A DNA stretch of 64,000 nucleotides from sequence record NC_054932.1; one strand, 5' to 3'. The translations under genes were made by a program, and so were the position numbers. This document shows positions 1 to 64,000 of the stretch, piece by piece; positions within the stretch are counted from its first letter, which is position 1; every line of letters begins with the position of its first letter. The notes beneath the pieces are model-generated. The model did no database searches, had not been told where the DNA came from, and was given only the letters and a program-made list of their open reading frames with translations. The stretch comes from Escherichia phage teqdroes.

Positions 1-258
1 CAAAAGTTATACCAACCGGGCTTCCAATTTCACTTATAAAAATTTCTTCTTTATTAAAAGTCCATGCTCGTTTTCCGCGATGGTCTTCTTCATAAATCCA
101 ATCCTGAGTACGTTCATCAAATACAACTGCATATCCTTCTTTAGGTTCTAAAGGTTTTTTAATTGTTGAATGAGCAGGAAGACCGAGGCCTTTAACCGGT
201 TTGTAATTTTCTTCTTTGTAAAATTCTTTAGTGTCAAAATAATAATGATATATTTTCA
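1..258 (-). CDS. 38: Tail fiber assembly chaperone/adhesin gp38, N-terminal 86 codons (3' end lies beyond window start)
   Basis: Reverse-complement translation from ATG at 258 gives MKIYHYYFDTKEFYKEENYKPVKGLGLPAHSTIKKPLEPKEGYAVVFDERTQDWIYEEDHRGKRAWTFNKEEIF, recognised as T4-type gp38; frame open to position 1. Confidence 0.85.
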
Positions 259-263
259 TATTT

Positions 264-286
264 AGAAGGGGCCGAAGCCCCTCTCC
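264..286 (-). promoter_or_regulatory. Gene 38 translation initiation region: SD GGAGA, then UUCG-tetraloop hairpin, then AUG
   Basis: Minus strand reads GGAGA-GGGGCUUCGGCCCC-UUCUAAAU-AUG; the hairpin sits between SD and start codon. Confidence 0.6.
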
Positions 287-3200
287 TTATGCTAAACGAA
301 CGATATAGTTAAAAGCAATGTTTTTAACCGTGTTTTCTGTATTACCTGTACTATTTACAGTGATAGTATGACCATGCGAGCCAATTGCTACCGTGTGGGT
401 ATGAGCACCGATACCTACAGTATGGGTATGAGCACCAATACCTACTGTGTGAGCATGGTTACCTGTAGTGCTTGTAGTACCAGACCAAGTATGAGTATGA
501 GCACCGTCTGAAGAAGTTTTGGCTATATTCGACCCTGCAGTAGCACCGTTCACGGTTCCAGTGAATTTAGCGTTGGCGTTTGCACCTACACTATTATATC
601 CGTCATAGAATATGTTATTGGGTATGCCGGCTTGTATCTGAGGACCTGAGCGCGCATGTTGGTGTGCACCAGCAGAACTCGTAGTACCGCTTACAGTATG
701 AGAGTGGTTACCTGTGGTATTGCTAGTCTTAGTGCCATAGTCAAAGCTACTTGTCGTCTTAGTACCATAATCAAAACTCGACGTAGTTTTAGTACCCAAG
801 TCAGTACTTGAAGCCGATGCACTATGGCTATGAGCCTTAACACCATCGGCTTCTGCGCTTAATACAGCTCGACCACTTGGTTTACCTTTAATAGTTTGCC
901 CGCGCATATCTGGAATTACGCCAGATGGGTAAGCCATAGCCAATTTTGGGTATGCAGACTTATCAAAAGTCTGGCCTTCCATAATAGCGTAACCGTCAGG
1001 AGGAGTATCCGTTGGCCATGGAATAGGAGCACCGATTGGGTAACTCGATACAATATCGGTTTTAAGTGATTCAATTGTACTGTTTAAATTAGCAAAATTG
1101 CCAGAACCACCTGTAATATTGCCGTCTGTACCTAAATAAACTGAACCACCAGCAGAAACACGCTTAGGAGATATAAAATCACCATTTTTGTTAAATTCCC
1201 AACCTAAATCCTTTATAATAGCGCCAGTCGAACCGCCATCGCCGCCTTCATGATAATGAACTCTGAAGTTACCGCCGTTAATTAGAGTTCCCAGAGAATA
1301 ACAACTGTTTCCTTGGACATATCGTTGTTTCAAAATAGGAACGTAAGTACTTGTATCTGTACGATTAATATTCATATAGAATGGAGCACGAACGTTTTCA
1401 TTATTTTGTGAAGCAAAAGACCCTGCACCAGCCGGGCGAACTGTGTCAGTACATTCAGCATCAATATAAGCTGCTTGTCCTACCTGCATACGGTAATTAG
1501 GAGAAATGCGACTATTACTAGTAACAACAACAAGTTTGGTATCGTTGTCCACAGTAATCATATTACCGCCAGCGCCATCATCGCCTAACGTAACAGAATG
1601 GCGCATTTGTACCATACCATTATTAAGACTAATACTAAGTGGGCGGAGATTACTTATTCCACCACTTTCACCGGCATCTTTAGGAGTCGGGATAATATGT
1701 AATGCTGTTTCTGAGCGACGGAAAATAGCACCGTATTCGGCATTCCAAATTCTTAATGCATCAGCAGTTCCACCAATTTTTACTTGTCCAGTAATAGAAG
1801 AACCACCTTGGACAAACAAACCATTAGACATGGTAACATTACCGACTAAAGTGCTTAATCCATTAACTTTAATACTTCCTCTAGCATTAACTTGTCCATT
1901 GAACTGGGTTACAACAGGCCCAGTAGTTTCAGAGCCACTTGGAGCCACACGCTGTGAATAAAAATAATATCCTTGTCCATCAGCTACTTCAAAAACCGTT
2001 TCACGATTACGATCGCCAGATGCGTTAAATGAATTACCCCATGCTTTAACAGTTACATAGCTTTTATTCTGACCAGCACGAGTACCGCCTTCCCACAAAA
2101 TTTTCTTAGTGCCATCAATTGTAGTAGTTGGAGCGAATGTTAGCCCAGCAGTAGAATTATTAGCTGCTAAATATATGCCATTATATATTGAAAGCTGCTT
2201 AACAGATGTAATACCGCCATCAGCATAAAACATTACATTATTAGAGCCAGTTACCAATTTCAAAATACCCGGGTTAACTTCCATGCCTTCTTGAGTATTA
2301 ATATTAGTTTTGCCTTTACCACGGAAATAGTGGTTCATTTTTCCGCCTGAGTTATAGCCAATATGCGTCTGGCCGTCTCCAGCAGTGTTTTCATCAGCTT
2401 GTGTTTGAACCGATAAAAACGCGGCGTTGGTTCCAGGCATAATCCATGTTGTACCTTGGTCCTCGGAACGACCAAAAATCGCTTTACGGGTACTACGGAA
2501 ACTATCAGGAGTAATAGATGCTAAAGAAAGACCACTAGCAACTAAATCATATACTCCAGTTTTTTTGTATGATAAGCCTGTTGATGCATCACCGATAACT
2601 ATATAACATTCGCCCATTGCTCCAGCGGAGCCGTAGTTATTAATGTTTTCATCTGTTGTAATTGTACCAATTGCGAGTGAGCGTCGTAATACTAAAGCCC
2701 CATCATTACGAAGACCCATTTGTTTATTAACGGCTGTATTACCAGTCCACCAAGAAAGTTCATCACTTTTTCCGGTTTGCGCAGAAGCTAATTCATGATA
2801 AATTGTACCGCCTGATTTAGCTCGAACTTTACGAAGATAGTTTATACCATTTTCTTCGCCTGTTCCAGGATAAACATATTGAACTAATGATTGCGAATCG
2901 TATTGTCCAAATGCTTTTGTATCTAAAATAATATTTTTAGTATTAATCTGAGGCGAAGTAATATTTCCAATAGCTGCAATATTTCCAGATGTAGTTATAC
3001 TACCTCCTGATACTGCTAAACCTCCACCGTCAACAGTAAATCCGCCGTCACGTCGAAACGTCCAATATTTCGAATCGCCAGATTCATTGATATAATGAAT
3101 CTTCAACGAACCTTCAGAAACTAAAGTACCTAATGAAAAAGTTCCATCTTTAAAGCGCTGTTTAATTATAGGATTATATTCAGATGTGGAAGTAGCTGAG

Positions 3201-3544
3201 CTTAAATCTACAAAAATTGGAGCTTTCGCAGTATGTTGACCGGACCAAGCCCCACTTCCAGTAGTACGATAATTAAACTCAATATATCCACCGCTTGCTA
3301 CAATTTGCGGACCAATTAAATTAAATTTTCCAGTCTGTGTATAATCACCAGTTTGAGTGATATTACCACTGATATTACCGCCAGTAGAAATGCTTAAATC
3401 GATGATATTTCCTGAATCATCTTTAGTAAAAATTGTTCTATCTTTTAAGTTTATAGCCAATTCACCTTCGGCTAATACTGAAGCAGCAGGACGTGCACCT
3501 GCGGTTTTGCTTCTTTTAAATTGTATTTGTTTTAAAGTAGCCAT
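287..3544 (-). CDS. 37: Long tail fiber distal subunit gp37 (receptor-binding), 1085 aa
   Basis: ORF track; ends ...[15 protein letters not shown] as in T4 gp37; His-box repeats ([15 protein letters not shown]) typical of the T4 gp37 needle tip; position downstream of 36. Confidence 0.95.
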
Positions 3545-3552
3545 AAGTCCTC

Positions 3553-4218
3553 TTAATAATAGCCGAAATCTTGAACAGAATCCTTAATTACGATTTGGTC
3601 AAATCGTGGAACGTGTGAAGGTTGAGATGCAGGATTCTGCGAGAAAAAGTTTGGCGCTGTTAAATTACCTATCATGGTGTCACCAGACCGTAGCACCCTA
3701 GAGTTTGCATTTGCCGTAACAGTATTTATTGCTCCATCAACATAGTCCTTTCTAGTAAGGTCATTCGCTGCTATAGGAGCAGCCGCATCACTTCTTACTT
3801 GACCTGCTGCCGACACAACGCCTTTTGTACTAATATCACCATTACGTGCATTAATTACAACAGTTCGAGCTGCTGAACCTTGTGATGATTTAAAACCAAT
3901 ACCATTCCACGAAACAATATCGATATTTGCTACAGCAAAAGTAGCATTATCACCGTTACCTGGATAAACACCGCATGGGTTTGTGTTGTTTACAGCATAC
4001 GGAACTTGAATTCCACCGTTAAATGTTACCTTTGATGCATAAGTACCACCATTAGCTTTAGAAACGAAATCGTTATCAGCAGCTTGTGGTTTATTATATT
4101 CTGAATATATTTTAAATGATTTATAGAGTACATCGTCACCGGCTGGATTCAATGGAAAATTTCCTTGATGCCAAATGACAGAGCCTCCGGTTGTTGAACC
4201 TACTTTTAAATCAGCCAT
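3553..4218 (-). CDS. 36: Long tail fiber distal connector gp36, 221 aa
   Basis: ORF track; size and position between 35 and 37 match T4 gp36; SD GAGGA upstream on minus strand. Confidence 0.9.
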
Positions 4219-4242
4219 TGTATGCCCCTTTATTTTAATAGT

Positions 4243-4250
4243 ATTTATAA
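4243..4250 (-). promoter_or_regulatory. Late promoter (TATAAATA) for gene 36/37
   Basis: Plus-strand TATTTATA = minus TATAAATA, ~25 bp upstream of gene 36 ATG. Confidence 0.7.
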
Positions 4251-4257
4251 AGAAAAA

Positions 4258-4275
4258 GGGAACCCGAAGGCTCCC
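4258..4275 (-). terminator. Hairpin terminator after gene 35
   Basis: Minus strand GGGAGCC-UUCG-GGUUCCC followed by UUUUU. Confidence 0.6.
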
Positions 4276-4280
4276 TCAAT

Positions 4281-5396
4281 TTATACTTCTCTAAATTCTT
4301 GCCCAAACACTTTACCAGTTTTAGATGATGCTTGCGTAGGAAGTACCATTATATCCGGAGGTGAAGCGGATTCACAGATATAATTAACACGAATACCGTT
4401 GACGCCAAATTCAGCAGGTTTTGAAATACCACCGTTTCTTGATACTTCAGAAAAGCTTAAATTTCTCATGCCACCTTGGCCAGCTTTAGCAGTTCTTTGT
4501 GCATATATCGTAAATCCTACAGCGTTTTCTGGAACAACTACATAATCTTCCTTTAATTCCCATGACCCAGCTTGTCCGGTAAATTCAGCTTGTGTCGAGG
4601 AAATATATCCATTTGATGCATTATAAAAACGGATAGATATATTTGTAGTTCCAAGAGCAAGTAAATCGGCATCAGCATATAACTGAGCTTTAAGATAAAG
4701 AACATCGCCAGGAATTAAATTATAATCAGATAATTTACTTATAGTAGCTGAAGTTGGTAGACGCGCAATTTCGTTATTAGTTCCACCAACCGCTGACATG
4801 AATTGCTCAACGCTTTCATACGTTCTTCTTGGAAACCCGGTAGCTCCGACGTCTTCTAAACTGTCAAATACAACATCTAAAATAGTTTGATAATCATCTG
4901 TGCTTTTTCTATTACTTAATTTAACATGCTCTAATGCAATAGCTCTTTTAGAAGAAGTATAAAAAGCAGCATATGATACGTCGAATCTTGACAATATAGA
5001 ATCAGATGGAAAAGCAGACGTTCCGGCGGTTCTTAACCAAGATACTACTTCAGGAGGAAAATTAACCTTTCCACTAGTTAATATAGCGACAATTCGATTA
5101 TTCGTCAAAGAATTCATGAAACTAACAAAAGCAGCTGATGTAGTATCATTTGAAGTCGAAAAAGCATATGACTTACTATCAACTAATGCTCCGGTGGAAG
5201 GGTCAAAAACTCTTAAATGAAGACCTGCGCTAAATGTTTGACTTCCTACAGGATTATCCTGAAATTTAACGTATGGTCCTGCTGTAGAAAGCGGGCAAGA
5301 ACCCGCTATACTTATTTTGTATCTTACTGAATTACTTTCCGATAAAAATGGCGTTTGGACATATCCTTGTCCAAACTCTGCCATAAATTTTTCCAT
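4281..5396 (-). CDS. 35: Long tail fiber hinge protein gp35, 371 aa
   Basis: ORF track; size and synteny 34-35-36-37. Confidence 0.9.
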   Translation of the reverse strand: MEKFMAEFGQGYVQTPFLSESNSVRYKISIAGSCPLSTAGPYVKFQDNPVGSQTFSAGLHLRVFDPSTGALVDSKSYAFSTSNDTTSAAFVSFMNSLTNNRIVAILTSGKVNFPPEVVSWLRTAGTSAFPSDSILSRFDVSYAAFYTSSKRAIALEHVKLSNRKSTDDYQTILDVVFDSLEDVGATGFPRRTYESVEQFMSAVGGTNNEIARLPTSATISKLSDYNLIPGDVLYLKAQLYADADLLALGTTNISIRFYNASNGYISSTQAEFTGQAGSWELKEDYVVVPENAVGFTIYAQRTAKAGQGGMRNLSFSEVSRNGGISKPAEFGVNGIRVNYICESASPPDIMVLPTQASSKTGKVFGQEFREV

Positions 5397-5404
5397 AATA
5401 CCTC

Positions 5405-8400
5405 TTATTCAACCCATTCAAATTTAACCGTTTTATTCACTGGGTCAGGAATAATGCGAACATTACCAATTCGTAAGAAATCACGAATAGTAAGATTACC
5501 CATTGTGGCATTATCAGATGGTAAAGCACCGATATCAGATGGTTGAGGAGGGTTACCTCCATCAAATACCTGAACAAAACTTGACCAAGAGTTTTTGGTT
5601 TTCTGCCATGTACGTGTCCAGCGAGTGGTACGCGCGTCTGGCGTCGTTGGATAAGTAATCCAATCTTGGTAAAGCGAATCAAGTGTGTTACCAAACTGAG
5701 TCAGTGTACCAGGAGATTTAACTTCTTCGCCACGTTCTAAGTATGGAAGCCCAGTCACTTCATTAGTTTTTTCAACCATTTTAAAATAACCCGGGAACTG
5801 GTTATAAGTGGCTGAATCGTTAATATCAATTGACCAGAATCCTACCGTATCAGATGTTGGCGCACGGGTATATAAATCAGATGTTTTAGTACCCTGAGAA
5901 CGAATTCTCGAGTTAACAGTTAAACCGCCTGAATTTATAGTAGCACCTTTGGCAATGATTAAGCTTTCACCAATTGTGACTTGACCGGATTGATTATTAA
6001 TTGATAATGGACGTAATCCATTAAATCCACCGGTCTGATCACCAGATGCAGTAAGCATAAAATATGTACTGCCGCCATCATTCCTGATAAAGAATCCATA
6101 ATCACCGTTTATTGCTCTGAAAGCATTTGCAGACTTGCTAATGAATTCACCATTGGCTGTAACTGAACTACCAAATGTTGCTACGCCATTCGTATTCAAT
6201 GAACCGGAAGCATTAACATTTATTGGCATTACAGTACCATTGATACTAAACGTTATATTCCCAGCTTTATTACGTTGAGAATAAAAGTGATTAGACGTTT
6301 CATCACCAACTTCAAATACCGTAGAACGTGTTGTATCTGAACCGCCACCGAACTGATTTCCCCAAACTCTGATAGTCATCGTCTGCACTGGGTTAGTTCC
6401 AGTTTGAGGTCCTTTCTCAAAAATCAGACAAGTTGCCGTTCCAGTATTAGAAATAGTTAATGTGCTGTTTGCCGAAACTGATCCGCCAAACGTAGCAGTA
6501 CTAGATGATACAAGAGGGGCACTCAGATTCGTTTGTTGGGTTAAGGTTAGTGAACCATTAACTGTCTGTGCAATATCCCTACGAATGAACTGGGATGAAT
6601 CTAGACCATCCAATAAATTACTATCTACAGCTTTTGCTTTTAACGGCAAATAATTTGCTAATACACGGTTTAATTCATATGGTGATACCGCATAGCTATT
6701 TTTCTCATACAGTTCTAAATCTTGGGTAGAACCGACTGTATCATTACCAACGAATGTAATTGAACCAGATGAAGTTTTAACAAAGCCTCTTATCGCAGTA
6801 GTAGCTGCCCAAGTAGGTTCACTCTGCACAATCCATTTTAAATTTTTTGGAGATACAGCAGTATTTGCTGACGTTCCAGTCACAGTTTCAGACTGGGTTG
6901 CAACTTTAATAACACCTTCCTGTGCTTCAGTAGATTTAGTACCTAAAAGCTTTTTAGGAGTTATTAAAACATTATCTAATGTTCCTGCAGCAGCTTCAAC
7001 TTGTGTAGCTACACGAAGTGTACCACGCTGTGTCTCATTTGCTTCAAGAATATTAAGGGTATAATGGTCCCAGAGAGTTCCTGATTCAACTAATCCAGAT
7101 AGAGCAACAACAGAAGTACGATCAGTACTATTAAATCTAGTTTTAATTTTTAATGGTGTAGAGATACGAGTATCGTCGACGCCTGCGTCGAATTCAACTT
7201 GTGTAGCAATTTCAGCTATACCACTTAAACTTTCAGTTGCTTTACGGTCATTTAAAGTTTTAGGAGTGACTGCACGAGTATAATCAGTTCCTGTATTAAC
7301 TTCACTTTGTGTAGCAATTTCAATTAAACCAATTCTTCCATCAGTTGATGTCTTTTTATGTAACGTTTCTGGCGTTACAACCGCATTTGCCCATCCTTCT
7401 TGGCTTTGTCCAGCAATTACTTCGCTTTCAACTGCTAAAATTACTGCACCTTGTTGTGTTGGAGTAGCTTTATACTGATCCAGAGCTTTAGGCGAAACAA
7501 CTAAATTATTAGTGTTTTTATTATAAACGTTTGTACCATTTAATTCACGACTAGAAGCTGGAGTAGCTCCTGCGGTAGATACAAAGGTTACAATACCAGA
7601 TAATGATTCAGAACCCTGACGAGCTTGAAGCTTTTTAGGAGTGATGATTGTAGTATCATCAGTACCTGCATTAGTTTCCTGTTGCGTAGCAATTTCAGCA
7701 ACACCTCTGCGAGTTTCTGTAGCAGTTCTTTCATTCAGCTTTTTAGGAGTGATGATAATATCGTCAGCAAAAGAGAATGTAGTATCCTGGTTTACTTGAG
7801 CAGTAGTTGCTATTCTTGCGATACCTCTACGAGTTTCTGTAGCAGTACGGTTAGCTAATGTTTCTGGAGTAATTGCTAATTCTTTTTGTGGAGAATTTTC
7901 TAAATCGGCATTAGCTTGAGCTTGTGTAGCTAAAGCAATTACGCCTAATCTTGCTCTAGTAGAATCATTCAAAGAGTCTACTCTTTCTACGGTTGGAACG
8001 TTTTGTTGTACAACCCAGTATTTTCCATCAGAATCTTCTATATAAGCAAGTTGTAAAACTGGAACATAATTAGTTTCACCGTTAAAAACTAATTCTTGAA
8101 CAGTTACCCATTCAGCTTCAGGTGGATACTCTGAACGTTTTGGGAACTGCAGCAATTGAACTGAAGAAGCAATTTTATCTTCACCGGCAGCTTTGATTTT
8201 AACTGTTTGTCCTTTTCGCATGTAATTCATGGAAATTTTGACAGTATCACCAACAGAAATATTAGTTGGAAGCTGAAGTTCAATTGTTTGGGTTGTTCCA
8301 TTATTCGCACCAAATACCATAACTTCTTCATTTGGACGAATATTAGAATTGGTTGTTATAATGCGTAAACGTGCTTTACTATCCCCGTCAAATAATCTCC

Positions 8401-9274
8401 ATAATTTCTCATTATCATCATACATCAAGAAACCATCAATAGATGTACGGCCTTCAATGGAATGAGTTCCATCTTCTTGTACTGATGTCGTTTCATCGTA
8501 TGTAGTAACAATTGTATGATAAAGCGGATTTAGTTTATCTAAATCGACGAAATTAATAATATCGCCGTGATTAGCAAATCTCGGAAGTTTAATATTTATC
8601 GGTGCAGCAGAAGTAAATCTACGTACGATAAAATCATTAGATTGCGCTTGATAAGTATTCGCTGGTGTTACAACTACAGCTTCTCTACTATAATCAGCTA
8701 CATACATTTGCCACAGACGATTACTAAAAATTAAAACTAACTGCGACTTTGGATGAGTCATTAGTACTGAACGTACTTGTTCGCCTCTAAAGTTTACAAT
8801 ACTTTGCACTGGAGCTACAATTAAAACTTGGTTAACTCCAGGTTTTCCTCCAATATCTTGGAGAACGATAGTATCACCGTCAATTGGGGTAGATGGTAAA
8901 GTAAACGTGATGTCATTTCCAGTTGCAGTATTAACCGAAATAGCTTCACCGGATTTTAATTGATATGAACCAGATGAAACCGTAATCCAGTTTGCGTCTG
9001 TACGTAATGCTCTCCAGCGCCCGCTATTAAAAGCTCCTGCCGGTTTTGGAATATCATTTATAGCAGCCCAAAAGCGGTTATCATAAATGATTACAAAATC
9101 TTTTAAATATCCACGAGTTGGATCATATTGTTGAACTGTGTTTTCTTGAATTAAGTAATCAACGTTAACACCGTCAGTTCCTACGGTACGATCAGCTAAA
9201 GCTACGTTGATTATTTTATCGCCACCTGCGTCCAGACCGTCTTCTGCTCTGAACTTTCTTTTAATCTCGGCCAT
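5405..9274 (-). CDS. 34: Long tail fiber proximal subunit gp34, 1289 aa
   Basis: ORF track; length identical to T4 gp34; internal repeated motifs (TPKKL..RTATETRRG) typical of fiber shaft; late promoter upstream. Confidence 0.95.
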   Translation of the reverse strand: MAEIKRKFRAEDGLDAGGDKIINVALADRTVGTDGVNVDYLIQENTVQQYDPTRGYLKDFVIIYDNRFWAAINDIPKPAGAFNSGRWRALRTDANWITVSSGSYQLKSGEAISVNTATGNDITFTLPSTPIDGDTIVLQDIGGKPGVNQVLIVAPVQSIVNFRGEQVRSVLMTHPKSQLVLIFSNRLWQMYVADYSREAVVVTPANTYQAQSNDFIVRRFTSAAPINIKLPRFANHGDIINFVDLDKLNPLYHTIVTTYDETTSVQEDGTHSIEGRTSIDGFLMYDDNEKLWRLFDGDSKARLRIITTNSNIRPNEEVMVFGANNGTTQTIELQLPTNISVGDTVKISMNYMRKGQTVKIKAAGEDKIASSVQLLQFPKRSEYPPEAEWVTVQELVFNGETNYVPVLQLAYIEDSDGKYWVVQQNVPTVERVDSLNDSTRARLGVIALATQAQANADLENSPQKELAITPETLANRTATETRRGIARIATTAQVNQDTTFSFADDIIITPKKLNERTATETRRGVAEIATQQETNAGTDDTTIITPKKLQARQGSESLSGIVTFVSTAGATPASSRELNGTNVYNKNTNNLVVSPKALDQYKATPTQQGAVILAVESEVIAGQSQEGWANAVVTPETLHKKTSTDGRIGLIEIATQSEVNTGTDYTRAVTPKTLNDRKATESLSGIAEIATQVEFDAGVDDTRISTPLKIKTRFNSTDRTSVVALSGLVESGTLWDHYTLNILEANETQRGTLRVATQVEAAAGTLDNVLITPKKLLGTKSTEAQEGVIKVATQSETVTGTSANTAVSPKNLKWIVQSEPTWAATTAIRGFVKTSSGSITFVGNDTVGSTQDLELYEKNSYAVSPYELNRVLANYLPLKAKAVDSNLLDGLDSSQFIRRDIAQTVNGSLTLTQQTNLSAPLVSSSTATFGGSVSANSTLTISNTGTATCLIFEKGPQTGTNPVQTMTIRVWGNQFGGGSDTTRSTVFEVGDETSNHFYSQRNKAGNITFSINGTVMPINVNASGSLNTNGVATFGSSVTANGEFISKSANAFRAINGDYGFFIRNDGGSTYFMLTASGDQTGGFNGLRPLSINNQSGQVTIGESLIIAKGATINSGGLTVNSRIRSQGTKTSDLYTRAPTSDTVGFWSIDINDSATYNQFPGYFKMVEKTNEVTGLPYLERGEEVKSPGTLTQFGNTLDSLYQDWITYPTTPDARTTRWTRTWQKTKNSWSSFVQVFDGGNPPQPSDIGALPSDNATMGNLTIRDFLRIGNVRIIPDPVNKTVKFEWVE

Positions 9275-9308
9275 TCTCCCGGGCTCCTATTGTGTTTTCA
9301 ATAATAAG

Positions 9309-9316
9309 TATTTATA
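9309..9316 (-). promoter_or_regulatory. Late promoter (TATAAATA) for gene 34
   Basis: Minus-strand TATAAATA ~35 bp upstream of gene 34 ATG. Confidence 0.7.
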
Positions 9317-9319
9317 CTT

Positions 9320-9349
9320 GTTTACTTTAAGATTTGGATGGTATATAAT
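9320..9349 (+). promoter_or_regulatory. Early promoter (GTTTAC-N18-TATAAT) for rnh operon
   Basis: GTTTAC at 9320-9325, TATAAT at 9344-9349. Confidence 0.6.
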
Positions 9350-9378
9350 AGAAATCTCACTAATTGAACGAGGTTCAT

Positions 9379-10296
9379 ATGGATTTAGAAATGATGTTGG
9401 ATGAAGATTACAAAGAAGGAATTTGCTTTATTGACTTTAGTCAAATTGCGCTTTCAACTGCTTTAGTAAACTTCCCAGATAAAGAAAAAATTAATTTATC
9501 AATGGTTCGTCATTTGATATTGAACTCAATTAAGTTTAATGTCAAAAAAGCAAAAACGCTTGGATACACTAAAATTGTACTGTGTATTGATAACGCGAAA
9601 TCTGGATACTGGCGTCGTGATTTCGCTTATTATTATAAGAAAAACCGTGGAAAAGCACGAGAAGAATCTACTTGGGACTGGGAAGGTTATTTTGAATCCA
9701 GCCATAAAGTTATAGATGAATTGAAAGCTTATATGCCATACATTGTTATGGATATTGATAAGTATGAAGCGGATGACCACATTGCTGTTTTGGTTAAAAA
9801 GTTCTCTTTAGAAGGACACAAGATTTTAATCATTTCATCGGATGGTGACTTTACTCAACTTCACAAATACCCAAATGTTAAGCAATGGTCACCGATGCAC
9901 AAGAAATGGGTTAAAATTAAAAGCGGTTCTGCTGAAATTGACTGTATGACTAAAATCCTTAAAGGCGACAAAAAGGATAACGTTGCTTCAGTTAAAGTAC
10001 GATCTGACTTCTGGTTTACCAGAGTTGAAGGTGAACGAACTCCTTCAATGAAAACTTCAATCGTTGAAGCTATTGCTAATGACCGTGAGCAAGCTAAGGT
10101 GCTTCTCACAGAATCTGAATATAATCGTTATAAAGAAAATTTAGTTCTAATTGATTTTGATTATATTCCTGATAATATTGCTTCAAACATTGTGAATTAC
10201 TATAATTCATATAAATTACCACCGCGTGGCAAAATTTATTCATATTTTGTAAAAGCGGGTCTTTCTAAATTAACTAATAGCATTAATGAATTTTGA
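9379..10296 (+). CDS. rnh: RNase H (5'-3' exonuclease / flap endonuclease), 305 aa
   Basis: ATG at 9379 gives MDLEMMLDEDYKEGIC... recognised as T4 RNase H; ORF track start 9364 is an alternative TTG codon. Confidence 0.93.
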   Translation: MDLEMMLDEDYKEGICFIDFSQIALSTALVNFPDKEKINLSMVRHLILNSIKFNVKKAKTLGYTKIVLCIDNAKSGYWRRDFAYYYKKNRGKAREESTWDWEGYFESSHKVIDELKAYMPYIVMDIDKYEADDHIAVLVKKFSLEGHKILIISSDGDFTQLHKYPNVKQWSPMHKKWVKIKSGSAEIDCMTKILKGDKKDNVASVKVRSDFWFTRVEGERTPSMKTSIVEAIANDREQAKVLLTESEYNRYKENLVLIDFDYIPDNIASNIVNYYNSYKLPPRGKIYSYFVKAGLSKLTNSINEF

Positions 10297-10304
10297 GGTG
10301 AATA

Positions 10305-10574
10305 ATGGCTAAAAAAGAAATGGTTGAATTTGATGAAGCTATCCATGGCGAAGACTTGGCTAAATTTATTAAAGAAGCATCTGATCATAAACTGAAAATT
10401 TCCGGTTATAATGAACTGATTAAAGATATTCGAATTCGTGCCAAAGATGAACTTGGCGTTGATGGTAAGATGTTTAATCGTCTATTAGCTTTGTATCATA
10501 AAGATAACCGTGATGTGTTTGAAGCTGAAACTGAAGAGGTAGTTGAACTTTATGACACAGTTTTCTCTAAATGA
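10305..10574 (+). CDS. dsbA: dsDNA-binding protein DsbA (late transcription enhancer), 89 aa
   Basis: ORF track; size and position between rnh and 33 as in T4. Confidence 0.85.
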   Translation: MAKKEMVEFDEAIHGEDLAKFIKEASDHKLKISGYNELIKDIRIRAKDELGVDGKMFNRLLALYHKDNRDVFEAETEEVVELYDTVFSK

Positions 10575-10890
10575 TATTCGTCCGGTCGATGAGACCGGTC
10601 TTTCAGAAAAAGAACTTTCAATTAAGAAAGAAAAGGATGAAATAGCAAAGCTTCTTGATCGTCAAGAAAATGGATTTATTATTGAAAAAATGGTAGAAGA
10701 GTTTGGAATGAGTTATCTTGAAGCTACGACAGCATTCTTGGAAGAAAATTCTATTCCTGAAACTCAATTTGCTAAATTTATTCCTTCGGGTATAATTGAA
10801 AAAATTCAGTCAGAAGCTATTGACGAAAATCTTTTACGTCCTTCTGTTGTTCGTTGTGAAAAAACTAATACATTAGATTTTCTACTATGA
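10552..10890 (+). CDS. 33: Late transcription co-activator gp33, 112 aa
   Basis: ATG at 10552 gives MTQFSLNDIRPV...; 112 aa as in T4 gp33; track start 10543 is TTG. Confidence 0.88.
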   Translation: MTQFSLNDIRPVDETGLSEKELSIKKEKDEIAKLLDRQENGFIIEKMVEEFGMSYLEATTAFLEENSIPETQFAKFIPSGIIEKIQSEAIDENLLRPSVVRCEKTNTLDFLL

Positions 10891-11540
10891 TTAAACTCCG
10901 CATGCCTGCTGGTGGTGAAAGATACATTGATGGTAAATCAGTTTATAAATTATACTTAATGATAAAACAACATATGAATGGAAAGTATGATGTAATTAAG
11001 TATAATTGGTGCATGCGGGTGTCTGATGCCGCTTATCAAAAGCGAAGGGATAAGTATTTTTTCCAGAAGTTATCAGAAAAATATAAATTAAAGGAACTTG
11101 CTTTAATCTTTATAAGTAATTTGGTTGCTAACCAAGATGCTTGGATTGGTGACATCTCTGACGCTGATGCACTTGTGTTTTATCGTGAATATATCGGACG
11201 CTTAAAGCAAATTAAATTTAAGTTTGAAGAAGATATTCGCAACATTTATTATTTTAGTAAAAAAGTTGAAGTTTCTGCTTTTAAAGAAATTTTTGAATAT
11301 AATCCAAAAGTTCAATCAAGTTATATTTTTAAACTGCTTCAGTCGAACATAATTTCGTTTGAGACGTTTATCTTGCTTGATTCATTTTTAAATATAATTG
11401 ATAAACATGATGAACAGACTGATAATTTAGTCTGGAATAATTATTCTATAAAGTTAAAGGCTTATAGAAAAATTTTAAATATTGATTCACAGAAAGCTAA
11501 AAGTGTTTTCATTGAAACTGTGAAATCTTGTAAGTATTAA
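10887..11540 (+). CDS. 59: Helicase loader gp59, 217 aa
   Basis: ORF track; length and position upstream of gene 32 match T4 gp59. Confidence 0.9.
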   Translation: MIKLRMPAGGERYIDGKSVYKLYLMIKQHMNGKYDVIKYNWCMRVSDAAYQKRRDKYFFQKLSEKYKLKELALIFISNLVANQDAWIGDISDADALVFYREYIGRLKQIKFKFEEDIRNIYYFSKKVEVSAFKEIFEYNPKVQSSYIFKLLQSNIISFETFILLDSFLNIIDKHDEQTDNLVWNNYSIKLKAYRKILNIDSQKAKSVFIETVKSCKY

Positions 11541-11541
11541 T

Positions 11542-11565
11542 TGCTTATTATAAATAGATTATAAT
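11542..11565 (+). promoter_or_regulatory. MotA-dependent middle promoter (MotA box TGCTTA + TATAAT), overlapping a TATAAATA late-promoter motif at 11549-11556, upstream of gene 32
   Basis: TGCTTA 11542-11547, 12-bp gap, TATAAT 11560-11565; TATAAATA at 11549-11556. Confidence 0.6.
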
Positions 11566-11573
11566 TATCTCAC

Positions 11574-11642
11574 TGACCAGCTATGAGGTCATACATCGTC
11601 ATAGCACCAACTGTTAATTAAATTAAAAAGGAAATAAAAATG
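11574..11642 (+). promoter_or_regulatory. Gene 32 autoregulatory translational operator: 5' pseudoknot plus AU-rich unstructured region
   Basis: UGACC/GGUCA and GCUAUG/CAUAGC stems (11574-11605), then UUAAAUUAAAAAGGAAAUAAAAAUG; matches the known T4 gene 32 operator. Confidence 0.8.
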
Positions 11643-12548
11643 TTTAAACGTAAATCTACTGCTGAACTCGCTGCACAAATGGCTAAACTGGCTGGAAATA
11701 AAGGTGGTTTTTCTTCTGAAGATAAAGGCGAGTGGAAACTGAAACTCGACAATGCGGGTAACGGTCAAGCAGTAATTCGTTTTCTTCCGTCTAAAAATGA
11801 TGAACAAGCACCATTCGCAATTCTTGTAAATCACGGTTTCAAGAAAAATGGTAAATGGTATATTGAAAACTGTTCATCTACCCACGGTGATTACGATTCT
11901 TGCCCAGTATGTCAATACATTAGTAAAAATGATCTGTACAACACTGACAATAAAGAGTACAGTCTTGTTAAACGTAAAACTTCTTACTGGGCTAACATTC
12001 TTGTAGTAAAAGACCCAGCTGCTCCAGAAAACGAAGGTAAAGTATTTAAATACCGTTTCGGTAAGAAAATCTGGGATAAAATCAATGCAATGATTGCGGT
12101 TGATGTTGAAATGGGTGAAACTCCAGTTGATGTAACTTGTCCGTGGGAAGGTGCTAACTTTGTACTGAAAGTTAAACAAGTTTCTGGATTTAGTAACTAC
12201 GACGAATCTAAATTCCTGAATCAATCTGCGATTCCAAACATTGATGATGAATCTTTCCAGAAAGAACTGTTCGAACAAATGGTTGACCTTTCTGAAATGA
12301 CTTCTAAAGATAAATTCAAATCATTTGAAGAACTGAATACTAAATTCGGTCAAGTTATGGGAACTGCTGTGATGGGCGGTGCCGCAGCGACTGCTGCTAA
12401 GAAAGCTGATAAAGTTGCTGATGATTTGGATGCATTCAATGTTGATGACTTCAATACAAAAACTGAAGATGATTTTATGAGCTCAAGCTCTGGCAGTTCA
12501 TCTAGTGCTGATGACACGGACCTGGATGACCTTTTGAATGACCTTTAA
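11640..12548 (+). CDS. 32: ssDNA-binding protein gp32, 302 aa
   Basis: [50 protein letters not shown]... recognised as T4 gp32; Zn-binding Cys/His ([11 protein letters not shown]); acidic C-terminal tail. Confidence 0.97.
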
Positions 12549-12570
12549 TAGATTATATTATTAATTAATT

Positions 12571-12596
12571 GGGGACCCTAGAGGTCCCCTTTTTTA
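12571..12596 (+). terminator. Intrinsic terminator after gene 32
   Basis: GGGGACC-CUAGA-GGUCCCC followed by UUUUUU. Confidence 0.8.
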
Positions 12597-12622
12597 TTTC
12601 AAAAATTTTTTTCACAAAACAG

Positions 12623-12652
12623 TTTACATCCTTGTCCTTCCATGGTACTATA
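12623..12652 (+). promoter_or_regulatory. Early promoter (GTTTAC-N18-TACTAT)
   Basis: GTTTAC 12623-12628, TACTAT 12647-12652. Confidence 0.55.
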
Positions 12653-12694
12653 CAACTATCGGCAATACTGCTGATGATTAAAGAGGAAAATAAT

Positions 12695-12925
12695 ATGGCT
12701 AAAGTTGATATTGACATCGTTGATTTTGAATATATCGAAGAAATTATTCGTAATCGTTATCCTGAACTTAGCATCACAAGTATTCACGATGATCCCAATT
12801 ATTGCAATTTTTCTATTGTCATTGAAGGTCCTCTTGAAGACCTCACCCGCTTTATGGCTAATGAATATTGTGATGGCATGGATTCTGAAGACGCAGAATT
12901 TTACATGGGACTGATTGAACAATAA
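12695..12925 (+). CDS. Small hypothetical early protein, 76 aa (frd.3-like position)
   Basis: ATG at 12695 preceded by SD AAGAGGA; downstream of an early promoter; track ORF 12569 probably N-extended. Confidence 0.55.
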
Positions 12926-12931
12926 TTATCA

Positions 12932-12949
12932 AGGGGCTATCAAGCCCCT
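12932..12949 (+). other. Intercistronic stable hairpin
   Basis: AGGGGC-UAUCAA-GCCCCU between two small ORFs. Confidence 0.5.
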
Positions 12950-12969
12950 ATCAAAATGAGGAAACCGTA

Positions 12970-13350
12970 ATGTATACTGGTAAAAAGTATGAACTTGTTC
13001 CAAGACTTATTGATACATTTATTAATTATAGCCCACGTTCTAATTCATCAATAGTTAAAGCCATTCGAGATAATGGCGGATGGTTTGAAGTTAAAGAAGT
13101 TTCCGTCGCTAACGGATATAAAGCAGTAAAACACATTGAATGCGCAAATGGAAAGCATTTTTACCTCAAAGATAGACTTTTAGAAATTTGCGAAGACGAA
13201 TTTCATTGTTTTCGTGAGTATAAAGAACCGACTTCTGAAAAAGATGAAGTCAAAGACAAGGTTTCTGGCGTAACAAAAATTCACTGCATTGTAGATGAAA
13301 ACAATGTAGACGAAATCATTGAACTTTTGCGAAAAACTTTTAAGGCCTAA
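12970..13350 (+). CDS. Hypothetical early protein, 126 aa
   Basis: ORF track; SD GAGGAAA upstream; compact operon context. Confidence 0.6.
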   Translation: MYTGKKYELVPRLIDTFINYSPRSNSSIVKAIRDNGGWFEVKEVSVANGYKAVKHIECANGKHFYLKDRLLEICEDEFHCFREYKEPTSEKDEVKDKVSGVTKIHCIVDENNVDEIIELLRKTFKA

Positions 13351-13351
13351 T

Positions 13352-13612
13352 ATGACTAAAGATGATTTCCTGAATGCGGTAGAAAAAGCTAGTGAGAAAT
13401 TTGAAGTGATGGGTGTACGGGTCCACAAAGACAGAAATTACGGGCTCGATATTCAAACGTATTCGTTATGGCTTGTGGGTGAACACAGTCTTGTAACCAG
13501 TTTAGTTATGGGTGTCGATACCTATCCTCTATTGGTTAAGTTCAGAAGTATGGAAAAGGCTACTAAAGAAATGATTAAGCTTGGTAAGTGGCTCGATAAA
13601 ATTCAAAAATAA
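13352..13612 (+). CDS. Hypothetical early protein, 86 aa
   Basis: ATG at 13352 immediately after upstream stop; track start 13319 is TTG. Confidence 0.5.
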   Translation: MTKDDFLNAVEKASEKFEVMGVRVHKDRNYGLDIQTYSLWLVGEHSLVTSLVMGVDTYPLLVKFRSMEKATKEMIKLGKWLDKIQK

Positions 13613-13614
13613 TT

Positions 13615-13644
13615 GTTTACAACAGGCTATGGTAGTGATACTAT
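13615..13644 (+). promoter_or_regulatory. Early promoter (GTTTAC-N18-TACTAT) with dyad symmetry around -10
   Basis: GTTTAC 13615-13620, TACTAT 13639-13644; AGGCTAT...ATAGCCT inverted repeat. Confidence 0.55.
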
Positions 13645-13669
13645 AGCCTTATCAACTAAGGAGAATAAA

Positions 13670-13912
13670 ATGAGATTACAACGTCAGAGTATCAAAGATT
13701 CAGAAGTTAGAGGTAAATGGTATTTTAATATTATTGGTAAAGATTCTGAACTTGTTGAAAAAGCTGAACGTCTTTTGCGTGATATGGGATGGGAAGATGA
13801 ATGTGATGGATGCCCTCTTTATGAGGATGGAGAAAGCGCAGGATTCTGGATTTACCATTCTGACGTTGAACAGTTTAAAGCTGATTGGAAAATTGTGAAA
13901 AAGTCTGTTTGA
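13670..13912 (+). CDS. Hypothetical early protein, 80 aa
   Basis: ATG at 13670 with SD AAGGAG, downstream of early promoter 13615-13644. Confidence 0.55.
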   Translation: MRLQRQSIKDSEVRGKWYFNIIGKDSELVEKAERLLRDMGWEDECDGCPLYEDGESAGFWIYHSDVEQFKADWKIVKKSV

Positions 13913-13922
13913 GGAAAATATT

Positions 13923-14255
13923 ATGTCTGATATTCATGTAACTGGAATTTCCCAAGTAAACATTCGCTGCCAATTTAAAACTGTACCCGGGGTGACTCAT
14001 ATTAATTTATCACACGACCCATATTCTCGTGGAAGACAGTTAACTGGTGTAATTAAGTTTTTCGGAGGAATTGGTGGTAATGAATTTACTATAGGCGATG
14101 AAGAAATTGTTGGCTGTAAATTAAAAGTTCAGAAGGGCGTGTTAGAACTTTTTAATCCTGAAGCTTTTGATGAAATCTCACGAGCAGTTAACAAAGGAAT
14201 GTTAACGTTAATTAAAATGATTAAAGCTAGCGGATACGTTCCTGATCCTTTTTAA
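13923..14255 (+). CDS. Hypothetical early protein, 110 aa
   Basis: ORF track; SD GAGGAAA upstream. Confidence 0.6.
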   Translation: MSDIHVTGISQVNIRCQFKTVPGVTHINLSHDPYSRGRQLTGVIKFFGGIGGNEFTIGDEEIVGCKLKVQKGVLELFNPEAFDEISRAVNKGMLTLIKMIKASGYVPDPF

Positions 14256-14266
14256 TTGGAGATGAT

Positions 14267-15093
<827 letters not shown>

Positions 15094-15113
15094 AATAACG
15101 CGTGGCGGAAAAT

Positions 15114-15461
15114 ATGAATTTTAATTATTACCCTATTCTATTAGAAAAAGACGCGAAACAGCCAAAGTGGCAGGGTCCTCAGTTTATTAAAGGTGTCTAT
15201 CAATTAGTAGTTCCTAAAGACAAGATTTATAGCAGTTGTTTCACTGAATCCGCTTGCAGTATTTTCGGTAATAGTTCTCCGTATTGGAATTTTGACATAA
15301 AGCTGGATAGAAATATCGATATTTGGTTGAAAGCTATGGATATTGGTAATATCACGTTTGATGAGAATAATTATCATATTATTGGTCGCTTTTCCAAACG
15401 CGGTAAAGAATTATATTTCACGCCTGAAATTGAGAGAAAATTTGATGCTAAACCGTATTAA
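15114..15461 (+). CDS. Hypothetical protein, 115 aa, encoded on an insertion at the frd/td junction
   Basis: ORF (MNFNYYPILLEKDAKQPKWQ...) between frd stop and td start; track start 15102 is GTG; no recognisable motif. Confidence 0.5.
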   Translation: MNFNYYPILLEKDAKQPKWQGPQFIKGVYQLVVPKDKIYSSCFTESACSIFGNSSPYWNFDIKLDRNIDIWLKAMDIGNITFDENNYHIIGRFSKRGKELYFTPEIERKFDAKPY

Positions 15462-15467
15462 TTATTA

Positions 15468-15489
15468 GCTTCATAAAATGTATTATAAT
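15468..15489 (+). promoter_or_regulatory. Candidate middle/sigma70-like promoter inside the frd/td insertion, upstream of td
   Basis: GCTTCA (MotA-box-like, one mismatch) 15468-15473 and TATAAT 15484-15489; SD AAGG before td ATG. Confidence 0.35.
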
Positions 15490-15505
15490 TTATATAAGGT
15501 ACTAA

Positions 15506-16366
15506 ATGAAACAATACCAAGATTTAATTAAAGACATTTTTGAAAATGGTTATGAAACCGATGACCGAACAGGCACAGGAACAATTGCTTTGTTCGGTAC
15601 TAAATTGCGTTGGGATTTAACTAAAGGTTTTCCTGCAGTAACAACTAAGAAGCTTGCGTGGAATGCATGCATTGCTGAGCTTCTATGGTTTATTTCCGGT
15701 TCTACCAATGTTAATGATTTACGTCTTCGCACTCATGGTAGTCTTATTCAAGGCAAAACTATTTGGGACGATAACTATGAAAACCAGGCTAAAGACCTAG
15801 GATATCATAGTGGTGAACTTGGTCCTATATACGGTAAACAATGGCGTGATTTCGGTGGTGTGGATCAATTAGTTGAAACTATTGATCGTATTAAAAAATT
15901 ACCAACTGATCGACGTCAAATCGTTTCAGCATGGAATCCAGCTGAAATCAATCAAATGGCATTACCGCCCTGTCATATGTTCTATCAGTTTAATGTGCGT
16001 AATGGTTATCTTGATTTACAATGGTACCAAAGAAGTGTAGATGTTTTCTTGGGATTGCCATTCAACATTGCCTCGTACGCTGCCTTGACGCATATTGTGG
16101 CTAAGATGTGTAATCTTATCCCAGGAGATTTGATATTTTCTGGTGGTAATACTCACATCTATATGAATCATACTGAGCAATGTAAAGAAATTTTACGTCG
16201 TGAGCCTAAAGAACTATGTGAACTTAAAATTGATTGGCCTATAGAGTTTGGAAATTGTGACACCGAAACACAGCTTTACTGGTTAACTGAATACATGAAA
16301 CCGAAAGATTTTATCCTTGAAAATTATGAATCGCATCCAGCAATTAAAGGGAAAATGGCAATATGA
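15506..16366 (+). CDS. td: Thymidylate synthase, 286 aa, uninterrupted (no group I intron)
   Basis: [25 protein letters not shown]...PPCHMFYQF... TS active-site motifs; continuous 286-aa ORF. Confidence 0.96.
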
Positions 16367-16626
16367 TTTTACGATTTAAAGATACTTCTGGCGTTGTTCT
16401 TTTTACACTTCCTAACCCAAGCGAGTTAGAAGTTCCAGGACCAGAACAGCCTATTACCATTTATGGTAAAAAATACTATACTCATAAAATGACTCGTGAG
16501 TATTTTGATAATAAAATTTCTACAGTTAAAACTTCTTCTGATTGTTATTATGATATTACTGTTTTAACGGAAAAACAATATGACGAATTATTCCAGCGTG
16601 GGCCGTCTATGCCGGGTAGTGAATAA
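16363..16626 (+). CDS. Hypothetical protein, 87 aa (nrdA.2-like position)
   Basis: ORF track; start overlaps td stop (ATGA). Confidence 0.55.
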
Positions 16627-16906
16627 ATACAAATCCGACTTTGATGTTAATATTCACCGCGGTACATTTTGGGGAAATTACGTCGGTAAAGATGCTGGCA
16701 GCCGGGAGGCTGCCATTGAATTATTCAAAAAAGATTTTATACGTCGAATTAAATCCGGAGAAATAACTAAAGCACATTTAGAGCCTTTACGTGGAATGAG
16801 GCTAGGATGCACATGTAAACCAAAGCCGTGTCATGGTGATATAATAGCTCATATAGTTAACCGAGTGTTTAAAGACGATTTTCAAGTTGAGGACTTATGC
16901 AATTAA
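16580..16906 (+). CDS. Hypothetical protein with Cys/His cluster ([12 protein letters not shown]), up to 108 aa (nrdA.1-like position)
   Basis: ORF track; start uncertain (in-frame GTG at 16598/16619 are alternatives). Confidence 0.5.
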
Positions 16907-19161
16907 TTAATGTTATCAAAAGTAGTGGTGTTTCTCAGAGCTTCGACCCACAAAAAATTATTAAAGTTTTATCTTGGGCAGCTGAAGGAACATCAGTAGA
17001 TCCTTATGAATTATATGAAAATATTAAATCTTATCTCCGTGATGGAATGACAACTGATGATATTCAGACTATTGTCATTAAGGCTGCTGCGAATTCTATT
17101 TCGGTTGAAGAGCCTGATTATCAATATGTAGCTGCACGCTGTTTAATGTTTGCTCTTCGTAAGCATGTTTACGGGCAGTATGAACCGCGTTCATTTATTG
17201 ACCATATTTCTTATTGCGTAAATGAAGGGAAATATGACCCTGAACTGCTGTCAAAATATTCAGCAGAAGAAATTACATTTTTAGAATCAAAAATTAAGCA
17301 CGAGCGGGATATGGAATTTACTTATTCCGGAGCGATGCAATTAAAAGAAAAATATCTAGTCAAAGATAAAACCACCGGTCAAATTTATGAAACTCCGCAG
17401 TTTGCATTTATGACTATTGGAATGGCATTGCATCAAGATGAACCTGTTGATAGACTAAAACACGTTATTCGTTTTTATGAAGCGGTATCTACTCGACAGA
17501 TTTCATTACCAACTCCTATTATGGCTGGCTGTCGTACTCCGACTCGACAGTTTAGTTCATGTGTTGTTATTGAGGCAGGTGATTCGCTGAAGTCTATCAA
17601 TAAGGCTTCCGCTTCAATTGTTGAATATATCTCCAAACGCGCTGGAATTGGTATTAACGTTGGTATGATTCGTGCCGAAGGTTCTAAGATTGGTACAGGT
17701 GAAGTACGTCATACTGGTGTTATTCCTTTTTGGAAACATTTTCAGACTGCTGTTAAATCATGCTCACAGGGTGGAATTCGTGGCGGCGCTGCTACTGCTT
17801 ATTATCCTATTTGGCATTTGGAAGTTGAAAATCTTCTCGTTTTGAAAAATAACAAAGGCGTAGAAGAAAACCGAATTCGTCATATGGATTATGGTGTTCA
17901 GCTGAATGATTTGATGATGGAACGATTCGGAAAGAACGATTACATTACTTTGTTCAGTCCACATGAAATGGGTGGTGAGCTTTATTATTCTTATTTTAAA
18001 GACCAAGACCGTTTCCGTGAATTATATGAAGCCGCAGAAAAAGACCCTAATATTCGTAAAAAGCGTATTAAAGCCCGTGAACTGTTTGAATTGCTAATGA
18101 CTGAACGCTCAGGAACAGCAAGGATTTATGTACAGTTCATTGATAATACGAATAACTATACTCCATTTATTCGTGAAAAGGCACCTATTCGTCAGAGCAA
18201 CTTGTGTTGTGAAATTGCTATTCCAACAAATGACGTGAATAGTCCTGATGCTGAAATTGGATTGTGTACGTTATCTGCATTTGTGTTAGATAACTTTGAT
18301 TGGCAAGACCAAGATAAAATTAATGAATTGGCAGAAGTTCAAGTTCGTGCTCTTGATAATCTTTTGGACTACCAAGGATATCCAGTTCCTGAAGCAGAAA
18401 AAGCTAAAAAGCGTCGAAACCTCGGCGTAGGTGTTACTAACTATGCAGCTTGGCTGGCAAGTAATTTTGCTTCTTATGAAGATGCTAACGATTTAACACA
18501 TGAACTATTTGAGAGATTGCAGTATGGACTCATTAAAGCATCCATTAAGCTCGCCAAAGAAAAAGGACCTTGCGAATATTATTCAGACACTCGTTGGTCT
18601 CGAGGCGAATTACCTATCGACTGGTACAATAAAAAGATTGACCAAATCGCAGCTCCAAAATACGTTTGTGACTGGTCGTCGCTGCGGGAAGACCTTAAGC
18701 TCTTTGGCATCCGTAATAGCACATTATCAGCACTTATGCCATGTGAGTCATCTTCCCAAGTTTCTAACAGTACAAACGGTATCGAGCCTCCACGTGGACC
18801 AGTCTCTGTTAAAGAATCAAAAGAGGGTTCCTTTAATCAAGTCGTGCCCAATATTGAGCATAACATAGACCTCTATGATTATACGTGGAAATTAGCTAAG
18901 AAAGGTAATAAACCTTATCTTACGCAGGTAGCTATTATGCTGAAATGGGTATGTCAATCAGCTTCAGCGAATACATATTATGACCCGCAGATTTTTCCAA
19001 AAGGAAAGGTTCCAATGTCAATAATGATTGATGACCTTTTGTATTTTTGGTATTTTGGCGGAAAAAATTTCTATTATCATAATACCCGCGATGGTTCTGG
19101 TACTGATGATTATGAAATAGAAACTCCAAAAGCTGAAGATTGTTCATCCTGTAAATTATGA
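16897..19161 (+). CDS. nrdA: Aerobic ribonucleotide reductase large subunit, 754 aa
   Basis: Length equals T4 NrdA; class I RNR motifs; synteny with nrdB. Confidence 0.96.
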   Translation: MQLINVIKSSGVSQSFDPQKIIKVLSWAAEGTSVDPYELYENIKSYLRDGMTTDDIQTIVIKAAANSISVEEPDYQYVAARCLMFALRKHVYGQYEPRSFIDHISYCVNEGKYDPELLSKYSAEEITFLESKIKHERDMEFTYSGAMQLKEKYLVKDKTTGQIYETPQFAFMTIGMALHQDEPVDRLKHVIRFYEAVSTRQISLPTPIMAGCRTPTRQFSSCVVIEAGDSLKSINKASASIVEYISKRAGIGINVGMIRAEGSKIGTGEVRHTGVIPFWKHFQTAVKSCSQGGIRGGAATAYYPIWHLEVENLLVLKNNKGVEENRIRHMDYGVQLNDLMMERFGKNDYITLFSPHEMGGELYYSYFKDQDRFRELYEAAEKDPNIRKKRIKARELFELLMTERSGTARIYVQFIDNTNNYTPFIREKAPIRQSNLCCEIAIPTNDVNSPDAEIGLCTLSAFVLDNFDWQDQDKINELAEVQVRALDNLLDYQGYPVPEAEKAKKRRNLGVGVTNYAAWLASNFASYEDANDLTHELFERLQYGLIKASIKLAKEKGPCEYYSDTRWSRGELPIDWYNKKIDQIAAPKYVCDWSSLREDLKLFGIRNSTLSALMPCESSSQVSNSTNGIEPPRGPVSVKESKEGSFNQVVPNIEHNIDLYDYTWKLAKKGNKPYLTQVAIMLKWVCQSASANTYYDPQIFPKGKVPMSIMIDDLLYFWYFGGKNFYYHNTRDGSGTDDYEIETPKAEDCSSCKL

Positions 19162-19212
19162 TATAATTTGACTCACGGACGAGTCACTATCTATTAACTA
19201 AGCGGAAAATTT

Positions 19213-20382
19213 ATGAGCACAGTTTTTAATACAAATCCAGTTGATGTTTTAAAAGAACCTATGTTCTTCGGTTCAGGTCTTGGTATTGCGCGTTATGATA
19301 TTCAACGCCATAAAGTTTTTGAAGATTTAACCGAAAAGCAATTATCATTTTTCTGGCGTCCTGAAGAAGTAAACTTGATGATGGATGCTGCACAATTTAA
19401 CAAGCTTCCTCAGTATCAGCAAGATATTTTTACTAATAACCTGAAGTATCAATCACTTCTAGATAGCATTCAGGGTCGTGCACCGTCTGCTGTACTTATG
19501 TCATTAATTTCAGATCCAAGCCTTGATACATGGGTTGCTACATGGACTTTTAGCGAAACTATTCACAGTCGTTCATATACTCATATCATGCGAAATCTTT
19601 ATACTGATCCATCAAAGGTATTTGATGAGATTGTATTAGATAAAGCTATCATGAAACGTGCTGAATCTATTGGTCGTTATTATGATGACGTTCTAGTTAA
19701 GACTCGTGAATATCAGAATGCGGTTGAAGATTATGAAGGAATTTTATCAGAAGGATTTCGTAAAGAAGAGCTAGGCAAAGTTGTTGAATGTACTAAACGA
19801 GCACTAATGAAATCTCTTTACCTCTGCCTGCACGTAATCAACGCATTGGAAGCTATTCGTTTTTATGTATCTTTCGCATGTACCTTTAACTTCCATAAGA
19901 ACATGGAAATCATGGAAGGTAATGCCAAGATTATGAAGTTCATTGCACGTGATGAGCAGCTTCACCTTAAAGGCACCCAATATATTATTCGTCAACTTCA
20001 ACTTGGCACTGATGGTGATGAATGGGTTAAAATTGCTCAAGAGTGTGAACAAGAAGCAGTTGATATTTTCATGGAAGTTAACCGTCAAGAAAAAGACTGG
20101 GCAGTTCATTTATTTAAAGATGGCGATGTTCCTGGATTAAATACAAATAGCATGTGGAGCTTTATTGATTACTTAACTGTATCTCGTATGAAACAGTGTG
20201 GTCTTCCATGCCCAATTACTGATGCTCCGGTTAAACATCCGTATCCTTGGATTCGTGAATATCTTAATTCTGATAATGTTCAATCTGCACCGCAAGAAGT
20301 AGAACTGTCATCTTATCTTGTAGCACAGATTGATAATGACGTTGATGATAAAGTTATGATGAGTTTTAAAAAATATTTTTAA
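19213..20382 (+). CDS. nrdB: Aerobic ribonucleotide reductase small subunit, 389 aa, uninterrupted
   Basis: Continuous ORF of NrdB size; di-iron ligand context (E..H motifs); adjacent to nrdA. Confidence 0.95.
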   Translation: MSTVFNTNPVDVLKEPMFFGSGLGIARYDIQRHKVFEDLTEKQLSFFWRPEEVNLMMDAAQFNKLPQYQQDIFTNNLKYQSLLDSIQGRAPSAVLMSLISDPSLDTWVATWTFSETIHSRSYTHIMRNLYTDPSKVFDEIVLDKAIMKRAESIGRYYDDVLVKTREYQNAVEDYEGILSEGFRKEELGKVVECTKRALMKSLYLCLHVINALEAIRFYVSFACTFNFHKNMEIMEGNAKIMKFIARDEQLHLKGTQYIIRQLQLGTDGDEWVKIAQECEQEAVDIFMEVNRQEKDWAVHLFKDGDVPGLNTNSMWSFIDYLTVSRMKQCGLPCPITDAPVKHPYPWIREYLNSDNVQSAPQEVELSSYLVAQIDNDVDDKVMMSFKKYF

Positions 20383-20409
20383 GGAGTGGGCCGCAAGGCC
20401 CATTTTATT

Positions 20410-20412
<3 letters not shown>
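20381..20412 (+). promoter_or_regulatory. denA translation initiation region with hairpin between SD and AUG
   Basis: AAGGAG (20381-20386) then GGGCC-GCAA-GGCCC hairpin (20388-20401) then AUG at 20410. Confidence 0.5.
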
Positions 20413-21997
<1,585 letters not shown>

Positions 21998-22000
21998 GCT

Positions 22001-22030
22001 GTTTACAAGTCCCTCATGTTGTGTTATAGT
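22001..22030 (+). promoter_or_regulatory. Early promoter (GTTTAC-N18-TATAGT) upstream of alc; copy A of a duplicated promoter-leader cassette
   Basis: GTTTACAAGTCCCTCATGTTGTGTTATAGT; near-identical copy at 37787-37816. Confidence 0.65.
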
Positions 22031-22058
22031 AATCTTACTGACATAACATGAGGACTTT

Positions 22059-22565
22059 ATGATGGATTTGCAGCTTATTACTACTGAAATGGTCGTTGAA
22101 GCATACGGTGATACTACAGATGGGATTTCTGTATTTAAAGGAAATCGTCGAGTTGGATATATCACCGATCTTAAGAAAGATTTAGCTAAGCAAGTCAAGC
22201 GGAAAACGACCATTAAAGAATATCGAAATCGTCGTCTTGAGCAAGCCCGTGATATGCTTCCTGATGCGGTTGAAGAGATGAAAGTCTTTTTAGAAAATCA
22301 GCTTGCGAAATATGATTGTGATGTGTTCATTAATCAGACTCAACCTAATGTTCATATTAACAACTGTAAATGCTATATCATCGTTAATCCTTTGACGGGA
22401 AAACATCGTCTTGGAATTAGTAATCCAAATCGTAGCGCATCAGATATGGCAGAAGATGTTGAGGCATGCTTTAAAATTTCTAAATCTCCTGCTGAACATC
22501 ATATTTTAATTAACGGTCTTTCTCAAGACGATATTATAGAGGTTATTAAAACTTTATGCAATTAA
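22059..22565 (+). CDS. alc: Alc, inhibitor of host transcription, 167-168 aa
   Basis: ORF track; tandem ATG ATG start; size and position between rnlA and pseT cluster. Confidence 0.85.
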   Translation: MMDLQLITTEMVVEAYGDTTDGISVFKGNRRVGYITDLKKDLAKQVKRKTTIKEYRNRRLEQARDMLPDAVEEMKVFLENQLAKYDCDVFINQTQPNVHINNCKCYIIVNPLTGKHRLGISNPNRSASDMAEDVEACFKISKSPAEHHILINGLSQDDIIEVIKTLCN

Positions 22566-22909
22566 GTAATACGACAGCAGGCTTGCTATTAATTGTAATT
22601 GCATTGGGCGGAACTTCTTTAATTTTAAAAAATAAAATTGAAAGATTAGAAACGTCTGTTGTAGAAATTACAAAAACGGCCAATGAAAACGCTTTAGCAT
22701 TAAATAATTTGCGAATTCAGTATAATTATATTGATGCGATGAATAATAAAAATCGTGAGGCAATTGCTGCTATTGAGCGTGAAAATGAAAAACTGCGCAA
22801 AGACGCAAAGAAGGCGGATGTGGTGGCTCATAAGCCAGGATTGGTTGAAAAACAAATCAACAACTCCTTCAACAAGTTCGCAGAAGACATCCAGGACCTT
22901 TCTAAATGA
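22556..22909 (+). CDS. i-spanin (inner-membrane spanin, PseT.3-like), 117 aa
   Basis: N-terminal TM helix (LLLIVIALGGTSLIL) followed by coiled-coil-like region; immediately upstream of a lipoprotein ORF. Confidence 0.75.
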   Translation: MQLSNTTAGLLLIVIALGGTSLILKNKIERLETSVVEITKTANENALALNNLRIQYNYIDAMNNKNREAIAAIERENEKLRKDAKKADVVAHKPGLVEKQINNSFNKFAEDIQDLSK

Positions 22910-23205
22910 TTAAACTATCAACAGTAATATTATCTATTGGTCTTCTAGTTGGTTGTTCGACAAAGCCTCTAGAAGTAAAGAAAGAAACAGTTCATCCTAA
23001 TTGGCCTGTACAAATAAAGTCATATGATGAAGCTAAACTATCTTGGCAAGTTAAAGTTATTGATGGTAAAGCTTGGGTCGGTATGCCATTTGAAGATTCC
23101 CAGGAATTTCGCATTTGGCTTAATGATGTAAAACGATATGTACATGATCAGAAAACTATGATATGTTATTATCGTCAAGAGTTAAAAGAGGATAAATGCA
23201 AATGA
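22906..23205 (+). CDS. o-spanin (outer-membrane lipoprotein spanin, PseT.2-like), 99 aa
   Basis: Signal peptide with lipobox LLVGC; adjacent to i-spanin. Confidence 0.75.
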   Translation: MIKLSTVILSIGLLVGCSTKPLEVKKETVHPNWPVQIKSYDEAKLSWQVKVIDGKAWVGMPFEDSQEFRIWLNDVKRYVHDQKTMICYYRQELKEDKCK

Positions 23206-23426
23206 TTTCATGGCATCAATTTGAACATCTCAAAGGATTGATTTATGAATCCGAGATGGCTGCAATGATTTATGGACGCCAGATTCAACGGTTAGAATCT
23301 TTACCTCCAACTAATGATGTTTTATTAGCTCAATCTCGGGCTAATCTTAAAAATGAATACCAAAATAAGTGGGGTAAAGCATCTAAAGACTTGCATGATT
23401 ATATTCAATCATTGGTTGAGAAATAA
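23196..23426 (+). CDS. Hypothetical protein, 76 aa
   Basis: ORF track; operon context. Confidence 0.5.
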   Translation: MQMISWHQFEHLKGLIYESEMAAMIYGRQIQRLESLPPTNDVLLAQSRANLKNEYQNKWGKASKDLHDYIQSLVEK

Positions 23427-23429
23427 TAA

Positions 23430-24654
<1,225 letters not shown>

Positions 24655-24655
<1 letters not shown>

Positions 24656-24852
24656 TGGCGTGGCATCATGAAACTTGGTCTATTGTTATTGTAAATAGTG
24701 GTTTAGTTGGTACTAGTAATGGGCAATTTTGTGTATTCACTAGTGAAATAAGAGCTTGGGAGGAATGCCTTAAATTAAGAGAAAAGAATCCTGATATTGA
24801 ACTAACAGTAAAGAAAACTAAACTACCTTTACCATGGAAAACTTATGAATAA
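24655..24852 (+). CDS. Hypothetical protein, 65 aa
   Basis: ATG overlapping pseT stop (TAATG); track alternative start at 24625. Confidence 0.45.
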
Positions 24853-25045
24853 TATAGAAAAGATTTATCGTCTTTGTGATAAAATTGAAAAAGAAAAGAA
24901 ATATCTATTTTGTTTATGGCCTATTGTTGATGGAAGAGTAGGCTTAGATGTTCTTGATTATGAAACAGAAGACAAAGTAGATGGTTCAACTTTTGATAAT
25001 GCGTTGGATGTTATTGATTGGCTTGAAGAAAATTATGTGAGGTAA
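24845..25045 (+). CDS. Hypothetical protein, 66 aa
   Basis: ORF track. Confidence 0.5.
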   Translation: MNNIEKIYRLCDKIEKEKKYLFCLWPIVDGRVGLDVLDYETEDKVDGSTFDNALDVIDWLEENYVR

Positions 25046-25047
25046 AT

Positions 25048-25323
25048 ATGTTTCCGACTTATTCTAAAATCGTAGAAGTAGTGTTTAGTCAAATTATTGC
25101 TAATAATATGTTTGAAAAGCTTGATAACGCAGCTGAGCTTCGAATTCATGCTCAAGTGACTCATGTATTGAACACTTTGCTTCCAGACCAGGTGGATTCT
25201 ATTGCCATTACGCTGTATCCAGGTTCTGCGCATATCATTGTCGTATTTGGTCTTGATGCTGAGCTAGTCATCAAAGGCGATATTCGCTTTGAATCACAGA
25301 CATCAGAATTCAAGGCAATTTAA
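25048..25323 (+). CDS. Hypothetical protein, 91 aa
   Basis: ORF track. Confidence 0.5.
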   Translation: MFPTYSKIVEVVFSQIIANNMFEKLDNAAELRIHAQVTHVLNTLLPDQVDSIAITLYPGSAHIIVVFGLDAELVIKGDIRFESQTSEFKAI

Positions 25324-25325
25324 CA

Positions 25326-25355
25326 GTTTACTTTACGGTAGAGTTGTGATATTAT
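25326..25355 (+). promoter_or_regulatory. Early promoter (GTTTAC-N18-TATTAT)
   Basis: GTTTAC 25326-25331, TATTAT 25350-25355; GGTAGAG...CTCTACC dyad around -10. Confidence 0.55.
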
Positions 25356-25385
25356 AGCTCTACCAAAACAAATGAGGAAATTGAA

Positions 25386-25913
25386 ATGAGCAAATGGTTT
25401 GAAGAAGATAAGGTTTATCACTTTAAAGCTGGATATAAAGATATTTTTAATGAAACTTGCGGGGCTAATAAACGAATTTCTCAGTTTATTGGGGAAAATT
25501 CATTTAAAGTAAAAATAGATCCTGCGAAAAATGTTATTAGCATTAAACGCGAAATTGACGATTGCTGGTATAAAGCTGTTGATGTAATGGGCGAATCTTA
25601 TAAAGATAGCCCGCTATTTTCAATTACTTATATGTCAGAATATTATTTTTTCGAAGAAGTTCAAAAAGATGACTCTATCAGTAAATTTGAAATTAAAACT
25701 GATAAAGAAATTAAGTGGAAAGTAGTAGGTATTACTGGTTGTATGTTTTATATCTATGCTCAAACTGATACGAAGGAAGAAGCTAAAAAGAAAGCTCTAG
25801 AATATCTTGAAGAGCATGAAGAAGGCCCGGTAATGATTACCCAAGATGCCGAATTAGTTTCTGTCAAATTAGTTAAAAACGTTGAAAGTAAGGAGCTGGG
25901 ATCAACATGCTAA
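25386..25913 (+). CDS. Hypothetical protein, 175 aa
   Basis: ORF track; SD GAGGAAA; downstream of early promoter 25326-25355. Confidence 0.6.
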   Translation: MSKWFEEDKVYHFKAGYKDIFNETCGANKRISQFIGENSFKVKIDPAKNVISIKREIDDCWYKAVDVMGESYKDSPLFSITYMSEYYFFEEVQKDDSISKFEIKTDKEIKWKVVGITGCMFYIYAQTDTKEEAKKKALEYLEEHEEGPVMITQDAELVSVKLVKNVESKELGSTC

Positions 25914-26143
25914 GTGAAAAACCAATTACTGTTAAAGAATTCCAAGAAAAAGTTAAACTATTTGCTCAGGAATTGGTAAATAAGGTTTCTGAACGATTTC
26001 CAGAAACATCGGTTCGTGTTATTACCGAAACTCCTCGTTCAGTATTAGTAATTGTGAATCCAGGTGATGGTGACCAAATAACACATCTTAAACTGGATTT
26101 TGATGGATTAGTTGAAGCACAAAGGGTGTATGGCGTACTATGA
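25907..26143 (+). CDS. Hypothetical protein, 78 aa
   Basis: ORF track; translationally coupled. Confidence 0.5.
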   Translation: MLSEKPITVKEFQEKVKLFAQELVNKVSERFPETSVRVITETPRSVLVIVNPGDGDQITHLKLDFDGLVEAQRVYGVL

Positions 26144-26478
26144 TGAATTTAACTGATATAATTGATAATTGTCTTGAAAATGATACTGGCGATCATAGAG
26201 CGCTTGATTCTGAAACAGCACAGTTCATTAGAATAACTTTAATGAATGATACTCTAGTGAATAGTATTCATCCTTCTGTGTATGATGCTATTATTGTGAC
26301 GAAATATCCAGTTGAGCTTCACAAAAAGATGGCTGGTGCAATTTTTATTGATAAGAAAAACCGCTTTAAAGATGGGCAGAATATAATTAGTTCTGTTATT
26401 AAAAGTATAACTAAACTTCGTCACGAAATTTATCGTGTTGAAACTGCTAAATCTGCTTATCTGGTGATTATGAAATGA
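26140..26478 (+). CDS. Hypothetical protein, 112 aa
   Basis: ORF track; stop overlaps cd start. Confidence 0.55.
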   Translation: MMNLTDIIDNCLENDTGDHRALDSETAQFIRITLMNDTLVNSIHPSVYDAIIVTKYPVELHKKMAGAIFIDKKNRFKDGQNIISSVIKSITKLRHEIYRVETAKSAYLVIMK

Positions 26479-27056
26479 AAGCGAGTACAGTACTTCAAAT
26501 TGCATATTTAGTATCACAAGAATCAAAATGTTGCTCCTGGAAGGTAGGAGCAGTAATTGAAAAGAATGGACGTATTATTTCTACCGGATATAACGGTTCT
26601 CCGGCAGGTGGTGTGAATTGCTGCGATTATGCTGCCGAGCAAGGTTGGTTGTTGAATAAACCTAAACATACTATCATTCAAGGTCATAAGCCTGAATGTG
26701 TATCATTTGGTTCAACTGATCGTTTTGTCTTGGCGAAAGAACATCGTAATGCTCACTCTGAATGGTCGTCTAAAAATGAAATTCATGCTGAACTAAATGC
26801 GATTTTGTTTGCTGCACGAAACGGTTCTTCTATTGAAGGTGCTACTATGTATGTAACACTTTCTCCTTGTCCAGATTGCGCAAAAGCGATAGCTCAATCT
26901 GGTATTAAAAAGCTGGTTTATTGCGAAACATATGATAAAAATAAACCTGGCTGGGATGATATTCTGCGAAATGCAGGTATTGAAGTGTTTAATGTTCCCA
27001 AGAAAAACTTGAATAAGTTAAACTGGGAAAATATCAACGAATTCTGTGGTGAATAA
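26475..27056 (+). CDS. cd: dCMP deaminase, 193 aa
   Basis: Zinc-dependent deaminase motifs HAELNA and PCPDC; length equals T4 Cd. Confidence 0.94.
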   Translation: MKASTVLQIAYLVSQESKCCSWKVGAVIEKNGRIISTGYNGSPAGGVNCCDYAAEQGWLLNKPKHTIIQGHKPECVSFGSTDRFVLAKEHRNAHSEWSSKNEIHAELNAILFAARNGSSIEGATMYVTLSPCPDCAKAIAQSGIKKLVYCETYDKNKPGWDDILRNAGIEVFNVPKKNLNKLNWENINEFCGE

Positions 27057-27292
27057 TGAAATTTCGTTTGGTAAAGCTCACAGCAATTAGTTCTTATTCT
27101 AACGAGAACATCTCATTTGCTGTAGAGTATAAGAAATATTTTTTCTCTAAATGGAAACAGTATTATAAAACTGATTGGACTAGTATTGATAGACCATATA
27201 GTTGGAAATCTGATTTAGAAAAATGCCAAAAATTACTTTCCACCCTTAAAGAACGTGGAACAACTCATATTAAAACTGTAATAGGTAAATAA
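27056..27292 (+). CDS. Hypothetical protein, 78 aa (31.2-like position)
   Basis: ORF track. Confidence 0.5.
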   Translation: MKFRLVKLTAISSYSNENISFAVEYKKYFFSKWKQYYKTDWTSIDRPYSWKSDLEKCQKLLSTLKERGTTHIKTVIGK

Positions 27293-27601
27293 ATGAAACT
27301 GACAACTGAGCAGAAAGTAGCAATTCGTGAAATTTTGAAAACTAAATTGTCCATGGGTATTTCAAACGTGGTTTTTGAAAAGTCTGATGGTACTATTCGT
27401 ACTATGAAAGGCACCCGTGATGCTGACTTTATGCCAACTATGCAAACCGGTAAATTGACTGAATCTACTCGGAAAGAATCTACTGATATGATTCCGATAT
27501 TTGATGTTGAACTCGGTGCATGGCGAGGTTTTTCTATTGACAAATTGATTTCCGTTAATGGCATGAAAGTTGAGCATTTGCTTCAATTTATTGGTAAATA
27601 A
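27293..27601 (+). CDS. Hypothetical protein, 102 aa (31.1-like position)
   Basis: ORF track. Confidence 0.55.
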   Translation: MKLTTEQKVAIREILKTKLSMGISNVVFEKSDGTIRTMKGTRDADFMPTMQTGKLTESTRKESTDMIPIFDVELGAWRGFSIDKLISVNGMKVEHLLQFIGK

Positions 27602-27602
27602 A

Positions 27603-27627
27603 TGCTTTAAGAATTATTTGTTATTAT
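27603..27627 (+). promoter_or_regulatory. MotA-dependent middle promoter upstream of gene 31
   Basis: MotA box TGCTTTA 27603-27609, 12-bp gap, TATTAT 27622-27627. Confidence 0.5.
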
Positions 27628-27657
27628 TAATTCATCTGTTAACAAAAAGGAAAAACG

Positions 27658-27993
27658 ATGTCTGAAGTACAACAGCTACCAATTCGTGCTGTCGGTGAAT
27701 ATGTTATTTTAGTTTCTGAACCTGCGCAAGCCGGTGATGAAGAAGTTACAGAATCAGGACTTATTATTGGTAAACGTGTCCAAGGTGAAGTTCCTGAACT
27801 GTGTGTAGTTCACTCTGTTGGTCCTGATGTTCCTGAAGGTTTCTGCGAAGTTGGTGATTTGACTTCTCTTCCAGTTGGTCAAATTCGAAACGTTCCGCAT
27901 CCTTTTGTAGCTCTAGGTCTTAAGCAGCCAAAAGAAATTAAACAAAAATTTGTTACCTGTCACTATAAAGCTATTCCGTGTCTTTATAAGTGA
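27658..27993 (+). CDS. 31: Co-chaperonin gp31 (GroES analogue for capsid folding), 111 aa
   Basis: [61 protein letters not shown]... recognised as T4 gp31. Confidence 0.95.
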
Positions 27994-28001
27994 TATAAAT
28001 A
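27994..28001 (+). promoter_or_regulatory. Late promoter motif (TATAAATA) upstream of rIII
   Basis: TATAAATA directly after gene 31 stop, ~120 bp upstream of rIII ATG. Confidence 0.5.
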
Positions 28002-28119
28002 ATAATATGAATTGAGTTTCAATTCTATGTGGTAGTCTACAACTGAGAGATCTGTCGAAAGAAGATGAAATTCAGAAGAACGTGACTACCGAGTTTTAAT
28101 CTCTAACGAGAATTTTTAA

Positions 28120-28368
28120 ATGATTAAACAATTACAACACGCTCTTGAACTGCAACGAAACGCATGGAATAATGGTCACGAAAACTATGGCGCATCTATT
28201 GATGCTGAAGCCGAAGCTCTTGAAATCCTGCGTTATTTCAAACATCTGAATCCTGCTCAAACTGCATTAGCTGCTGAGCTTCAGGAAAAAGATGAACTTA
28301 AATATGCTAAGCCTCTGGCTTCTGCCGCACGAAAAGCAGTTCGTCACTTTGTGGTAACACTGAAGTAA
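28120..28368 (+). CDS. rIII: rIII lysis-inhibition accessory protein, 82 aa
   Basis: MIKQLQHALELQRNAWNNGHENYGASID... recognised as T4 rIII; 82 aa. Confidence 0.9.
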   Translation: MIKQLQHALELQRNAWNNGHENYGASIDAEAEALEILRYFKHLNPAQTALAAELQEKDELKYAKPLASAARKAVRHFVVTLK

Positions 28369-28562
28369 TTTATTGGAGAGTCACTGCCTTAGTGTGAAGT
28401 TAAAACGAGGAGCCGTCGAACTTTGTTTTACGGTGTACCTCTTGAATGTTGACGAGGTTTATGGTTATCCTGTCGGTAAATATTCAAAACCTAAGTACCC
28501 CTTGAGGGCTTGCGCAGGCAATGCCAATAAGTCCTGCATTTTCATTTAAAAGAGAATTTATA

Positions 28563-28739
28563 ATGGCAAAACAAGCTAAAGCAAAGAAAGCAGTTGAAAA
28601 GAAAGTTGGTGATTCTAAACGCGCTGGTTACAAGCGTGGGTCGAACTCTCGTATCAATCAAACTGTTGAGAAGATCATGCGCCGAGCACGTGCGGTTCTT
28701 CGAGATGATGCTTCTCGTTTTGGTAAGCAGAAAGCATAA
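28563..28739 (+). CDS. Small basic protein, 58 aa (30.9-like position)
   Basis: ATG at 28563 (MAKQAKAKKAVEKKVGDSKRAGYKRG...); track alternative start 28521; followed by UUCG hairpin terminator. Confidence 0.5.
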   Translation: MAKQAKAKKAVEKKVGDSKRAGYKRGSNSRINQTVEKIMRRARAVLRDDASRFGKQKA

Positions 28740-28742
28740 GTT

Positions 28743-28772
28743 AAGGACTCCTTCGGGAGTCCTTTTTATTTT
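28743..28772 (+). terminator. Intrinsic terminator (UUCG tetraloop hairpin + U-run)
   Basis: AGGACUCC-UUCG-GGAGUCCU followed by UUUUAUUUU. Confidence 0.75.
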
Positions 28773-28791
28773 CCAAAGATTGCACAAAGTT

Positions 28792-28821
28792 GTTTACAGT
28801 ATGGCTCCTTTGTGATAGTAT
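28792..28821 (+). promoter_or_regulatory. Early promoter (GTTTAC-N18-TAGTAT)
   Basis: GTTTAC 28792-28797, TAGTAT 28816-28821; inverted repeat CTCCTTTGTG...CAAAGGAG overlaps the downstream SD. Confidence 0.55.
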
Positions 28822-28848
28822 TATCTTACACAAACAAAGGAGAATAAA

Positions 28849-29217
28849 ATGAAAATCAATCTTAACTCATACATCAAAGGTAAAGACCACGACGGCTATA
28901 AAGCTATCGAAACTAAAGAACTTCAGTGGCACTTATACAAAGAACAATTTGAATTTGTAGGTTGCATGACTCCTGAAGGTCCTTCTGATGATTTCTCTTG
29001 GAAAATAATGTTAACTAACTTTTTTACTGGAGATACATACGAATTAAAAACTTTGATTCTTGGTAAAATTCGCTGTGAGACTTATGAAGATAAAGAAACT
29101 GGTTACTCTGAAGATGTTACGTGGTATCAAAATGGTCGTATTACCGCTGACCTCTTGATTGAAAAAATGAAAGCCAAAGGTGAATTAAATTTAGATAATT
29201 GGATTAAAGTTGCATAA
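28849..29217 (+). CDS. Hypothetical protein, 122 aa
   Basis: ORF track; SD AAGGAG; downstream of early promoter 28792-28821. Confidence 0.6.
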   Translation: MKINLNSYIKGKDHDGYKAIETKELQWHLYKEQFEFVGCMTPEGPSDDFSWKIMLTNFFTGDTYELKTLILGKIRCETYEDKETGYSEDVTWYQNGRITADLLIEKMKAKGELNLDNWIKVA

Positions 29218-29221
29218 AATA

Positions 29222-29250
29222 GTTTACTTTGGTACAGGATATGATATTAT
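29222..29250 (+). promoter_or_regulatory. Early promoter (GTTTAC-N17-TATTAT)
   Basis: GTTTAC 29222-29227, TATTAT 29245-29250; GGTACAGG...CCTGTACC dyad. Confidence 0.55.
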
Positions 29251-29287
29251 ATACCTGTACCGCAATTAAACATCTTGGAGAATAAAA

Positions 29288-29653
29288 ATGAATTACATCA
29301 ACTTTGAACGTAAATATGTTTCTAACGGTATTGCAGGTTCTATTGATACTATCTGCCTTTGGAAACATCAAAATGGATCAGTATGCGAAATTGAACAGTA
29401 TATGACTCCTAACTACGTTTATATGCGATTTGAAAATGGCATCACGGTTTCAATCACGAAAGAAGGTTCTTCTTTTAAAATCGCATTGGATGATGATTTT
29501 CGTCAACGCGATTTAGGGACTCATCCTTGCTGGAATGGCGTTAATCGCAAGCTTCTGGTTAAAACTTGGATTCGTCATATTCTGAGTAACAGAGCTAAAC
29601 CTGAGCATCTTGAAGCAATCTTTGATGTAGTTCTTAACGAATTTGATATTTAA
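29288..29653 (+). CDS. Hypothetical protein, 121 aa
   Basis: ORF track; SD GGAGA; downstream of early promoter 29222-29250. Confidence 0.6.
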   Translation: MNYINFERKYVSNGIAGSIDTICLWKHQNGSVCEIEQYMTPNYVYMRFENGITVSITKEGSSFKIALDDDFRQRDLGTHPCWNGVNRKLLVKTWIRHILSNRAKPEHLEAIFDVVLNEFDI

Positions 29654-29662
29654 AATAAAATG

Positions 29663-29679
29663 AGGGGCTTCGGCCCCTT
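29663..29679 (+). other. Intercistronic UUCG tetraloop hairpin
   Basis: GAGGGGC-UUCG-GCCCCUU. Confidence 0.55.
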
Positions 29680-29694
29680 ACTGAGGTAAATACT

Positions 29695-29982
29695 ATGTTT
29701 ATGACTACTTATTTTGATACCCGCAAAAATTTCTGTGAAGTGGTTTTCTCTAAGGCACCTAAAGACCTTCCTGCTCATTTGCAGCCTACTAGTGAATCGA
29801 TTAAAAACTATGTTAATATAGTCTGCCCTTTAGAGTTCCGTACTGTAAATGGCCGCGATACTTTAGCTATCACTAAACTTAATCGTGAAATTGACATTGA
29901 CCCTTCAATTGCGCGTGAAATTAACATTTCTGATATTGGCGGCGGTAATGTTAAATCGCATGGTTTTCAGATGAGGTTCTAA
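29695..29982 (+). CDS. Hypothetical protein, 95 aa
   Basis: ORF track. Confidence 0.55.
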   Translation: MFMTTYFDTRKNFCEVVFSKAPKDLPAHLQPTSESIKNYVNIVCPLEFRTVNGRDTLAITKLNREIDIDPSIAREINISDIGGGNVKSHGFQMRF

Positions 29983-30179
29983 TGAAATTCTTTTTAGGTC
30001 AAACTGTTGAATTAAAGGGAGTTGGTATACCTGGATTAATTTCTAAGGTTCTACCTCCATTTAAATGGAGTGGTATTCAAATAAAAGAGGCTTATATTGT
30101 TTCCTGGGTAGATGGAAATGAAGACCTTCGTATGGGTGATGAATTATCTCCTATCTACGGATTAAAGGAATTAGTATGA
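29982..30179 (+). CDS. Hypothetical protein, 65 aa
   Basis: ORF track; ATGA coupling. Confidence 0.5.
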   Translation: MKFFLGQTVELKGVGIPGLISKVLPPFKWSGIQIKEAYIVSWVDGNEDLRMGDELSPIYGLKELV

Positions 30180-30382
30180 ATATAATTAATAAGATTTTTG
30201 GAATTCAGTACATTAAGGTCACATATAAAGTAACAGATAAAAATCCGTATACTGATGAACACGAAGAACCACAAGTTAAGTCTATTATATTAGAAAAGGA
30301 CCCTAACTGGCCAGTTGAATTTCGTCTTCCTTGCTATGGTCATTGGGCTGATGTTGAAATTATAAGTATTGAAAATGTCTGA
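30176..30382 (+). CDS. Hypothetical protein, 68 aa
   Basis: ORF track; ATGA coupling. Confidence 0.5.
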   Translation: MNIINKIFGIQYIKVTYKVTDKNPYTDEHEEPQVKSIILEKDPNWPVEFRLPCYGHWADVEIISIENV

Positions 30383-30833
30383 GCTAGAGATAAGAAGCAA
30401 TTTTAGATGGCCATCATGTGCATTAAGTAATTTCGCCCAATGGCCTTTCGTTATGGATGGTATTCAATTTGGAGGTCTTGAAGGATTCCTCCAAGGGTGT
30501 AAGGTGAAAAATGTTGAACAACAACGTCGTATATTTGGGTTATCCGGGCTTGCCGCCCAACAAGCTGGAAGGTCTTATGCTAGAGCTCAGGACCGTGGGA
30601 CCCTCTTCTGGCTTGGAGTTCCGTTTTCAAGATACTCCCCGGCGTGGAAAGAATTATACACAAATGCATATTTTGAAGCAGCGATCCAAAACAAGGGCTT
30701 TCGTGATGCATTACAAGCCTCGAAAGGAAAAGTTTTGAAGCACAGCATGGCTAGTGGTCTAACAAAAGATGATACAATACTAACCGAAGCTGAATTTATT
30801 GATGTGTTAAATCTATTAAGAGACTCTCTATGA
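30369..30833 (+). CDS. NADAR / YbiA-like (DUF1768) domain protein, 154 aa (30.3-like)
   Basis: Motif LSNFAQWPF...GIQF...LEGFLQGCK and C-terminal TEAEFIDVLNLLRDSL resemble E. coli YbiA family signature (SNFA.WP...E..FQA.K) as recalled from memory. Confidence 0.65.
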   Translation: MKMSELEIRSNFRWPSCALSNFAQWPFVMDGIQFGGLEGFLQGCKVKNVEQQRRIFGLSGLAAQQAGRSYARAQDRGTLFWLGVPFSRYSPAWKELYTNAYFEAAIQNKGFRDALQASKGKVLKHSMASGLTKDDTILTEAEFIDVLNLLRDSL

Positions 30834-31666
30834 AGCCTACTATTTTAACTGATATTGATGGAGTATGTTTAAGCTGGCAATCAGGCCTTCCTTATTTTGC
30901 TCAGAAATATAATCTTCCGTTAGAACATATTTTAAAAATGATCCAAGATGAGAAATTTATTTCTCCGGGTAAACTCTTTAATTGCGATGAAGAACTTGGC
31001 GTCAAGTTAATTGAAAAATACAATCGTTCAGATTTTATTCGTTATTTGTCTCCATATAAAGACGCCCTGTGCGTAATTAACAAATTAAAAGAAGATTATA
31101 ATTTTGTAGCTGTTACAGCGTTGGGTGATTCTATTGACGCTCTGTTGAATCGTCAATTTAATTTGAATGCTCTTTTTCCTGGTGCCTTCTCAGAAGTAAT
31201 GATGTGTGGTCATGATTCTTCAAAAGAAGAGTTGTTCAAAAAGGCAAAAGAGAAATATAACGTAATTTGTTATATTGACGATCTCGCTCACCACTGCGAT
31301 CATGCGAGTGAAATATTACGTGTTCCTGTGTATTGGATGGCTCGAGGGGAACGTGACAGTATTCCAAAAACCGCTCAGCGAGTTTATACATGGAACGATG
31401 TAGAGAATAAGCTTTTTTCACCAAAGGAAAATAAAGAAAGTTTTGATAGTGAAAAAGCTATAAAAGATGTAATTGAAAAGATGATTAAAAATGATTCTTT
31501 TCGTTGGAACACTACCTGGAGAACTCCTGGATTTAATCCTTATAATCCATATCATCCATATCAGACACATCCGTTTCAGACATGGAACTATATTAAACCT
31601 GGTGGCATAGAGTATTTGTATAATAGACCTACTAGTGGTGATAATATTTTCCAAGGAGCATTCTAA
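30830..31666 (+). CDS. HAD-superfamily hydrolase / nucleotidase-like protein, 278 aa (30.2-like)
   Basis: N-terminal motif I TDIDGV (DxDG), later acidic motif YIDDL; aromatic/Pro-rich C-terminal tail (NPYNPYHPYQTHPFQTWNY). Confidence 0.6.
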   Translation: MKPTILTDIDGVCLSWQSGLPYFAQKYNLPLEHILKMIQDEKFISPGKLFNCDEELGVKLIEKYNRSDFIRYLSPYKDALCVINKLKEDYNFVAVTALGDSIDALLNRQFNLNALFPGAFSEVMMCGHDSSKEELFKKAKEKYNVICYIDDLAHHCDHASEILRVPVYWMARGERDSIPKTAQRVYTWNDVENKLFSPKENKESFDSEKAIKDVIEKMIKNDSFRWNTTWRTPGFNPYNPYHPYQTHPFQTWNYIKPGGIEYLYNRPTSGDNIFQGAF

Positions 31667-31935
31667 TGTTTGTTGTTCACACTATTTATGAAAATGAAGG
31701 TAATACTACACGTGATTACGGTCACGTAAATCAATTTTTTAGATGCAATCCAGAATTCCGAGCTCAAAAAGACGAACGAATTTTTAAAAAATGTGTAGAG
31801 CAAGGTTTCATTTACGTCAAACACTGGATGCAAGGAAATAAAGTTAGAACCACGTACCATAGGTCTTTGACTGAGCTTAATGATGAATTGATTTATAATA
31901 GAGCTGTAAACCAAACTCTAAAGGATGAACAATGA
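31666..31935 (+). CDS. Hypothetical protein, 89 aa (30.1-like position)
   Basis: ORF track; coupled to gene 30. Confidence 0.5.
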   Translation: MFVVHTIYENEGNTTRDYGHVNQFFRCNPEFRAQKDERIFKKCVEQGFIYVKHWMQGNKVRTTYHRSLTELNDELIYNRAVNQTLKDEQ

Positions 31936-33395
31936 TTCTTAAAATTCTGAACGAAATAGCATCTATTGGTTCAACTAAGCAGAAGCAAGCAATTCTTGAA
32001 AAGAATAAAGATAATGAATTGCTTAAACGAGTATATCGTCTGACTTATTCTCGTGGGTTGCAGTATTATATCAAGAAATGGCCTAAATCTGGTATTGCTA
32101 CCCAGAGTTTTGGAATGTTGACTCTTACCGATATGCTTGACTTCATTGAATTCACGTTAGCTACTCGGAAATTGACTGGAAATGCGGCAATTGAGGAATT
32201 AACTGGATATATCACTGATGGTAAAAAAGATGATGTTGAAGTTTTGCGTCGAGTGATGATGCGAGACCTTGAATGTGGTGCTTCAGTATCTATTGCAAAC
32301 AAAGTTTGGCCAGGTTTAATTCCTGAACAACCTCAAATGCTCGCAAGTTCTTATGATGAAAAAGGCATTAGTAAGAATATCAAATTTCCAGCCTTTGCAC
32401 AATTAAAAGCAGATGGAGCTCGGTGTTTTGCTGAAGTTAGAGGTGATGAATTAGATGATGTCCGTCTTTTATCACGAGCTGGTAATGAATATCTAGGATT
32501 AGATCTTCTTAAGGAAGAGTTAATCAAAATGACCGCTGAAGCCCGCCAGATTCATCCAGAAGGTGTGTTAATTGATGGCGAATTGGTATACCATGAGCAA
32601 GTTAAAAAGGAGCCAGAAGGCCTAGATTTTCTTTTTGATGCTTATCCTGAAATTAGTAAAGCTAAAGAGTTTGCTGAAGTAGCTGAATCACGTACTACTT
32701 CTAATGGAATCGCTAATAAATCTTTAAAGGGAACTATTTCAGAAAAAGAAGCTCAATGCATGAAGTTTCAGGTCTGGGATTATGTTCCGTTGGTAGAAAT
32801 ATACGGTCTTCCAGCATTTCGTTTAAAATATGATGTACGTTTTTCTAAATTAGAACAAATGACATCAGGATATGATAAAGTAATTTTAATTGAAAACCAA
32901 GTAGTAAATAACCTAGATGAAGCTAAGGTAATTTATAAAAAGTATATTGACCAAGGTCTTGAAGGTATTATTCTCAAAAATATCGATGGATTATGGGAAA
33001 ATGCTCGTTCAAAAAATCTCTATAAATTTAAAGAAGTAATTGATGTTGATTTAAAAATTGTAGGAATTTATCCTCACCGTAAAGACCCTACTAAAGCAGG
33101 TGGATTTATTCTTGAGTCAGAGTGTGGAAAAATTAAGGTAAATGCCGGTTCAGGCTTAAAAGATAAAGCCGGCGTAAAATCACATGAACTTGACCGTACT
33201 CGCATTATGGAAAACCAAAATTATTATATTGGAAAAATTCTAGAGTGCGAATGCAACGGTTGGTTAAAATCCGATGGCCGCACTGATTACGTTAAATTAT
33301 TTCTTCCGATTGCGATTCGTTTACGTGAAGATAAAACTAAAGCTAATACATTCGAAGATGTATTTGGTGATTTTCATGAGGTAACTGGTCTATGA
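31932..33395 (+). CDS. 30: ATP-dependent DNA ligase, 487 aa
   Basis: Length equals T4 ligase; adenylation motif KADGAR (AQLKADGARCF). Confidence 0.96.
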   Translation: MILKILNEIASIGSTKQKQAILEKNKDNELLKRVYRLTYSRGLQYYIKKWPKSGIATQSFGMLTLTDMLDFIEFTLATRKLTGNAAIEELTGYITDGKKDDVEVLRRVMMRDLECGASVSIANKVWPGLIPEQPQMLASSYDEKGISKNIKFPAFAQLKADGARCFAEVRGDELDDVRLLSRAGNEYLGLDLLKEELIKMTAEARQIHPEGVLIDGELVYHEQVKKEPEGLDFLFDAYPEISKAKEFAEVAESRTTSNGIANKSLKGTISEKEAQCMKFQVWDYVPLVEIYGLPAFRLKYDVRFSKLEQMTSGYDKVILIENQVVNNLDEAKVIYKKYIDQGLEGIILKNIDGLWENARSKNLYKFKEVIDVDLKIVGIYPHRKDPTKAGGFILESECGKIKVNAGSGLKDKAGVKSHELDRTRIMENQNYYIGKILECECNGWLKSDGRTDYVKLFLPIAIRLREDKTKANTFEDVFGDFHEVTGL

Positions 33396-33580
33396 AAGCT
33401 TACTTAGAAACAATTGTCGTGGCTCAAAAAGAAGGTGGAGATGTTTCTACTTCTGTATCACAAATCATGATTGAATTTATAGATGCATATGCTTATAATA
33501 AATTCACAGAAACTTTTGATGCTTATGAAAAAGGTCCAAAGTTTGAAATATATCGTACTCTCTTACCAATAGATTATTAA
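33392..33580 (+). CDS. Hypothetical protein, 62 aa
   Basis: ORF track; ATGA overlap with ligase stop; followed by UUCG hairpin. Confidence 0.45.
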   Translation: MKAYLETIVVAQKEGGDVSTSVSQIMIEFIDAYAYNKFTETFDAYEKGPKFEIYRTLLPIDY

Positions 33581-33603
33581 AGGCCTTCGGGCCTTTAATT
33601 TTA
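33579..33603 (+). terminator. Hairpin (UUCG tetraloop), weak terminator upstream of alt
   Basis: AAAGGCC-UUCG-GGCCUUU followed by AAUUUUA. Confidence 0.5.
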
Positions 33604-33629
33604 TAAATAGAATAAACACTAGAGAGGCT

Positions 33630-35726
33630 ATGATGGAACTTATTACAGAATTATTTGACGAAGATACTACTCTTCCGATTACAAACTTAAATCCAAAGAA
33701 GAAAATACCGCAAATTTTTTCAGTTCGTGTTGATGATGCAATTGAACAACCAGGCTTTCGTTTATGCACCTATACATCTGGAGGTGATACTAATCGCGAT
33801 TTAAAGATGGGCGATAAAATGATGCATATTGTTCCTTTTACATTAACTGCCAAAGGTTCAATTGCTAAATTAAAAGGTCTCGGTCCAAGCCCAATTAATT
33901 ATATCAATTCAGTTTTTACTGTTGCAATGCAAACAATGCGTCAGTATAAAATTGATGCTTGTATGCTTCGTATTCTTAAGTCTAAAACCGCTGGTCAAGC
34001 TCGACAAATTCAAGTTATTGCTGATAGACTTATCCGTAGTCGTTCAGGTGGCAGATACGTCCTTCTTAAGGAACTCTGGGATTATGATAAAAAGTATGCA
34101 TATATTCTTATACATCGCAAAAATGTATCACTAGAAGACATTCCAGGAGTTCCGGAAATTAGTACCGAGCTCTTTACTAAAGTTGAATCGAAAGTCGGCG
34201 ATGTTTATATCAATAAAGATACTGGAGCTCAAGTAACTAAAAATGAGGCAATTGCAGCATCTATTGCACAAGAAAATGATAAACGTTCTGACCAAGCTGT
34301 AATCGTTAAAGTTAAAATTTCCCGTAGAGCAATTGCGCAAAGTCAATCATTGGAATCTTCTAGATTTGAAAGTGAATTATTCCAGAAGTATGAATCTACC
34401 GCAGCTAATTTCAATAAACCTGCTACCGCTCCTTTAATTCCCGAAGCAGAAGAAATGAAACTTGGAATTAATTCATTAGCTTCTAAAACTAAGGCAGCAA
34501 AAATTATTGCCGAAGGAACCGCAGATGAACTTCATTATGACTATAAATTCTTTTCAAAAAGTGAGGTTAATGAAGTTTCTGAAAAAATTAAAGATGTAAT
34601 TCTTAATGCGATTAAAAATGAACCGACTACTTCAATAAAATGTTTAGAGAAATACGCAGCAGCTGTTAATCAATTATTTGAAGAATATAAAGATAATTGG
34701 CTTGATAAACATAATAAAACCCGTAAAGGACAGCCAGATGAAGTCTGGGAAGAAATGACTAAAAATTCCTGGAACGCAGCAAAAACTAAATTCCTCAAAA
34801 GAATGATTTACAGCTTTTCTGGAATTGGTGCAGGTCCAATGATTGATATTACTATTGCCCGTGATGGTTCTAAATATACTCCATCACAAAAGCGCGGCAT
34901 TAGAGAGTATTGTGGTTCAGGATATACTGACATCAATAATCTTCTTTTGGGTCGTTACAATCCAGAACGATATGATGTAATGAGTGAAAAAGAAATTGAA
35001 TCTGCTATAAATAACTTAGATTCAGCTTTTGAAAACGGTGACCGTATACCAGAAGGCATTACAGTTTATCGTGCTCAAAGCATGACTGCTCCTATATACG
35101 AAGCACTAGTTAAAAATAAAGTGTTCTATTTCAGAAATTTTGTATCTACTTCTTTAACTCCTATCATTTTTGGACGTTTTGGAATTACGCATACTGGTAT
35201 TGGTCTTTTAGAACCAGAAGCTCGTAATGAATTGACAGTTGATAAAAATGAAGAAGGAATAACTATTAATCCAAGCGAAATAAGAGCGTATAAAGAAAAT
35301 CCTGAATACGTTAAAGTTCAAATAGGATGGGCAATTGATGGAGCTCATAAAGTTAATGTTGTATATCCAGGAAGTCTCGGAATAGCAACAGAAGCTGAAG
35401 TTATTCTACCGCGCGGATTGATGGTCAAAGTTAATAAAATAACTGATGCTTCTAATAATGACGGAACAACATCTAATAATACAAAACTCATTCAAGCTGA
35501 AGTTATGACCACAGAAGAACTCACCGAATCAGTAATCTATGACGGAGACCATTTAATGGAAACTGGTGAATTGGTTACAATGACAGGTGATATTGAAATA
35601 GAAGACAGAGTTGACTTTGCATCATTTGTTTCATCAAATGTTAAACAAAAAGTAGAATCATCTCTTGGAATTATTGCGTCTTGCATAGATATTGCAAACA
35701 TGCCTTACAAGTTCGTTCAAGGATAA
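33630..35726 (+). CDS. alt: Alt ADP-ribosyltransferase (packaged internal protein), 697-698 aa
   Basis: N-terminus MELITELFD (I-T-E site for prohead protease), ART motifs YRAQ, STS, EAEVILPRG; size close to T4 Alt (682 aa). Confidence 0.9.
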   Translation: MMELITELFDEDTTLPITNLNPKKKIPQIFSVRVDDAIEQPGFRLCTYTSGGDTNRDLKMGDKMMHIVPFTLTAKGSIAKLKGLGPSPINYINSVFTVAMQTMRQYKIDACMLRILKSKTAGQARQIQVIADRLIRSRSGGRYVLLKELWDYDKKYAYILIHRKNVSLEDIPGVPEISTELFTKVESKVGDVYINKDTGAQVTKNEAIAASIAQENDKRSDQAVIVKVKISRRAIAQSQSLESSRFESELFQKYESTAANFNKPATAPLIPEAEEMKLGINSLASKTKAAKIIAEGTADELHYDYKFFSKSEVNEVSEKIKDVILNAIKNEPTTSIKCLEKYAAAVNQLFEEYKDNWLDKHNKTRKGQPDEVWEEMTKNSWNAAKTKFLKRMIYSFSGIGAGPMIDITIARDGSKYTPSQKRGIREYCGSGYTDINNLLLGRYNPERYDVMSEKEIESAINNLDSAFENGDRIPEGITVYRAQSMTAPIYEALVKNKVFYFRNFVSTSLTPIIFGRFGITHTGIGLLEPEARNELTVDKNEEGITINPSEIRAYKENPEYVKVQIGWAIDGAHKVNVVYPGSLGIATEAEVILPRGLMVKVNKITDASNNDGTTSNNTKLIQAEVMTTEELTESVIYDGDHLMETGELVTMTGDIEIEDRVDFASFVSSNVKQKVESSLGIIASCIDIANMPYKFVQG

Positions 35727-35729
35727 ATC

Positions 35730-37787
35730 ATGGAACTTATTACAGAATTATTTGACGGCGCTTCGGCGCCGGTTGTTAACTTAAATCCTAAGCATAAAAT
35801 ACCTCAAATTTTTGCTATTCAAGCCGGCGAAGAAAGTGTGCTTCCTGGATTTAGATTTTGTACATACACCTCTGGCGGTGATACAAATAAAAACGTTAAG
35901 CCGGGCGATAAAATGATGCATATCGTAATGATAGGTGTCAACGAGAAATTATCGCTGGTTAAGCTTAGAAACTTGGGTGGAAATCCAATTGGCGTCATTA
36001 ATGCTGTTTTTGATACTGCTCTTCAAACAATGAAACAGTATAAAATCGACGCATGCCTATTCCGCGTACTAAAGAGTAAAACAAATGGCGCAGCTCGTCA
36101 AATGCAAGTTATTGCTGACCGTTTAGTACGTACTAAAGGAGCAGGTCGATATGTTCTCTTAAAGGAAATCTGGGACTATGATAAGAAATATGCATATATT
36201 ATGGTTTACCGTAAAAATGCCAATTTAGAAGACATTCCAGGTGTACCTCCTATTTCAACTGAGTTATTCACAAAAGTTGAATCAAAGGTTGGTGATGTTT
36301 ATGTAGACGTTAAAACAGGTAATGCTGTTCCTAAAGCTGTTGCTGTTGCTGCTTCTATTGCTTTAGAAAATGATAAGCGCACGGATCAAGCTGTTATTCA
36401 GAAAACTAAAATTAGTCGTCGATTAGCAGCACAAGCTCAATATTCTACTGTTGATGCTTCACTTCAGGGTGATAGCTTCGCCGCTAAGAAATATCAAGAG
36501 TTTGAATCTAAAGTTCCGGTATATAAAGCAGAAGGACCAATGAACTCCGGGGTTATCCAGATTGGTTCAAACTTCGGCAAAGGAGCTATCGGTGGTATGA
36601 GAAGTGCTTCTCGTTTTAAATCTAGTGATTATGAACTAGAAAGCTTCCGAAATCATATTGCATTAGCCCATGCACGTTTACGTGATCCATCTATCAAGTT
36701 GCAGAGCGATATAACATATCAAGGTTCTCAAGAATATTTAAAGAATAAAGAATTCTTTGATTATAAAACTGATAAAATTTTAAGCGATCTTGCTGACATT
36801 AATATTTCTAATAGCTTTGATGTTATTAAGAAAATTATTAATGATTTAGTTAAAGGTTCTAAAGCTACGCCAGATGAAAAGACAGCTATTATTCAATTTG
36901 TCATGAATGGCATTTATAAATTGATTAATGAATCTGCTGCCCAGGCATATGAATACGCAAGCACCGAAGTAACTCCAAAAGGATTAACCCAAGCTGAATC
37001 TGATGTAATTGAAGATTATTGTGCAGATTCATATGTTGAAATGAACTCGTTCCTTTTGGGTAAACCAGATTCTACCCGTGAAGAATATATGGAACGAGCT
37101 ATTAAGCACATCGAGACGTTGGATTCTGCCTTTGCCAAAGGATCAGTTCTTCCTCCAGGAACTACACTTTACCGTGGACAAGAAGTTACCTTTAAAACTT
37201 TGCGTCATAACATTGAAAACAAAATGTTCTATTTCAAGAACTTCGTATCGACATCACTTAAACCAAATATCTTCGGTGAGCATGGTAAAAACTATATGGC
37301 TCTAGATGATTCCGGCGCAGTATTTTCTGGCGAAGGAGAAGGTTCCGTTGATGCAGAAGATTTAATGCATATGGGTAGTCATTCTACATATGCCATTGAA
37401 GATGCTGAAACTAGCGTGGGTATGGTAATTAAAGGAGCTGAGCGAATCAAAGTTATCGTTCCAGGTCATTTATCAGGATTTCCATCAGAAGCTGAAGTTA
37501 TTCTACCGCGTGGAATTTTACTGAAGATTAATAAAGTAAGTACGTACTTTATGAAAGAAACTGCTTATAACAAGTATCTAATCGAAGGTACAATCGTTCC
37601 TCCTTCTGAACAATTAGAAGAATCAGTATATGATGGCGACCATTTAATGGAAACTGGTGAAGTTCGTCCAATGGCTGGATTTAATCAATTCCTTGTAGAA
37701 GAATCAAAAGAAGAGGAAAACGAAGTTTCTCAAATCTTGGCTTCTTTGGTTAACATCAACGGAATGTCTAAAAAGTTCAAGATGTAG
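35730..37787 (+). CDS. Alt-like ADP-ribosyltransferase paralog, 685 aa
   Basis: Same N-terminal MELITELFD, conserved first ~230 aa and C-terminal ART motifs (YRGQ, STS, EAEVILPRG), divergent middle. Confidence 0.85.
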   Translation: MELITELFDGASAPVVNLNPKHKIPQIFAIQAGEESVLPGFRFCTYTSGGDTNKNVKPGDKMMHIVMIGVNEKLSLVKLRNLGGNPIGVINAVFDTALQTMKQYKIDACLFRVLKSKTNGAARQMQVIADRLVRTKGAGRYVLLKEIWDYDKKYAYIMVYRKNANLEDIPGVPPISTELFTKVESKVGDVYVDVKTGNAVPKAVAVAASIALENDKRTDQAVIQKTKISRRLAAQAQYSTVDASLQGDSFAAKKYQEFESKVPVYKAEGPMNSGVIQIGSNFGKGAIGGMRSASRFKSSDYELESFRNHIALAHARLRDPSIKLQSDITYQGSQEYLKNKEFFDYKTDKILSDLADINISNSFDVIKKIINDLVKGSKATPDEKTAIIQFVMNGIYKLINESAAQAYEYASTEVTPKGLTQAESDVIEDYCADSYVEMNSFLLGKPDSTREEYMERAIKHIETLDSAFAKGSVLPPGTTLYRGQEVTFKTLRHNIENKMFYFKNFVSTSLKPNIFGEHGKNYMALDDSGAVFSGEGEGSVDAEDLMHMGSHSTYAIEDAETSVGMVIKGAERIKVIVPGHLSGFPSEAEVILPRGILLKINKVSTYFMKETAYNKYLIEGTIVPPSEQLEESVYDGDHLMETGEVRPMAGFNQFLVEESKEEENEVSQILASLVNINGMSKKFKM

Positions 37788-37816
37788 TTTACAAGTCCCT
37801 CGTGTTGTGTTATAGT
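37787..37816 (+). promoter_or_regulatory. Early promoter, copy B of the duplicated promoter-leader cassette
   Basis: GTTTACAAGTCCCTCGTGTTGTGTTATAGT; 52/54 identity to the 22001-22055 copy through the leader AACATGAGGA. Confidence 0.65.
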
Positions 37817-37847
37817 AGTCTTACTGACATAACATGAGGAACACAAA

Positions 37848-38138
37848 ATGAAATCTTCTTTGCGCTTTTTAGGTCAAGAACTTGTAGTTGAAGGCGTTAT
37901 TCCTGCTGATAATGCTTTTAATGAAGCAGTTTATGATGAATTTATCAAAATTTTTGGAACAGATAAAAAGTTCGGAATTTTTCCTTCTGAAAATTTTTCA
38001 AAGCCAGAACAAACTGAAAGTATTTTCCAAGGTGTAGTAACAGGTAAATTCGAGTCAGAAGCTCCGGTAAAAATTGAAGTTTATATTGAAGACAGTTTAG
38101 TTGCTTCAGTTTCTGCTTTCATTTCATTCCGTAAATAA
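37848..38138 (+). CDS. Hypothetical protein, 96 aa
   Basis: ORF track; SD GAGGA; downstream of early promoter copy at 37787-37816. Confidence 0.55.
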   Translation: MKSSLRFLGQELVVEGVIPADNAFNEAVYDEFIKIFGTDKKFGIFPSENFSKPEQTESIFQGVVTGKFESEAPVKIEVYIEDSLVASVSAFISFRK

Positions 38139-38142
38139 AAAT

Positions 38143-38164
38143 ATGGGGACCGAAAGGTCCCCAT
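38143..38164 (-). terminator. Bidirectional hairpin terminator between the 96-aa ORF (+) and gene 54 (-)
   Basis: AUGGGGACC-GAAA-GGUCCCCAU with U-rich flank on the minus strand. Confidence 0.7.
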
Positions 38165-38166
38165 TG

Positions 38167-39132
38167 TTATATTGCTCCTAATATTTTACTCTGCGAATTA
38201 ACAATTCCTGTCATAGTATTAATGTTTGAAATGCTTCCAGCAGTCCCTCCTAATCTACTAAGTCGTGAAAGCGAATTAGATAGCCCAGTAACACCTCCAC
38301 TATTTCCGAGAACGCTTTGAATACCATTTATAGCAGCAGATTCAAGCCATTCAAGCGCAGCTTGCCTATCAACTGCTCCAGCCTGCATCACTCTGTACGC
38401 AAAAGTAACATCAAATGTAGTTATTTGGTTATCTCCATCATATGATAACTCAGGAGCGCTCACTGATATTGGAATGCATCCTGTGAACATCACCGCAGTA
38501 TGAGGTAATCCATTGCGAGAATGAAGATTAACCTGAATATCTGCCTCGACATCTTGTGGCAAAGCGCGTAATCCAGTTACTGGGTCTTGAACAGCGTTAA
38601 CCCAGTCTTGCATTGCACGATAGTTACATGCTTCTGAATCCATTCTAAATGAAATAACCAAAGGGTCTAATTCTCTCCCAGTTATACGAATATTAGGAGA
38701 ATTATAGTTCCAGTCAGTTTCATAGGATAATCTATTCTCTGGCATTTTTACTGAATATATCATCAATCCAGATGAGTTATATGCCATATTAAAGAAGTCA
38801 ATTAAATATGTACCAACTGTAAATGAGCCTAATAAACTTTGAACTGTACGTTGACTCATGGCACCAATAAGATATTTACTAACCCCTGATTTTCTTATCA
38901 GTTTTTGTGTGCCAGCAGTAATTAGCGTGGTAATTCCCTGATTAATATCACCTTGAGTCAATCCTAACCAATCTGAATTTAGGCCCAAGTTATTATAAGA
39001 AAAGTTGCTAATTGAACTTATCAACGAAGAGCTTTTAGTTGATGGAGTTGTCGCAAAAACGCAGCTAAACATATTATTACGTTGGAAATCTGCGTTTATT
39101 GCTTGATTATTAAATTCCTCTAAAGAATACAT
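38167..39132 (-). CDS. 54: Baseplate tail tube initiator gp54, 321 aa
   Basis: Size and synteny 29-48-54; ORF track. Confidence 0.9.
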   Translation of the reverse strand: MYSLEEFNNQAINADFQRNNMFSCVFATTPSTKSSSLISSISNFSYNNLGLNSDWLGLTQGDINQGITTLITAGTQKLIRKSGVSKYLIGAMSQRTVQSLLGSFTVGTYLIDFFNMAYNSSGLMIYSVKMPENRLSYETDWNYNSPNIRITGRELDPLVISFRMDSEACNYRAMQDWVNAVQDPVTGLRALPQDVEADIQVNLHSRNGLPHTAVMFTGCIPISVSAPELSYDGDNQITTFDVTFAYRVMQAGAVDRQAALEWLESAAINGIQSVLGNSGGVTGLSNSLSRLSRLGGTAGSISNINTMTGIVNSQSKILGAI

Positions 39133-40226
39133 TAAAAAGTCCCCGCATATAAAGAAGCACGGTTTAACGTGATAATTTCTCTCATAGTAATCTCAAGAGT
39201 AAATGTACTAGGGAGGTTTGGAGCAATAGCTAATCCGTTAAAGTTACCATTAGGTGTTTTATCAAATCTGATACTCTGGATTTGACATGGACCGAATATT
39301 TCCGTTTTTCCATCAAACTTAGATGTTGCACCAAAGTTTTTCACCATCCAAACTGTCGGGTTTGAAACTACTAGAACGTTAGTTAAACTCGATGTCATTT
39401 TCTCAAATAGTGTTTTATTTTTAGCTGCGTCTTCCGGAGATAAAGGTTCAATTAACGTAGAACGATACCAATCATCTAAATATCCCTTTATTTCAGCAGC
39501 ATATTGAGATTTACCCGTTTCACCATAAGAAAAATAGTTAAAATATTGATAGATATTAATAATAGCCATTAAATCTTCTGTTGAACGTGGAGTCAAATCC
39601 CATGTAAACACTTTAGTTCTATTTTCAGCACCACCATACATACTTCTGGCTGTCGTATAAATCTGTTCATTATTATCAGCCATTATACCTTGTGTTATAC
39701 TTTCCAGCGCCCCAAATACTGCGGTTGAAGCAATATTACTTAGCACACCAGTAGCAGTACCTCCGCCTCTACTGATGAGGCTTTCTTGAACATCATTAAA
39801 TCTATGTGATGATGTATCAACATCAGATTTAGATCTCGGTAAAAGAATATTTGCGATAGGAGATTTACTTATTGTTCCTGAATTATTATTTGATATTAAT
39901 CCATTTGATAGTTTTGATACTGTACTACTAATAGTGTTTCTAGCTGTACGTAAAATACTCGAAGATGAAGAAGAGTAGTTAGATCTCATCGATCTAAGAC
40001 TTCCAGAATCCCTAGATGACATATTGTATGCAGTAAATAATAATCCATTCTTATATAGATCTGTTACCTGGAAGTCCCCTGTAGTGTCATTACCACTAGC
40101 ACGCCCAGTTGGAAACTGGGCAGTGTATGTTTTAGTTCCTACTTCTGATTTAGTACTCTGTCCGGCTGAAATTTTCTCACCAGACTTTTTAATTAAATCA
40201 GCAGTTATTTCTTTAACAATTGCCAT
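39132..40226 (-). CDS. 48: Baseplate tail tube cap gp48, 364 aa
   Basis: Length equals T4 gp48; synteny. Confidence 0.9.
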   Translation of the reverse strand: MAIVKEITADLIKKSGEKISAGQSTKSEVGTKTYTAQFPTGRASGNDTTGDFQVTDLYKNGLLFTAYNMSSRDSGSLRSMRSNYSSSSSSILRTARNTISSTVSKLSNGLISNNNSGTISKSPIANILLPRSKSDVDTSSHRFNDVQESLISRGGGTATGVLSNIASTAVFGALESITQGIMADNNEQIYTTARSMYGGAENRTKVFTWDLTPRSTEDLMAIINIYQYFNYFSYGETGKSQYAAEIKGYLDDWYRSTLIEPLSPEDAAKNKTLFEKMTSSLTNVLVVSNPTVWMVKNFGATSKFDGKTEIFGPCQIQSIRFDKTPNGNFNGLAIAPNLPSTFTLEITMREIITLNRASLYAGTF

Positions 40227-40234
40227 ATTATTCC

Positions 40235-42007
40235 TTAATTAACTCCAGTCGCATCAAATACACCAGGAGCAGTCGTGCTCGTTACGGGTGTCATATTATG
40301 AACGACAGTATTTTTCTTAATAACATTATTAGTATTATTGATTGAAGGAGATGCTTGTTGAACAGGAGCTTGCTGTGCTTTGTTCTTTTCAATCACCTGG
40401 ACTTGTTTCGCTTCTGGTGATTTAGCAGAAGTTTCAGGTTTGGCATTAGGCTGATTTTTCTTGAGCTCTTGATAAGTAGCATCAATTTTAGAAAATCTAG
40501 CAGCAAGTTCTTTTTTAACTGCCGGTGAATTATTTAAATCCGGGTCATCCATCCGTTTTTTAAGGTCTTCATAGGCAGCTTCAACTGATTTAACCGTTGA
40601 GTCTTTACTCATATCAGCTGAATCAGCATATTTTTCAAAGCGAATCATTGCGGCACGGGCTTCATTAGCCTTCATTAAAGCATTTTTTCTTTCTTCAGGT
40701 GAAAGTTGCTTTAATTTTTCTTCTTCTGCCGCACGCTCTTCGTCGGTAGTTAGTGCTTCTTTATTATCAACCCCACGAATCCAATTAGATGCACGAGTTT
40801 TCCAATTAGCAATTTTATCTAATCCTTTTGCTATCGGACCAAGGTCTCCATTCATTCGTTTATCTTGATAATTTGCAACTTTTTCCTGGTCTTCTTTATT
40901 GAGAGATGCTCCAGTAGAATTTTGGAAATTTTCTAATGCTCTTCCTTCTACTTCATCAGCAGTATCCTTCATACCAGGAATGACTCGAAGAATTGCAGCA
41001 GATAATTTAGCCATACCTAATTGAATAAGTTCACCTAAATTAAAAAGAACACTTCCGAGTCCTTCAACAATAGCTGCTGTCAATCCACCCCAATCTCCCG
41101 CTTCCCAAAGTTGTTTAATTTTATCAATAGAATCAAAGATGCTCTGTAATAAAGGACCCCATGTTCCGGTTTCGCTAGAGAATTTAGTAAAGTCAGTATT
41201 AAATAAATCCCAGGCTTTTGAAAATTTATCTGACCAATATTTAAAATGAACCATCAGCAAGTCTATTCCAATAACAACAGCCAATATCATTGCAGTCATT
41301 TTAGCAGCTTCAATAGCAGCACTGATGGTGTACTTAAATAACATGCTTGATATTTTATCACTAATTGAAATGGATTTCTTAAATCCAAAATCAACTGTCT
41401 TTGTTAATTTATCTAAAGCTTGAGATAATTTTAAGTTAAATGCTTCTTTTTTCTGTTTTTCTTCTGGTGATTCTTGCTTTGGCTCAACTGGCTGAGGGGT
41501 AGGGAAAAAATCAGCGTCAGGATCATTATTAACTGCTTCGGGAGCCGGTAATAAAGGACCCACAGATTCAGCAGTATCATCCTCAACGACTTTAACAGGA
41601 ATAGCGCTTTCAACTGTAGCTAAACTAGTCCCAGTCTGTTGAATTCCAGCTGTCTGAATTTTTTGTTCTAATAAACTCGTTAATTTATCTAATTTGCTTC
41701 CGAGTGATTCACCGATTTCTTTATTAATATTGTTGCCAATTTCGACAGTTTCAGCAATTAACTCAGAACCGGCAGTAGTATCACTCACTGCGCTTTCTAC
41801 GTTACCAATTGCTCCAACTATTTCATTCGATTTTTCTTCGACAGTTTGAGCTATTAATTCAGAAGCAGCTTGAGTATCATCCAATTTCGTAGATATATCA
41901 TTAAGTCCAGATAAAGTGTTAGAAGCAGATTTAGCCGCTTCCTGTGTTGGTTTATTATCTGAAATAACTTTTCTACGCATCGTTTGCATTTCTTGTGGCT
42001 TTTTCAT
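40235..42007 (-). CDS. 29: Tail tube length tape measure / baseplate hub protein gp29, 590 aa
   Basis: Length equals T4 gp29; synteny 27-28-29. Confidence 0.9.
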   Translation of the reverse strand: MKKPQEMQTMRRKVISDNKPTQEAAKSASNTLSGLNDISTKLDDTQAASELIAQTVEEKSNEIVGAIGNVESAVSDTTAGSELIAETVEIGNNINKEIGESLGSKLDKLTSLLEQKIQTAGIQQTGTSLATVESAIPVKVVEDDTAESVGPLLPAPEAVNNDPDADFFPTPQPVEPKQESPEEKQKKEAFNLKLSQALDKLTKTVDFGFKKSISISDKISSMLFKYTISAAIEAAKMTAMILAVVIGIDLLMVHFKYWSDKFSKAWDLFNTDFTKFSSETGTWGPLLQSIFDSIDKIKQLWEAGDWGGLTAAIVEGLGSVLFNLGELIQLGMAKLSAAILRVIPGMKDTADEVEGRALENFQNSTGASLNKEDQEKVANYQDKRMNGDLGPIAKGLDKIANWKTRASNWIRGVDNKEALTTDEERAAEEEKLKQLSPEERKNALMKANEARAAMIRFEKYADSADMSKDSTVKSVEAAYEDLKKRMDDPDLNNSPAVKKELAARFSKIDATYQELKKNQPNAKPETSAKSPEAKQVQVIEKNKAQQAPVQQASPSINNTNNVIKKNTVVHNMTPVTSTTAPGVFDATGVN

Positions 42008-42537
42008 TCAAATAATCCAATAATATTGCCAATTCCAGTTATTGGACCATTAGGGCCAGGAATTGCTAAAGTTGTAAAAATATCATTTGCCCATTTTAAA
42101 ACGAATGCTGGCATCTCAAGAAAATTAATTTCTTTAACTTCATCATTGACCTTAAGTAAGCATTTAGATAACATATCGCTCACCGTTAAAAATTGTTCAA
42201 ATTTTCCAGGAGGTCTAAAATAAAATGTATTTCCTTGGTATTGAAATTCCAATCTTTGGCATACATAGACATCATTAATGTCATAAGTATAGCCATCTAT
42301 TTCTTTACGAGATTTAATCTTTCCATTAAATTCCAATAAATGAATAGAAACGAAATCAACTTCTGCCGGTGATAAATTCGGACAAATAGAATCAATAAGA
42401 AGTTTTAAATTTTCATCAGGACCTTTAACATCCTTTAAAATGTTATAATGTTTAAGACCCATTTTAGGAATAGAAACTTCTTTATTGCTTATTGGAAGAA
42501 CTACTTTCTTCAGTGGTAGTATCAGATTTAAATTCAT
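42004..42537 (-). CDS. 28: Baseplate hub distal subunit gp28, 177 aa
   Basis: Length equals T4 gp28; start overlaps gp27 3' end (start uncertain). Confidence 0.8.
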
Positions 42538-43657
42538 TTTTAACCTTAACTGGGTCTATTGTTTCCAGTTTCGTTGCATTAGTGAACATATAAAGATGAG
42601 TTACTGAATTATTATTTGATAATTCATGGATAACTTCATCAACGTAAAATTCTGTTTTAAATTGGTTTTTACTATCATTAAAAATAATTTTAACACCAGG
42701 AGTCAAGTTAAAATTACCGACAGTAGAACATTTAGCATAGCCGTCATATTGTGCCATAGTTTGAAGACGAATAGCTTCTTCATATCCATTCCTATAAGTC
42801 ATTTCAGAATAAGCACCTGACCTTGACACTACAATAGAGTTTTCGCCCTTTCCTGTAGTAATCATTGGCAGTGAAGAATCTAAAAATGAATGAGCATAGA
42901 TAGTAGCATTTTTCATTGGGTCACGTTTGTGAGGATTCGATTTAGTCAACCAAACAAAATCATATGCTAATGGGTATTTTAATTCTTGGACAAATTGACC
43001 TATTAAAGATGGCTCACCGACAATCATTGGATATGGTTCTTGATTTATCATCATATCATAGTCCATCATGTTAACTCCCATGATGTCTTGCCACACAAAT
43101 ACAAATTTGTCACTTCCCACAGCTAGAGCAACTTCTCTTACATATGACAAATAGTTTTCAAATGTGCTAGTCCATGGAATATCAGGAACATAAGCATTTA
43201 TAGCATTTATTGCTGGAGTTAATAATGTGCGATCTTGATAAATGACACCAAGCATTTCTTTTATAGATTCACCTGCATCAGGGAAAAATGGTCTACCAAA
43301 TTTAAGATTTTCTATAGAATGAATAGTTCCCAATTCAATAGCAATGATGTTATCGCCTTTTGAATCTACTGACACTGAAAAATGCTTACATCCATAAATT
43401 CGTGTTTTAACATTATTAATATCATTTGCATTAGCTACAGAAATCTGAATTATTTCATTTCCATCCATTTTTGTATGGATGTTTTTAGAATCATAAAACT
43501 GCAGCATTCCTTCATTTCGGCCATAAAGAGAATCCCGCATAGTTAATGTAGTAATAGTAGCAGCTAATTCAACAAATCTATTATTACTCCAAGCGTCGTA
43601 GCTATCAAATAATTTAACGCTGAGATTTGGATATCCGGGGCGTTGCAACATACTCAT
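42482..43657 (-). CDS. 27: Baseplate hub subunit gp27, 391 aa
   Basis: Length equals T4 gp27; synteny. Confidence 0.9.
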
Positions 43658-44406
43658 TATTGTTTATCCTTCTCAATCAGTTTTAATACGAATCCGCGCT
43701 CAGCAGGAATCATTTTCATTATTGAATTTAAGCTATAATTACTTTTTACGAGTGTGTGATTAATTTGATAAAAAGTAAATATCTCATCTGGGTTAACTAA
43801 TAGCTTAAACACGTCTACTATATCAGTGTATTTTTTAATGTACTTATTACAGCATGACATATGTAGAGTTAAATTAATAGGATTCATTGCATCGAGAATT
43901 TGTTCTAATGTTTCTATCTCGATGGCGTCAACGAGTTCTATTTGACTAGACTCGCTAATTTCCTTCCAATCATACCAAATTTCATCTACTTGAACAGAAT
44001 GAATATTTTCAGTAATCATCTTTGCTTTATTTTCATAAAACTCAGAAGGAAACTTTAATTTAATTTTAACATTAGCTACATCAAAAACAGGTTCCTTTAA
44101 TTCTTTTTGGTATATTTCAAATGGAACTGTCTTTTCTTTTTTACATTTTGGACATACGAATGTGACTGGTACTTTTGTTTTACCTATTGACCCTACAAAT
44201 ACCTGCAAAAATATAAATGGTTGCCAAGTCTTCGGATAGTCTCCAAAATAATCATCAATTAAATCAGTAATTATTTCTTTTTGTTCTTGTGGTGACCGAT
44301 GTTCTATATCGTTTCGAACTAACAAAAAATCTCGATAATCTTCTACCGTAAATGGTTTAAAACGATGAACACCATCTGGTAATTTACAACGAATAATGTT
44401 TGCCAT
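43657..44406 (-). CDS. 51: Baseplate hub assembly catalyst gp51, 249 aa
   Basis: Length equals T4 gp51; Cys pairs (CPKCKK...CC); divergent from gene 26. Confidence 0.88.
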
Positions 44407-44423
44407 AGATGCTCCTTTTATTC

Positions 44424-44435
44424 TATTTATAAATA
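44424..44435. promoter_or_regulatory. Overlapping divergent late promoters for genes 51 (-) and 26 (+)
   Basis: Palindromic TATTTATAAATA gives TATAAATA on both strands; flanked by SD sequences on each side. Confidence 0.7.
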
Positions 44436-44457
44436 TGATAAATAAAGGAGCTAAAAT

Positions 44458-45084
44458 ATGTATGAATACAAATTTGATGTGAGAGTTGGTTCTAAAATAA
44501 TCAATTGTCGCGCATTCACGCTTAAAGAATATCTAGAACTTATTACTGCCAAAAATAATGGTTCTGTAGAAGTAATTGTTAAAAAGCTAATCAAAGACTG
44601 CACAAATGCAAAAGATTTAAACCGCCAAGAATCAGAACTATTGTTGATTCATTTATGGGCACATTCTCTCGGTGAAGTTAATCACGAAAACTCCTGGAAG
44701 TGCACCTGTGGAACTGAAATATCAACCCATATAAATCTATTACATACACAAATAGATGCACCAGAAGACCTCTGGTATACACTGGGTGACATTAAAATTA
44801 AATTCCGATACCCTAAAATTTTTGATGATAAAAATATAGCCCACATGATAGTATCATGTATAGAAACGATTCACGCTAACGGGGAAAGCATTCCAGTTGA
44901 AGACTTAAATGAAAAAGAGCTGGAAGATTTATATTCTATCATCACAGAGTCAGATATTGTAGCTATAAAAGATATGCTTTTAAAGCCTACTGTTTATTTG
45001 GCTGTTCCAATTAAGTGTCCAGAGTGTGGAAAAACCCATGCTCACGTAATAAGAGGCCTCAAAGAGTTCTTTGAGTTACTATAA
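44458..45084 (+). CDS. 26: Baseplate hub subunit gp26, 208 aa
   Basis: Length equals T4 gp26; synteny 51/26/25. Confidence 0.88.
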
Positions 45085-45482
45085 TGTCAAATATTAATAA
45101 GCTTTATTCTGACATTGACCCGGAAATGAAAATGGATTGGAACAAAGACGTTTCAAGATCACTTGGATTAAGGTCAATTAAAAATAGTCTTTTAGGAATT
45201 ATTACAACAAGAAAAGGTTCAAGACCGTTTGACCCTGAATTTGGATGTGATTTATCTGACCAACTTTTTGAGAATATGACTCCTCTTACTGCTGACACAG
45301 TTGAGCGTAATATCGAAAGCGCAGTAAGAAACTATGAGCCACGTATTGATAAATTAGCAGTTAATGTAATACCGGTTTATGATGATTATACTTTGATAGT
45401 AGAAATACGCTTTTCGGTCATTGATAACCCTGATGACATTGAGCAGATAAAACTACAACTGGCTTCCAGTAATAGAGTATAA
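45084..45482 (+). CDS. 25: Baseplate wedge / sheath-polymerisation initiator gp25 (LysM-like), 132 aa
   Basis: Length equals T4 gp25; TAATG coupling to 26. Confidence 0.9.
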   Translation: MSNINKLYSDIDPEMKMDWNKDVSRSLGLRSIKNSLLGIITTRKGSRPFDPEFGCDLSDQLFENMTPLTADTVERNIESAVRNYEPRIDKLAVNVIPVYDDYTLIVEIRFSVIDNPDDIEQIKLQLASSNRV

Positions 45483-45508
45483 TGCTTCACGTATAAACGT
45501 GGTATAAT
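45483..45508 (+). promoter_or_regulatory. MotA-dependent middle promoter of uvsY (corresponds to replication origin ori(uvsY)/oriF in T4)
   Basis: MotA box TGCTTCA 45483-45489, 13-bp gap, TATAAT 45503-45508. Confidence 0.7.
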
Positions 45509-45548
45509 GAATCTAAGTCCATCCAATAACAATTGAATAGAGAACAAT

Positions 45549-45962
45549 ATGAGATTAGAAGATCTTCAAGAAGAATTGAAGAAAGATGTGTTTATAGATT
45601 CGACTAAATTACAGTATGAAGCAGCTAATAATGTGATGTTATATAGTAAATGGCTTAATAAGCATTCAAGTATTAAAAAGGAAATGCTTAGAATTGATGC
45701 ACAGAAAAAAGTTGCTCTTAAAGCTAAATTAGACTACTACTCGGGACGAGGAGATGGTGATGAATTTAGTATGGATCGTTACGAGAAATCAGAAATGAAG
45801 ACAGTTCTATCAGCTGATAAGGATGTTTTAAAGGTTGATACCTCGTTACAGTATTGGGGGATTTTATTAGATTTCTGTAGCGGAGCTCTTGATGCTATCA
45901 AATCACGCGGATTTGCTATTAAGCATATTCAAGACATGCGAGCATTTGAGGCTGGAAAATAA
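45549..45962 (+). CDS. uvsY: Recombination mediator UvsY, 137 aa
   Basis: MRLEDLQEELKKDVFIDSTKLQYEAANNVMLYSKWLNKHSS... recognised as T4 UvsY. Confidence 0.95.
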   Translation: MRLEDLQEELKKDVFIDSTKLQYEAANNVMLYSKWLNKHSSIKKEMLRIDAQKKVALKAKLDYYSGRGDGDEFSMDRYEKSEMKTVLSADKDVLKVDTSLQYWGILLDFCSGALDAIKSRGFAIKHIQDMRAFEAGK

Positions 45963-46186
45963 TGAGATATAGCATTGATGATGCTTTTAATTATGAAGAA
46001 GAATTTGAAACGGAAATTCAATTCTTAATGAAAAAGCATAATCTTAAGCGTCAGGATATTCGTATCCTGGCCGACCATCCATGCGGTGAAGATGTCCTTT
46101 ATATTAAAGGAAAATTTGCCGGATATCTTGATGAATATTTTTATTCTAAAGATATGGGCATTGATATGCATATGAGAGTTGTATAA
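45962..46186 (+). CDS. Hypothetical protein, 74 aa (uvsY.-1-like)
   Basis: ORF track; coupled to uvsY. Confidence 0.6.
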   Translation: MRYSIDDAFNYEEEFETEIQFLMKKHNLKRQDIRILADHPCGEDVLYIKGKFAGYLDEYFYSKDMGIDMHMRVV

Positions 46187-46214
46187 ATAGATATATAATT
46201 CAGAGGAGACAATC

Positions 46215-46382
46215 ATGTCAGATAAGATTTGTGTTGTCTGTAAAACTCCAATCGATTCTGCATTGGTTGTTGAAACAGACAAAGGTCCTGTACATCCTGG
46301 GCCTTGCTATAATTACATTAAAGAACTACCAGTTTCAGAAAGTTCGGAAGAACAATTAAATGAAACACAACTTTTGCTATAG
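46215..46382 (+). CDS. Small Cys-containing protein, 55 aa (uvsY.-2-like); not in ORF track
   Basis: Own translation: MSDKICVVCKTPIDSALVVETDKGPVHPGPCYNYIKELPVSESSEEQLNETQLLL; SD AGAGGAGA 5 nt upstream. Confidence 0.5.
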   Translation: MSDKICVVCKTPIDSALVVETDKGPVHPGPCYNYIKELPVSESSEEQLNETQLLL

Positions 46383-46405
46383 TGTGACCTTTAGTCTATA
46401 GTTTT

Positions 46406-46436
46406 GGCCCTTCCTTTTTGGTTGGGCCTTTTTTAA
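46406..46436. terminator. Bidirectional terminator between convergent uvsY-side ORFs (+) and uvsW.1 (-)
   Basis: GGCCC-N13-GGGCC hairpin followed by UUUUUU on the plus strand. Confidence 0.55.
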
Positions 46437-46437
46437 T

Positions 46438-46680
46438 TTAAAAGCTTTCTTCTACTTCATCGTCTGAATCTTCTAATTCAGCTCTTTTTCCTGCCAAAGC
46501 ATCTCTCACAGAGATGTCATCAGTATCTTTTAATTCAGTTTCTTTGACTCTTTTCTTATAATAAGCTTCAAGTTCTTCTAAACCTTCTAATGTTTGACAA
46601 GAGGCAATTTTACCCATAAATTCATCAATAGAAGCTTCATAAAGAAATTGTTTAAATTCTAGTAACATCTTTTTCTCCAA
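46438..46680 (-). CDS. UvsW.1-like small acidic protein, 80 aa
   Basis: ORF track; immediately downstream of uvsW on minus strand. Confidence 0.65.
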   Translation of the reverse strand: MEKKMLLEFKQFLYEASIDEFMGKIASCQTLEGLEELEAYYKKRVKETELKDTDDISVRDALAGKRAELEDSDDEVEESF

Positions 46681-46696
46681 AGGGCCGAAGCCCTTA
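46681..46696 (-). other. UUCG tetraloop hairpin between uvsW and uvsW.1
   Basis: Minus strand AAGGGC-UUCG-GCCCUU followed by SD GGAG. Confidence 0.5.
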
Positions 46697-48205
46697 TAAA
46701 TTAACTGTTTTCATTACGTAATTAAATTTTTCATCTGCGTAGCGCTGAATACGATCAATGCCGTGTTTTAAAAGATAGTTCAAATGAACATATTTCTTTT
46801 TAGTATTAGCAGATTTTGGCTTAACACCACAATCATCTATGAGGTCCCAGACTGTTGCTATTGTCTTAGAACCATGCTTACGTAATACACGACCGATTGT
46901 TTGTAATACAATGATTTTTGATTTAACACCGTGCGCTAAAACAACGTGATGCAGATTTTTAACTGAAATACCAGTAGAAAATACACCATAACTAGCTACT
47001 ATAATTATTCCTTTACCATTTTCAGCTAAGGTTTTCATTATATTGCGGGTTTCGGTATCAACTTCCCCTGATACGTAATAAACTTTATCGTATTCATTTT
47101 TAATTAAATCGAAAATAGCTTTACCATGTGATACATGTTTAAACATGACAAAAGCGTTTTCATCTTTTTGCGCAAGCTTAATAGCTAATTTAGCGATCCA
47201 TTTATTTCTTTTACTAAGCCCAGTAATAATTTTTATTTCTTCTTGATAAGTTTTTCCCTTTAATTTAGTAGTGAACTCATCTGGATAGCGAAGAAAAATA
47301 CTATTAATTTTTAGCTCAGTTACTTGTCCATCTTCCATTAATTTAGAAGTCGTTACTGGCTTAAATATTTCACCAAACATTCCAACATACTGCATGATAT
47401 TAGCTTTGCCATCACGTAATGAACCTGATAGACCAAATTTAAACATACAGTTATTTAATCCTGATATGATAGATGAAATACTTTTTCCTGTAGCAAGATG
47501 GCATTCATCATTCATCATCATTCCAAACTGTGAGAACCATTCTTTTGGTTGTTTTACTACAGTTTGCCATGTACCAACAACGACTGGTGCATCATTTTTA
47601 TATTTATCATCTTTTGATGCTCCGCCACCAATTTTCTTTATCATTGCATGGCTGAATAAACGATAGTCAACGAAGTCATCAGCCATCTGAGTTGTCAGAG
47701 CAGTTGTTGGAACAATGATAAGAATTTTACCTTCATAATTTTCCAAATAATACCGAGCAAGCAAAGCTTGAATTAACGATTTACCAGCGGATGTTGGAAG
47801 ATTAAGAATTCTACGACGATTAACTAATCCTTCGAACACTGCATCTTTTTGATACCAGTGTGGTTCAATTCTTTTATTTCCTGAATAGATTTCTAATTTA
47901 GAAAGCCATTCATCAAAATCTTTTCTTGATAATTCTTCTTTTTCGTTAATTTGTGGGTCAATCCAGGCTTTATAGCCAAAGTTATCACAGAACTTTTTAA
48001 TTTGCCCGACTAAGCCAAATGGAAGAAGACGATTATAATCTAAAAGACGGATTCGTCCATCCCAGTGGCCATATTTGTATTTCGGATTAAAACGATACCC
48101 ATCAGCTTCAAAGCTAAAGAAATCACGGAGTTCATGAAATGTACTTTCTTCACAATCAATTCTCACGTGACTAAAATCATAAAAATGTACTTTAATGTCA
48201 GTCAT
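46694..48205 (-). CDS. uvsW: UvsW DNA/RNA helicase (SF2), 503 aa
   Basis: Walker A (LPTSAGKS), DECH box (MMMNDECH); size of T4 UvsW. Confidence 0.93.
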   Translation of the reverse strand: MTDIKVHFYDFSHVRIDCEESTFHELRDFFSFEADGYRFNPKYKYGHWDGRIRLLDYNRLLPFGLVGQIKKFCDNFGYKAWIDPQINEKEELSRKDFDEWLSKLEIYSGNKRIEPHWYQKDAVFEGLVNRRRILNLPTSAGKSLIQALLARYYLENYEGKILIIVPTTALTTQMADDFVDYRLFSHAMIKKIGGGASKDDKYKNDAPVVVGTWQTVVKQPKEWFSQFGMMMNDECHLATGKSISSIISGLNNCMFKFGLSGSLRDGKANIMQYVGMFGEIFKPVTTSKLMEDGQVTELKINSIFLRYPDEFTTKLKGKTYQEEIKIITGLSKRNKWIAKLAIKLAQKDENAFVMFKHVSHGKAIFDLIKNEYDKVYYVSGEVDTETRNIMKTLAENGKGIIIVASYGVFSTGISVKNLHHVVLAHGVKSKIIVLQTIGRVLRKHGSKTIATVWDLIDDCGVKPKSANTKKKYVHLNYLLKHGIDRIQRYADEKFNYVMKTVNL

Positions 48206-48234
48206 GTCTAAATACCATGTAATAAATATATCTA

Positions 48235-48242
48235 TATTTATA
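48235..48242 (-). promoter_or_regulatory. Late promoter motif (TATAAATA) upstream of uvsW
   Basis: Minus-strand TATAAATA ~30 bp upstream of uvsW ATG. Confidence 0.55.
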
Positions 48243-48255
48243 CTGAGGAAATATT

Positions 48256-48936
48256 ATGATAGATAAAGATTATATTGCAGAGCTGAAGGCTCTTGATGAT
48301 AATAAAGAAGCTAAAGCTAAACTAGCTGAATATGCTGAACAGTTTGGTATAAAGGTCAAAAAGAATAAATCTTTTGATAATATCGTTGTTGATATTGAAG
48401 AAGCCCTCCAGAAGCTCGCTAGTGAACCTATGCCAGAGACTGATGGGTTATCTATTAAAGACTTAATTGATGCTGCTGATGCCGCAGAGGGATTAAAATA
48501 TGACGATGAAGAAGTCAATCCAGAAGCAGCACTTCTGATTGATTCTCCAGTTAAATCTGACATTAAAATTGAAGTAGTAGAAACGGATAAAATTCCTGAA
48601 AATACCGATGTTTTGATTGAAGATACTCCTTTTGTTGAAGAAAAATTCGAACAAGCTGTAGCTGAGATTATTGAATCTGAAAAGCCGTCTGTATTTACTC
48701 TTCCGGAAAACTTTAGCCCGAATCTTCAGTTGATTGGAAAAAATCCAGGATTCTGCACTGTTCCTTGGTGGATTTATCAATGGATTGCTGAAACTCCGGA
48801 TTGGAAATCTCACCCAACAAGTTTTGAGCATGCGTCAGCACACCAAACTTTATTTAGCTTAATTTATTACATTAACCGTGACGGATCAGTTTTAATTCGT
48901 GAAACACGCAATTCTTCTTTCGTAACATTAAAATAA
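48256..48936 (+). CDS. inh: Inh, inhibitor of prohead protease, 226 aa
   Basis: Size and position between uvsW and hoc; acidic N-terminal half. Confidence 0.8.
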   Translation: MIDKDYIAELKALDDNKEAKAKLAEYAEQFGIKVKKNKSFDNIVVDIEEALQKLASEPMPETDGLSIKDLIDAADAAEGLKYDDEEVNPEAALLIDSPVKSDIKIEVVETDKIPENTDVLIEDTPFVEEKFEQAVAEIIESEKPSVFTLPENFSPNLQLIGKNPGFCTVPWWIYQWIAETPDWKSHPTSFEHASAHQTLFSLIYYINRDGSVLIRETRNSSFVTLK

Positions 48937-48945
48937 GGATAACTT

Positions 48946-50076
48946 ATGGCTTTTACAGTTGATATAACTCCTAAAACACCTACTGGAGTTATAGATCAGA
49001 CTCAGCAGTTTACTGCTACACCCAGTGGTGAAACTGGAGGTGGAACTATTACCTATGCTTGGACTGTAGATGATTTTCCACAAGATGGAGCTGAAGCAAC
49101 TTTTAATTATGTATTAAAAGGACCTGCCGGTCAAAAGACTATTAAAGTAGTTGCAACAAATACAGTTCCAGAAGCTGAAGCTGAAACAGCAGAAGCTACT
49201 ACAACTATCACAGTTCAAAATAAGACACAGACAACTACCTTGGCAGTAACTCCTGATAGTCCTGCTGCTGGAGTGATTGGAACAGCTGTTGAATTTACCG
49301 CTGCCTTAGCTTCGCAGCCACCAGGTGCATCTGCTACGTATCAATGGCACGTTGACGGTTCTCCTGTGGGCGAAGCAACTTCTGCTACATTCAATTACAC
49401 TCCTACCACAAGCGGAGTTAAAACAATTAAGTGTGTGGCTCAAGTAACCGCGACAGATTATGATGCAAAAGAAGTTACTTCTAATGAAGTGTCGCTGACT
49501 GTTAATAAAAAGACAATGAATCCACAGGTTACATTGACTCCTCCTTCTATTAACGTTCAGCAAGATGCTTCGGCTACATTTACTGCTAATGTCACTGATG
49601 CTCCAGAAGAAGCGCAAATTGAATATTCATGGAAGAAAGATTCTTCTCCTGTAGAAGGATCAACTAATGTATATACAGTTGATACCTCATCTATTGGAAG
49701 TCAAACTATTGAAGTTACTGCAACTGTTACTGCTGCTGATTATGATAGCAAAACTATTACGGCGGAAGGTCAAGTTCAAGTGACTGATAAAGTTGCTCCA
49801 GAACCAGAAGGTGAATTACCTTATGTTCATCCTCTTCCACATCGTACTTCAGCTTACATCTGGTGCGGTTGGTGGGTTATGGATGAAATCCAAAAAATGA
49901 CTGAAGAAGGTAAAGATTGGAAAACTGAAGATCCAGATAGTAAATACTACCTGCATCGTTACACTCTTCAGAAGATGATGAAAGACTATCCAGAAGTTGA
50001 TGTCCAAGAATCGCGTAATGGATACATCATTCATAAAACTGCTTTAGAAACTGGTATCATCTATACCTATCCATAA
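48946..50076 (+). CDS. hoc: Hoc, highly immunogenic outer capsid protein (Ig-like domains), 376 aa
   Basis: MAFTVDITPKTPTGVIDQTQQFTATPSG... repeated Ig-like modules, C-terminal capsid-binding segment; length equals T4 Hoc. Confidence 0.94.
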   Translation: MAFTVDITPKTPTGVIDQTQQFTATPSGETGGGTITYAWTVDDFPQDGAEATFNYVLKGPAGQKTIKVVATNTVPEAEAETAEATTTITVQNKTQTTTLAVTPDSPAAGVIGTAVEFTAALASQPPGASATYQWHVDGSPVGEATSATFNYTPTTSGVKTIKCVAQVTATDYDAKEVTSNEVSLTVNKKTMNPQVTLTPPSINVQQDASATFTANVTDAPEEAQIEYSWKKDSSPVEGSTNVYTVDTSSIGSQTIEVTATVTAADYDSKTITAEGQVQVTDKVAPEPEGELPYVHPLPHRTSAYIWCGWWVMDEIQKMTEEGKDWKTEDPDSKYYLHRYTLQKMMKDYPEVDVQESRNGYIIHKTALETGIIYTYP

Positions 50077-50081
50077 TCATA

Positions 50082-50107
50082 AGGGGCTTCGGCCCCTTTC
50101 TTCATTT
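50082..50107 (+). terminator. Intrinsic terminator after hoc
   Basis: AGGGGC-UUCG-GCCCCU followed by UUCUUCAUUUU. Confidence 0.75.
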
Positions 50108-50165
50108 TGAAAGCACACAAAACACAATCAGAAAATGATGTATATAATGGCACCAACTCGATAAC

Positions 50166-50381
50166 ATGAGATTGATTATGAGAACTGAGGTTGTGGTGTT
50201 TACTCTTCATGAGTCTGGAAAGTCATTCATTGAAATTGCTCGTGAATTAAACTTACAGGCAAAAGAAGTGGCTGTATTATGGGCTCGAGCTATGACTGCT
50301 AAGAATAAATTTGAAACTCGAGAAAAAGTTGTCTATAGAAAAAGACATATCAATAAAAAGGTGAAAAATGGAACAGTATGA
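50166..50381 (+). CDS. Small putative HTH DNA-binding protein, 71 aa
   Basis: Segment SGKSFIEIARELNLQAKEVAVLWARA resembles a helix-turn-helix; ORF track. Confidence 0.5.
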   Translation: MRLIMRTEVVVFTLHESGKSFIEIARELNLQAKEVAVLWARAMTAKNKFETREKVVYRKRHINKKVKNGTV

Positions 50382-50646
50382 TCTTTATGAAAATGAATCT
50401 TTTGCTAATCAATTACGCGAAAAAGCATTCAAAAGTAAACAGTTTAAGCTAGAGTGTTTTATTAAAGATTTTTCGGAACTTGCTAATAAAGCAGCTGAAC
50501 AAGGTAAAACACATTTTAATTATTATTGTATTGCTCGTGATAAATTGATTACTGAAGAAATTGGTGATTGGCTGAGAAAAGAAGGATTCAGCTTTAAAGT
50601 TAATAGTGATCAGCGTGATGGTGATTGGTTAGAAATTACATTTTGA
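50368..50646 (+). CDS. Hypothetical protein, 92 aa
   Basis: ORF track. Confidence 0.55.
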   Translation: MEQYDLYENESFANQLREKAFKSKQFKLECFIKDFSELANKAAEQGKTHFNYYCIARDKLITEEIGDWLRKEGFSFKVNSDQRDGDWLEITF

Positions 50647-50655
50647 GGATTAATT

Positions 50656-51660
50656 ATGTTTAAAAAGTATAGCAGTCTTGAAAATCATTACAACTCTAAA
50701 TTTATTGAAAAACTTTATAGCTTGGGATTGACTGGTGGGGAGTGGGTAGCTCGTGAAAAGATTCACGGCACAAATTTCTCATTGATTATTGAGCGTGATA
50801 AAGTAACTTGCGCTAAACGTACTGGACCGATTCTTCCTGCTGAAGATTTCTTTGGGTATGAAATTATTTTAAAGAATTACGCTGATTCCATTAAAGCAGT
50901 ACAAGATATTATGGAAACCTCAGCGGTTGTATCTTATCAAGTCTTTGGCGAATTCGCTGGACCTGGCATTCAGAAGAATGTCGATTATGGTGATAAAGAT
51001 TTTTATGTATTTGACATTATTGTCACTACAGAAAGTGGCGATGTGACTTATGTCGACGATTATATGATGGAATCATTCTGCAATACATTTAAATTTAAAA
51101 TGGCTCCACTTTTAGGTCGCGGTAAATTTGAAGAGCTTATTAAATTGCCAAATGATTTAGATTCTGTCGTCCAAGATTATAATTTTACAGTAGACCATGC
51201 TGGATTAGTTGATGCAAATAAATGCGTTTGGAATGCCGAAGCAAAAGGCGAAGTATTTACCGCTGAAGGATATGTATTGAAACCTTGTTATCCTTCTTGG
51301 CTGCCTAATCGCAATCGTGTAGCGATTAAATGCAAGAATTCCAAATTTAGTGAAAAGAAAAAGTCTGATAAGCCTATTAAAGCTAAAGTTGAACTATCAG
51401 AAGCTGATAACAAATTGGTGGGAATTTTAGCTTGTTACGTTACACTGAACCGGGTAAATAACGTTATTTCTAAAATTGGCGAAATTGGTCCAAAGGATTT
51501 TGGAAAGGTGATGGGGCTAACTGTTCAAGATATTTTGGAAGAAACTTCTCGTGAAGGTATTACTCTAACTCAAGCAGATAATCCTTCTTTGATTAAGAAG
51601 GAATTAGTTAAAATGGTACAAGATGTACTTCGTCCAGCTTGGATTGAGTTGGTGAGCTAA
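50656..51660 (+). CDS. rnlB: RNA ligase 2, 334 aa
   Basis: [45 protein letters not shown]... lysine-adenylate motif KIHGTN; length equals T4 Rnl2. Confidence 0.95.
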
Positions 51661-51664
51661 ATAA

Positions 51665-51686
51665 AAAGGGACCGAAAGGTCCCTTT
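51665..51686. terminator. Bidirectional terminator between rnlB (+) and gene 24 (-)
   Basis: AAAGGGACC-GAAA-GGUCCCUUU, GAAA tetraloop, flanked by A/T runs. Confidence 0.75.
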
Positions 51687-51689
51687 GCT

Positions 51690-52973
51690 TTATTCATCAA
51701 TAATAATTTTTGGTAATTTAACACCTAATAAAACAGACAAATCTGAACGACCAGCCATTTTATCCATGTCTCCACCGTCAATTATTCTTGCTTCTTTTTC
51801 ATCTTTTGCTACGGTATAAGGATTTGCTGATAAAGCATATCTAACTAATAAACCGATAGACGGCTGTAAGCTTTCTGGATCAACAACAACTTTAAATGCA
51901 CCTACATGTTCAGGGTCATCTAAGTCGAGACCTTCTGTATACGGAGCATAGAAAATTGATCCAACAATTTCTTTTTCACCGATATTTTCTACTACACCAA
52001 CGATTACATAATCTAATGGGCTGTTAGTATCGCAATAAAGCGGTAAACCATTAGCTAAGAACCCGTAGGCATTTTGTGAAAGATATTTATCATCTTCCGG
52101 TTTATGTTTTAACCAACCTGATGCAGCAAGAATCGCAGCAGCACGAGCTGAAGCTACACAAAATGTTGCTGTATAAGTTGATTCTTTTTGGATATGTGAA
52201 ACCATTTCACATACCATTCGATATAATGAACGACCCGCTTCAGGTGCAGATGCATAACTCAAATCGATGAATCCACTATCAGTAATTCCTGTAACTTTAT
52301 AGCGTTTTGACACTGTAATCAAAGACTGCAGAATATCTTTATTGATTTCATCCGCCATTTCGGTTGCAAGCAAATCTTCCAAGAAATTAGGAGCATCGAA
52401 TCCATTTGCTTCTAAATCTTGTGCTAATTCAACTGTGATGCCAGTTTTAAGTTTACGAGATTTAACGGCGGTTTGCCATTTATTAATCTGGAATCTAGCA
52501 TCCGCAATTTCACTATCAGAGCTTTCAAATTTGCTTGTTGACGCTGCGTCAGAAAATAGACGAACCTTTAAAAGAACAATTGCAATCTGAAGAGCTAACT
52601 CTAAGTCGCTTTCTTCAATATCAGCAAATGGAGTATCTTCTAATACTTTATAAACGATATTATTATATTTGAATAAATCGCCTTTATTGAGAGTTAATTT
52701 AGACTCTTCTGTCAATTCTGTGATTTGTTCTCGGTCTACATATCCAGCTTCGCCAGCGTAAGTAGCACCAGTTTTAAATGTAAATTCATTGTCTGGGTTA
52801 AGGTATTTGATACCATAAAAAGCAGCAACAGGTTGATTAGTTCTTTGCGTTGCTACAATGTCAGAATATATTAATTTAGTGGTAGCGCGAGTCAAAGCAA
52901 CGAGATTTGGGCGACCGATTGAGTTGCTATTCGTTGTGGTTGATTCGCGCAGAAGTTCGTTGATTTTAGCCAT
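51690..52973 (-). CDS. 24: Head vertex protein gp24, 427 aa
   Basis: Length equals T4 gp24; late promoter upstream. Confidence 0.92.
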   Translation of the reverse strand: MAKINELLRESTTTNSNSIGRPNLVALTRATTKLIYSDIVATQRTNQPVAAFYGIKYLNPDNEFTFKTGATYAGEAGYVDREQITELTEESKLTLNKGDLFKYNNIVYKVLEDTPFADIEESDLELALQIAIVLLKVRLFSDAASTSKFESSDSEIADARFQINKWQTAVKSRKLKTGITVELAQDLEANGFDAPNFLEDLLATEMADEINKDILQSLITVSKRYKVTGITDSGFIDLSYASAPEAGRSLYRMVCEMVSHIQKESTYTATFCVASARAAAILAASGWLKHKPEDDKYLSQNAYGFLANGLPLYCDTNSPLDYVIVGVVENIGEKEIVGSIFYAPYTEGLDLDDPEHVGAFKVVVDPESLQPSIGLLVRYALSANPYTVAKDEKEARIIDGGDMDKMAGRSDLSVLLGVKLPKIIIDE

Positions 52974-53000
52974 TGCGCTTTCCTTTCAGTTTATATGATT

Positions 53001-53008
53001 TATTTATA
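53001..53008 (-). promoter_or_regulatory. Late promoter (TATAAATA) for gene 24
   Basis: Minus-strand TATAAATA ~28 bp upstream of gene 24 ATG. Confidence 0.7.
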
Positions 53009-53023
53009 CCATAAAAACAACTA

Positions 53024-53043
53024 AAGGGACCCGAAGGTCCCTT
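53024..53043 (-). terminator. Hairpin terminator after gene 23
   Basis: Minus strand AAGGGACC-UUCG-GGUCCCUU then U-rich. Confidence 0.7.
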
Positions 53044-53056
53044 AAATCGTCAAAGA

Positions 53057-54622
53057 TTAGATACCTTTAACATATACACGGCGGAAGTAAGCGTTCTTAC
53101 CAAGGCTGTTCAGGATAGAAGGCATACCACTCTGAATGCGAGAAGCCGGAGCCTGAGCAGCGGATTCTGCAAATGGGTTGATACCGATACCGTAACGAGT
53201 TTTGAATCCCATTACTGGTTGGAAGTTCTTCGGATCGGAACCACGCAGCGGAGTCAGAGCTACATATGGAGCATAGTAAATACCAGCATCCATTTCGTTC
53301 GGACCTTTATAACCTACAGTGAAATAATCCTGTTTAGCATACTGGTCGATATATACACGGTATTTACCACCCAGAACACCTGCAAATACTGACTTAGTAG
53401 TATCAGTATTAAAACCGGTTGCCAAACCTTGAGCAGCATAAGAAATGCCAGTATCAACAGAAGCCAGTACGTTAACTACGTTACGAGAAGCGATAATGAA
53501 GTTACCTTCGCCGCGACCGGTTTGACGAGCAATTTCAACTGCTTCTTTGTCAATCTGGAACAACAGAGCTTTAAAGGATTCACCCGCCCAGCGAGCACCA
53601 CGAATATCGATTGGGTCCTGGAAGTCAAATACACCAGCTTTAGAACCCGGAGTCAGAGTCATACCAGATTTACCAACCTGAGCTGAGTAGTTAATCCAAT
53701 CAACAACTTCACGGTTGATTTCCAGCATAATTTCTGTAGCCAGAATACCAGACAGTTCAGCGTCAGCATCCATACCGTGAACAGCGCGGAGGTCTTGTGC
53801 TAATTCGATAGAGTAAGCAGCTTTCAGCTGGCGAGATTTAGCTTCGATAACTTGTTTATCGATACGGAAGCCCATTTCATTCCATGGGTTATCGGTAGAA
53901 CCGTTGAAACCTTCCTGGAGTTCAGCGATAGAAGTAGCCATACCTTCAGCGATTTCTACCAGTGCACCAGCTTCCATTTGTTTCTTAATTTCAGCATCTA
54001 ATTTATCTGCATCAGTTGCGCTTGCACTAATTGTTACTTGAGCAGAAGCTTGCAGATACACAGTACCAGTGTCCTGGAAGAAGTGAGTATAGATATCACC
54101 TACTGTGGTTTCTGTGCTAGCAGCCAGAGCTGGGAATTTCTTAGCAGCACCCTGACCAGAGAACATTGCATCTGGACCATACATTGGGTGGAATGCTTCT
54201 TTAGCACCGGCAGCGATCGGATCTTTACCATATACCGCGCGGAGTGCGAATACCTGACCGGTTGGGCTGTTCATCGGCTGAACACCACAAATATCGAAAG
54301 CAATCAGGTTAGGAATAGCACGACGTACCATACCCATAACAGCTGGGCCAATCTGAGTTACTGCGCCAGAAGTCTGACCTGCAGCGATGTTGGTAGCATT
54401 GTAACCGTGGTCACCACCGATTTCAGCTTCTGTTAAGAAAGAACCAAATGCCTGAGCAATTTTTTCGTCTTTATATTCTGGAGCTGTCTGGAAATCTTTT
54501 TCCTGGTTTTCAAAGATTTTAGCGATAATCGCTTGTTTGCTATTAGCAATTTCCGGTAAACCTTCACCTTCCAGTAATGGCTTCCATTTGTTCAAAAGTT
54601 CAGCTTTAGTTTTGATAGTCAT
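53057..54622 (-). CDS. 23: Major capsid protein gp23, 521 aa
   Basis: Length equals T4 gp23; late promoter TATAAATACTCCTGATACTGAAGC ~135 bp upstream. Confidence 0.96.
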   Translation of the reverse strand: MTIKTKAELLNKWKPLLEGEGLPEIANSKQAIIAKIFENQEKDFQTAPEYKDEKIAQAFGSFLTEAEIGGDHGYNATNIAAGQTSGAVTQIGPAVMGMVRRAIPNLIAFDICGVQPMNSPTGQVFALRAVYGKDPIAAGAKEAFHPMYGPDAMFSGQGAAKKFPALAASTETTVGDIYTHFFQDTGTVYLQASAQVTISASATDADKLDAEIKKQMEAGALVEIAEGMATSIAELQEGFNGSTDNPWNEMGFRIDKQVIEAKSRQLKAAYSIELAQDLRAVHGMDADAELSGILATEIMLEINREVVDWINYSAQVGKSGMTLTPGSKAGVFDFQDPIDIRGARWAGESFKALLFQIDKEAVEIARQTGRGEGNFIIASRNVVNVLASVDTGISYAAQGLATGFNTDTTKSVFAGVLGGKYRVYIDQYAKQDYFTVGYKGPNEMDAGIYYAPYVALTPLRGSDPKNFQPVMGFKTRYGIGINPFAESAAQAPASRIQSGMPSILNSLGKNAYFRRVYVKGI

Positions 54623-54640
54623 TTGTGTTAACCTTTAAAA

Positions 54641-55450
54641 TTAGAAACGAGATGCGACTTTCGCATATACACTTACAATATCTTCTGCACCCTGTGCAGC
54701 TTTATCTTCTACAGCTTCAGTGACGAAATTCAGTCCGGCTGCTTCAGTATCAGGAGTATTTATACTCTCAGTAATAGTGCTTTCATCTTTATTAGATTTC
54801 TTCACCATTTCTACGATTGCACTCAATTTACTTGAGAATGCATCTGAATAATCCATACCTTCGACCAGAGCAGAGACTTTTTCTTTTTGAGACTCAGTCA
54901 GATCTTTAGTACTTTCGCTCAATGCCACTTCACGCTGCACATAATTGATATATGCGTCACGCTTATTGAGTTCTTCGAACAGACGAGCTGATTCTTCTTT
55001 ATGTTCTTGCAGCTCTTCTTCCATTTCAGCTACAACATCAACCGATTCTTCTGGAACAACAACGTTGTGTTCAACAAAGAGCTCTTTTAATCCACCAAGC
55101 ATGGATTCAAACAGTTCGGCTTTGATGCCTTTATCAACTGCTAATTTATTTTCAGCGAGCCATTCTTTCGCAAGATGGTCAATGAATTTAGAAGCTTGCT
55201 CAGCGATTTTCTTCTCAGCTTTTTCTTCGGCTTCTTCTTTATTTTTTTCTACTTCTTCTTCTGCTTTTTCAGCAATTTTAGCGATATGAGATTCAGCTAA
55301 TTTAACGGCGTGCTGCTTGACGGTAGCTTCGAATACAGTGCCGAAAGTTTCTTTTGCTTCCGGAGAAATATTAACTGATTCGAAAATACTATCAAGAGCA
55401 ACGGAAGCATCAATTTTCTGCGCTTCGGCAATCAGTTGTTCTTTAAGCAT
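54641..55450 (-). CDS. 22: Prohead core scaffold protein gp22, 269 aa
   Basis: Highly charged coiled-coil-like sequence; size and synteny. Confidence 0.92.
   Translation of the reverse strand: MLKEQLIAEAQKIDASVALDSIFESVNISPEAKETFGTVFEATVKQHAVKLAESHIAKIAEKAEEEVEKNKEEAEEKAEKKIAEQASKFIDHLAKEWLAENKLAVDKGIKAELFESMLGGLKELFVEHNVVVPEESVDVVAEMEEELQEHKEESARLFEELNKRDAYINYVQREVALSESTKDLTESQKEKVSALVEGMDYSDAFSSKLSAIVEMVKKSNKDESTITESINTPDTEAAGLNFVTEAVEDKAAQGAEDIVSVYAKVASRF
54757..54764 (-). promoter_or_regulatory. Late promoter P23 (TATAAATA) inside the 3' end of gene 22
   Basis: Minus strand TATAAATACTCCTGATACTGAAGC, matching the T4 gene 23 promoter as recalled. Confidence 0.7.
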
Positions 55451-55480
55451 TTTGTAGTCCTGTTGTTTAGATAATAATAT

Positions 55481-56119
55481 TTATAACGCTTTTTTCATGG
55501 CCTCTGCGAGAGCCATATAGGCGTCATCGGCACTTGTATCGGCTTCCGCCGTCTGTGATTCGGTAATTTCCTTAGGAGTTACCCATGCATCTGGAGCACT
55601 TGGACCCCATACTGCATCAACACCTACAGTTAATTTGAATCCTTCGTTTACGATACGATAACCTTTATTTGTGTCAGTCAATGAACCTAATCCACGAGAA
55701 GAAACTCCTGGAATCCATCCGGCACGAATATTAGCTGCTAATTTATCTCCAGGACCATGGTCACCTTCAATAACACGAGCTCGTCCGTATACGTCATTTC
55801 CTTTCCACCACATATCTTCTATAATGATAGCGGCTTGCATTGGGTCAACATTAGCGCGTGGAGGATGATTTAATTCTCCGAGAGCTTGTTTAGTTAAAAC
55901 TTGCTCATTAATATAGTCTTTTACCGCTTTTTCCAATATACGTTTTGGATAAAGACGTTTATTTCTATTGACGACTTCCGCTTGCATGAATATTCCTTCG
56001 ATGTATAAACCCGGTTTTAAACCTAAGTCTTTTCCATCATGAGATTCAAGCATTGGCACGCCATCAATAATTTCGCCAGGTTGACCCCAAGTTTCAATTA
56101 GTAATTGGGGTTCATTCAT
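55481..56119 (-). CDS. 21: Prohead core protein and protease gp21, 212 aa
   Basis: Size and synteny; ORF track. Confidence 0.92.
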   Translation of the reverse strand: MNEPQLLIETWGQPGEIIDGVPMLESHDGKDLGLKPGLYIEGIFMQAEVVNRNKRLYPKRILEKAVKDYINEQVLTKQALGELNHPPRANVDPMQAAIIIEDMWWKGNDVYGRARVIEGDHGPGDKLAANIRAGWIPGVSSRGLGSLTDTNKGYRIVNEGFKLTVGVDAVWGPSAPDAWVTPKEITESQTAEADTSADDAYMALAEAMKKAL

Positions 56120-56544
56120 TAGCTTAATCCTAATGCTTTACGGCGTTTAAGAGCTTTTTTACGCTTACGCTGAGCACGAGATTGACCTGCTGGATTGGCA
56201 ATCTTCGTTTTGGTAGCTTTACGAGCAATTTGTCTACGTTTTGCTTTAGACAGCCCAGTGGTTTGAAATGCATTACGTTCACGCGTTTTGCGGTCTTTAG
56301 TGCGAGTAATTTCACCACGGGCGGAAACATGTTTAACGATAAATTCATTTAGCGGCATATTTTCATTAATAGAAGCTAATGCAACCGCTAAATCAGTTTC
56401 ATCATCAAGCATATTCTCGACAATTGTATTTATATCGTCTTTATTTAAAGCAGAAGACAATTCGTCAAAGCGACCCTGTGCTTCAGGAATAAGTGCTTCG
56501 ACATTCTCGAGAACTAATTCATGAGTTTCAGGGATCAGAAGCAT
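56119..56544 (-). CDS. 68: Prohead core protein gp68, 141 aa
   Basis: Size and synteny; basic C-terminus. Confidence 0.88.
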
Positions 56545-56782
56545 TATTCATCATCCTCGTCTTCGTCAGAGTCTTCGTCTTTTTTGTCGTCTTTATCATC
56601 ACTATCTTCGTCTTCGTCATCATCCTCGTCATCAGGTTCTTCACCTTCGATTAAGAAATTACGAGCGATAGCGATTTTTTCTTCTTTAATTAAATCAATC
56701 GTTCTTGCAGCCATGGCTTCAGCAAATAATTTACGAGCGGCTACGAGGTCGTTTGATTTAATAGCTTCAATTAAACCTTCCA

Positions 56783-56783
<1 letters not shown>
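56544..56783 (-). CDS. 67: Prohead core protein gp67, 79 aa, with poly-acidic C-terminal tail
   Basis: Size and synteny; tail [30 protein letters not shown]. Confidence 0.88.
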
Positions 56784-58408
<1,625 letters not shown>

Positions 58409-58440
58409 TTAAGCAGGATGGGGATTTCTCCCCATTCATT

Positions 58441-58932
58441 TTATTCCCAATAATCGAGAGCAAGAGTTACTTCAAAGGTTTGGATTTCATTGTTTGAATC
58501 CCAATCTAATTGAAGTTCACCCACGTTAGTAGGCCACAGACCTTTAATTTCAATTTCTTTTGTTACTGTTTTAGCGTCACGAGCGTATTGACGAACGATA
58601 GCGCTCTTTTTATACTCGGCAGGTTTTCCACCAGTAATTTCGTTTCCTTGCCCCGCAGCAATGCTTTGCCAATCAACGAACTTCTGGCGAGCATCATGTG
58701 CCTCATCGTTCATTACTGTAACAGTCCAGTCATCGAATGTACGATCACCTGCTACGTTAATTTTACGGTTCATAAATCCGACTGGAATTTTTTCTACAAT
58801 ACCAGCTGGTAAAGCAGTGGCTTTACATTGAAACGTAAAATTTTGTCCAAGATAAGAAATTTCTACTTGGAATAAGTTAGGTCGCGCAAAATCACCCGAT
58901 TCAAACGCGCGTGTTACATCATCTACAAACAT
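58441..58932 (-). CDS. 19: Tail tube protein gp19, 163 aa
   Basis: Length equals T4 gp19; synteny. Confidence 0.93.
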   Translation of the reverse strand: MFVDDVTRAFESGDFARPNLFQVEISYLGQNFTFQCKATALPAGIVEKIPVGFMNRKINVAGDRTFDDWTVTVMNDEAHDARQKFVDWQSIAAGQGNEITGGKPAEYKKSAIVRQYARDAKTVTKEIEIKGLWPTNVGELQLDWDSNNEIQTFEVTLALDYWE

Positions 58933-58946
58933 ATTAGCCTCTGTAG

Positions 58947-59012
58947 TATTTATATCCCTATGTTTAACCTAGGGCATATAGAATTAAAGAATTAAGGATA
59001 TAGTGTATTTAT
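58947..59012 (-). promoter_or_regulatory. Two late promoter motifs (TATAAATA at 58947-58954 and 59005-59012) upstream of gene 19
   Basis: Minus-strand TATAAATA twice in the 18-19 intergenic region. Confidence 0.6.
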
Positions 59013-59013
59013 A

Positions 59014-59031
59014 TGGCCTGCCGAAACAGGC
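59014..59031 (-). terminator. Hairpin after gene 18
   Basis: GGCCUG-N6-CAGGCC immediately downstream of gene 18 stop. Confidence 0.5.
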
Positions 59032-59048
59032 CTTTAGAATGCACCGTA

Positions 59049-61028
59049 TTAACCTGCAAGACCAGTTAACTCATCGAAATCTGCACCAGTAGCAGTTGCT
59101 ACGAAGTTTAAGGTAATGTAGTTAATGCTTCTAGCCGGTTGGATGTAGAATGTTGCAACAAACTCATTTCTATCAATTACTGACGGAGTGTTATTTGTTG
59201 TATCGCAAACTACACGATATTCATAAATTCCACCGAGAGCTTTAATTCCCTGTAAGTACTGGGCAGTTTCTGTGCGGAATGATGAACGAGTAAACGCGTT
59301 GTTTAATTCGAACAAACGATATTTTGAACTACGTCCGATATTCGTTTTCAACATATTAAACAGACGACGAACGTTAATACGATCAAATGGAGAAGGAACA
59401 GAAGTAGCTGTTTTATCACCATACAATACGTAACCATCACCACCTGTACCAGTTACTGGGTTGATAGCTTCTTGGTATAAACGGTCGCGCTGAGCCTGGC
59501 GAGTTTCAATAGCCAGTTTAATAACGTTAAGAATCTGACCACGATTATAACCAGCTGGAGACATCCAAGTCTGAGATACGTTATCAGTTCTTGCGCATAA
59601 ACCAGCAATATCAGCTGCTAATGGAACCCAACGATTCACATCATTATATTTGTCATACTGATACTTATAGTTACCATCAATTGCTGCGTAGGTTGAACTG
59701 ATATTAAAGTTATTATCAGTGTATGAACCTGCTGCAGTTCTCCAATTGACTAAGTTATCAACAGCACGAGTTACAGGAATTCCAACTACAGTTTCACGCG
59801 GAGGAGAGCATAATACTAAGCAATCTTGGCGAGCATCCCCAATTGAAACGACGTGTTTTTGGACAGTAGATGCTGTTTCTAAAGATTCACCGGCACAAGA
59901 ACCCGCAATAAACAGTTGAACATCAACGGATTCACGGTCAGCAAAGAAGTCCCAAGCTTCCATCAAATCTCCTGCTGTTACTTCAGCATTTGATGATAAT
60001 CCACCAGACAGAGTTAAAATTCCAGAGAAGCCTTCTGGCCAGTTTTGTGCAGTTGCAAAAATATATTCTGAACCACCTTTTGCGAAAAAGTCATCGATAT
60101 AGATGTTACTATCGTAAATATCTTTTTCACCACGCTTAGTTGAAAGAACAACGCTTTGAACAATAGCATCATTACGACGAACTATAATAGCATACTGTGA
60201 ATCAGTTTGTGGTCCATATCCAAACACTGCTTTAGCAGTAGATGCACGAGTACCACCACCTGGATAAATTGGGAGTAATGCAGAAGCTCCTTTTGCGTAG
60301 TCAGCTTTAGATACGATTTCAATTTCAATTTTATCGCCTAATTCGCCTGGATAAAGAGCTACTACTCCTGGAATTCCGTATTTTTTAAGATTTGTTTGAA
60401 AGTCAACCGCTGTCATAGCAGCTTCAGCATTTTCAATTTCAGCTAATAAAATACCAGAATCAGTAATAATTTTTCCAAGAGTTATTACTGCAGCTAAACC
60501 AGAGGAAGACGAAGAAATTTCCGCAGTCCAGTTAGAACCTAATTCCGGATATTCACCGACTTCTTTCGCTTTAGCGATAATTTTTGCAGTAGGAATATTA
60601 ATTTTCTTAATTTTTCCATCTGCGTCTACTTCAGTAATTTTACCTTCAGTTTCAATATCATCTGAAACATATTTGACCGTGATTTTATCTCCAACTGCAT
60701 AGTTACTACCTGGGGTAGAAATTGTGTATTCAATATTACCAGCAATCGGAGATGAGTTTTTAGCGGTATCTCTATCAACAGCACGAACTACTCGTAAGTC
60801 ATTTCCGTACTGCAAGAAATTCATCGCAGACATAAAATAGTCAGCAGTTTCAGCGGTTGGTTGACCAAAAGTATTAACTAAATCTACTTCATTTGTAACC
60901 TGTTTAATCTGAAAAGCAGGACCCCACTGGAATTTACCGGCCAAAGCTGCTGTACCAGTAGAGTTATTAACCACGGTGCTTTGAACCGTAGTTTCTTTGA
61001 GCTCAATGCCCGGAGATAATAAAGTCAT
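59049..61028 (-). CDS. 18: Tail sheath protein gp18, 659 aa
   Basis: Length equals T4 gp18; synteny. Confidence 0.95.
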   Translation of the reverse strand: MTLLSPGIELKETTVQSTVVNNSTGTAALAGKFQWGPAFQIKQVTNEVDLVNTFGQPTAETADYFMSAMNFLQYGNDLRVVRAVDRDTAKNSSPIAGNIEYTISTPGSNYAVGDKITVKYVSDDIETEGKITEVDADGKIKKINIPTAKIIAKAKEVGEYPELGSNWTAEISSSSSGLAAVITLGKIITDSGILLAEIENAEAAMTAVDFQTNLKKYGIPGVVALYPGELGDKIEIEIVSKADYAKGASALLPIYPGGGTRASTAKAVFGYGPQTDSQYAIIVRRNDAIVQSVVLSTKRGEKDIYDSNIYIDDFFAKGGSEYIFATAQNWPEGFSGILTLSGGLSSNAEVTAGDLMEAWDFFADRESVDVQLFIAGSCAGESLETASTVQKHVVSIGDARQDCLVLCSPPRETVVGIPVTRAVDNLVNWRTAAGSYTDNNFNISSTYAAIDGNYKYQYDKYNDVNRWVPLAADIAGLCARTDNVSQTWMSPAGYNRGQILNVIKLAIETRQAQRDRLYQEAINPVTGTGGDGYVLYGDKTATSVPSPFDRINVRRLFNMLKTNIGRSSKYRLFELNNAFTRSSFRTETAQYLQGIKALGGIYEYRVVCDTTNNTPSVIDRNEFVATFYIQPARSINYITLNFVATATGADFDELTGLAG

Positions 61029-61056
61029 TTTTAATCCTCTTTAATATGCTTTAATA

Positions 61057-64000
<2,944 letters not shown>

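Follow-up and report, generated by a model that had tools for sequence, protein, structure and literature searches.

Gene 32 control region of Escherichia phage teqdroes: a T2-type combination of promoter motifs, pseudoknot and operator

Which elements control gene 32 in Escherichia phage teqdroes (NC_054932.1), and how many of the signals legible in the short stretch before its start codon are genuine? A first-pass annotation had assigned a middle promoter, a late-promoter motif, a pseudoknot and an autoregulatory operator to positions 11541-11642 of the 64,000-nt stretch that we analyzed, hereafter the window. Our preferred answer, which we hold at a probability of roughly 0.88, is that 11541-11642 constitutes a T2-type gene 32 control region, in which promoters are joined to autoregulation through a pseudoknot and an operator. 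The control region is real and belongs to an already known system. It is bordered by the following features:

10887-11540, plus strand: gene 59 (helicase loader), from the open reading frame list; database matches are annotated as DNA helicase loader
11640-12548, plus strand: gene 32, an open reading frame for gp32 (single-stranded DNA-binding protein, 302 aa)
12571-12589, plus strand: intrinsic terminator 3' of gene 32, GGGGACC-loop-GGTCCCC and then a run of Ts

Sequence comparison identified the region. The intergenic stretch between genes 59 and 32 (11541-11639) shows 100% identity to T2 (AP018813), and across the 161 nt compared there are two mismatches, both located at the 3' end of gene 59 and none in the regulatory region. 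Since the intergenic identity is complete, the pseudoknot within it is the T2 gene 32 pseudoknot solved by NMR; the T2/T6 structure (PDB 2TPK) consists of two coaxially stacked helices (PMC3014915). Base for base, the leader is that of T2 gene 32, and its initial reading as a pseudoknot plus operator was correct. The layout of gene 59 likewise matches T2, and the MotA-box-like element described below begins within the gene's stop codon (TAA, 11538-11540). The phage is a Tequatrovirus, and the gp32 of the window is 98-100% identical to Tequatrovirus gp32, including that of T4, and a terminator after gene 32 is conserved (PMC1524935). Two minus-strand open reading frames (11589-11834 and 11618-11752) lie antisense to gene 32 without support and were not counted as genes.

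The candidate promoter elements are as follows:

11374-11398, plus strand: middle promoter TGCTTGA-N12-TATAAT, homologue of T4 PsegG, inside the 3' end of gene 59
11539-11548, plus strand: MotA-box-like AATTGCTTAT, matching 8/10 consensus positions, with an intact TGCTT core at 11542-46
11549-11556, plus strand: gp55-type late motif TATAAATA, an exact match, intergenic, 84 nt from the AUG
11560-11565, plus strand: sigma-70 -10 hexamer TATAAT, perfect, separated from the MotA box by an 11-bp spacer

A MotA box, a TATAAT and a late motif embedded between them had been claimed from the sequence, and all three are present. The consensus MotA box is WWWTGCTTtA, centred near -30, with the -10 element spaced at 12 +/- 1 bp (PMC2988021). 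At 11 bp, the spacer is the shortest that this range allows, and the last two box positions deviate from the consensus, with AT instead of tA; in the mapped T4 P32 promoter this box reads ATTGCTTAc. As the late motif lies inside the middle-promoter spacer, the two promoters overlap physically. The pattern TGCTT-N13-15-TATAAT occurs 6 times in the window against 0.40 expected, a count reached in 0/100 shuffles. Its matches at 7040, 10100 and 11374 agree to the nucleotide with the mapped starts of T4 P34i, PdsbA(2) and PsegG, and a looser match at 10179 agrees equally with the mapped PdsbA start; no homologue of T4 P32 occurs in the 64-kb window. Transcription from the homologous mapped T4 promoters starts 7 nt after the -10 element, and for teqdroes we infer a proximal MotA-dependent middle promoter with a putative start at A11572, 2 nt 5' of the pseudoknot. 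The portion of the genome in the window does not include motA; an annotated MotA gene is present in T2, whose control region is identical. The late-promoter motif occupies positions -13 to -6 (PMC1524935), and a putative gp55-dependent late start is predicted at about 11562.

Could the proximal motifs (TGCTTA...TATAAT and TATAAATA) be non-functional coincidences of AT-rich DNA, with a real pseudoknot and operator that receive their mRNA from RNase E processing and upstream promoters alone, such as the PsegG homologue at 11374-98, PdsbA and others? The region is indeed AT-rich, and a generic sigma-70/terminator scan, which is uninformative for phage-specific promoters, returned 9 promoter matches against 9.3 expected, that is, chance level. 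As a lone motif, TATAAATA is only about 2-fold enriched (18 copies against 9.3 expected), and a loose MotA pattern ending in TAnnnT (24 against 14.9 expected) was so barely enriched that it was not used as evidence. Furthermore, the conserved upstream middle promoters could supply gene 32 mRNA, and in T4 RNase E is known to process the transcript upstream of the pseudoknot (PMC3014915). We nevertheless consider a coincidence improbable. The stringent pattern exceeds expectation 15-fold, and of its 5 other matches at least 3 are mapped T4 promoters. Although the window is ~95% coding, 15 of the 18 TATAAATA copies are intergenic, and these lie mostly 15-35 nt upstream of co-oriented open reading frames. 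TATAAATA has also been kept beside the pseudoknot, at most 32 nt upstream of it, in five lineages with otherwise diverged flanks (the window/T2 type, Mosigvirus, Marfa-like, Cronus and CHI14/EcS1). T4 reportedly needs proximal middle and late gene 32 promoters, which are embedded in segG (PMC2988022), and this phage offers no other proximal promoter candidates. The reading of the stacked motifs as promoters is thus plausible, statistically well supported and in agreement with PMC2988022, while the exact transcription starts are predictions for this phage.

A very improbable variant takes the TATAAT at 11560-65 as the -10 of a host-type early sigma-70 promoter that has a -35 and does not depend on MotA: the hexamer is perfect, but no acceptable -35 hexamer occurs at 16-18 bp, the generic scan lists no plus-strand promoter here, and a TGCTT core stands at MotA-box distance instead. 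A promoter-like site on the minus strand (11592-11564) is at chance level.

Downstream of the predicted starts, the leader contains the elements of an H-type pseudoknot:

11574-11578, plus strand: stem 1, 5' strand UGACC (pseudoknot scan, covariation)
11579, plus strand: loop 1, one nucleotide (A), unchanged in 11/11 pseudoknot types
11580-11586, plus strand: stem 2, 5' strand GCUAUGA (pseudoknot scan, covariation)
11587-11591, plus strand: stem 1, 3' strand GGUCA (pseudoknot scan, covariation)
11592-11598, plus strand: loop 2, UACAUCG, 7 nt (3-7 nt in relatives)
11599-11605, plus strand: stem 2, 3' strand UCAUAGC (pseudoknot scan, covariation)

The structure (11574-11605) spans -66 to -35 relative to the gene 32 AUG. 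The 3' strand of stem 1 directly adjoins the 5' strand of stem 2, and a loop 1 of 1 nt with a junction of 0 nt provides the geometry for coaxial stacking; the evidence for stacking is the NMR work that PMC3014915 cites. Scanning both strands of the 64 kb with a strict H-type pseudoknot scanner turned up this structure as the sole all-Watson-Crick match. Applied to distinct gp32 leaders, the same scanner matched 26/124, at -84 to -29, against 1/124 and 0/124 in controls. A relaxed-geometry scan gave 11/116 matches against 14/116 in the reverse-complement control and was put to no quantitative use. Rfam searches of 11000-12800 and 11540-11660 at permissive thresholds produced no gene 32 pseudoknot family. 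The leader matches that did appear, to DUF2815 RNA (19 bits) and, on the minus strand, to sR9, are sub-threshold and rest on A/U-rich sequence. Membership in DUF2815 RNA (RF03084) was rejected, as the score of 19.1 bits falls short of the gathering score (41.2) and the structural part misfits: the hairpin pair in the alignment is non-canonical and the A/U-rich tail alone matches. The likeness is between this 3' tail of RF03084 (UAAaguUAAAAAGGaAaUAauaaAUG) and the operator and Shine-Dalgarno stretch of gene 32.

Covariation had been named beforehand as a possible refutation of the pseudoknot. In a set of 11 distinct pseudoknot sequences, drawn from about 9 lineages at genus level, both stems proved strongly supported across relatives. 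Overall, 96.2% of cells are paired, against 25-49% in slid controls, with 100% in stem 2 and 90.6% in stem 1. Double-sided compensatory changes occur in 8/12 pairs (4/5 in stem 1, 4/7 in stem 2), and the covariation score of 0.708 compares with 0.227 for shuffles, 0/500 of which scored as high. Stem 1 is found as UGACC/GGUCA, AUGCC/GGCAU, AAGCU/AGCUU and ACCU/AGGU, with its outermost pair missing in 5/11 sequence types. The pairing initially proposed for the leader therefore stands, with the correction that stem 2 has 7 bp and not 6. That only the stem 2 hairpin (11580-86/11599-11605) forms, with an incidental UGACC/GGUCA complementarity, is a highly unlikely reading that sequence covariation already contradicts: a nested-only minimum-free-energy fold does give just this hairpin (z-score -1.38, unremarkable), and the outermost stem 1 pair is not universal, but stem 1 shows the compensatory changes and pairing frequency given above and the NMR structure of the exact T2 sequence contains both helices (PMC3014915). 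A weak z-score is expected of a nested-only fold when the structure is a pseudoknot, and this fold, which also recovers the stem 2 helix, was used solely to assess the unpairedness of the operator.

The covarying pseudoknot is common to at least nine lineages, with Escherichia, Klebsiella, Serratia and Erwinia as hosts. Mosigvirus leaders (the RB69 genus) carry it. It is possible that Yersinia and Acinetobacter phages, which lie outside the covariation set, have a variant of expanded geometry. The gp32 leader scan did not detect the pseudoknot in Karamvirus-like, Krischvirus, Gaprivervirus or Aeromonas-phage leaders; the pseudoknot-less group L006-L012 is the Karamvirus-like one.

The pseudoknot could lie close to the 5' end of every gene 32 transcript. 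In addition to the promoters, one further feature is relevant here:

11557-11567, plus strand: candidate RNase E sites GAUUA (11557-61) and AAUUA (11563-67), of RAUUW type, overlapping the -10 element

RAUUW is the RNase E consensus, and it carries low information in AT-rich sequence, so these remain candidate sites. The gene 32 mRNA of T4 is cleaved by RNase E at -71, a cleavage conserved in 5 relatives (PMC3014915); the T4 sequence there reads GA before the cut and AUUAU after it, 4 nt 5' of the pseudoknot. Gene 32 has middle and late promoters, both of which lie within segG in T4 (PMC2988022). In teqdroes, the PsegG homologue has a predicted start at A11405 and equals T4 at 53/54 positions around the mapped start 148678 (PMC2988021 Table 1); with segG missing here, it would feed gene 32. 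We propose that during early and middle infection upstream transcripts, including those from A11405, reach gene 32, and that the proximal MotA/AsiA-dependent promoter (AATTGCTTAT-N11-TATAAT) would also supply the gene from A11572. In late infection, the nested TATAAATA is predicted to start transcription at about 11562. Longer transcripts would probably be trimmed by host RNase E at the AU-rich RAUUW motifs, the processing site being a prediction for this phage. With starts and trimming at these sites, all mRNA species would thus begin a few nucleotides 5' of the pseudoknot. Comparison of relatives shows a recurrent placement of promoters in which predicted transcript starts fall at the pseudoknot or immediately in front of it. 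Selection may have acted on promoter placement and RNase E processing to put gene 32 mRNA 5' ends 0-4 nt before it.

Immediately 3' of the pseudoknot lies the translational operator:

11606-11639, plus strand: A/U-rich operator, 34 nt (composition, repeats and fold prediction)

The operator is 82% A+U, which ranks at the 98th percentile among 34-nt windows, and is predicted to be unpaired by the nested-only fold. It contains the units UUAA (11614-17), UUAAA (11618-22) and UUAAAAA (11623-29), followed by the Shine-Dalgarno GGA at 11630-32 and the AUG at 11640. An AU-rich operator with repeated UUAAA units had been described from the sequence; the operator is there, with only two units of strict UUAAA. 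UUAA(A) units are present in the operators of every lineage. Binding of gp32 to its own leader and repression of its own translation are established for T4 and RB69 (PMC535899), and a model in which a pseudoknot and a UUAAA/UAAA operator support nucleation and cooperative gp32 binding has been presented in the same paper (see also PMC3014915 for pseudoknot, operator and nucleation). By virtue of the T2 identity, the same binding and repression are likely to operate here. The mRNA would begin with a 5-bp stem 1, the loop A, a directly stacked 7-bp stem 2 and a 7-nt loop 2, ahead of the operator. Once there is more free gp32 than single-stranded DNA to take it up, the protein would nucleate at the pseudoknot, coat the operator cooperatively in the 3' direction, occlude the ribosome-binding site and thereby repress its own translation. 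A parallel drawn in PMC3014915 is E. coli rpsO (S15), an autoregulated mRNA whose translational operator likewise contains a pseudoknot. There is no sequence or evolutionary relation between rpsO and the gene 32 leader, and, going by a title cited in PMC3014915, S15 is said to trap the ribosome on its mRNA, which differs from the cooperative coating of an unstructured leader in gene 32.

A close known system is the T4 operator, which belongs to the same gene and has the same architecture (a pseudoknot from -67 to -40 with UUAAA/UAAA repeats), as the proposed comparison with the T4 leader bore out. T4 and the window have in common stem 2 (GCUAUGA/UCAUAGC), the one-nucleotide loop A and the ACCAACUGUUAAUUAAAUUAAA... 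tail. They differ in stem 1, which in T4 is UGCC/GGUA (4 bp, one of them a G-U pair), in loop 2, which is AAGUG in T4, and in the operator, which has one UUAAA unit more in T4. The segG reading frame of T4 overlaps the 5' half of the pseudoknot, whereas the window phage lacks segG. Within segG, ~90-140 nt upstream of the pseudoknot, lie the T4 gene 32 middle promoter (start 148057) and TATAAATA; in the window, by contrast, the promoters are packed into a 25-bp stack. The predicted promoters resemble the T4 middle and late classes in the TGCTT core, 11-bp spacer, TATAAT, exact TATAAATA and canonical spacing, and deviate from them in the nesting of the late motif and the two off-consensus MotA-box positions. 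RB69 (Mosigvirus) has a pseudoknot of the same geometry as the window, AUACC-A-GCUACGA-GGUAU-AAGUG-UCGUAGC, in which compensatory changes give both stems a different sequence. It also has an A/U-rich UAAA/UUAAA tail and an upstream TATAAATA and MotA-like promoter, but its operator is longer (45-54 nt) and its promoters are tandem and not nested. The predicted late start of RB69 is the second pseudoknot nucleotide, within one base of the 5' edge. The location of the T4 promoters inside segG, the PsegG homologue, the RNase E motifs and the AACUGU motif had not featured in the first-pass annotation.

The last of these lies within the operator:

11609-11614, plus strand: AACUGU, found by enrichment in leaders

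AACUGU occurs in 31/35 non-redundant leaders of gp32 with at least 55% identity, at a density ~38-fold above genome background. It is strand-specific and, among the 80 open reading frame leaders of the window, essentially limited to gene 32. In pseudoknot-bearing leaders, AACUGU lies directly 3' of the pseudoknot (CACCAACUGUUAA). Pseudoknot-less Karamvirus-like leaders have 2-4 copies, spaced at 10-13 nt when there are three or four, which overlap the final codons of gene 59 in three different reading phases. An AACUGU element of the gene 32 leader was not found in the searchable literature, and this gene-32-leader-specific motif may be a new observation. Tentatively, and with more doubt than confidence, we suggest that AACUGU is a sequence-specific determinant or nucleation site for gp32 on its own mRNA, one that predates the pseudoknot and extends beyond its range.

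Taken as a whole, our work re-identifies a classic system, in which the elements themselves, the T2 identity, the two-stem covariation, and the enrichment and conserved placement of promoter motifs were observed directly, and gp32 binding, repression and RNase E cleavage are known from the T4, T2 and RB69 literature. Its worth is mainly that of a positive control: reading of the raw sequence alone sufficed to recover a genuine control region with several layers. Perhaps the gene 32 leader is still the sole viral pseudoknot that serves translational autoregulation (PMC3014915), and the comparative data on its spread add modest new context. If transcript 5' ends are indeed selected to fall at its edge, the pseudoknot would be a 5'-terminal stabilizer of the mRNA as well as part of the operator. 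How gp32 recognizes its own mRNA was described as still unclear in the RB69 study (PMC535899), and AACUGU, should its proposed role be true, would offer a testable candidate for this recognition.

The first-pass annotation had described stacked promoters, a pseudoknot and an autoregulatory operator upstream of gene 32, and a check of the sequence recovered all of these elements inside the 99-nt gap between genes 59 and 32. They are listed here together with the two genes and the terminator:

10887-11540, open reading frame of gene 59 (helicase loader)
11539-48, MotA-box-like AATTGCTTAT
11549-56, late motif TATAAATA
11560-65, TATAAT
11574-78 and 11587-91, pseudoknot stem 1 (UGACC with GGUCA)
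11580-86 and 11599-11605, pseudoknot stem 2 (GCUAUGA with UCAUAGC)
11606-39, A/U-rich tail containing UUAA, UUAAA, UUAAAAA and the Shine-Dalgarno sequence GGA
11640-12548, open reading frame of gene 32 (302 aa), 99 nt downstream of gene 59
12571-12589, strong intrinsic terminator downstream of gene 32

Two details required adjustment. Both stems are present, but stem 2 comprises 7 bp rather than 6, and while the A/U-rich tail does carry the repeated units, only two are strictly UUAAA. The window is Tequatrovirus DNA, and over the 601 nt around this region several T4-like coliphage genomes match it at 100% identity. The 59-32 intergenic region matches phage T2 (AP018813) at every base, and T2 shares the 59-32 gene order. 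The pseudoknot is therefore that of T2 gene 32, for which a review (PMC3014915) cites an NMR structure in which two helices stack coaxially. Judged by sequence, the system is the already known T2 gene 32 leader, and the structure and identity of the pseudoknot and operator are certain. T4, in contrast, carries the homing-endonuclease gene segG between genes 59 and 32, which this phage lacks. The 5' strand of stem 1 is the exact point where homology to T4 stops; T4 stem 1 reads UGCC/GGUA in place of UGACC/GGUCA, and the T4 operator has one UUAAA unit more.

Covariation across relatives had been named beforehand as the analysis that could refute the pairings. We aligned 11 distinct pseudoknot sequences, writing the knot with two bracket types: the T2 sequence found here, T4, Mosigvirus AV112, Klebsiella phage Marfa, a Marfa-like variant, Erwinia phage Cronus, Escherichia phage EcS1, Serratia phage CHI14, a Klebsiella K65 phage, Escherichia phage VR5 and one metagenomic contig. 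Both stems proved to be backed by compensatory changes, which were double-sided in 8 of the 12 pairs (four per stem). Standard pairs occupied 96.2% of cells, compared to 25-49% when partners were slid by 1-3 columns, and the covariation score of 0.708 (0.227 in shuffled alignments) was reached in none of 500 shuffles. Stem 1 varies among relatives from UGACC/GGUCA to AUGCC/GGCAU, AAGCU/AGCUU and ACCU/AGGU, the last unique to VR5, and its outermost pair is the only optional one. A hairpin-only reading without a pseudoknot is ruled out by the covariation.

We also scanned for this geometry with strict limits: a stem 1 of 4-6 bp and a stem 2 of 7 bp with no junction nucleotide, a single nucleotide in loop 1, and 2-8 nt in loop 2. 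On both strands of the window, the gene 32 element was the only match built entirely of Watson-Crick pairs; matches containing G-U pairs occurred at the shuffle rate of about 10 per shuffle. Among 124 distinct gp32 leaders collected from IMG/VR, JGI metagenomes and GenBank phages, the pseudoknot was present in 26, its 3' end always 29-54 nt from the AUG, compared to 1/124 control coding sequences and 0/124 reverse complements. Carriers of the T4-class pseudoknot are Tequatrovirus, Mosigvirus, Winklervirus, Marfa-like and K65-like Klebsiella phages, Cronus, EcS1 and VR5. The scanners detected no pseudoknot in Karamvirus-like, Gaprivervirus, Krischvirus, Tulanevirus, Biquartavirus and more distant leaders, in agreement with the published remark that RB49 is without a gene 32 pseudoknot (PMC535899; PMC3014915). 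A relaxed-geometry scan, whose control was noisy, identified a candidate at the same position in Yersinia phages fHe-Yen9-01 and TG1 (-90 to -42) and Acinetobacter phage KARL-1 (-91 to -39). It combines an 8-bp stem 1 of differing sequence (ACAAUGAA/UUCAUUGU versus CUCUUAUA/UAUAAGAG), a 5-nt loop 1, a 7-bp stem 2 (GGUGUAG or GGUGUAC), a 4-nt junction and a long loop 2, and in KARL-1 it is flanked by TATAAATA and a TTGCTTTA box on its 5' side and by ACCAACUGUU on its 3' side. This element is possibly an expanded version of the T4-class pseudoknot.

In every pseudoknot-bearing lineage, 27-54 nt of 74-88% A+U with UUAA(A)/UAAA units separate the pseudoknot from the AUG. The operator of this phage (34 nt, 82% A+U) lies at the 98th percentile of 34-nt windows and is predicted to be unpaired. 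Both properties agree with the published model in which gp32 nucleates at the pseudoknot and then spreads cooperatively to cover the ribosome-binding site as well as the UUAAA/UAAA region; on T4 RNA, the stretch protected by T4 gp32 runs from G(+3) to U(-70) (PMC535899). From the identity to T2, we infer that gp32 would bind and repress this leader as well. Among near-identical Tequatroviruses the number of UUAAA units ranges from 2 to 4 (two here and in leader L004, three in T4, four in L086), which suggests that the gp32 binding lattice is polymorphic in length through a slippage-type process; in L087, one unit is changed to UUAAG.

A separate motif, AACUGU, occurs in 31/35 non-redundant gene 32 leaders (gp32 identity of at least 55%), among them L006-L012, L014, L020, L022 and L186. 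Here it is found at 11609-11614, and also at 11516-11521 inside gene 59. Its density in leaders is 0.0189 per nt, versus 0.0016 in gp32 coding sequence (~12-fold) and 0.0005 genome-wide (~38-fold). It is strand-specific, the reverse complement having 0 occurrences, and is present in only 2/80 ORF leaders of the window. Pseudoknot-less leaders carry 2-4 copies that overlap the last gene 59 codons and stop region in three reading phases. A literature search found no link of ACUGU with gp32 or gene 32, and we regard AACUGU as a candidate specificity element. An Rfam match to DUF2815 RNA at 11586-11642 (+) was sub-threshold (19.1 bits versus 41.2) and driven by the tail UUAAAAAGGAAAUAAAAAUG.

The gene 32 proximal promoters, middle and late, are probable. 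The middle-promoter consensus is WWWTGCTTtA, 12 +/- 1 bp and TAtaaT, with the -10 element at -12 to -7 (PMC2988021; PMC1524935); here AATTGCTTAT and TATAAT are separated by 11 bp. TGCTT-N13-15-TATAAT has 6 matches in the window versus 0.40 expected, a number reached in 0/100 shuffles, and the predicted promoter upstream of gene 32 that the annotation had proposed belongs to this enriched pattern. Several matches, one of them to a looser pattern, correspond to mapped T4 promoters, and two others are listed with them:

7040-7065 (+), P34i homologue, agreeing to the nucleotide with the mapped T4 promoter
10100-10125 (+), PdsbA(2) homologue, agreeing to the nucleotide
10179-10203 (+), PdsbA homologue, a looser match, agreeing to the nucleotide
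11374-11398 (+), PsegG homologue in the gene 59 3' end, 53/54 positions as in T4, predicted start A11405
45483-45508 (+) and 9632-9657 (-), stringent MotA-box/TATAAT matches by pattern, assigned to no known promoter

The four homologues are 52-54/54 identical to T4 around mapped starts that lie exactly 7 nt past the -10 element, so the pattern is highly predictive. No homologue of the mapped T4 promoter P32 (box ATTGCTTAc; start at 148057 within segG) exists in the window, the correspondence of 29/54 being at chance level; according to a review on mobile elements, insertion of segG displaced the promoters of gene 32, which came to lie within the endonuclease gene (PMC2988022). With neither segG nor a P32 homologue, the intergenic element is the only proximal middle-promoter candidate, with a predicted start at A11572, 2 nt 5' of the pseudoknot. 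Since the phage lacks segG, the PsegG homologue must, on its predicted start, be a second middle promoter feeding gene 32 through a leader of ~235 nt. In VR5 (leader L170), an annotated homing-endonuclease gene lies directly 5' of gene 32, parallel to T4 segG, and a middle promoter, AAATGCTTAA-N12-TATAAT, sits between it and the pseudoknot; endonuclease genes may have inserted recurrently at the 59-32 junction.

T4 late promoters are defined by TATAAATA at -13 to -6 (PMC1524935). The motif is only 2-fold enriched genome-wide (18 versus 9.3 expected), but 15/18 copies fall between genes although ~95% of the window is coding, and most lie 15-35 nt 5' of a co-oriented ORF. The exact copy at 11549, predicted to act as a promoter and nested between MotA box and TATAAT as first described, is likewise intergenic and co-oriented; its 84-nt leader is unusually long, and pseudoknot and operator take up exactly this space. 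In a palindrome elsewhere, TATTTATAAATA (44424-44435), TATAAATA motifs of the two strands overlap. The ORFs downstream of them, 18 and 23 nt away, are divergent (43657-44406, -; 44458-45084, +), an arrangement that resembles two late promoters placed back to back.

Five lineages whose flanks are otherwise diverged have kept TATAAATA upstream of the pseudoknot, at a distance of no more than 32 nt. The Marfa lineage also nests the late motif between a MotA-like box (TGCTA) and TATAAT, VR5 has a near-perfect middle promoter upstream of gene 32, and Mosigvirus places middle and late promoters in tandem rather than nested. Promoter stacking would therefore be a recurring arrangement, not a one-genome accident. 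Overall, the first interpretation of the locus is supported.

All T4 gene 32 transcripts are cleaved by RNase E at -71, a site conserved in five relatives (PMC3014915), which lies within GA|AUUAU, 4 nt 5' of stem 1. GAUUA and AAUUA at 11557-67, overlapping the -10 element, are consistent with candidate RNase E sites, if weakly. The 3' end of TATAAATA is 4-5 nt upstream of the pseudoknot in three lineages, Mosigvirus (L184/L185), Cronus (L022) and CHI14, EcS1 and Virsaitis27 (L018/L019/L187), and their predicted late start is nucleotide 1 or 2 of stem 1. Because the processed end documented in T4, the middle start predicted here and these predicted late starts all fall 0-4 nt upstream of the pseudoknot, we infer that a 5'-terminal pseudoknot is under selection. 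It possibly adds to the stability of gene 32 mRNA, which is unusual, with a half-life of 15-30 min (PMC3014915). Late gene 32 mRNA of the three lineages named above would, given the predicted starts, have the pseudoknot directly at its 5' end.

Follow-up and report, generated by a model that had tools for sequence, protein, structure and literature searches.

The 38 nucleotides that directly follow the stop codon of rIII are, as judged by covariance-model score and alignment, homologous to the repeat found upstream of toxN in ToxIN loci, including those of conjugative E. coli plasmids. The spacer between rIII and 30.9 (28369–28562), which is 194 nt long and non-coding, is best explained as a mosaic of conserved RNA modules, the first of which is a single ToxI repeat without a toxin. 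The remaining modules are hairpins that are shared to varying degrees among T4-like phages (Table 1).

The window, meaning the whole 64-kb stretch of DNA that was analysed, is a segment of a Tequatrovirus. Positions 28000–28900 are 99.8% identical at the DNA level to Escherichia phage PinkRuby and to other annotated Tequatrovirus genomes. The + strand gene order is cd, 31.2, 31.1, 31, rIII, 30.9, 30.8 and onward. An earlier note on this DNA had singled out the gap after rIII as unusually long, and its 194 nt are indeed the longest among the 11 consecutive junctions from cd to 30.3, the other ten ranging from -14 to 126 nt. The corresponding spacer in T4 measures 244 nt. The same note had considered a start codon for the next gene at 28521, leaving a gap of 150 bp. 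This start is unsupported, since the start annotated in T4 corresponds to 28563 and the MAKQAK N-terminus is kept across distant genera in which the upstream DNA is unrelated.

A perfect T4 late promoter (TATAAATA) is located at 27994, upstream of rIII. It is the sole copy returned by the promoter scan, which found no such late promoter within the gap. Scans of the gap also gave no sigma-70-like promoter, no convincing MotA box and no + strand terminator. A weak hit on the − strand was the sole terminator-like call. The TTGACG at 28448 was rejected as a promoter, being without a -10 element at workable spacing. As the late promoter lies upstream of rIII and a strong terminator, also annotated in phage Ge15, follows 30.9, transcripts should cross the gap, and this terminator is likely to form their 3′ end. 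The ToxI-like unit begins 2 nt past the rIII stop and would thus be carried in the rIII 3′-UTR and 30.9 5′-UTR of the transcript. The terminator is directly followed by an early-type promoter for 30.8 (GTTTACA-N17-TAGTAT, the whole at 28743–28821), a pairing of stem-loop and early promoter as described for T4-type hyperplastic regions.

Table 1. Features of the rIII–30.9 region (positions in the window).
Feature	Position	Strand	Remarks
rIII	28120..28368	+	82 aa; TAA at 28366-28368; from the ORF list
Solitary ToxI-like repeat (pseudo-ToxI), UUAUUGGAGAGUCACUGCCUUAGUGUGAAGUUAAAACG	28370..28407	+	Covariance model R1
Hairpin 2, GAGG-AG-CCGU ... ACGG-UGUA-CCUC	28407..28441	+	
Hairpin 3 ("GGUUAUC" hairpin), then GUAAAUAUUCAAAAC	28444..28485	+	
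Small hairpin 4, CCCC-UUGA-GGG inside GUACCCCUUGAGGGCUUG	28498..28508	+	
Hairpin 5, GCAGG - CAAUGCCAAUAAGU - CCUGC	28514..28537	+	Just upstream of the 30.9 ribosome binding site
Purine-rich ribosome binding region of 30.9 and ATG 28563	28550..28565	+	
30.9	28563-28739	+	ATG at 28563
Intrinsic terminator 3′ of 30.9	28743..28764	+	Terminator scan: 9-bp stem and T run

Covariance model R1 was built from 22 repeats in 12 promoter–repeat–terminator loci. Downstream of the repeats, toxN was confirmed in six of the 12 loci, was decayed in four Arsenophonus loci and was not found in Photobacterium. When R1 was run against the 64-kb window with filters off, the unit after rIII was recovered at 40.0 bits (E = 1.1e-6), with the next best match in the 64 kb at 11.6 bits. 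The unit is identical to the ToxI of Pantoea and Idiomarina at 32–33 of 38 positions. In ToxI numbering, G2 of the unit is 28375 and G25 is 28396.

The pairing was assessed on an alignment of 34 distinct units, comprising 13 from ToxIN loci and 21 phage orphans. Pairs 9-25, 10-24, 11-23, G2-C15 and G3-C14 are formed in 100% of cells across the 34 units, and two of them covary, with pair 9-25 being either C-G or U-A and pair 10-24 either A-U or G-C. The score of the true pairing was not equalled by any shuffle or by any slid register. The U9-A25 pair of ToxI has been named previously (PMC3475682). All five pseudoknot pairs can be formed by the window unit.

It has been reported that G5, A6, U12, U22, G21, A19 and A20 are conserved in all E. 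coli ToxI clusters, the A19 and A20 adenines making A-minor contacts (PMC8860590). The window unit keeps G5, A6, U12, G21 and U22, and has a single A (CCUUAGUG) at the A19A20 position, where every compared repeat from a ToxIN locus has AA (CCGUUAAGUG). Its 3′ tail is A-rich, as in ToxI. The borders of the unit, marked here by a slash, read GUAAUUUAUU/GG and UUAAAAC/GAGG. They carry no A-rich ToxN cleavage motif (AA^AU or GAA^AU), through which ToxN could excise the unit; this ToxN subfamily may cut at another motif. AAAT occurs just once in the gap, at 28478. On the strength of the model score and the pairing, 28370–28407 is very probably a ToxI homologue.

The bacterial side of this homology was traced through the loci in which the repeat occurs in tandem (loci and contigs are referred to by L numbers). 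An exact-pattern scan of IMG/VR yielded two contigs, L015 and L016, in which the motif is repeated 3–4 times in tandem with a period of 37 nt; a terminator hairpin and then an ORF lie downstream of these copies. In L016 the copies are preceded by a TTGACG-N16-TATAAT promoter. The ORF of both contigs is ToxN according to Pfam (PF13958, E = 1e-37 to 1e-42), PADLOC (AbiQ) and the PDB (ToxN entries 7d8o and 2xd0). A scan of bacteria, with one genome per species, recovered the promoter–repeat–terminator–toxN layout from Vibrio sp. HA2012, Idiomarina abyssalis and Lachnospiraceae MAGs; Pfam confirmed the toxN of these loci. The promoter–repeat–terminator layout is accompanied by a decayed toxN in Arsenophonus, and on Pantoea agglomerans, Serratia nevei and E. 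coli plasmids the layout includes a toxin gene annotated as ToxN/AbiQ. As the same layout recurs in bacteria and plasmids, the motif is identified as a ToxI repeat unit. The 37-nt tandem copies, together with a faint resemblance to type I-F/VI repeats, had prompted the idea of a CRISPR-repeat mimic (an RNA anti-CRISPR), which was dropped once the copies were found to flank toxN. Vibrio sp. HA2012 has, outside the cassette and just downstream of toxN, one more ToxI-like unit, in which the A is single (ACUUUAGUG; L028 1127–1164).

A cognate ToxIN exists, plasmid-borne, in the host species of the phage. Six E. coli plasmid records carry a ToxN that is 79.6% identical to the Pantoea protein, and the IncF plasmid pRHB27-C20_4, the only E. 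coli plasmid for which the upstream DNA was read, has three repeats of the same subfamily (GGTGAGTCACTACCGTTAAGTGTGAAGTTAAAA...) upstream of its ToxN. A blastn search with the gap against 5,426 complete E. coli genomes returned no match, and the system is therefore rare. Against plasmids, the ToxI part of the gap alone was matched. The window-type repeat belongs to a ToxI subfamily other than the classic one of P. atrosepticum. The classic 36-mer, 100% identical to that of pECA1039, occurs in 49 Escherichia and 12 Salmonella plasmid records, mostly of small, mobilizable plasmids.

None of the other parts of a ToxIN system was detected around the window unit. A tblastn search of the 64 kb with two ToxN proteins gave nothing better than E = 4, no second ToxI-like unit of either subfamily occurs within the window, and scans of the gap and window revealed neither a promoter–terminator cassette of its own nor a tandem array. 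With no toxN and no second unit, the element is a toxin-less, solitary pseudo-ToxI and not a ToxIN system. A tRNA or tRNA-like gene was rejected, as ARAGORN reported none in the window, Rfam none in 27500–29500, and the hallmarks of tRNA are absent from the motif. A relationship to rnaC and rnaD, stable RNAs of T4, was likewise rejected, with blastn giving noise only and R1 scoring 5 bits on rnaD.

The covariance-model search of Rfam that had been proposed for the gap was carried out on 27500–29500 and gave no match within it. Rfam 15 also reports no family for the authentic ToxI arrays of pECA1039 (L084 901–1100), L015 and L016, even at E <= 1 to 10. Its silence on the gap is uninformative since it misses the authentic pECA1039 array as well, and Rfam-based screens will miss RNA of the ToxI type for the same reason.

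Conservation among T4-like phages, a further proposed check, gave a positive answer. A blastn search of about 50,000 phage records found the gap conserved in about 800 T4-like records and showed it to be composite: its bases 78–194 also occur in other T4-like phages, among them those of the Mosigvirus type. A ToxI-like unit is present no further than about 90 nt after rIII in 15–18 of the 40 T4-like loci retrieved via rIII, a recurrence that marks the rIII–30.9 position as a hot spot for units of this putative type. A unit of the second ToxI subfamily (subfamily 2) is found in the window, ime09, Ge15, Karamvirus KMB19 and L080. In T4 and its nearest relatives the allele (GGAGAUUCACUGCCUUAGUGUGAGCUAAAUC) is a mosaic and weaker, at 16.6–25 bits on R1, T4 itself scoring 16.6 bits, and the 3′ part of the T4 allele resembles classic ToxI. 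L053–L056 carry AGGUGAUUCGCUACCUUAAGUGCGGCUAGAAAA, with L054 identical to pECA1039 ToxI at 32 of 36 positions and with the U9C/A25G compensatory change that has also been described in PhiTE. A further allele, GGUGAUUUGCUACCAAAGUGCAGCUAGAAAU, is carried by L066, L067, L070, L072 and Klebsiella phage Mineola, and is identical to pECA1039 ToxI at 30 of 36 positions. This ToxI_Pa-type unit of L066 and Mineola matches 162 Klebsiella phage records, its position in the gap having been checked in Mineola alone.

The unit has been deleted in L049–L052 and L058, where hairpin 2 is kept, and the copy in L043 is disrupted. More distant T4-like phages have no gap between rIII and 30.9. Two IMG/VR contigs, L081 and L082 (97 kb and 149 kb; 1–2100), have a truncated rIII (residues 43–82) and a T4-type unit within an array of ~11 tRNA genes. 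The first tRNA after rIII starts with GGAGAUU, like the unit, which suggests recombination between the unit and tRNA genes. A T4-like allele (GGAGAGUCACUGCCUUAGUGUGAAGUUGAAC) also occurs at 345–382 of L024, a 1.2-kb contig assigned to a Phocaeicola MAG, probably through the mis-binning of phage DNA.

Outside the T4-like phages, bases 7–82 of the gap are about 85% identical to a stretch in the genomes of Phapecoctavirus, unrelated myoviruses of about 150 kb. The match, which holds both the ToxI-like unit and hairpin 2, fills the 93-nt space between tRNA-Gln and tRNA-Pro. When the Phapecoctavirus version was used as the query, the first 33–40 nt alone were matched in other phages. These copies lie between tRNA-Ile and tRNA-Met in a T5-like phage and between tRNA-Ser and tRNA-Lys in a Serratia phage of the Vequintavirinae; further copies occur in Vibrio phages and, within its own rIII–30.9 gap, in Karamvirus. 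The motif common to these copies can be written as GG(A/U)GAGUCACU(A/G)CC-N2-5-AGUGUGAA. The tRNA-array copies found in IMG/VR are always co-oriented with the tRNAs, and most are a few nucleotides from a tRNA end. Units close to the P. atrosepticum type are also found in such arrays. In the Roskildevirus Erwinia phage IT22 (L088 701–743), a near-perfect unit between tRNA-Ser and tRNA-Glu begins immediately after the CCA of tRNA-Ser with AUUC, the predicted 5′ end of mature ToxI (AA^AU cleavage). The T5-like Klebsiella phage pzk-kv23 (L089 701–773) has two near-perfect ToxI_Pa units after tRNA-Ile, followed by a partial tRNA.

ToxN is held in check by the ToxI repeats that bind it, and the shut-off of host transcription by a phage depletes the unstable ToxI and frees the toxin (PMC3475682, PMC10853763, PMC8860590). 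Studies on PhiTE have shown that escape phages express expanded pseudo-ToxI repeats that suppress ToxN, wild-type PhiTE with its 1.5 repeats being ToxIN-sensitive (Blower et al. 2012, PMC3475682). The PhiTE record JQ015307 annotates "pseudo-ToxI", and this kind of element is already known from that phage. Wild-type T4 is restricted by E. coli ToxIN (PMC9391042), and T4-like phages encode a protein inhibitor of ToxN, TifA (T4 gene 61.4) (PMC9391042, PMC10853763). No report of a ToxI-like element in T4, its relatives or phage tRNA arrays was found in the searchable literature, which is incomplete, so that an earlier description is possible. The Laub-lab papers on T4 and ToxIN make no mention of one, and a survey of viral type III systems from 2025 never describes antitoxin repeats as orphan, solitary or standalone.

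The window unit and the PhiTE pseudo-ToxI are both phage-borne, toxin-less, non-coding copies of a ToxI repeat. Both differ from host ToxI, including by a compensatory change at pair 9-25, and both are of low copy number in the wild-type form. PhiTE has 1.5 repeats of the P. atrosepticum type, whereas the window, from a T4-like phage, holds a single unit that belongs to another ToxI subfamily and is fused to a second conserved hairpin. With the ToxI of ToxIN loci (PMC8860590) the window element shares a unit of 36–38 nt and the GG...CC and C-A-C/G-U-G pairings, but it lacks the tandem array, the promoter–terminator cassette, toxN, A19A20 and the bordering cleavage motif. TifA has the same presumed target, ToxN, in the same phage group; it is, however, a translated RNA-binding protein encoded elsewhere in the genome, whereas the window element would be a non-coding RNA mimic. 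RNA anti-CRISPRs are solitary CRISPR-repeat units carried by phages. They offer a parallel in that each is a lone phage copy of a small RNA repeat bound by a host defence protein, but they address a different defence system, and the bacterial homologues of the window repeat flank toxN and not cas genes.

It is proposed that the unit acts as a decoy against ToxN. It would be transcribed within the rIII–30.9 message, initiated both at the 27994 late promoter and at promoters lying farther upstream. As infection halts host transcription, the unstable host ToxI would decay and ToxN would be freed to cut phage RNA. A ToxI look-alike made by the phage could then occupy the ToxI-binding groove of a ToxN of the matching subfamily and blunt abortive infection, in the manner of the amplified PhiTE pseudo-ToxI. 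Hairpin 2 may shield the unit against exonucleases on its 3′ side. Being single and slightly defective, the copy may give partial protection only; alternatively, it may serve as a seed that can be expanded or recombined under selection. Further downstream, hairpins 3–5 may influence how stable the 30.9 message is or how it is translated.

Whether the window unit performs this function at present is, in our estimate, evenly balanced. The decoy reading is favoured by the homology to ToxI, the 100% formation of the pseudoknot pairs, the PhiTE precedent, the restriction of T4 by ToxIN and the occurrence of TifA in T4-like phages. Selection is further suggested by the recurrence of the unit after rIII in alleles of two ToxI subfamilies, together with the single units between tRNA genes. 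Against a decoy stand the presence of a single unit, whereas most of the ToxI arrays examined have two or more repeats, and the ToxIN sensitivity of wild-type PhiTE (PMC3475682).

Other observations that count against a decoy also feed its main rival, namely that the unit is an evolutionary relic. According to this explanation, a ToxI repeat was captured from a ToxIN plasmid or another phage and is decaying neutrally in a recombination-prone spacer, with no present function. The degraded T4 allele with its score of 16.6 bits, the loss of the unit from five relatives that retain hairpin 2, the disrupted copy in L043, the missing adenine and border cleavage motifs of the window copy and the sensitivity of wild-type T4 to ToxIN (PMC9391042) would all fit such decay. 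The gap is also clearly plastic: the inserts that relatives carry in it measure 48, about 95 and about 200 nt. On the other hand, this same site is occupied anew in L054, and in L066 and Mineola, by near-perfect copies of another ToxI subfamily, all five pseudoknot pairs are kept, and units are found between tRNA genes in several unrelated phage lineages. Neutral decay is held to be a serious explanation, if a somewhat unlikely one.

A second rival takes the gap as an ordinary cis-acting mRNA element, in which the hairpins would act on the rIII transcript, through stabilisation, processing or weak termination, and would modulate the translation of 30.9, the resemblance to ToxI being irrelevant. 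The compensatory changes in hairpins 2, 3 and 5 speak for it. The CCGU/ACGG of hairpin 2 is replaced by CCGC/GCGG in Phapecoctavirus and by CCAU/AUGG in L046, L047 and L055, and among T4-like phages its inner stem varies compensatorily between G-C, G-U and A-U. T4 has its 48-nt insert in the loop of this hairpin, and the longer inserts of other relatives lie near it. Hairpin 3 is conserved across several Tevenvirinae genera with a conserved GUU..GGUUAUC loop, and lies directly upstream of the ToxI-like unit in Karamvirus and Jiaodavirus. RNAalifold analysis of 17 distinct sequences showed its pair 11-33 as AU in 9, UA in 7 and GC in 1, pair 12-32 as CG in 13 and GC in 4, and pair 15-29 as GC in 11 and AU in 2. 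The motif of hairpin 4, GUACCC(C)UU(C)GAGG(G/A)CUUG, recurs in many T4-like gaps at a varying position. In L057 and L071 the loop of hairpin 5 is nearly unchanged and its stem is altered from GCAGG/CCUGC to GAACUGG/CCAGUUC in a compensatory manner.

The location of hairpin 5 just upstream of the ribosome binding site of 30.9 also suits a cis-acting role. GGAG motifs are present at 28375 and 28409, and are presumably of the kind cut by T4 RegB. A cis-acting element would nevertheless leave the specific 40-bit match to toxN-linked repeats unexplained, and would not account for the same unit between the tRNA genes of phages that lack both rIII and 30.9. The fold of the whole gap is not unusually stable either (z = -1.2, not significant), so that the structural signal of the gap lies in covariation and not in energy. 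This explanation is improbable.

The guess of the earlier note that the gap might encode a structured leader or a small RNA holds in so far as conserved RNA-type modules with compensatory changes are present. It missed the ToxI identity of the first module, which as a solitary ToxI-type repeat points to anti-defence rather than to a generic leader.

It is very improbable that the gap encodes a small protein, either from its sole sizeable ORF (28373–28549, 58 aa, TTG start) or through an N-terminal extension of 30.9 from 28521, despite the open frame of 58 codons in the window phage and the hypothetical proteins annotated at the gap in some GenBank records: the homologous stretch in T4, L044, L047 and Ge15 has 5–8 stops in every forward frame, the substitution pattern tracks base-pairing and not codon structure, and the DNA upstream of 28563 is unrelated in other genera that share the 30.9 N-terminus. 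The ORF was rejected as coding on account of these stops, in agreement with the earlier view that the gap has no convincing ORF.

Returning to the decoy reading, its wider form can be put forward only tentatively. Solitary ToxI mimics could be a widespread and unrecognised RNA counter-defence of large virulent phages, with rIII–30.9 alleles in the Tevenvirinae that switch with the ToxIN types of the host and, elsewhere, units in tRNA arrays that are freed by host tRNA processing. The carriers of the latter kind may include T5-like phages, Vequintavirinae, Phapecoctavirus, Roskildevirus and several unclassified large viral contigs. In these arrays, the tRNA-processing enzymes of the host would release the antitoxin RNA without the need for cleavage by ToxN.

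ToxIN is among the best-studied abortive-infection systems, and T4 and E. coli ToxIN form a leading model for the sensing of infection by toxin–antitoxin systems and for phage escape. Should the element work, T4-like phages would be able to counter ToxN in two ways, by RNA as well as by the TifA protein. Its alleles would then track ToxIN subfamilies, which could aid the prediction of host range, and the tRNA arrays of other phage families would gain a new role in the delivery of decoy RNA. Even as a decaying relic, the unit records repeated exchange between defence plasmids and virulent phages. In either case, a previously unexplained piece of the T4 intergenic region is identified.

Two further RNA modules were encountered in the course of these comparisons. 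Many T4-like phages have a conserved insert of about 140 nt (GCGGCAAGUGCAUGCUACCCCGAGG...GGACCCGGACCC...AACGGUGUGCAACAGAUAAGAG) in the rIII–30.9 gap, which is absent from the window. It was found in L002 (about 1975–2140), L087 (about 935–1075), L052, L059, L061, L063–L065 and L077; Rfam returned nothing for it at E < 0.1, and it does not resemble rnaC or rnaD of T4. The gap between gene 31 and rIII in the window (28030–28095) contains a long hairpin, GGUAGUC...CUGUCGAAAGAAG...GACUACC, with an RNAfold energy of -16.6 kcal/mol. It is a further mobile module of intergenic RNA, found again 5′ of 30.9 in the Jiaodavirus-type loci L087, L066, L067, L069, L070 and L072, where its closing stem is changed in a compensatory manner to GGGAGC/GCUCCC.

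Follow-up and report, generated by a model that had tools for sequence, protein, structure and literature searches.

A NADAR gene (adfN, T4 gene 30.3) and an adjacent HAD-family gene (30.2) upstream of the DNA ligase gene of a T4-like phage

Gene content of the locus

We analysed a DNA stretch of 64,000 nucleotides (the window), which corresponds to a T4-like phage genome (Tequatrovirus). Bases 30000-32000 share 99.2% identity with Escherichia phage vB_Eco_EH2, and at least 80% of this interval is spanned by 493 phage records, nearly all of which are Escherichia or Shigella Tequatrovirus. Comparison of the ORF map with the T4 annotation showed that the T4 gene order from 30.5 to 30 is reproduced gene for gene, with every gene on the + strand:

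29982..30179, + strand, gene 30.5 (ORF map against the T4 annotation)
30176..30382, + strand, gene 30.4, 68 aa, directly upstream of adfN; phrog_2042, a family without functional annotation
30375..30833, + strand, adfN (T4 gene 30.3), 152 aa; Pfam PF08010 and T4 identity
30511..30738, + strand, 30.3', 75 aa, an ORF that lies within adfN in a different frame (ORF list), annotated in T4 as an internal translation product (NP_049817)
30830..31666, + strand, gene 30.2, 278 aa; phrog_420
31666..31935, + strand, gene 30.1 (DUF3045); Pfam PF11243, E = 2.9e-64
31932..33395, + strand, gene 30, DNA ligase; ORF and T4 annotation

A sequence-only reading of the window had placed two of these ORFs, of 154 and 278 aa, on the + strand at 30369-31666, and both are found there with the motifs that it quoted. 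The first ORF (30369..30833) contains LSNFAQWP, GIQF and EGFLQGCK, and a reading from the TTG at 30369 does give 154 aa. The T4 annotation and the published numbering of E36 and K43 start instead from the ATG at 30375, for a protein of 152 aa, and the TTG is then an alternative upstream start.

Neighbouring genes from 30.5 to 30 overlap successively by 1-8 nt. The stop codon of 30.4 overlaps the start of adfN by 8 nt, the 30.3/30.2 junction is a 4-nt ATGA overlap, and start and stop codons also overlap along 30.2, 30.1 and the ligase gene 30, the last two being the conserved downstream neighbours of 30.2. In our scan of positions 27500-34000, the stretch from 30.5 to the ligase gene showed no convincing terminator, and the genes along it are thus probably co-transcribed. 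The same region held 24 promoter-like sites, when 21.6 were expected from shuffled sequence, and thus showed no excess of such sites.

Two Alt ADP-ribosyltransferase ORFs, which had also been pointed out from the sequence, lie in tandem at 33630..35726 and 35730..37787; they are 41% identical to each other and both match PF03496.

AdfN, the product of gene 30.3

Comparison of the adfN product with T4 gp30.3 showed that 151 of the 152 residues are identical and that the sole difference is conservative (M125 in the window, I125 in T4). The window gene has the same length as the T4 gene and occupies the same place between 30.4 and 30.2; E36, K43, H123 and the C-terminal helix are shared, and no difference was found besides residue 125. 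This helix is intact (residues 138-151 in the model) and the protein ends in ...LNLLRDSL, as in T4. The codons of the catalytic residues were checked in the window:

30426..30434, + strand, SNF motif
30480..30482, + strand, E36
30501..30503, + strand, K43
30741..30743, + strand, H123

AdfN matches the whole of the Pfam family PF08010, Phage_30_3 (E = 2.3e-70, profile positions 1-138 of 138), and its direct Pfam scan gave no match to the general NADAR model, PF08719. The family profile, made from 50 relatives of AdfN, matched E. coli YbiA (2B3W) with an E-value of 0.0074 and aligned the SNF...E...K pattern, including the Glu and the Lys, while Pfam NADAR was matched by six of these 50 relatives (best E = 1.5e-7). 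Alignment of the 50 sequences showed that E36 and H123 are invariant and that K43 is present in at least 90% of them.

Single-sequence searches of the PDB gave nothing significant for either AdfN or gp30.2. The AF2 model of AdfN (pLDDT 93.3, pTM 0.89) has a NADAR alpha+beta fold, and its only Foldseek matches in the PDB with a probability above 0.1 were 2b3w (YbiA), 8bau (PnNADAR of Phytophthora, with ADP-ribose) and 8bat (a DarT-linked NADAR of Geobacter), all of which are NADARs. The closest structure was YbiA, of the PF08719 family (E = 1.4e-4, TM 0.68), and the fold was shared with the NADAR of Geobacter lovleyi (8BAT), a DarG1-type antitoxin, at a Foldseek probability of 0.97. The proposal that the first ORF encodes a NADAR enzyme is thus upheld by the PF08010 match, by fold matches to NADARs only and by the presence of E36, K43 and H123.

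The sequence-only reading had named the absence of NADAR and HAD profile matches, or the loss of the conserved catalytic residues, as results that would contradict it. Taken literally, the first of these is nearly what the direct Pfam scans returned, but family profiles and predicted structures, on which both the NADAR assignment of AdfN and the HAD assignment of gp30.2 rest, recover the two proteins. As for the second, the catalytic residues of both proteins are kept on alignment. PADLOC gave no match for AdfN or gp30.2, and NCBIfam likewise yielded nothing useful for the two proteins.

Function of AdfN

The activity of T4 gp30.3 has been described in two publications. Cihlova et al. (2024) reported that gp30.3 removes ADP-ribose from the guanines of DNA by hydrolysis in vitro and that a His at the third catalytic position marks the phage NADARs (PMC11125620), whereas the enzymes of the YbiA type have a Glu at this position (PMC11125620). 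Johannesman et al. [quoted passage not shown] The E36A and K43A substitutions weaken AdfN, and the adfN allele of RB69, which is 15 residues shorter, is defective, the C-terminal helix being required (PMC11825919). T4 AdfN was fully active only in the course of a T-even infection, a T-even factor being needed for its full activity; the NADARs of Bas32 and Bas60 act alone (PMC11825919). In infections by T5 and Bas25, as in uninfected cells, the T4 protein lacks this activity.

AdfN shares with the NADARs of the DarG1 type the removal of ADP-ribose from guanine (PMC11125620, PMC11825919). Unlike the DarT-linked NADARs, it has no DarT partner, lacks their N-terminal extension and carries a His where they carry an Asp, and it fails to rescue uninfected cells from DarT1 toxicity (PMC11125620, PMC11825919). 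No DarT partner gene lies next to adfN in the window, its neighbours being 30.4 and 30.2. AdfN is an orphan antitoxin-like enzyme and not a member of a toxin-antitoxin pair of the DarT1-NADAR (DarTG1) kind.

At 99% identity with the experimentally characterised T4 protein, AdfN of the window phage would be expected to have the same function. As a stand-alone NADAR, it would act on phage DNA modified by the DarT1 toxin of the host and cut the N-glycosidic bond that links ADP-ribose to guanine; this removal of ADP-ribose would allow phage replication to proceed and the DarTG1 defence to be defeated. The ADP-ribosyl-guanine made by DarT-type toxins had been put forward as a NADAR target from the sequence, and it was later shown to be one for T4 gp30.3 (PMC11125620, PMC11825919). 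Since the reversal of this modification by the product of this very gene was published in 2024-2025, our analysis brings nothing new for the NADAR.

The catalytic domain of gp30.2

The gene 30.2 product is identical to its T4 counterpart at 273 of 278 residues and matches phrog_420 (E = 9.6e-94). This match, like that of AdfN to PF08010, is well beyond what chance would give. Its N-terminal sequence, encoded from 30830 (gene 30830..31666), starts with MKPTILTDIDGV. The features of the protein, with residue numbers in brackets, are encoded as follows:

30830..31420, + strand, catalytic domain (1-197), predicted HAD phosphatase fold with a helical cap (about 16-71)
30851..30859, + strand, motif I (D8/D10)
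30875..30877, + strand, family-conserved aromatic residue (W16)
31115..31117, + strand, motif II (T96)
31223..31225, + strand, motif III (K132)
31277..31282, + strand, motif IV (D150-D151)
31421..31666, + strand, C-terminal extension (198-278) and stop codon
31604..31633, + strand, G259 to T268 of the end peptide GGIEYLYNRPT (258-268)

The direct Pfam scan of gp30.2 gave noise only, with no HAD family and no NT5C among the matches. Thiamine pyrophosphokinase models appeared with E-values of 0.19 and 0.017; they fell far short of their curated cut-offs and were rejected as noise. Family searches recovered 1362 representatives at E <= 0.001. Two alignments of the family, a close one of 44 sequences and a distant one of 65, have D8, D10, R108 and K132 without exception; T96, D150 and D151 reach at least 90% conservation in the close alignment, and W16 does so in at least one of the two. 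The AlphaFold model, which is confident over residues 1-200, gave 111 Foldseek matches at E <= 1e-3, and all among the matches listed have the HAD fold.

The Rossmann-like core fold and the presence of all four motifs (DxD, S/T, K and DD) identify gp30.2 as a true HAD-superfamily hydrolase by sequence and model, in agreement with the assignment made from its DIDGV motif. The subfamily is given more softly. The profile of the distant family matched 3BWV over its full length (E = 2.3e-6) and then pyrimidine and xanthosine nucleotide phosphatases; Pfam NT5C was matched by 30 of the 65 distant relatives and the generic HAD model by 14. These relations suggest that gp30.2 is closest to the 5'(3')-deoxyribonucleotidase (NT5C) branch, PF06941, from whose solved members (human cdN and mdN, and 3BWV of S. 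epidermidis) it differs in having an 80-residue tail and with which it shares 13-20% identity. A helical cap after motif I is typical of the HAD phosphatases that act on small molecules. On motifs, fold and family relations, our best guess for gp30.2 is a nucleoside-monophosphate phosphatase: it would be a Mg-dependent, capped, NT5C-like HAD enzyme, whose substrate is most likely a nucleoside monophosphate or another small phosphoester of this kind. Our literature search, including deoxyribonucleotidase together with bacteriophage T4, found no biochemical report on gp30.2. Naming this protein, which is "hypothetical" in the T4 annotation, as a HAD phosphatase of a nucleotidase-like branch is a small but useful addition.

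The position of 30.2 allows another reading. Among the 78 viral loci with a 30.2 homologue, 74 carry a DNA ligase gene no more than 10 kb away, mostly a few hundred bases downstream. This linkage could hint at a role in end healing, in which gp30.2, as a 3'-phosphatase, would make nicks ready for the DNA ligase encoded next to it in the way that the HAD domain of T4 Pnkp serves RNA ligase. The adjacency may, however, be no more than a gene order inherited within one virus family. T4 Pnkp acts on polynucleotide ends, and its 3'-phosphatase domain has no counterpart to the cap that is inserted after motif I of gp30.2 (residues 16-71), the match between the two being limited to a core of 125-129 residues. 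Nucleotide phosphatases, those of the NT5C type included, are the sequence-specific relatives of gp30.2. In view of its cap domain and of these relatives, we ranked the end-healing role below that of a nucleotidase and consider it quite improbable.

The C-terminal tail of gp30.2

The sequence-only reading had described an unusual aromatic- and proline-rich tail on this HAD-family protein, and the final 55 residues indeed hold 14 aromatic residues and seven prolines. The tail consists of a short helix (about residues 207-220), a disordered stretch rich in Trp, Tyr, Phe and Pro, and the end peptide GGIEYLYNRPT. Disorder is predicted for residues 225-278, with pLDDT values below 50 at residues 225-235 and 241-278.

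The tail is not a constant of the family, since it is missing in 41 of 100 cluster representatives. In 17 of the 100, as in the window protein with its GGIEYLYNRPT, a motif of the GxEYLxxxPT type stands 15-19 residues before the C-terminus; other tails end in peptides of the LRAYY/LRATF or LLG/LLN types. The linker varies and the short motif at its end is conserved, a combination that suggests a docking peptide, and we speculate from these sequences that the end peptide may dock the enzyme to a partner protein.

Phenotype and synteny of 30.3 and 30.2

The sequence-only reading had proposed that the NADAR and the phosphatase form a two-enzyme module for counter-defence or nucleotide repair. In such a module, gp30.2 would process the product of AdfN or would potentiate AdfN, and would then be the T-even factor. 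Three observations speak for this: the two genes are adjacent, with overlapping stop and start codons; they lie close together in a number of other phages; and T4 AdfN is reported to need a factor (PMC11825919). We compared it with the published HIDEN-SEQ transposon screen of T4, control versus DarTG1 (Data S6; bioRxiv 10.1101/2025.11.20.689424), and with the gene order at related loci.

The HIDEN-SEQ data showed that insertions in 30.3 are strongly depleted on DarTG1 (log2FC -7.25), whereas insertions in 30.2 are not (log2FC -0.12, p = 0.61, adjusted p = 1.0, 71 TA sites). Genes 30.3 and 30.4 were the only significant ones on DarTG1 (Data S6). On E. coli K-12, all 72 of the 72 TA sites of 30.2 were hit, which makes the gene non-essential, and 30.2 was also neutral in the minimal medium M9 (log2FC -0.10). 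Neither growth on K-12 nor resistance to DarTG1 requires 30.2, as far as a single-gene transposon screen on one host can tell; such a screen would miss a contribution of gp30.2 that is subtle or redundant.

Synteny gave a similar picture. A 30.3 homologue was found within 10 kb of 30.2, and indeed at no more than 1.3 kb, in 35 of the 78 loci; these belong to several genera and include phages with only about 40-46% identity. The remaining 43 of the 78 loci have no 30.3 within 10 kb. Conversely, 61 of 80 loci of 30.3 hold distant homologues without a 30.2 gene within 10 kb. Several complete T4-like genomes carry 30.2 and 30.3 tens of kilobases apart, and in the phages whose two genes are separated, 30.2 stays with the ligase gene and 30.3 has another place in the genome. 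Clustering of the neighbours of the 61 distant 30.3 homologues revealed no real gene that recurs in more than six loci, the largest clusters being spurious ORFs that overlap 30.3 itself. These counts indicate that the adjacency of 30.3 and 30.2 in T4 is a local gene order and not a conserved partnership.

The neutral phenotype of 30.2, the loci that hold one gene without the other and the ability of the Bas32 and Bas60 NADARs to work alone (PMC11825919) make a NADAR-phosphatase module highly improbable, and for DarTG1 in T4 this reading is largely refuted. It follows that gp30.2 can be dropped as a candidate cofactor of AdfN. Very probably, adfN and 30.2 are two independent early genes of a T4-like phage, co-transcribed and translationally coupled but forming no functional pair, the first encoding an anti-DarT1 NADAR and the second a HAD phosphatase. 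The original observation is confirmed: the reading of each protein was right and their pairing was wrong, and the finding, although real, is an ordinary one and for the most part known already. The additions made here, namely the HAD naming of gp30.2, its variable tail of a putative docking type and its linkage to the ligase gene, are modest overall.

Gene 30.4 and the T-even factor

Insertions in 30.4 were depleted on DarTG1 (log2FC -1.79, adjusted p = 0.014) and unaffected in the comparison of LB with M9 (-0.05) in the HIDEN-SEQ data. This raises the question of whether the two-part unit lies upstream of adfN and not downstream of it, with the 68-aa gp30.4 as a T-even-specific potentiator of AdfN. 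The position of 30.4, which is kept directly upstream of 30.3 in Tequatrovirus-like and Mosigvirus-like loci, agrees with such a role, as does its being the only gene besides 30.3 with a significant depletion. On the other hand, no 30.4 homologue was detected next to the distant 30.3 genes, and a partial depletion also fits a polar effect. There is no obvious Shine-Dalgarno sequence ahead of the adfN ATG; given this and the overlap of 30.4 with adfN, insertions in 30.4 are expected to lower the translation of AdfN. The depletion of 30.4 on DarTG1 is therefore, on the layout of the two genes, more likely to be polar, and we regard a potentiator role for gp30.4 as unlikely.

A broader scheme, in which gp30.4 is the T-even factor of AdfN while gp30.2 is a separate, ligase-linked phosphatase that is docked through GIEYL..PT and needed only outside K-12 conditions, is unlikely as a whole. 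Within the 30.x cluster, gp30.4 nevertheless emerges from the screen as a candidate for the T-even helper of AdfN.

Linkage of gene 30.2 to the DNA ligase gene

Among the 78 viral loci (L082-L159) carrying a homologue of gene 30.2, which encodes a HAD-superfamily hydrolase, 74 had a DNA ligase gene at a distance of 10 kb or less, the counterpart in the window being positions 30830..33395. The 30.2 homologue was mostly located a few hundred bases 5' of the ligase gene, and the gene between them, 30.1, was present in some loci and absent in others. The ligase-linked loci came from phages of Escherichia, Klebsiella, Acinetobacter, Aeromonas, and Vibrio. This linkage was much tighter than that of 30.2 to 30.3 (adfN, the gene of the anti-DarTG1 NADAR DNA ADP-ribosylglycohydrolase).

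The product of gene 30.2 contains a conserved terminal peptide:

31604..31633 (gp30.2 residues 259-268), GIEYLxxxPT

This peptide was placed 15-19 residues before the C-terminus and ended a disordered tail that is otherwise variable. Other 30.2 lineages carried the end peptides LRAYY, LRATF, ALLGM, or YVLLN, or had no tail, and GIEYLxxxPT looks like a putative exchangeable docking motif.

Variation of adfN and its upstream neighbour

The 30.3 gene calls of the T-even phages SV76, vB_Eco_NR1, UGJNEcP4, and vB_EcoM-RPN226 (P0107, P0116, P0117, and P0151) were shortened or split, at 86-109 aa, and resembled the defective allele of RB69. The recurrence of such calls in several T-even phages suggests, at the level of sequence, that adfN was lost repeatedly in this group. 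An N-terminal extension in some members of the 30.3 family is indicated since the 30.3 PHROG profile (phrog_652) has 296 positions, of which the window protein aligns to 126-272 only, and since some relatives are 201 aa long (P0131 and P0133). Two further reading frames overlap adfN:

30176..30382, + strand, gene 30.4, upstream neighbour of adfN
30511..30738, + strand, 75-aa ORF inside adfN in a different frame, corresponding to T4 30.3'

The T4 annotation describes 30.3' as an internal translation product. The 3' end of 30.4, with its stop codon, shares 8 nt with the beginning of adfN. In the T4 transposon screen HIDEN-SEQ, adfN and 30.4 were the only genes significantly depleted on DarTG1 (log2FC of -1.79 and adjusted p = 0.014 for 30.4), while 30.4 insertions were neutral when LB was compared with M9 (bioRxiv 10.1101/2025.11.20.689424). 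The depletion of 30.4 on DarTG1 can be read in two ways: as polarity of the insertions, or as a pointer to gp30.4 as a candidate AdfN cofactor, that is, the T-even factor needed for full AdfN activity.

Flanking features

A strong terminator-like hairpin was located just 3' of a 30.9-like ORF (28521..28739), and two Alt-like genes were found in tandem:

28743..28764, + strand, hairpin with a 9-pair stem and a downstream T run
33630..35726, + strand, Alt-like ADP-ribosyltransferase gene 1, 698 aa, PF03496
35730..37787, + strand, Alt-like ADP-ribosyltransferase gene 2, 685 aa, PF03496

Judged from the hairpin sequence, genes 30.8 to 30 may form a transcription unit of their own that begins at this point. 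The two Alt-like proteins were 41% identical to each other. The HIDEN-SEQ annotation table lists a single alt gene of such size here in T4 (bioRxiv 10.1101/2025.11.20.689424).

Follow-up and report, generated by a model that had tools for sequence, protein, structure and literature searches.

Composition of the alt locus

The window, i.e., the whole 64,000-nucleotide stretch of Escherichia phage teqdroes DNA (NC_054932.1) that was analysed, contains two adjacent plus-strand genes of one enzyme family, ORF1 (alt) and ORF2 (the lineage named Alt2, alt.-2 or AltB), spaced by 3 nt in the ORF listing (Table 1). A first-pass annotation described them as tandem Alt-type ADP-ribosyltransferase paralogs of 697 and 685 aa. 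The ORF calls, a BLASTP alignment (41% identity over 718 columns, E 8e-158, far above chance) and matches to PF03496 (ADPrib_exo_Tox; 129 bits for ORF1 and 71.8 bits for ORF2 against a gathering cut-off of 23.4 bits) bear this out, and the two are confirmed as true Alt-family paralogues.

Table 1. Features of the alt locus (window coordinates)
Feature	Position	Strand	Residues	Remarks
alt.1	33392..33580	+	62 aa	Pfam Phage_blade; upstream neighbour, start of the alt slot
Hairpin AAGGCC-TTCG-GGCCTT, then T-rich run	33580..33595	+		Directly 3' of the alt.1 stop; read from sequence
T4-type late promoter TATAAATA	33602..33609	+		24 nt 5' of the alt ATG
Shine-Dalgarno GAGAGG of alt	33622-33627	+		Downstream of the late promoter
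ORF1 (alt)	33633..35726	+	697 aa	Starts MELITELFD; 698 aa from 33630 (double ATG)
ORF1 N-terminal domain			1-236	
ORF1 helical middle			239-411	
ORF1 ADP-ribosyltransferase domain			412-627	
ORF1 tail			628-697	
ORF1 catalytic Arg	35070-35072	+	R480	
ORF1 S-T-S	35145-35153	+	S505-T506-S507	
ORF1 E-x-E	35391-35399	+	E587-A-E589	
ORF1/ORF2 junction	35718..35732	+		Shine-Dalgarno AAGGA within the ORF1 end; TAA 35724-35726; ORF2 ATG 35730
ORF2 (Alt2/alt.-2/AltB lineage)	35730..37787	+	685 aa	Starts MELITELFD
ORF2 N-terminal domain	35730-36434	+	1-235	
Segment deleted in T4 and 90 other records	36069..37767	+		1,699 bp; CTAAA microhomology at bounds; DNA/protein alignment
ORF2 helical middle	36447-36974	+	240-415	
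ORF2 ADP-ribosyltransferase domain	36975-37604	+	416-625	
ORF2 catalytic Arg	37173-37175	+	R482	
ORF2 S-T-S	37248-37256	+	S507-T508-S509	
ORF2 E-x-E	37488-37496	+	E587-A-E589	
ORF2 disordered tail	37605-37784	+	626-685	
ORF2 tail motif LEESVYDGDHLMETGE	37614..37661	+	629-644	Family-invariant; two [LI]xE gp21-type sites, LEE|S and LME|T
Early-type promoter (G)TTTACA-17-TATAGT, upstream TG	37788..37816	+		Serves alt.-3
alt.-3	37848..38138	+	96 aa	DUF5498; downstream neighbour, end of the alt slot
Bidirectional hairpin terminator	38143..38164	.		Between alt.-3 and gene 54

The similarity of the two proteins is very uneven. Their first nine residues are the same, and aa 1-235 are 68% identical, in agreement with the earlier description of a common start and a conserved N-terminal part of about 230 residues; identity is 10-17% over aa 240-415, 34% in the ADP-ribosyltransferase domain (34-39% in paralogue comparisons) and 42% in the C-terminal tail. 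Between S-T-S and E-x-E the loop has 8% identity, and the residues immediately N-terminal to E-x-E are GFPS in ORF2 versus GIAT in ORF1. The annotation was thus right about a divergent middle but not about its length of some 250 residues: the divergence covers about 175 residues (240-415) plus the loop of the catalytic domain (about 526-555).

The hairpin behind alt.1 is terminator-like and sets alt apart from the early unit of gene 30 and alt.1; a terminator is annotated at the equivalent position in phage KAW1E185. The octamer TATAAATA upstream of alt is the consensus of T4 late promoters. Since promoter scans of the ORF1/ORF2 junction found no promoter of ORF2's own, only a Shine-Dalgarno sequence, ORF2 is co-transcribed with ORF1 from the one late promoter and probably translationally coupled to it.

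The catalytic domain

The C-terminal R-S-E elements listed in the first-pass annotation were all located, namely YRAQ at 479, STS at 505-507 and EAEVILPRG at 587 in ORF1, and YRGQ at 481, STS at 507-509 and EAEVILPRG at 587 in ORF2; the order and spacing of the catalytic Arg, S-T-S and E-x-E are correct in both. The annotation itself named the loss of the catalytic Glu, Ser or Arg from the second copy as the result that would speak against it; R482, S507, S509, E587 and E589 of ORF2 are intact and invariant among the 25 family members aligned. The Arg and E-x-E of ORF1 align with their counterparts in CdtA and iota toxin Ia. Both proteins match phrog_802 over their full length (E 2e-272 for ORF1 and 8.6e-256 for ORF2), close homologues bear PF26846 (Tevenvirinae_ADPRT) plus PF03496, and the locus occupies the slot of the T4 Alt family, between alt.1 and alt.-3, near gene 30 and gene 54, behind a late promoter.

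The AlphaFold model of ORF2 (pLDDT 76) matches Vis, C3bot, Certhrax, CDTa, iota and VIP2 with E from 9e-8 to 1e-4; the target-normalised TM-score is 0.58-0.65 against the single-domain enzymes (Vis, C3, the Certhrax catalytic domain) and about 0.3 against the two-domain binary-toxin components (CDTa, iota-like, VIP2). These toxins, iota Ia included, share with the Alt pair the R / S-T-S / E-x-E active site and, as modelled for ORF2, the fold. Sequence identity is 13-20%; the toxins are secreted by bacteria, have neither the N-terminal nor the middle domain of the phage proteins, and get to their targets in other ways. According to the literature, T4 ModA and ModB fall in the same clade of phage R-S-E ADP-ribosyltransferases, but they are early, unpackaged proteins of about 200 aa, also without these two domains. 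The E-x-E signature (as distinct from Q-x-E) predicts arginine specificity in ADP-ribosyltransferases, and on this ground both ORF1 and ORF2 are predicted to be arginine-specific.

Relation to T4 and history of the two genes

T4 Alt (gpAlt, 682 aa) is a packaged, gp21-processed and injected arginine mono-ADP-ribosyltransferase. It shares with the present locus the slot gene 30 / alt.1 / alt / ... / alt.-3 / gene 54 and the late promoter, and with both ORFs the four-part architecture, the R / S-T-S / E-x-E residues, MELITE|L and DGDHLMETGE. ORF1 is not collinear with it at high identity throughout: the two are 97-100% identical over aa 1-238, about 69% over 239-264 and 93-100% over 615-697, but merely 15-40% in the middle domain (aa 265-410) and 60-83% in the catalytic domain, where aa 526-555 are 28% identical. 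ORF1 is therefore a different allele, mosaic relative to T4 Alt; about 318 records have the ORF1 type of alt and about 175 the T4 type. ORF2 is 41-43% identical to T4 Alt overall, with an unrelated middle domain. The known activities of T4 Alt concern RNA polymerase alpha, MazF and evasion of Mokosh type I. They are not simply transferable to ORF1 or ORF2, because the Alt of phage Bas37, likely the same allele type as ORF1 (judged by its equal length, not by sequence), could not stand in for T4 Alt in countering Mokosh type I (preprint 10.1101/2025.11.20.689424).

The novelty that the first-pass annotation implied for the second copy is not upheld, as hundreds of public genomes already carry the gene under the names alt.-2 (RB32), altb (JS98) and Alt2 (BASEL). 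Of about 500 Tequatrovirus records, about 400 contain ORF2, and T2 has it too; 395 phage records carry the gene at 95% identity or more. The copies of RB32, T2 and the BASEL phages (Bas35, 37, 39, 42, 44, 45) lie in the same position and are 97-99% identical to ORF2; in these phages and JS98 the gene shows no structural difference from ORF2 and is known as an annotation only. The pair as such is already known and annotated.

Whether T4 carries the second copy had been left open; it holds only a frameshifted remnant, alt.-1/alt.-2. These two frames (61 and 67 aa) match codons 1-117 of ORF2 collinearly, with 90-97% nucleotide identity and identical flanks. In DNA alignment T4 lacks 1 nt at about 35889 in addition to the long segment given in Table 1, and a junction survey found the identical deletion junction in 91 records (T4 included). 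T4 alt.-1 plus alt.-2 is the Alt2 gene broken by the frameshift and the internal deletion, i.e., the remnant of a full-length gene. The reading in the T4 record, a partial duplication of alt ('old duplication'), is contradicted by the collinearity with ORF2 and by the two deletions. Alt2 is dispensable in nature, as the remnants in T4 and 90 further records and the absence of an Alt2 body from KAW1E185 show.

In JS98 (Dhakavirus) alta and altb occupy the equivalent slot. ORF2 and AltB are reciprocal best matches (48% identity overall, 44% in the middle, 57% in the catalytic domain; 625 bits versus 305 bits for ORF2-AltA), and ORF1 pairs with AltA (34% in the middle, 60% in the catalytic domain; 651 bits versus 325 bits for ORF1-AltB). 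The middle and catalytic domains cluster by orthologue and not by genome; the N-terminal domain clusters by genome (68% and 65% within genomes, 42-46% across). Judging from this pattern, the duplication predates the Tequatrovirus/Dhakavirus split, and the N-terminal 235 aa evolve in concert inside each genome. When the A-lineage and B-lineage middle domains were compared profile against profile, no similarity was detected (hhalign probability 0.2%); the profiles are shallow (Neff 2.7), so that the two may still share very remote homology.

Single hybrid genes, which arise by unequal crossover, are present in ECML-134 and PST (Alt N-terminus with Alt2 body) and in KAW1E185 (Alt body with Alt2 tail). 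The two copies therefore swap ends in phages that are viable; since alt is non-essential, this viability is no proof that the hybrids are packaged.

The dN/dS of ORF2 is 0.027 relative to RB32 (47 synonymous and 5 non-synonymous differences) and 0.026 relative to FriedrichMiescher, and it is low in all domains, in the catalytic and the middle equally. ORF2 is under strong purifying selection and, by this ratio and by transposon data, functional. The HIDEN-SEQ supplement covers Bas37, whose gene pair has the same lengths (2097/2058 nt), on an E. coli K-12 host: Alt2 was hit at 116 of 164 TA sites with a mean count of 44.5 and classed 'Intermediate', and Alt, with a mean count of 203.6, 'Non-essential'. 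These transposon data suggest that Alt2 counts more than Alt for fitness in K-12, although the 'Intermediate' phenotype could be due to harmful truncated products instead of lost function.

It would be tempting to regard ORF2 as a decaying duplicate or pseudo-enzyme devoid of function, considering that its T4 counterpart is a pseudogene remnant annotated as 'old duplication'. This proposal is contradicted by the intact 685-codon frame, dN/dS of about 0.026, conservation of at least 95% in 395 records, intact catalytic motifs and the measurable fitness effect in Bas37, and we regard it as highly improbable.

Packaging, processing and targets

T4 Alt is a component of the prohead core, present in about 40 copies per head, and is injected (PMC9026906). 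Its N-terminal ITE|L is a known gp21 cut (X15811; PMC9026906), record X15811 stating '6 amino acids cleaved off', and gp21 also removes a C-terminal propeptide (PMC9026906). ITE|L (residues 4-6) is present in both ORF1 and ORF2, and both tails hold gp21-type motifs, L(T/E)E|S and LME|T. DGDHLMETGE occurs in both, and YDGDHLMETGE is invariant in the family; in ORF2 it sits in the disordered tail (pLDDT below 50). The LEESVYDGDHLMETGE motif of ORF2 is a candidate C-terminal processing site.

We believe that this is the alt operon of a Tequatrovirus other than T4, with two genes as is common, and that both enzymes are packaged, trimmed by gp21 and injected, each with host targets of its own; we put the probability of this reading at about 0.65. 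One late promoter drives both genes. The N-terminal alpha/beta domain of about 235 aa (Tevenvirinae_ADPRT) most likely serves to dock the protein in the core of the prohead, and the all-helical middle of about 175 aa, wholly different between the lineages, most likely selects the target; the third part is a C3/VIP2-type mono-ADP-ribosyltransferase domain, predicted from its E-x-E to be arginine-specific, and the fourth a disordered tail. The gp21 prohead protease probably trims both proteins, cutting behind residue 6, where ITE ends, and at the DGDHLMETGE tail. Alt and Alt2 probably ride in the head and enter the host with the DNA, and each would then ADP-ribosylate its own set of host proteins.

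A joint delivery path is proposed because the two proteins have the same nine-residue start, ITE|L and YDGDHLMETGE, a single late promoter and natural hybrids. Different targets for Alt2 are inferred from the unrelated middles, the 8% loop, GFPS versus GIAT, and the fact that one Alt variant cannot take the place of another against Mokosh type I. That Alt2 is packaged, cut by gp21 and injected, and that it has a target of its own, are in our opinion well-supported inferences.

Alt2 could instead be an active enzyme that is not packaged and that modifies proteins of the host or the phage late in the cell that makes it, much as ModA and ModB act without being injected. Its late expression would suit such a role, as would the cost of insertions even in the defence-poor K-12; literature searches, including virion proteomics of T4-like phages, gave nothing on Alt2 or on packaging of the ORF1 allele, and no functional study or enzymology of Alt2 was found. 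Yet the Alt N-terminal domain, ITE|L and the C-terminal motif are all retained under strong purifying selection, the N-terminal domain has been homogenised with its counterpart in packaged Alt, and end-swapping hybrids persist in nature; we hold this explanation unlikely.

Somewhat less likely still is redundancy, with Alt2 as a back-up or dosage copy that acts on the targets of Alt (RNA polymerase alpha and others). Family, architecture, operon and the E-x-E (arginine) signature are indeed common to both, and natural phages can lose either one; against this, the lineages have been distinct since before the Tequatrovirus/Dhakavirus split, their middle domains have no detectable homology, and insertions in Bas37 lower fitness in Alt2 and not in Alt.

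A mainly structural or assembly role in the prohead core, with catalysis secondary, would account for the intermediate essentiality if disruption disturbed head assembly. It agrees with the core position and copy number of T4 Alt (PMC9026906), with the intermediate fitness effect in K-12 and with the co-evolution of the N-terminal domain per genome. The invariant catalytic residues, dN/dS equally low in the catalytic and middle domains, and the normal heads of T4 and relatives that have no Alt2 make it rather improbable.

Nearly all knowledge of injected phage ADP-ribosyltransferases comes from T4, i.e., from one Alt allele and a wrecked Alt2, whereas most natural T-even phages, T2 among them, have two intact enzymes. 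We propose, only tentatively and as a possibility of lower rank than the two-enzyme operon itself, that the capsid delivers Alt2 as a second effector, which acts on a host target of its own and which T4 has lost, and that the slot is modular, with a portable N-terminal domain. If so, the slot would consist of a 'delivery domain plus swappable targeting/catalytic cassette', the delivery module would be matched to each phage's prohead core via recombination between copies, and T4-based studies would have missed a fitness-relevant share of T-even host take-over. If the Alt2 target were identified, more would be understood of how injected enzymes take over the host and counter its defences. The shared delivery domain, unrelated middles and natural hybrids also suggest a way to load foreign enzymes into T-even capsids. 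In distant myoviruses (BFVD), structural look-alikes of the N-terminal domain are joined to other effector domains, zeta-toxin-like and deaminase-like.

Two Alt-type paralogues and the Alt2 remnant of T4

The two ORFs had been described in the first-pass annotation as tandem Alt-type ADP-ribosyltransferase paralogues with a conserved N-terminus, a divergent middle and the R-S-E catalytic elements, and the observation is real and correctly described on every count. They align end to end (41% identity, E 8e-158), both pass Pfam PF03496, and both match PHROG 802 (‘Alt-like RNA polymerase ADP-ribosyltransferase’) over the full length. The catalytic motifs are Y-R480, S505-T-S507 and E587-A-E589 in ORF1 and Y-R482, S507-T-S509 and E587-A-E589 in ORF2; these R, S-T-S and E-x-E residues, together with the DGDHLMETGE segment present in both proteins, are invariant across the 25 family members aligned. 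Between the copies, aa 1-235 are 68% identical and aa 240-415 10-17%; the catalytic domain reaches 34% (8% in its loop at about 526-555) and the tail 42%. In a PDB sequence search, CdtA and iota toxin Ia came up as weak hits to ORF1, their catalytic residues lining up with its Arg and ExE, and ORF2 returned nothing; a PDB search with the N-terminal domain profile was also empty, NCBIfam gave no match, and Pfam gave nothing above noise for the N-terminal and middle parts.

The implied novelty of the second copy did not hold, as hundreds of genomes already have both genes annotated. The 4.8-kb region recurs there at 97-99% identity (at least 80% covered in 340 records, megablast), and ORF2 is found at ≥95% identity in 395 records (tblastn). 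Its counterpart is named ‘alt.-2 ... similar to alt’ in RB32, ‘Alt-like RNA polymerase ADP-ribosyltransferase’ in T2, ‘altb’ in JS98 and ‘ADP-ribosyltransferase Alt2’ in the BASEL phages Bas35, 37, 39, 42, 44 and 45.

Whether reference T4 carries the second copy had been left open: it has a remnant and no intact counterpart. The T4 record calls alt.-1 (61 aa) and alt.-2 (67 aa) ‘an old duplication of the first part of gene alt’; contrary to this description, both line up collinearly with ORF2 in the DNA alignment. What splits alt.-1 from alt.-2 is a frameshift, caused by a 1-nt deletion in an A-run (window position about 35889), and a single deletion of 1,699 bp (window 36069-37767), with CTAAA microhomology at its bounds, takes out the remainder; the flanks are about 97% identical to the window. 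Knowledge of the remnant goes back to the T4 genome annotation. Of 497 records matching a 140-bp probe that spans the deletion junction, 91 cover it completely, which marks the deletion as a naturally occurring minority allele rather than a laboratory artefact of T4.

Locus and expression signals

The window is a T4-like (Tequatrovirus) segment whose plus strand corresponds to the T4 minus strand (see the table). The start of alt.1, which matches a recent Pfam family, overlaps the end of gene 30. ORF2 begins 3 nt past the ORF1 stop and is preceded by an AAGGA Shine-Dalgarno; no promoter of its own was found at the ORF1/ORF2 junction. A second exact copy of the late promoter sequence lies inside ORF1, about 720 nt upstream of ORF2 (codons A-I-N-N). 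This copy might serve Alt2 as an internal late promoter, or it might be a chance occurrence; across the window 18 matches are observed and 9.3 expected. In uropathogenic E. coli CFT073 the Bas37 orthologue of alt.-3, bas37_0031, shows significant depletion (HIDEN-SEQ log2FC -2.70, adjusted p 0.02; 10.1101/2025.11.20.689424), and alt.-3 may be a conditionally needed early gene.

Features of the alt locus and domains of the ORF2 model (AlphaFold2)
Feature	Position	Strand	Remark
Gene 30 (ligase)	31932-33395	+	
alt.1	33392-33580	+	‘Phage blade protein’, PF24647
Hairpin	33580-33595		After alt.1 stop
T4 late promoter TATAAATA	33602-33609		3' of hairpin; followed by GAGAGG Shine-Dalgarno and ORF1 ATG
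ORF1	33633-35726	+	697 aa; 698 aa from double ATG at 33630
Second exact TATAAATA	35006-35013		Inside ORF1
ORF2	35730-37787	+	685 aa
Early-type promoter of alt.-3	37788-37816		
alt.-3 (DUF5498)	37848-38138	+	
Bidirectional terminator	38143-38164		After alt.-3
Genes 54, 48, 29	Beyond alt.-3	Opposite	
Alpha/beta N-terminal domain	ORF2 residues ~12-225		
Low-confidence linker	ORF2 residues 228-239		To ~247 in truncated model
All-helical middle domain	ORF2 residues 250-415		pLDDT 80-92
Catalytic domain	ORF2 residues 420-625		
Tail	ORF2 from residue 629		pLDDT <50

Age of the duplication and exchange between the copies

In the Dhakavirus JS98, AltA and AltB occupy the same slot as ORF1 and ORF2. At whole-protein level AltA is the partner of ORF1 (651 bits) and AltB that of ORF2 (625 bits), and identity over the middle and catalytic parts is 34% and 60% for the first pair and 44% and 57% for the second, against 10-17% and 34-39% between paralogues. 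These parts track orthology, and the duplication therefore predates the Tequatrovirus/Dhakavirus split. The N-terminal domain tracks the genome instead (68% for ORF1-ORF2 and 65% for AltA-AltB, against 42-46% across genomes), which implies its concerted evolution within each genome.

Hybrid genes give direct sequence evidence of recombination between the copies and are products of unequal crossover. Four metagenomic proteins (P0003 to P0006) fuse an Alt-type N-terminus to the body of Alt2, and their breakpoints are near residues 55, 108, 190 and 222; the hybrid is the sole gene between alt.1 and alt.-3 in two of the contigs, and in the other two it lies directly 3' of alt.1 with the contig ending at the gene. 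The same architecture is seen as a single gene in ECML-134 (L012 2501-4561, breakpoint between residues 100 and 175), in Yersinia phage PST (L013 2501-4561, near residue 102) and, according to the tblastn table only, in SCS4. KAW1E185 (L014 2501-4558) has the reverse hybrid, which is Alt through EAEVILPRG and continues with the Alt2 tail; its breakpoint falls on a 25-nt identical ExE segment. Loci L009, L010, L011 and L016 belong with these single-hybrid loci, and throughout the set the breakpoint falls either within the N-terminal domain or precisely on the 25-nt EAEVILPRG segment.

The hybrids might be suspected of being assembly artefacts. The longest exact nucleotide matches between ORF1 and ORF2 are 28 nt (start), 25 nt (ExE) and 24 nt (DGDHLMETGE); the lack of any match of 31 nt or more counts against such an origin, and with hybrids present in complete genomes of cultured phages we consider it ruled out. 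A search of a 5.8-billion-protein set with the N-terminal profile returned just 7 N-only fragments of split alt genes and no new architectures.

Over their first 28 nt the two genes do not differ (33633-33660 and 35730-35757), and third codon positions agree at 90% across the opening 30 codons, against 40-62% across the remaining N-terminal domain. The pattern suggests that gene conversion occurred recently or that the nucleotide sequence is constrained at the gene start.

Domains, function and the proposed route

ORF2 was modelled from a 25-sequence alignment (mean pLDDT 76). Foldseek against the PDB matched the catalytic domain alone (Vis, C3bot, Certhrax, CDTa, iota-like toxins, VIP2); middle-domain matches to CagA, colicins and GPCRs were discarded as generic helical bundles and are uninformative. 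In BFVD the model matches Alt homologues and, at E 1e-5 to 1e-3 over 170-250 columns, large uncharacterised proteins from myoviruses that are unrelated; zeta-toxin, deaminase or ParB/sulfiredoxin domains are annotated in some. A model of ORF2 aa 1-420 (35730-36989) gave matches of N-terminal-domain size to large uncharacterised proteins in Ackermannviridae, Vibrio, Agrobacterium and Aeromonas phages, again with zeta-toxin, deaminase or ParB-like annotations in some. As leads only, these matches may point to a shared delivery module.

Profile-profile comparison of the A-lineage (Alt/AltA) and B-lineage (Alt2/AltB) middle domains gave a probability of 0.2% (E 0.36), and the two are unrelated by sequence as far as these shallow profiles tell. 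When ORF2 aa 240-415 (36447-36974) was searched exhaustively with HMMER against 1.8 billion representatives, there were 0 matches and even its own cluster was missed; the result is uninformative. The A lineage itself has several middle-domain types (at least four). ORF1 is a mosaic allele of T4 Alt: identity is 97-100% over aa 1-238, about 69% over aa 239-264, 15-40% over aa 265-410 (the middle), 60-83% in the catalytic domain (28% in one loop) and 93-100% over aa 615-697. ORF1-type alt is present in about 318 records and T4-type in about 175. T4 Alt is reported to aid evasion of Mokosh type I, a role in which Bas37 Alt is reported to be no substitute (10.1101/2025.11.20.689424).

Relative to RB32, ORF2 has 47 synonymous differences and 5 non-synonymous ones (dN/dS 0.027); relative to FriedrichMiescher the numbers are 58 and 6 (0.026). 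The ratio is low in all four parts of ORF2 (N-terminal, middle, catalytic, tail); for ORF1 it is 0.069. These ratios rule out a pseudogene, and by this measure ORF2 is functional. The same pair occurs in Bas37 (Alt 2097 nt, Alt2 2058 nt); in the HIDEN-SEQ supplement its Alt2 is ‘Intermediate’ (116 of 164 TA sites hit, mean insertion count 44.5) and its Alt ‘Non-essential’ (mean count 203.6; neighbouring genes 170-395), and Alt2 shows no extra depletion in three other hosts (log2FC 0.11, 0.19 and 0.00) (10.1101/2025.11.20.689424). The preprint does not discuss Alt2; we found no experimental data on it beyond this supplement, and no functional study of the second copy in the literature, virion proteomics included.

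T4 Alt belongs to the prohead core, at about 40 copies per head; gp21 trims it at both ends, and it leaves the head with the ejected DNA (PMC9026906); its record X15811 notes ‘6 amino acids cleaved off’. Both ORFs open with MELITE|LFD and carry an invariant L(T/E)ES.YDGDHLMETGE where the ORF2 model turns disordered. Alt2 would share with Alt the route of packaging, processing and injection and differ from it in the proteins modified. The common route is the most economical reading because of the shared late transcription, the MELITE|LFD start, the tail motif, the concerted N-terminus and the end-swapped hybrids. The mechanism originally proposed, of two injected enzymes with different targets, is consistent with all findings; it is plausible and unproven. 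The E-x-E signature in this family predicts arginine as the acceptor. Specificity is likely set by the middle domain, the STS-to-ExE loop and the residues preceding E-x-E, which are GFPS in ORF2 and GIAT in ORF1.

Follow-up and report, generated by a model that had tools for sequence, protein, structure and literature searches.

The stretch of DNA analysed here, 64,000 nucleotides of the record NC_054932.1 of Escherichia phage teqdroes (referred to below as the window), contains a reading frame of only 55 codons downstream of the recombination mediator gene uvsY. Such a short frame raises the question of whether it is a gene at all and, if it is, what kind of protein it encodes and what this protein might do. 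An earlier note, made from the sequence of this DNA, had drawn attention to the frame as a possible mini zinc-ribbon protein occupying the position of T4 uvsY.-2.

Identity of the reading frame

The frame opens with an ATG at 46215 and closes with a stop codon at 46380-46382; the coding sequence (46215-46382, plus strand, 55 codons plus stop) specifies the product MSDKICVVCKTPIDSALVVETDKGPVHPGPCYNYIKELPVSESSEEQLNETQLLL. The start codon and length proposed previously were confirmed, as was the strong Shine-Dalgarno sequence, AGAGGAGA at 46202-46209 (+), which is separated from the ATG by a 5-nt spacer. An in-frame TAG located 8 codons 5' of the ATG closes the frame upstream, so that 46215 is the earliest possible ATG and the start is fixed.

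The coding sequence is identical at 168 of 168 nucleotides to T4 uvsY.-2 (NC_000866, 114496-114663), and the product at all 55 residues to the T4 protein (T4p185, NP_049797.1, UniProt Q00778); over the 3.2 kb surrounding the frame, identity with the T4 reference is 96.5%. The match of the product to Pfam DUF2685 (PF10886) is full-length, with residues 3-55 aligned to profile positions 1-55 of 55; it scores 119 bits (E=9e-35), the gathering cut-off being 25 bits. It also matches phrog_1043, which is labelled 'unknown function', while an NCBIfam search with UvsY.-2 found no family model. The position is orthologous to that in a T4-like genome, downstream of gp25, uvsY and uvsY.-1 and facing uvsW.1-uvsW. 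By every criterion that could be tested, the frame is the catalogued T4 gene uvsY.-2, a member of DUF2685, and hence a known and annotated gene, not a new one. The earlier note was right about the uvsY.-2 position; what stands there is uvsY.-2 itself, 100% identical to that of T4. Its description of the frame as unlisted is accurate in so far as a product of 55 amino acids is under the usual 60-aa length cut-off, which is why the frame was missing from the list, but the gene is annotated in T4 as T4p185 and has a Pfam family of its own.

Likeness to the T4 locus extends beyond the gene and its position to the Shine-Dalgarno sequence, the upstream TATAAATA element and the terminator, all of which are identical. 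No difference was found inside the gene. The spacer between uvsY.-1 and uvsY.-2, compared over positions 46190-46214 of the window and 114664-114689 of NC_000866, differs by a TA indel, being 28 nt long here and 26 nt in T4; owing to this indel, the upstream in-frame TAG is present here and absent from T4. In at least one T4 record, that of the clone OL964745 (locus L001, 1318-1668), a 116-aa 'DUF2685 domain-containing protein' replaces the separate uvsY.-1 and uvsY.-2. We considered this protein as a separate form and rejected it, since it is merely an in-frame upstream extension of uvsY.-2, made possible in T4 because the 26-nt spacer contains no in-frame TAG.

In the nearest public record, that of phage Aplg8 (99.8% identical), uvsY.-2 is not annotated. 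Filters that remove frames of less than 60 codons, and some public annotations such as that of Aplg8, thus lose phage genes that are real and conserved. When the literature was searched for uvsY.-2 by accession number, only unrelated papers came up. What the present analysis adds to the known gene is modest: an assignment of CCHC ligands, including a clade with CCCC; the placing of the fold in the treble-clef class; and a conserved C-terminal motif.

Transcription signals, distribution and selection

The gene order 5' of the frame is gp51, gp26, gp25, uvsY (45549-45962, plus strand, PF11056) and uvsY.-1 (45962-46186, plus strand, 74 aa, phrog_1541), the last being the immediate upstream neighbour. 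On the 3' side, uvsY.-2 is convergent with uvsW.1 (46438-46668, minus strand, PF11637) and the helicase gene uvsW (46694-48205, minus strand, 503 aa). The product of uvsW.1 is 76 aa long when counted from its ATG; the longest-ORF listing reaches back to a TTG at 46680. The genome is that of a Tequatrovirus, i.e. a T4-like phage.

The T4 late-promoter consensus TATAAATA occurs on the plus strand at 46182-46189, where it overlaps the stop codon of uvsY.-1 and stops 25 nt short of the uvsY.-2 ATG. As the window contains 18 copies of this octamer, against 9.3 expected, a single copy is weak evidence. However, the exact element is similarly placed 5' of uvsY.-2 in Lazarusvirus, Mosigvirus, Kanagawavirus and Muldoonvirus, near matches are found in Karamvirus and Jiaodavirus, and the record of phage fPS-2 annotates the site as a 'predicted late promoter'. 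In the supplements to a time-resolved omics study of T4, uvsY.-2 is assigned to the class 'middle-RNA_late-Protein' (PMC9697503). The earlier note had proposed that expression of the peptide be checked, and this temporal class, with UvsY.-2 recorded there as a late protein, answers that point. Taken together, the conserved element and the late-protein class suggest that uvsY.-2 is transcribed from a late promoter of its own as well as by read-through out of the uvsY unit. A sigma-70-like pair at 46172-46199 (+), ATGAGA and TATAAT separated by 16 nt and matching the consensus at 10 of 12 positions, overlaps TATAAATA; sigma-70-like sites are fewer in this region than in shuffled controls, so this pair is probably not meaningful. 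A GGAG-type Shine-Dalgarno sequence precedes the gene in 10 of the 12 sequences compared, the window included.

Downstream of the stop codon, at 46406-46434 (+), lies an intrinsic terminator, a hairpin of the form GGCCCUUCC-UUUUU-GGUUGGGCC followed by U6. The hairpin proper occupies 46406-46428 and the T6 run 46429-46434, with a folding energy of -16.1 kcal/mol (z = -2.8); a simple terminator scan missed it because of an internal mismatch in the stem. The same terminator is found unchanged in T4, and the Aplg8 record annotates a rho-independent terminator at this place. The earlier note had taken the structure for a convergent terminator, which does not hold, as the hairpin is not symmetric: T6 follows it on the plus side, whereas AAAACU follows it on the minus strand, and it therefore looks like a terminator for the plus strand only. 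In this arrangement uvsY.-2 closes the gp25-uvsY transcription unit at the intrinsic terminator. When the whole window (1-64000) was compared with Rfam at gathering thresholds, no RNA family was hit: the 64 kb yielded no tRNA, no group I intron and no other curated RNA. The uvsY.-2 locus is thus not accounted for by any known RNA element.

A tblastn search with the T4 protein found UvsY.-2 in 1,256 of 50,697 phage records, among them phages that infect Escherichia, Klebsiella, Acinetobacter, Vibrio and Aeromonas. Twelve sequences, taken from different genera, all have the frame intact, and for pairs of these with unsaturated dS the Nei-Gojobori method gave dN/dS of 0.04-0.20, values that place the gene, as judged from its codons, under purifying selection. 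Loss of the frame among related phages, which had been named as the outcome that would count against a gene, was not found; the frame is conserved in more than 1,250 records. An exhaustive phmmer search of 1.84 billion representative proteins gave 39 hits, 38 of which are short proteins of the family; the exception, a repetitive protein of 450 aa, looks spurious. In a profile search of 5.8 billion proteins, 91 clusters were recovered, DUF2685 being the sole domain recorded for each, and most hits were 51-63 aa long; this search yielded no informative domain fusions. The family is thus small: it collapses into 39 clusters at an identity of 50% and into 91 at 90%, and its members are about 55 aa long. 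The longer DUF2685 entries examined proved to be N-terminal chimeras or to run on beyond the usual end.

One longer form may be described separately. A 126-aa protein (P0028, phrog_26998) encoded on the metagenome contig SRR24752792_27035 (locus L014, 487-867) starts at the end of uvsY and consists of a 72-aa N-terminal part fused in frame to a DUF2685 module. In searches, the N-terminal 72 aa resembled neither uvsY.-1 nor any annotated family. The frame has an internal ATG with AAGGA upstream, and TATAAATA lies inside the N-terminal part, so that synthesis of one protein or of two is possible.

UvsY is found in 1,466 phage records and UvsW.1 in 1,338, so that both are broadly co-distributed with UvsY.-2, and phyletic patterns single out no partner. 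The gap between UvsY and UvsY.-2 consists mostly of two groups. In cyanophages (Kyanoviridae), the frame between uvsY and uvsW was unrelated in the one example examined. In Slopekvirus, Pseudotevenvirus and Pectobacterium phage POP12, a divergent uvsY.-2 homologue lies directly 3' of uvsY (L015, 3414-3590; L017, 589-768; L018, 580-762; L019, 595-759); a single-sequence search with the T4 protein mostly misses this clade. Its homology to UvsY.-2 is supported by an hhalign probability of 98.1%, and of the three divergent proteins scanned two pass the DUF2685 cut-off, POP12 reaching 24.5 bits against the required 25. A tblastn search with the divergent variant matches 176 phage records, which is an upper figure for the divergent form. 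By these searches, uvsY.-2 is close to a core gene of Straboviridae, the T4-like phages other than the cyanophages.

The synteny of the region, with gp25/uvsY on one side and uvsW.1/uvsW on the other, is kept across about 12 genera, and this order recurs in loci L004 and L006-L013. uvsY.-2 has a stable place behind gp25/uvsY, in most cases convergent with uvsW.1, but no neighbour is universal. In Lazarusvirus, uvsY.-2 follows gp25, and uvsY and uvsW are not adjacent; in 44RR, it comes after gp25 and a GatB/YqeY-like frame and faces uvsW.1. In T4-like phages of Aeromonas and Vibrio, the uvsY.-1 slot is taken by a frame of ~140-155 aa (L004, 1004-1474; L005, 912-1325; L007, 1016-1483), which two of the three records annotate as 'tRNA amidotransferase' (GatB/YqeY-like) and the third as hypothetical. 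This replacement indicates that uvsY.-1 is no fixed partner of uvsY.-2.

Probable metal ligands, predicted fold and C-terminal tail

In an alignment of 39 family sequences (mean column identity 39%), residues C6, C9, H27, G29, C31 and E42 are invariant, and K10, G24 and L53 nearly so. The candidate metal ligands follow the pattern C6-x2-C9-x17-H27-x3-C31, their codons lying at 46230-46232, 46239-46241, 46293-46295 and 46305-46307 (+), respectively. More generally, C-x2-C-x15-21-H-x3(4)-C is shared by 109 of the 116 proteins of the family. Of the seven that lack it, six are chimeric, partial, truncated or error-laden, and the seventh (P0082) has Asn in place of His. In the Slopekvirus, Pseudotevenvirus and POP12 proteins, His27 is replaced by Cys, which creates a CCCC site of the form C-x2-C-x14-18-C-x3-C. 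Such a swap of His for Cys, at a position that does not otherwise vary, is what one would expect of a metal ligand, and on this pattern of residues UvsY.-2 very probably binds zinc. The C-x2-C pair and the downstream Cys to which the earlier note had pointed are indeed present and conserved, and the check that it had suggested, conservation of the cysteines in relatives, gave a clear outcome, with C6, C9 and C31 all invariant; what it overlooked is the third of the four invariant ligand positions, His27.

The note had further suggested a mini zinc-ribbon. An AlphaFold2 model built on the family alignment, with pLDDT of 82-90 for residues 1-40, places strands at residues 19-21 and 24-26 and a helix at residues 30-37. 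In this model, H27 falls just past the second strand, and C31 lies in the first turn of the helix, of which it is residue two. A ligand after the strand and another at the start of the helix make a treble-clef arrangement rather than a zinc ribbon, the definition of which, two CxxC-type knuckles each on a beta-hairpin and a three-stranded sheet, does not describe the model. Zinc binding thus survives from the original proposal as very probable, while ribbon is probably the wrong fold class. The predicted CCHC treble-clef zinc finger covers residues 4-37 (46224-46325, +), and the model argues that this segment is most likely a finger of the eL24/TRASH/LIM-half-like kind with one structural Zn2+.

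The best structural matches of the model are treble-clef fingers, namely eL24/Rlp24, LIM, PKC C1, YacG, FYVE, MYM/TRASH and FCS, and on compact eL24 chains it superposes at 1.4-1.5 A over 38 residues. A Foldseek search of the model against the PDB found nothing significant, and a structure search of BFVD brought up nothing beyond members of the family and other unnamed proteins. With eL24/Rlp24, TRASH/MYM, FCS and LIM-half fingers, the model shares a CxxC knuckle, a beta-hairpin and a helix the N-terminus of which supplies the last ligand. TRASH domains have the ligand spacing C-x2-C-x19-22-C-x3-C, which is comparable with the C-x2-C-x17-H-x3-C of UvsY.-2. A metal-trafficking role of the TRASH or NosL-like type was considered and appears very unlikely, the generic fold being its sole support.

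At the level of sequence, a PDB search with the single protein gave spurious hits only (e.g. the lysostaphin repeat). A profile search of the PDB gave a marginal hit to the C-terminal zinc finger of Vps39 (6ze9, E=0.006), and PF10367 was matched by seven of 39 family members. The Vps39/Vam6 finger (zf-Vps39_C) is the closest sequence-level match outside the family, with the common stretch CvVCKkpI...G.V; however, it is a domain of a eukaryotic tethering complex, and the E-values are marginal. This match is probably due to a finger pattern that both have, not to shared ancestry.

Beyond the finger, residues 38-47 (46326-46355, +) form an acidic, Ser/Glu-rich segment which includes the invariant E42 and is modelled with low confidence; pLDDT is 57 for residues 41-50, and the length of the segment differs between clades. 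It is followed by a conserved C-terminal motif, L48-N-E-T-Q-L-L-L55 (46356-46379, +), the C-terminal peptide of UvsY.-2 being SSEEQLNETQLLL. The family consensus of this tail, L-x-E-[TVI]-[QE]-L-L-[LMI], is found at the C-terminus, or no more than 2 residues from it, in 102 of 109 proteins, and in the CCCC clade the tail is an invariant LNEVQMLL. AlphaFold2 assigns the tail moderate confidence (pLDDT 57-71). From the model and the fold comparison, we infer a flexible acidic linker at residues 38-47 and a conserved acidic-hydrophobic peptide in the last 8 residues. The tail could also pack back on the finger instead of binding a partner. The net charge of UvsY.-2 is -6, equal to the family median.

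Proposed role, alternatives and neighbouring genes

Knock-down data are available for T4. In a CRISPRi-ART screen, which relies on translational knock-down by dCas13d, uvsY.-2 was rated 'Semi-Fit', with a gene score of 1.12 and individual guides at 2.2-2.3 (PMC11879866). The effect was mild, plaque area being reduced to about half with a titre within about 2-fold of the control, and according to the authors complementation restored both EOP and plaque size (PMC11879866). Five T4 genes whose function is wholly unknown received this rating, among them uvsY.-2 (PMC11879866). Knock-downs of uvsY, uvsW and uvsY.-1 were 'Not Fit' in the same screen (PMC11879866), so the neighbours give no help on the function of uvsY.-2.

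The reading that we favour, with a probability of about 0.7, is that uvsY.-2 encodes a conserved, translated 55-residue protein composed of a zinc finger and a tail, which would serve as a protein-binding adaptor or modulator accumulating late in infection. With a net charge near -6, the protein should bind nucleic acids poorly, and protein binding is most likely. A folded domain, a flexible acidic linker and an acidic-hydrophobic C-terminus are together typical of proteins that dock by their tails, and this architecture underlies the adaptor reading. According to the proposed mechanism, one structural Zn2+ would hold the treble-clef finger, which may contact one protein surface, while the peptide at the C-terminus, L-x-E-[TV]-[QE]-LL[LMI], would fit into a hydrophobic pocket on the partner. 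Such a partner should be conserved across T4-like phages, and would be either phage-encoded or a universally conserved host protein. UvsY.-2 would then act as a small adaptor or modulator, its amount rising late in infection. Near-universal in non-cyanophage T4-like phages and with a complementable defect, uvsY.-2 is a reasonable small target, and its anatomy, i.e. the CCHC/CCCC finger, the acidic linker and the conserved docking-type C-terminal peptide, is testable.

One more specific explanation would be that UvsY.-2 is a further ligand of the sliding clamp gp45, its acidic linker and hydrophobic C-terminus mimicking the tails of gp43, gp33 and gp55; the finger would then be tethered to loaded clamps, or the protein would compete with the polymerase and the late-transcription factors late in infection. 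These three proteins bind gp45 via 'hydrophobic and acidic C-termini' on unstructured linkers (PMC2988020), and their tails in T4 read ...SLDFLFG (gp43), ...SLDFLYEAND (gp55) and ...TLDFLL (gp33). Like UvsY.-2, they combine a flexible linker with a short C-terminus that is acidic and hydrophobic and has Leu or Phe residues at its end; counted from the C-terminus, [TVI]-[QE]-L-L-[LMI] follows the clamp-tail order of a hydrophobic residue, an acidic or polar one and three hydrophobic ones. The late accumulation of UvsY.-2 given in the omics supplements (PMC9697503) would fit as well. The resemblance, however, comprises only five residues of low complexity. UvsY.-2 ends in E-T-Q-L-L-L, without Phe, and does not literally match the clamp epitope consensus [ST]-L-D-F-L-[FYL], and in the UvsY.-2 family Thr is the commonest residue where the clamp tails have Leu. 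We therefore regard the clamp as an unlikely partner. gp45 was not found in the 64-kb window. A related idea, which is something of a long shot, makes UvsY.-2 a fourth client of gp45 or of another replication/late-transcription hub, the tail docking and the finger recruiting or blocking a factor; if true, UvsY.-2 would modulate the late hand-over between replication, late transcription and packaging.

The bacterial beta-clamp-binding motif, QL[SD]LF / QLxLxL, was considered separately for the tail. Of 106 sequences, 61 have Q, 37 E and 7 T immediately ahead of the Leu run, and the tail is one residue short of the motif; as the Gln is not conserved, this reading was rejected.

UvsY.-2 might instead inhibit or modulate a conserved host protein, in the way of other small inhibitors built of a zinc finger and a tail, such as YacG, which acts on gyrase, or the anti-sigma protein CsfB/Gin; or it might be an anti-defence factor. 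It is small, acidic (-6) and single-domain, as are many phage-encoded inhibitors of host proteins, and the authors of the CRISPRi-ART screen suggest inhibition of defence systems as a possibility for unknown Semi-Fit genes (PMC11879866). Anti-defence genes, however, are usually accessory and fast-evolving, whereas uvsY.-2 is near-universal, fixed in position and low in dN/dS, and it spans Straboviridae of Vibrio, Aeromonas, Acinetobacter and enterics. The similarity to YacG (the E. coli gyrase inhibitor) and CsfB/Gin (anti-sigma-G) is limited to the generic treble-clef fold; there is no sequence similarity, and the ligand spacing differs. Its near-core status and slow evolution thus disfavour an action against the host, which we consider improbable.

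Could the finger bind nucleic acid, either RNA, like eL24 on the ribosome, or DNA in the course of uvsY/uvsW recombination and repair? The top structural matches are rRNA-binding fingers of eL24/Rlp24, and in most genera uvsY.-2 sits between the recombination genes uvsY and uvsW. Nevertheless, the protein carries a net charge of about -6, the finger itself is neutral to acidic, and a single basic residue (K10) is nearly invariant. The adjacency of uvsY.-2 to uvsY or uvsW is not universal, Lazarusvirus and 44RR being exceptions, and knock-downs of these two genes had no fitness effect in the screen in which uvsY.-2 scored (PMC11879866). This makes a nucleic-acid-binding finger very improbable. 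Finally, that the frame is a chance or non-functional remnant, as its 55 codons and its omission from public annotations such as that of Aplg8 might suggest, is virtually excluded by the full-length Pfam match, more than 1,250 records, invariant ligand residues, dN/dS far below 1, a temporal class measured for the protein and a knock-down phenotype that can be complemented.

Several observations concern the neighbouring genes of the window. The gene for gp33, the late-transcription coactivator (10552-10890, plus strand, PF16805), encodes a protein ending in ...EKTNTLDFLL, the known gp45-clamp-binding tail, and gp26 (44458-45084, plus strand) ends in ...KEFFELL, so that Leu-Leu C-termini occur in three genes of the window, gp33, gp26 and uvsY.-2. 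UvsW.1 ends in ...DSDDEVEESF, an acidic tail with a terminal Phe. As in most relatives, uvsW (503 aa) and uvsW.1 (76 aa) are separate frames here (46438-48205, minus strand); the T4 reference NC_000866 annotates a single uvsW of 1,764 nt with a note on sequence discrepancies. Only 50 nt (48206-48255) separate the start of uvsW from a divergent frame at 48256-48936 (226 aa), for which no Pfam hit was found. In the T4 reference, the homing-endonuclease gene segE adjoins uvsW; it appears to be missing beside uvsW in teqdroes. Both gp51 (43657-44406, minus strand) and gp26 match T4_baseplate (PF12322), a common match which marks them as paralogues. Paired cysteines are present in each of them, CPKC...CC in gp51 and CTC...CPEC in gp26, and, to judge from these motifs, they could be zinc sites.
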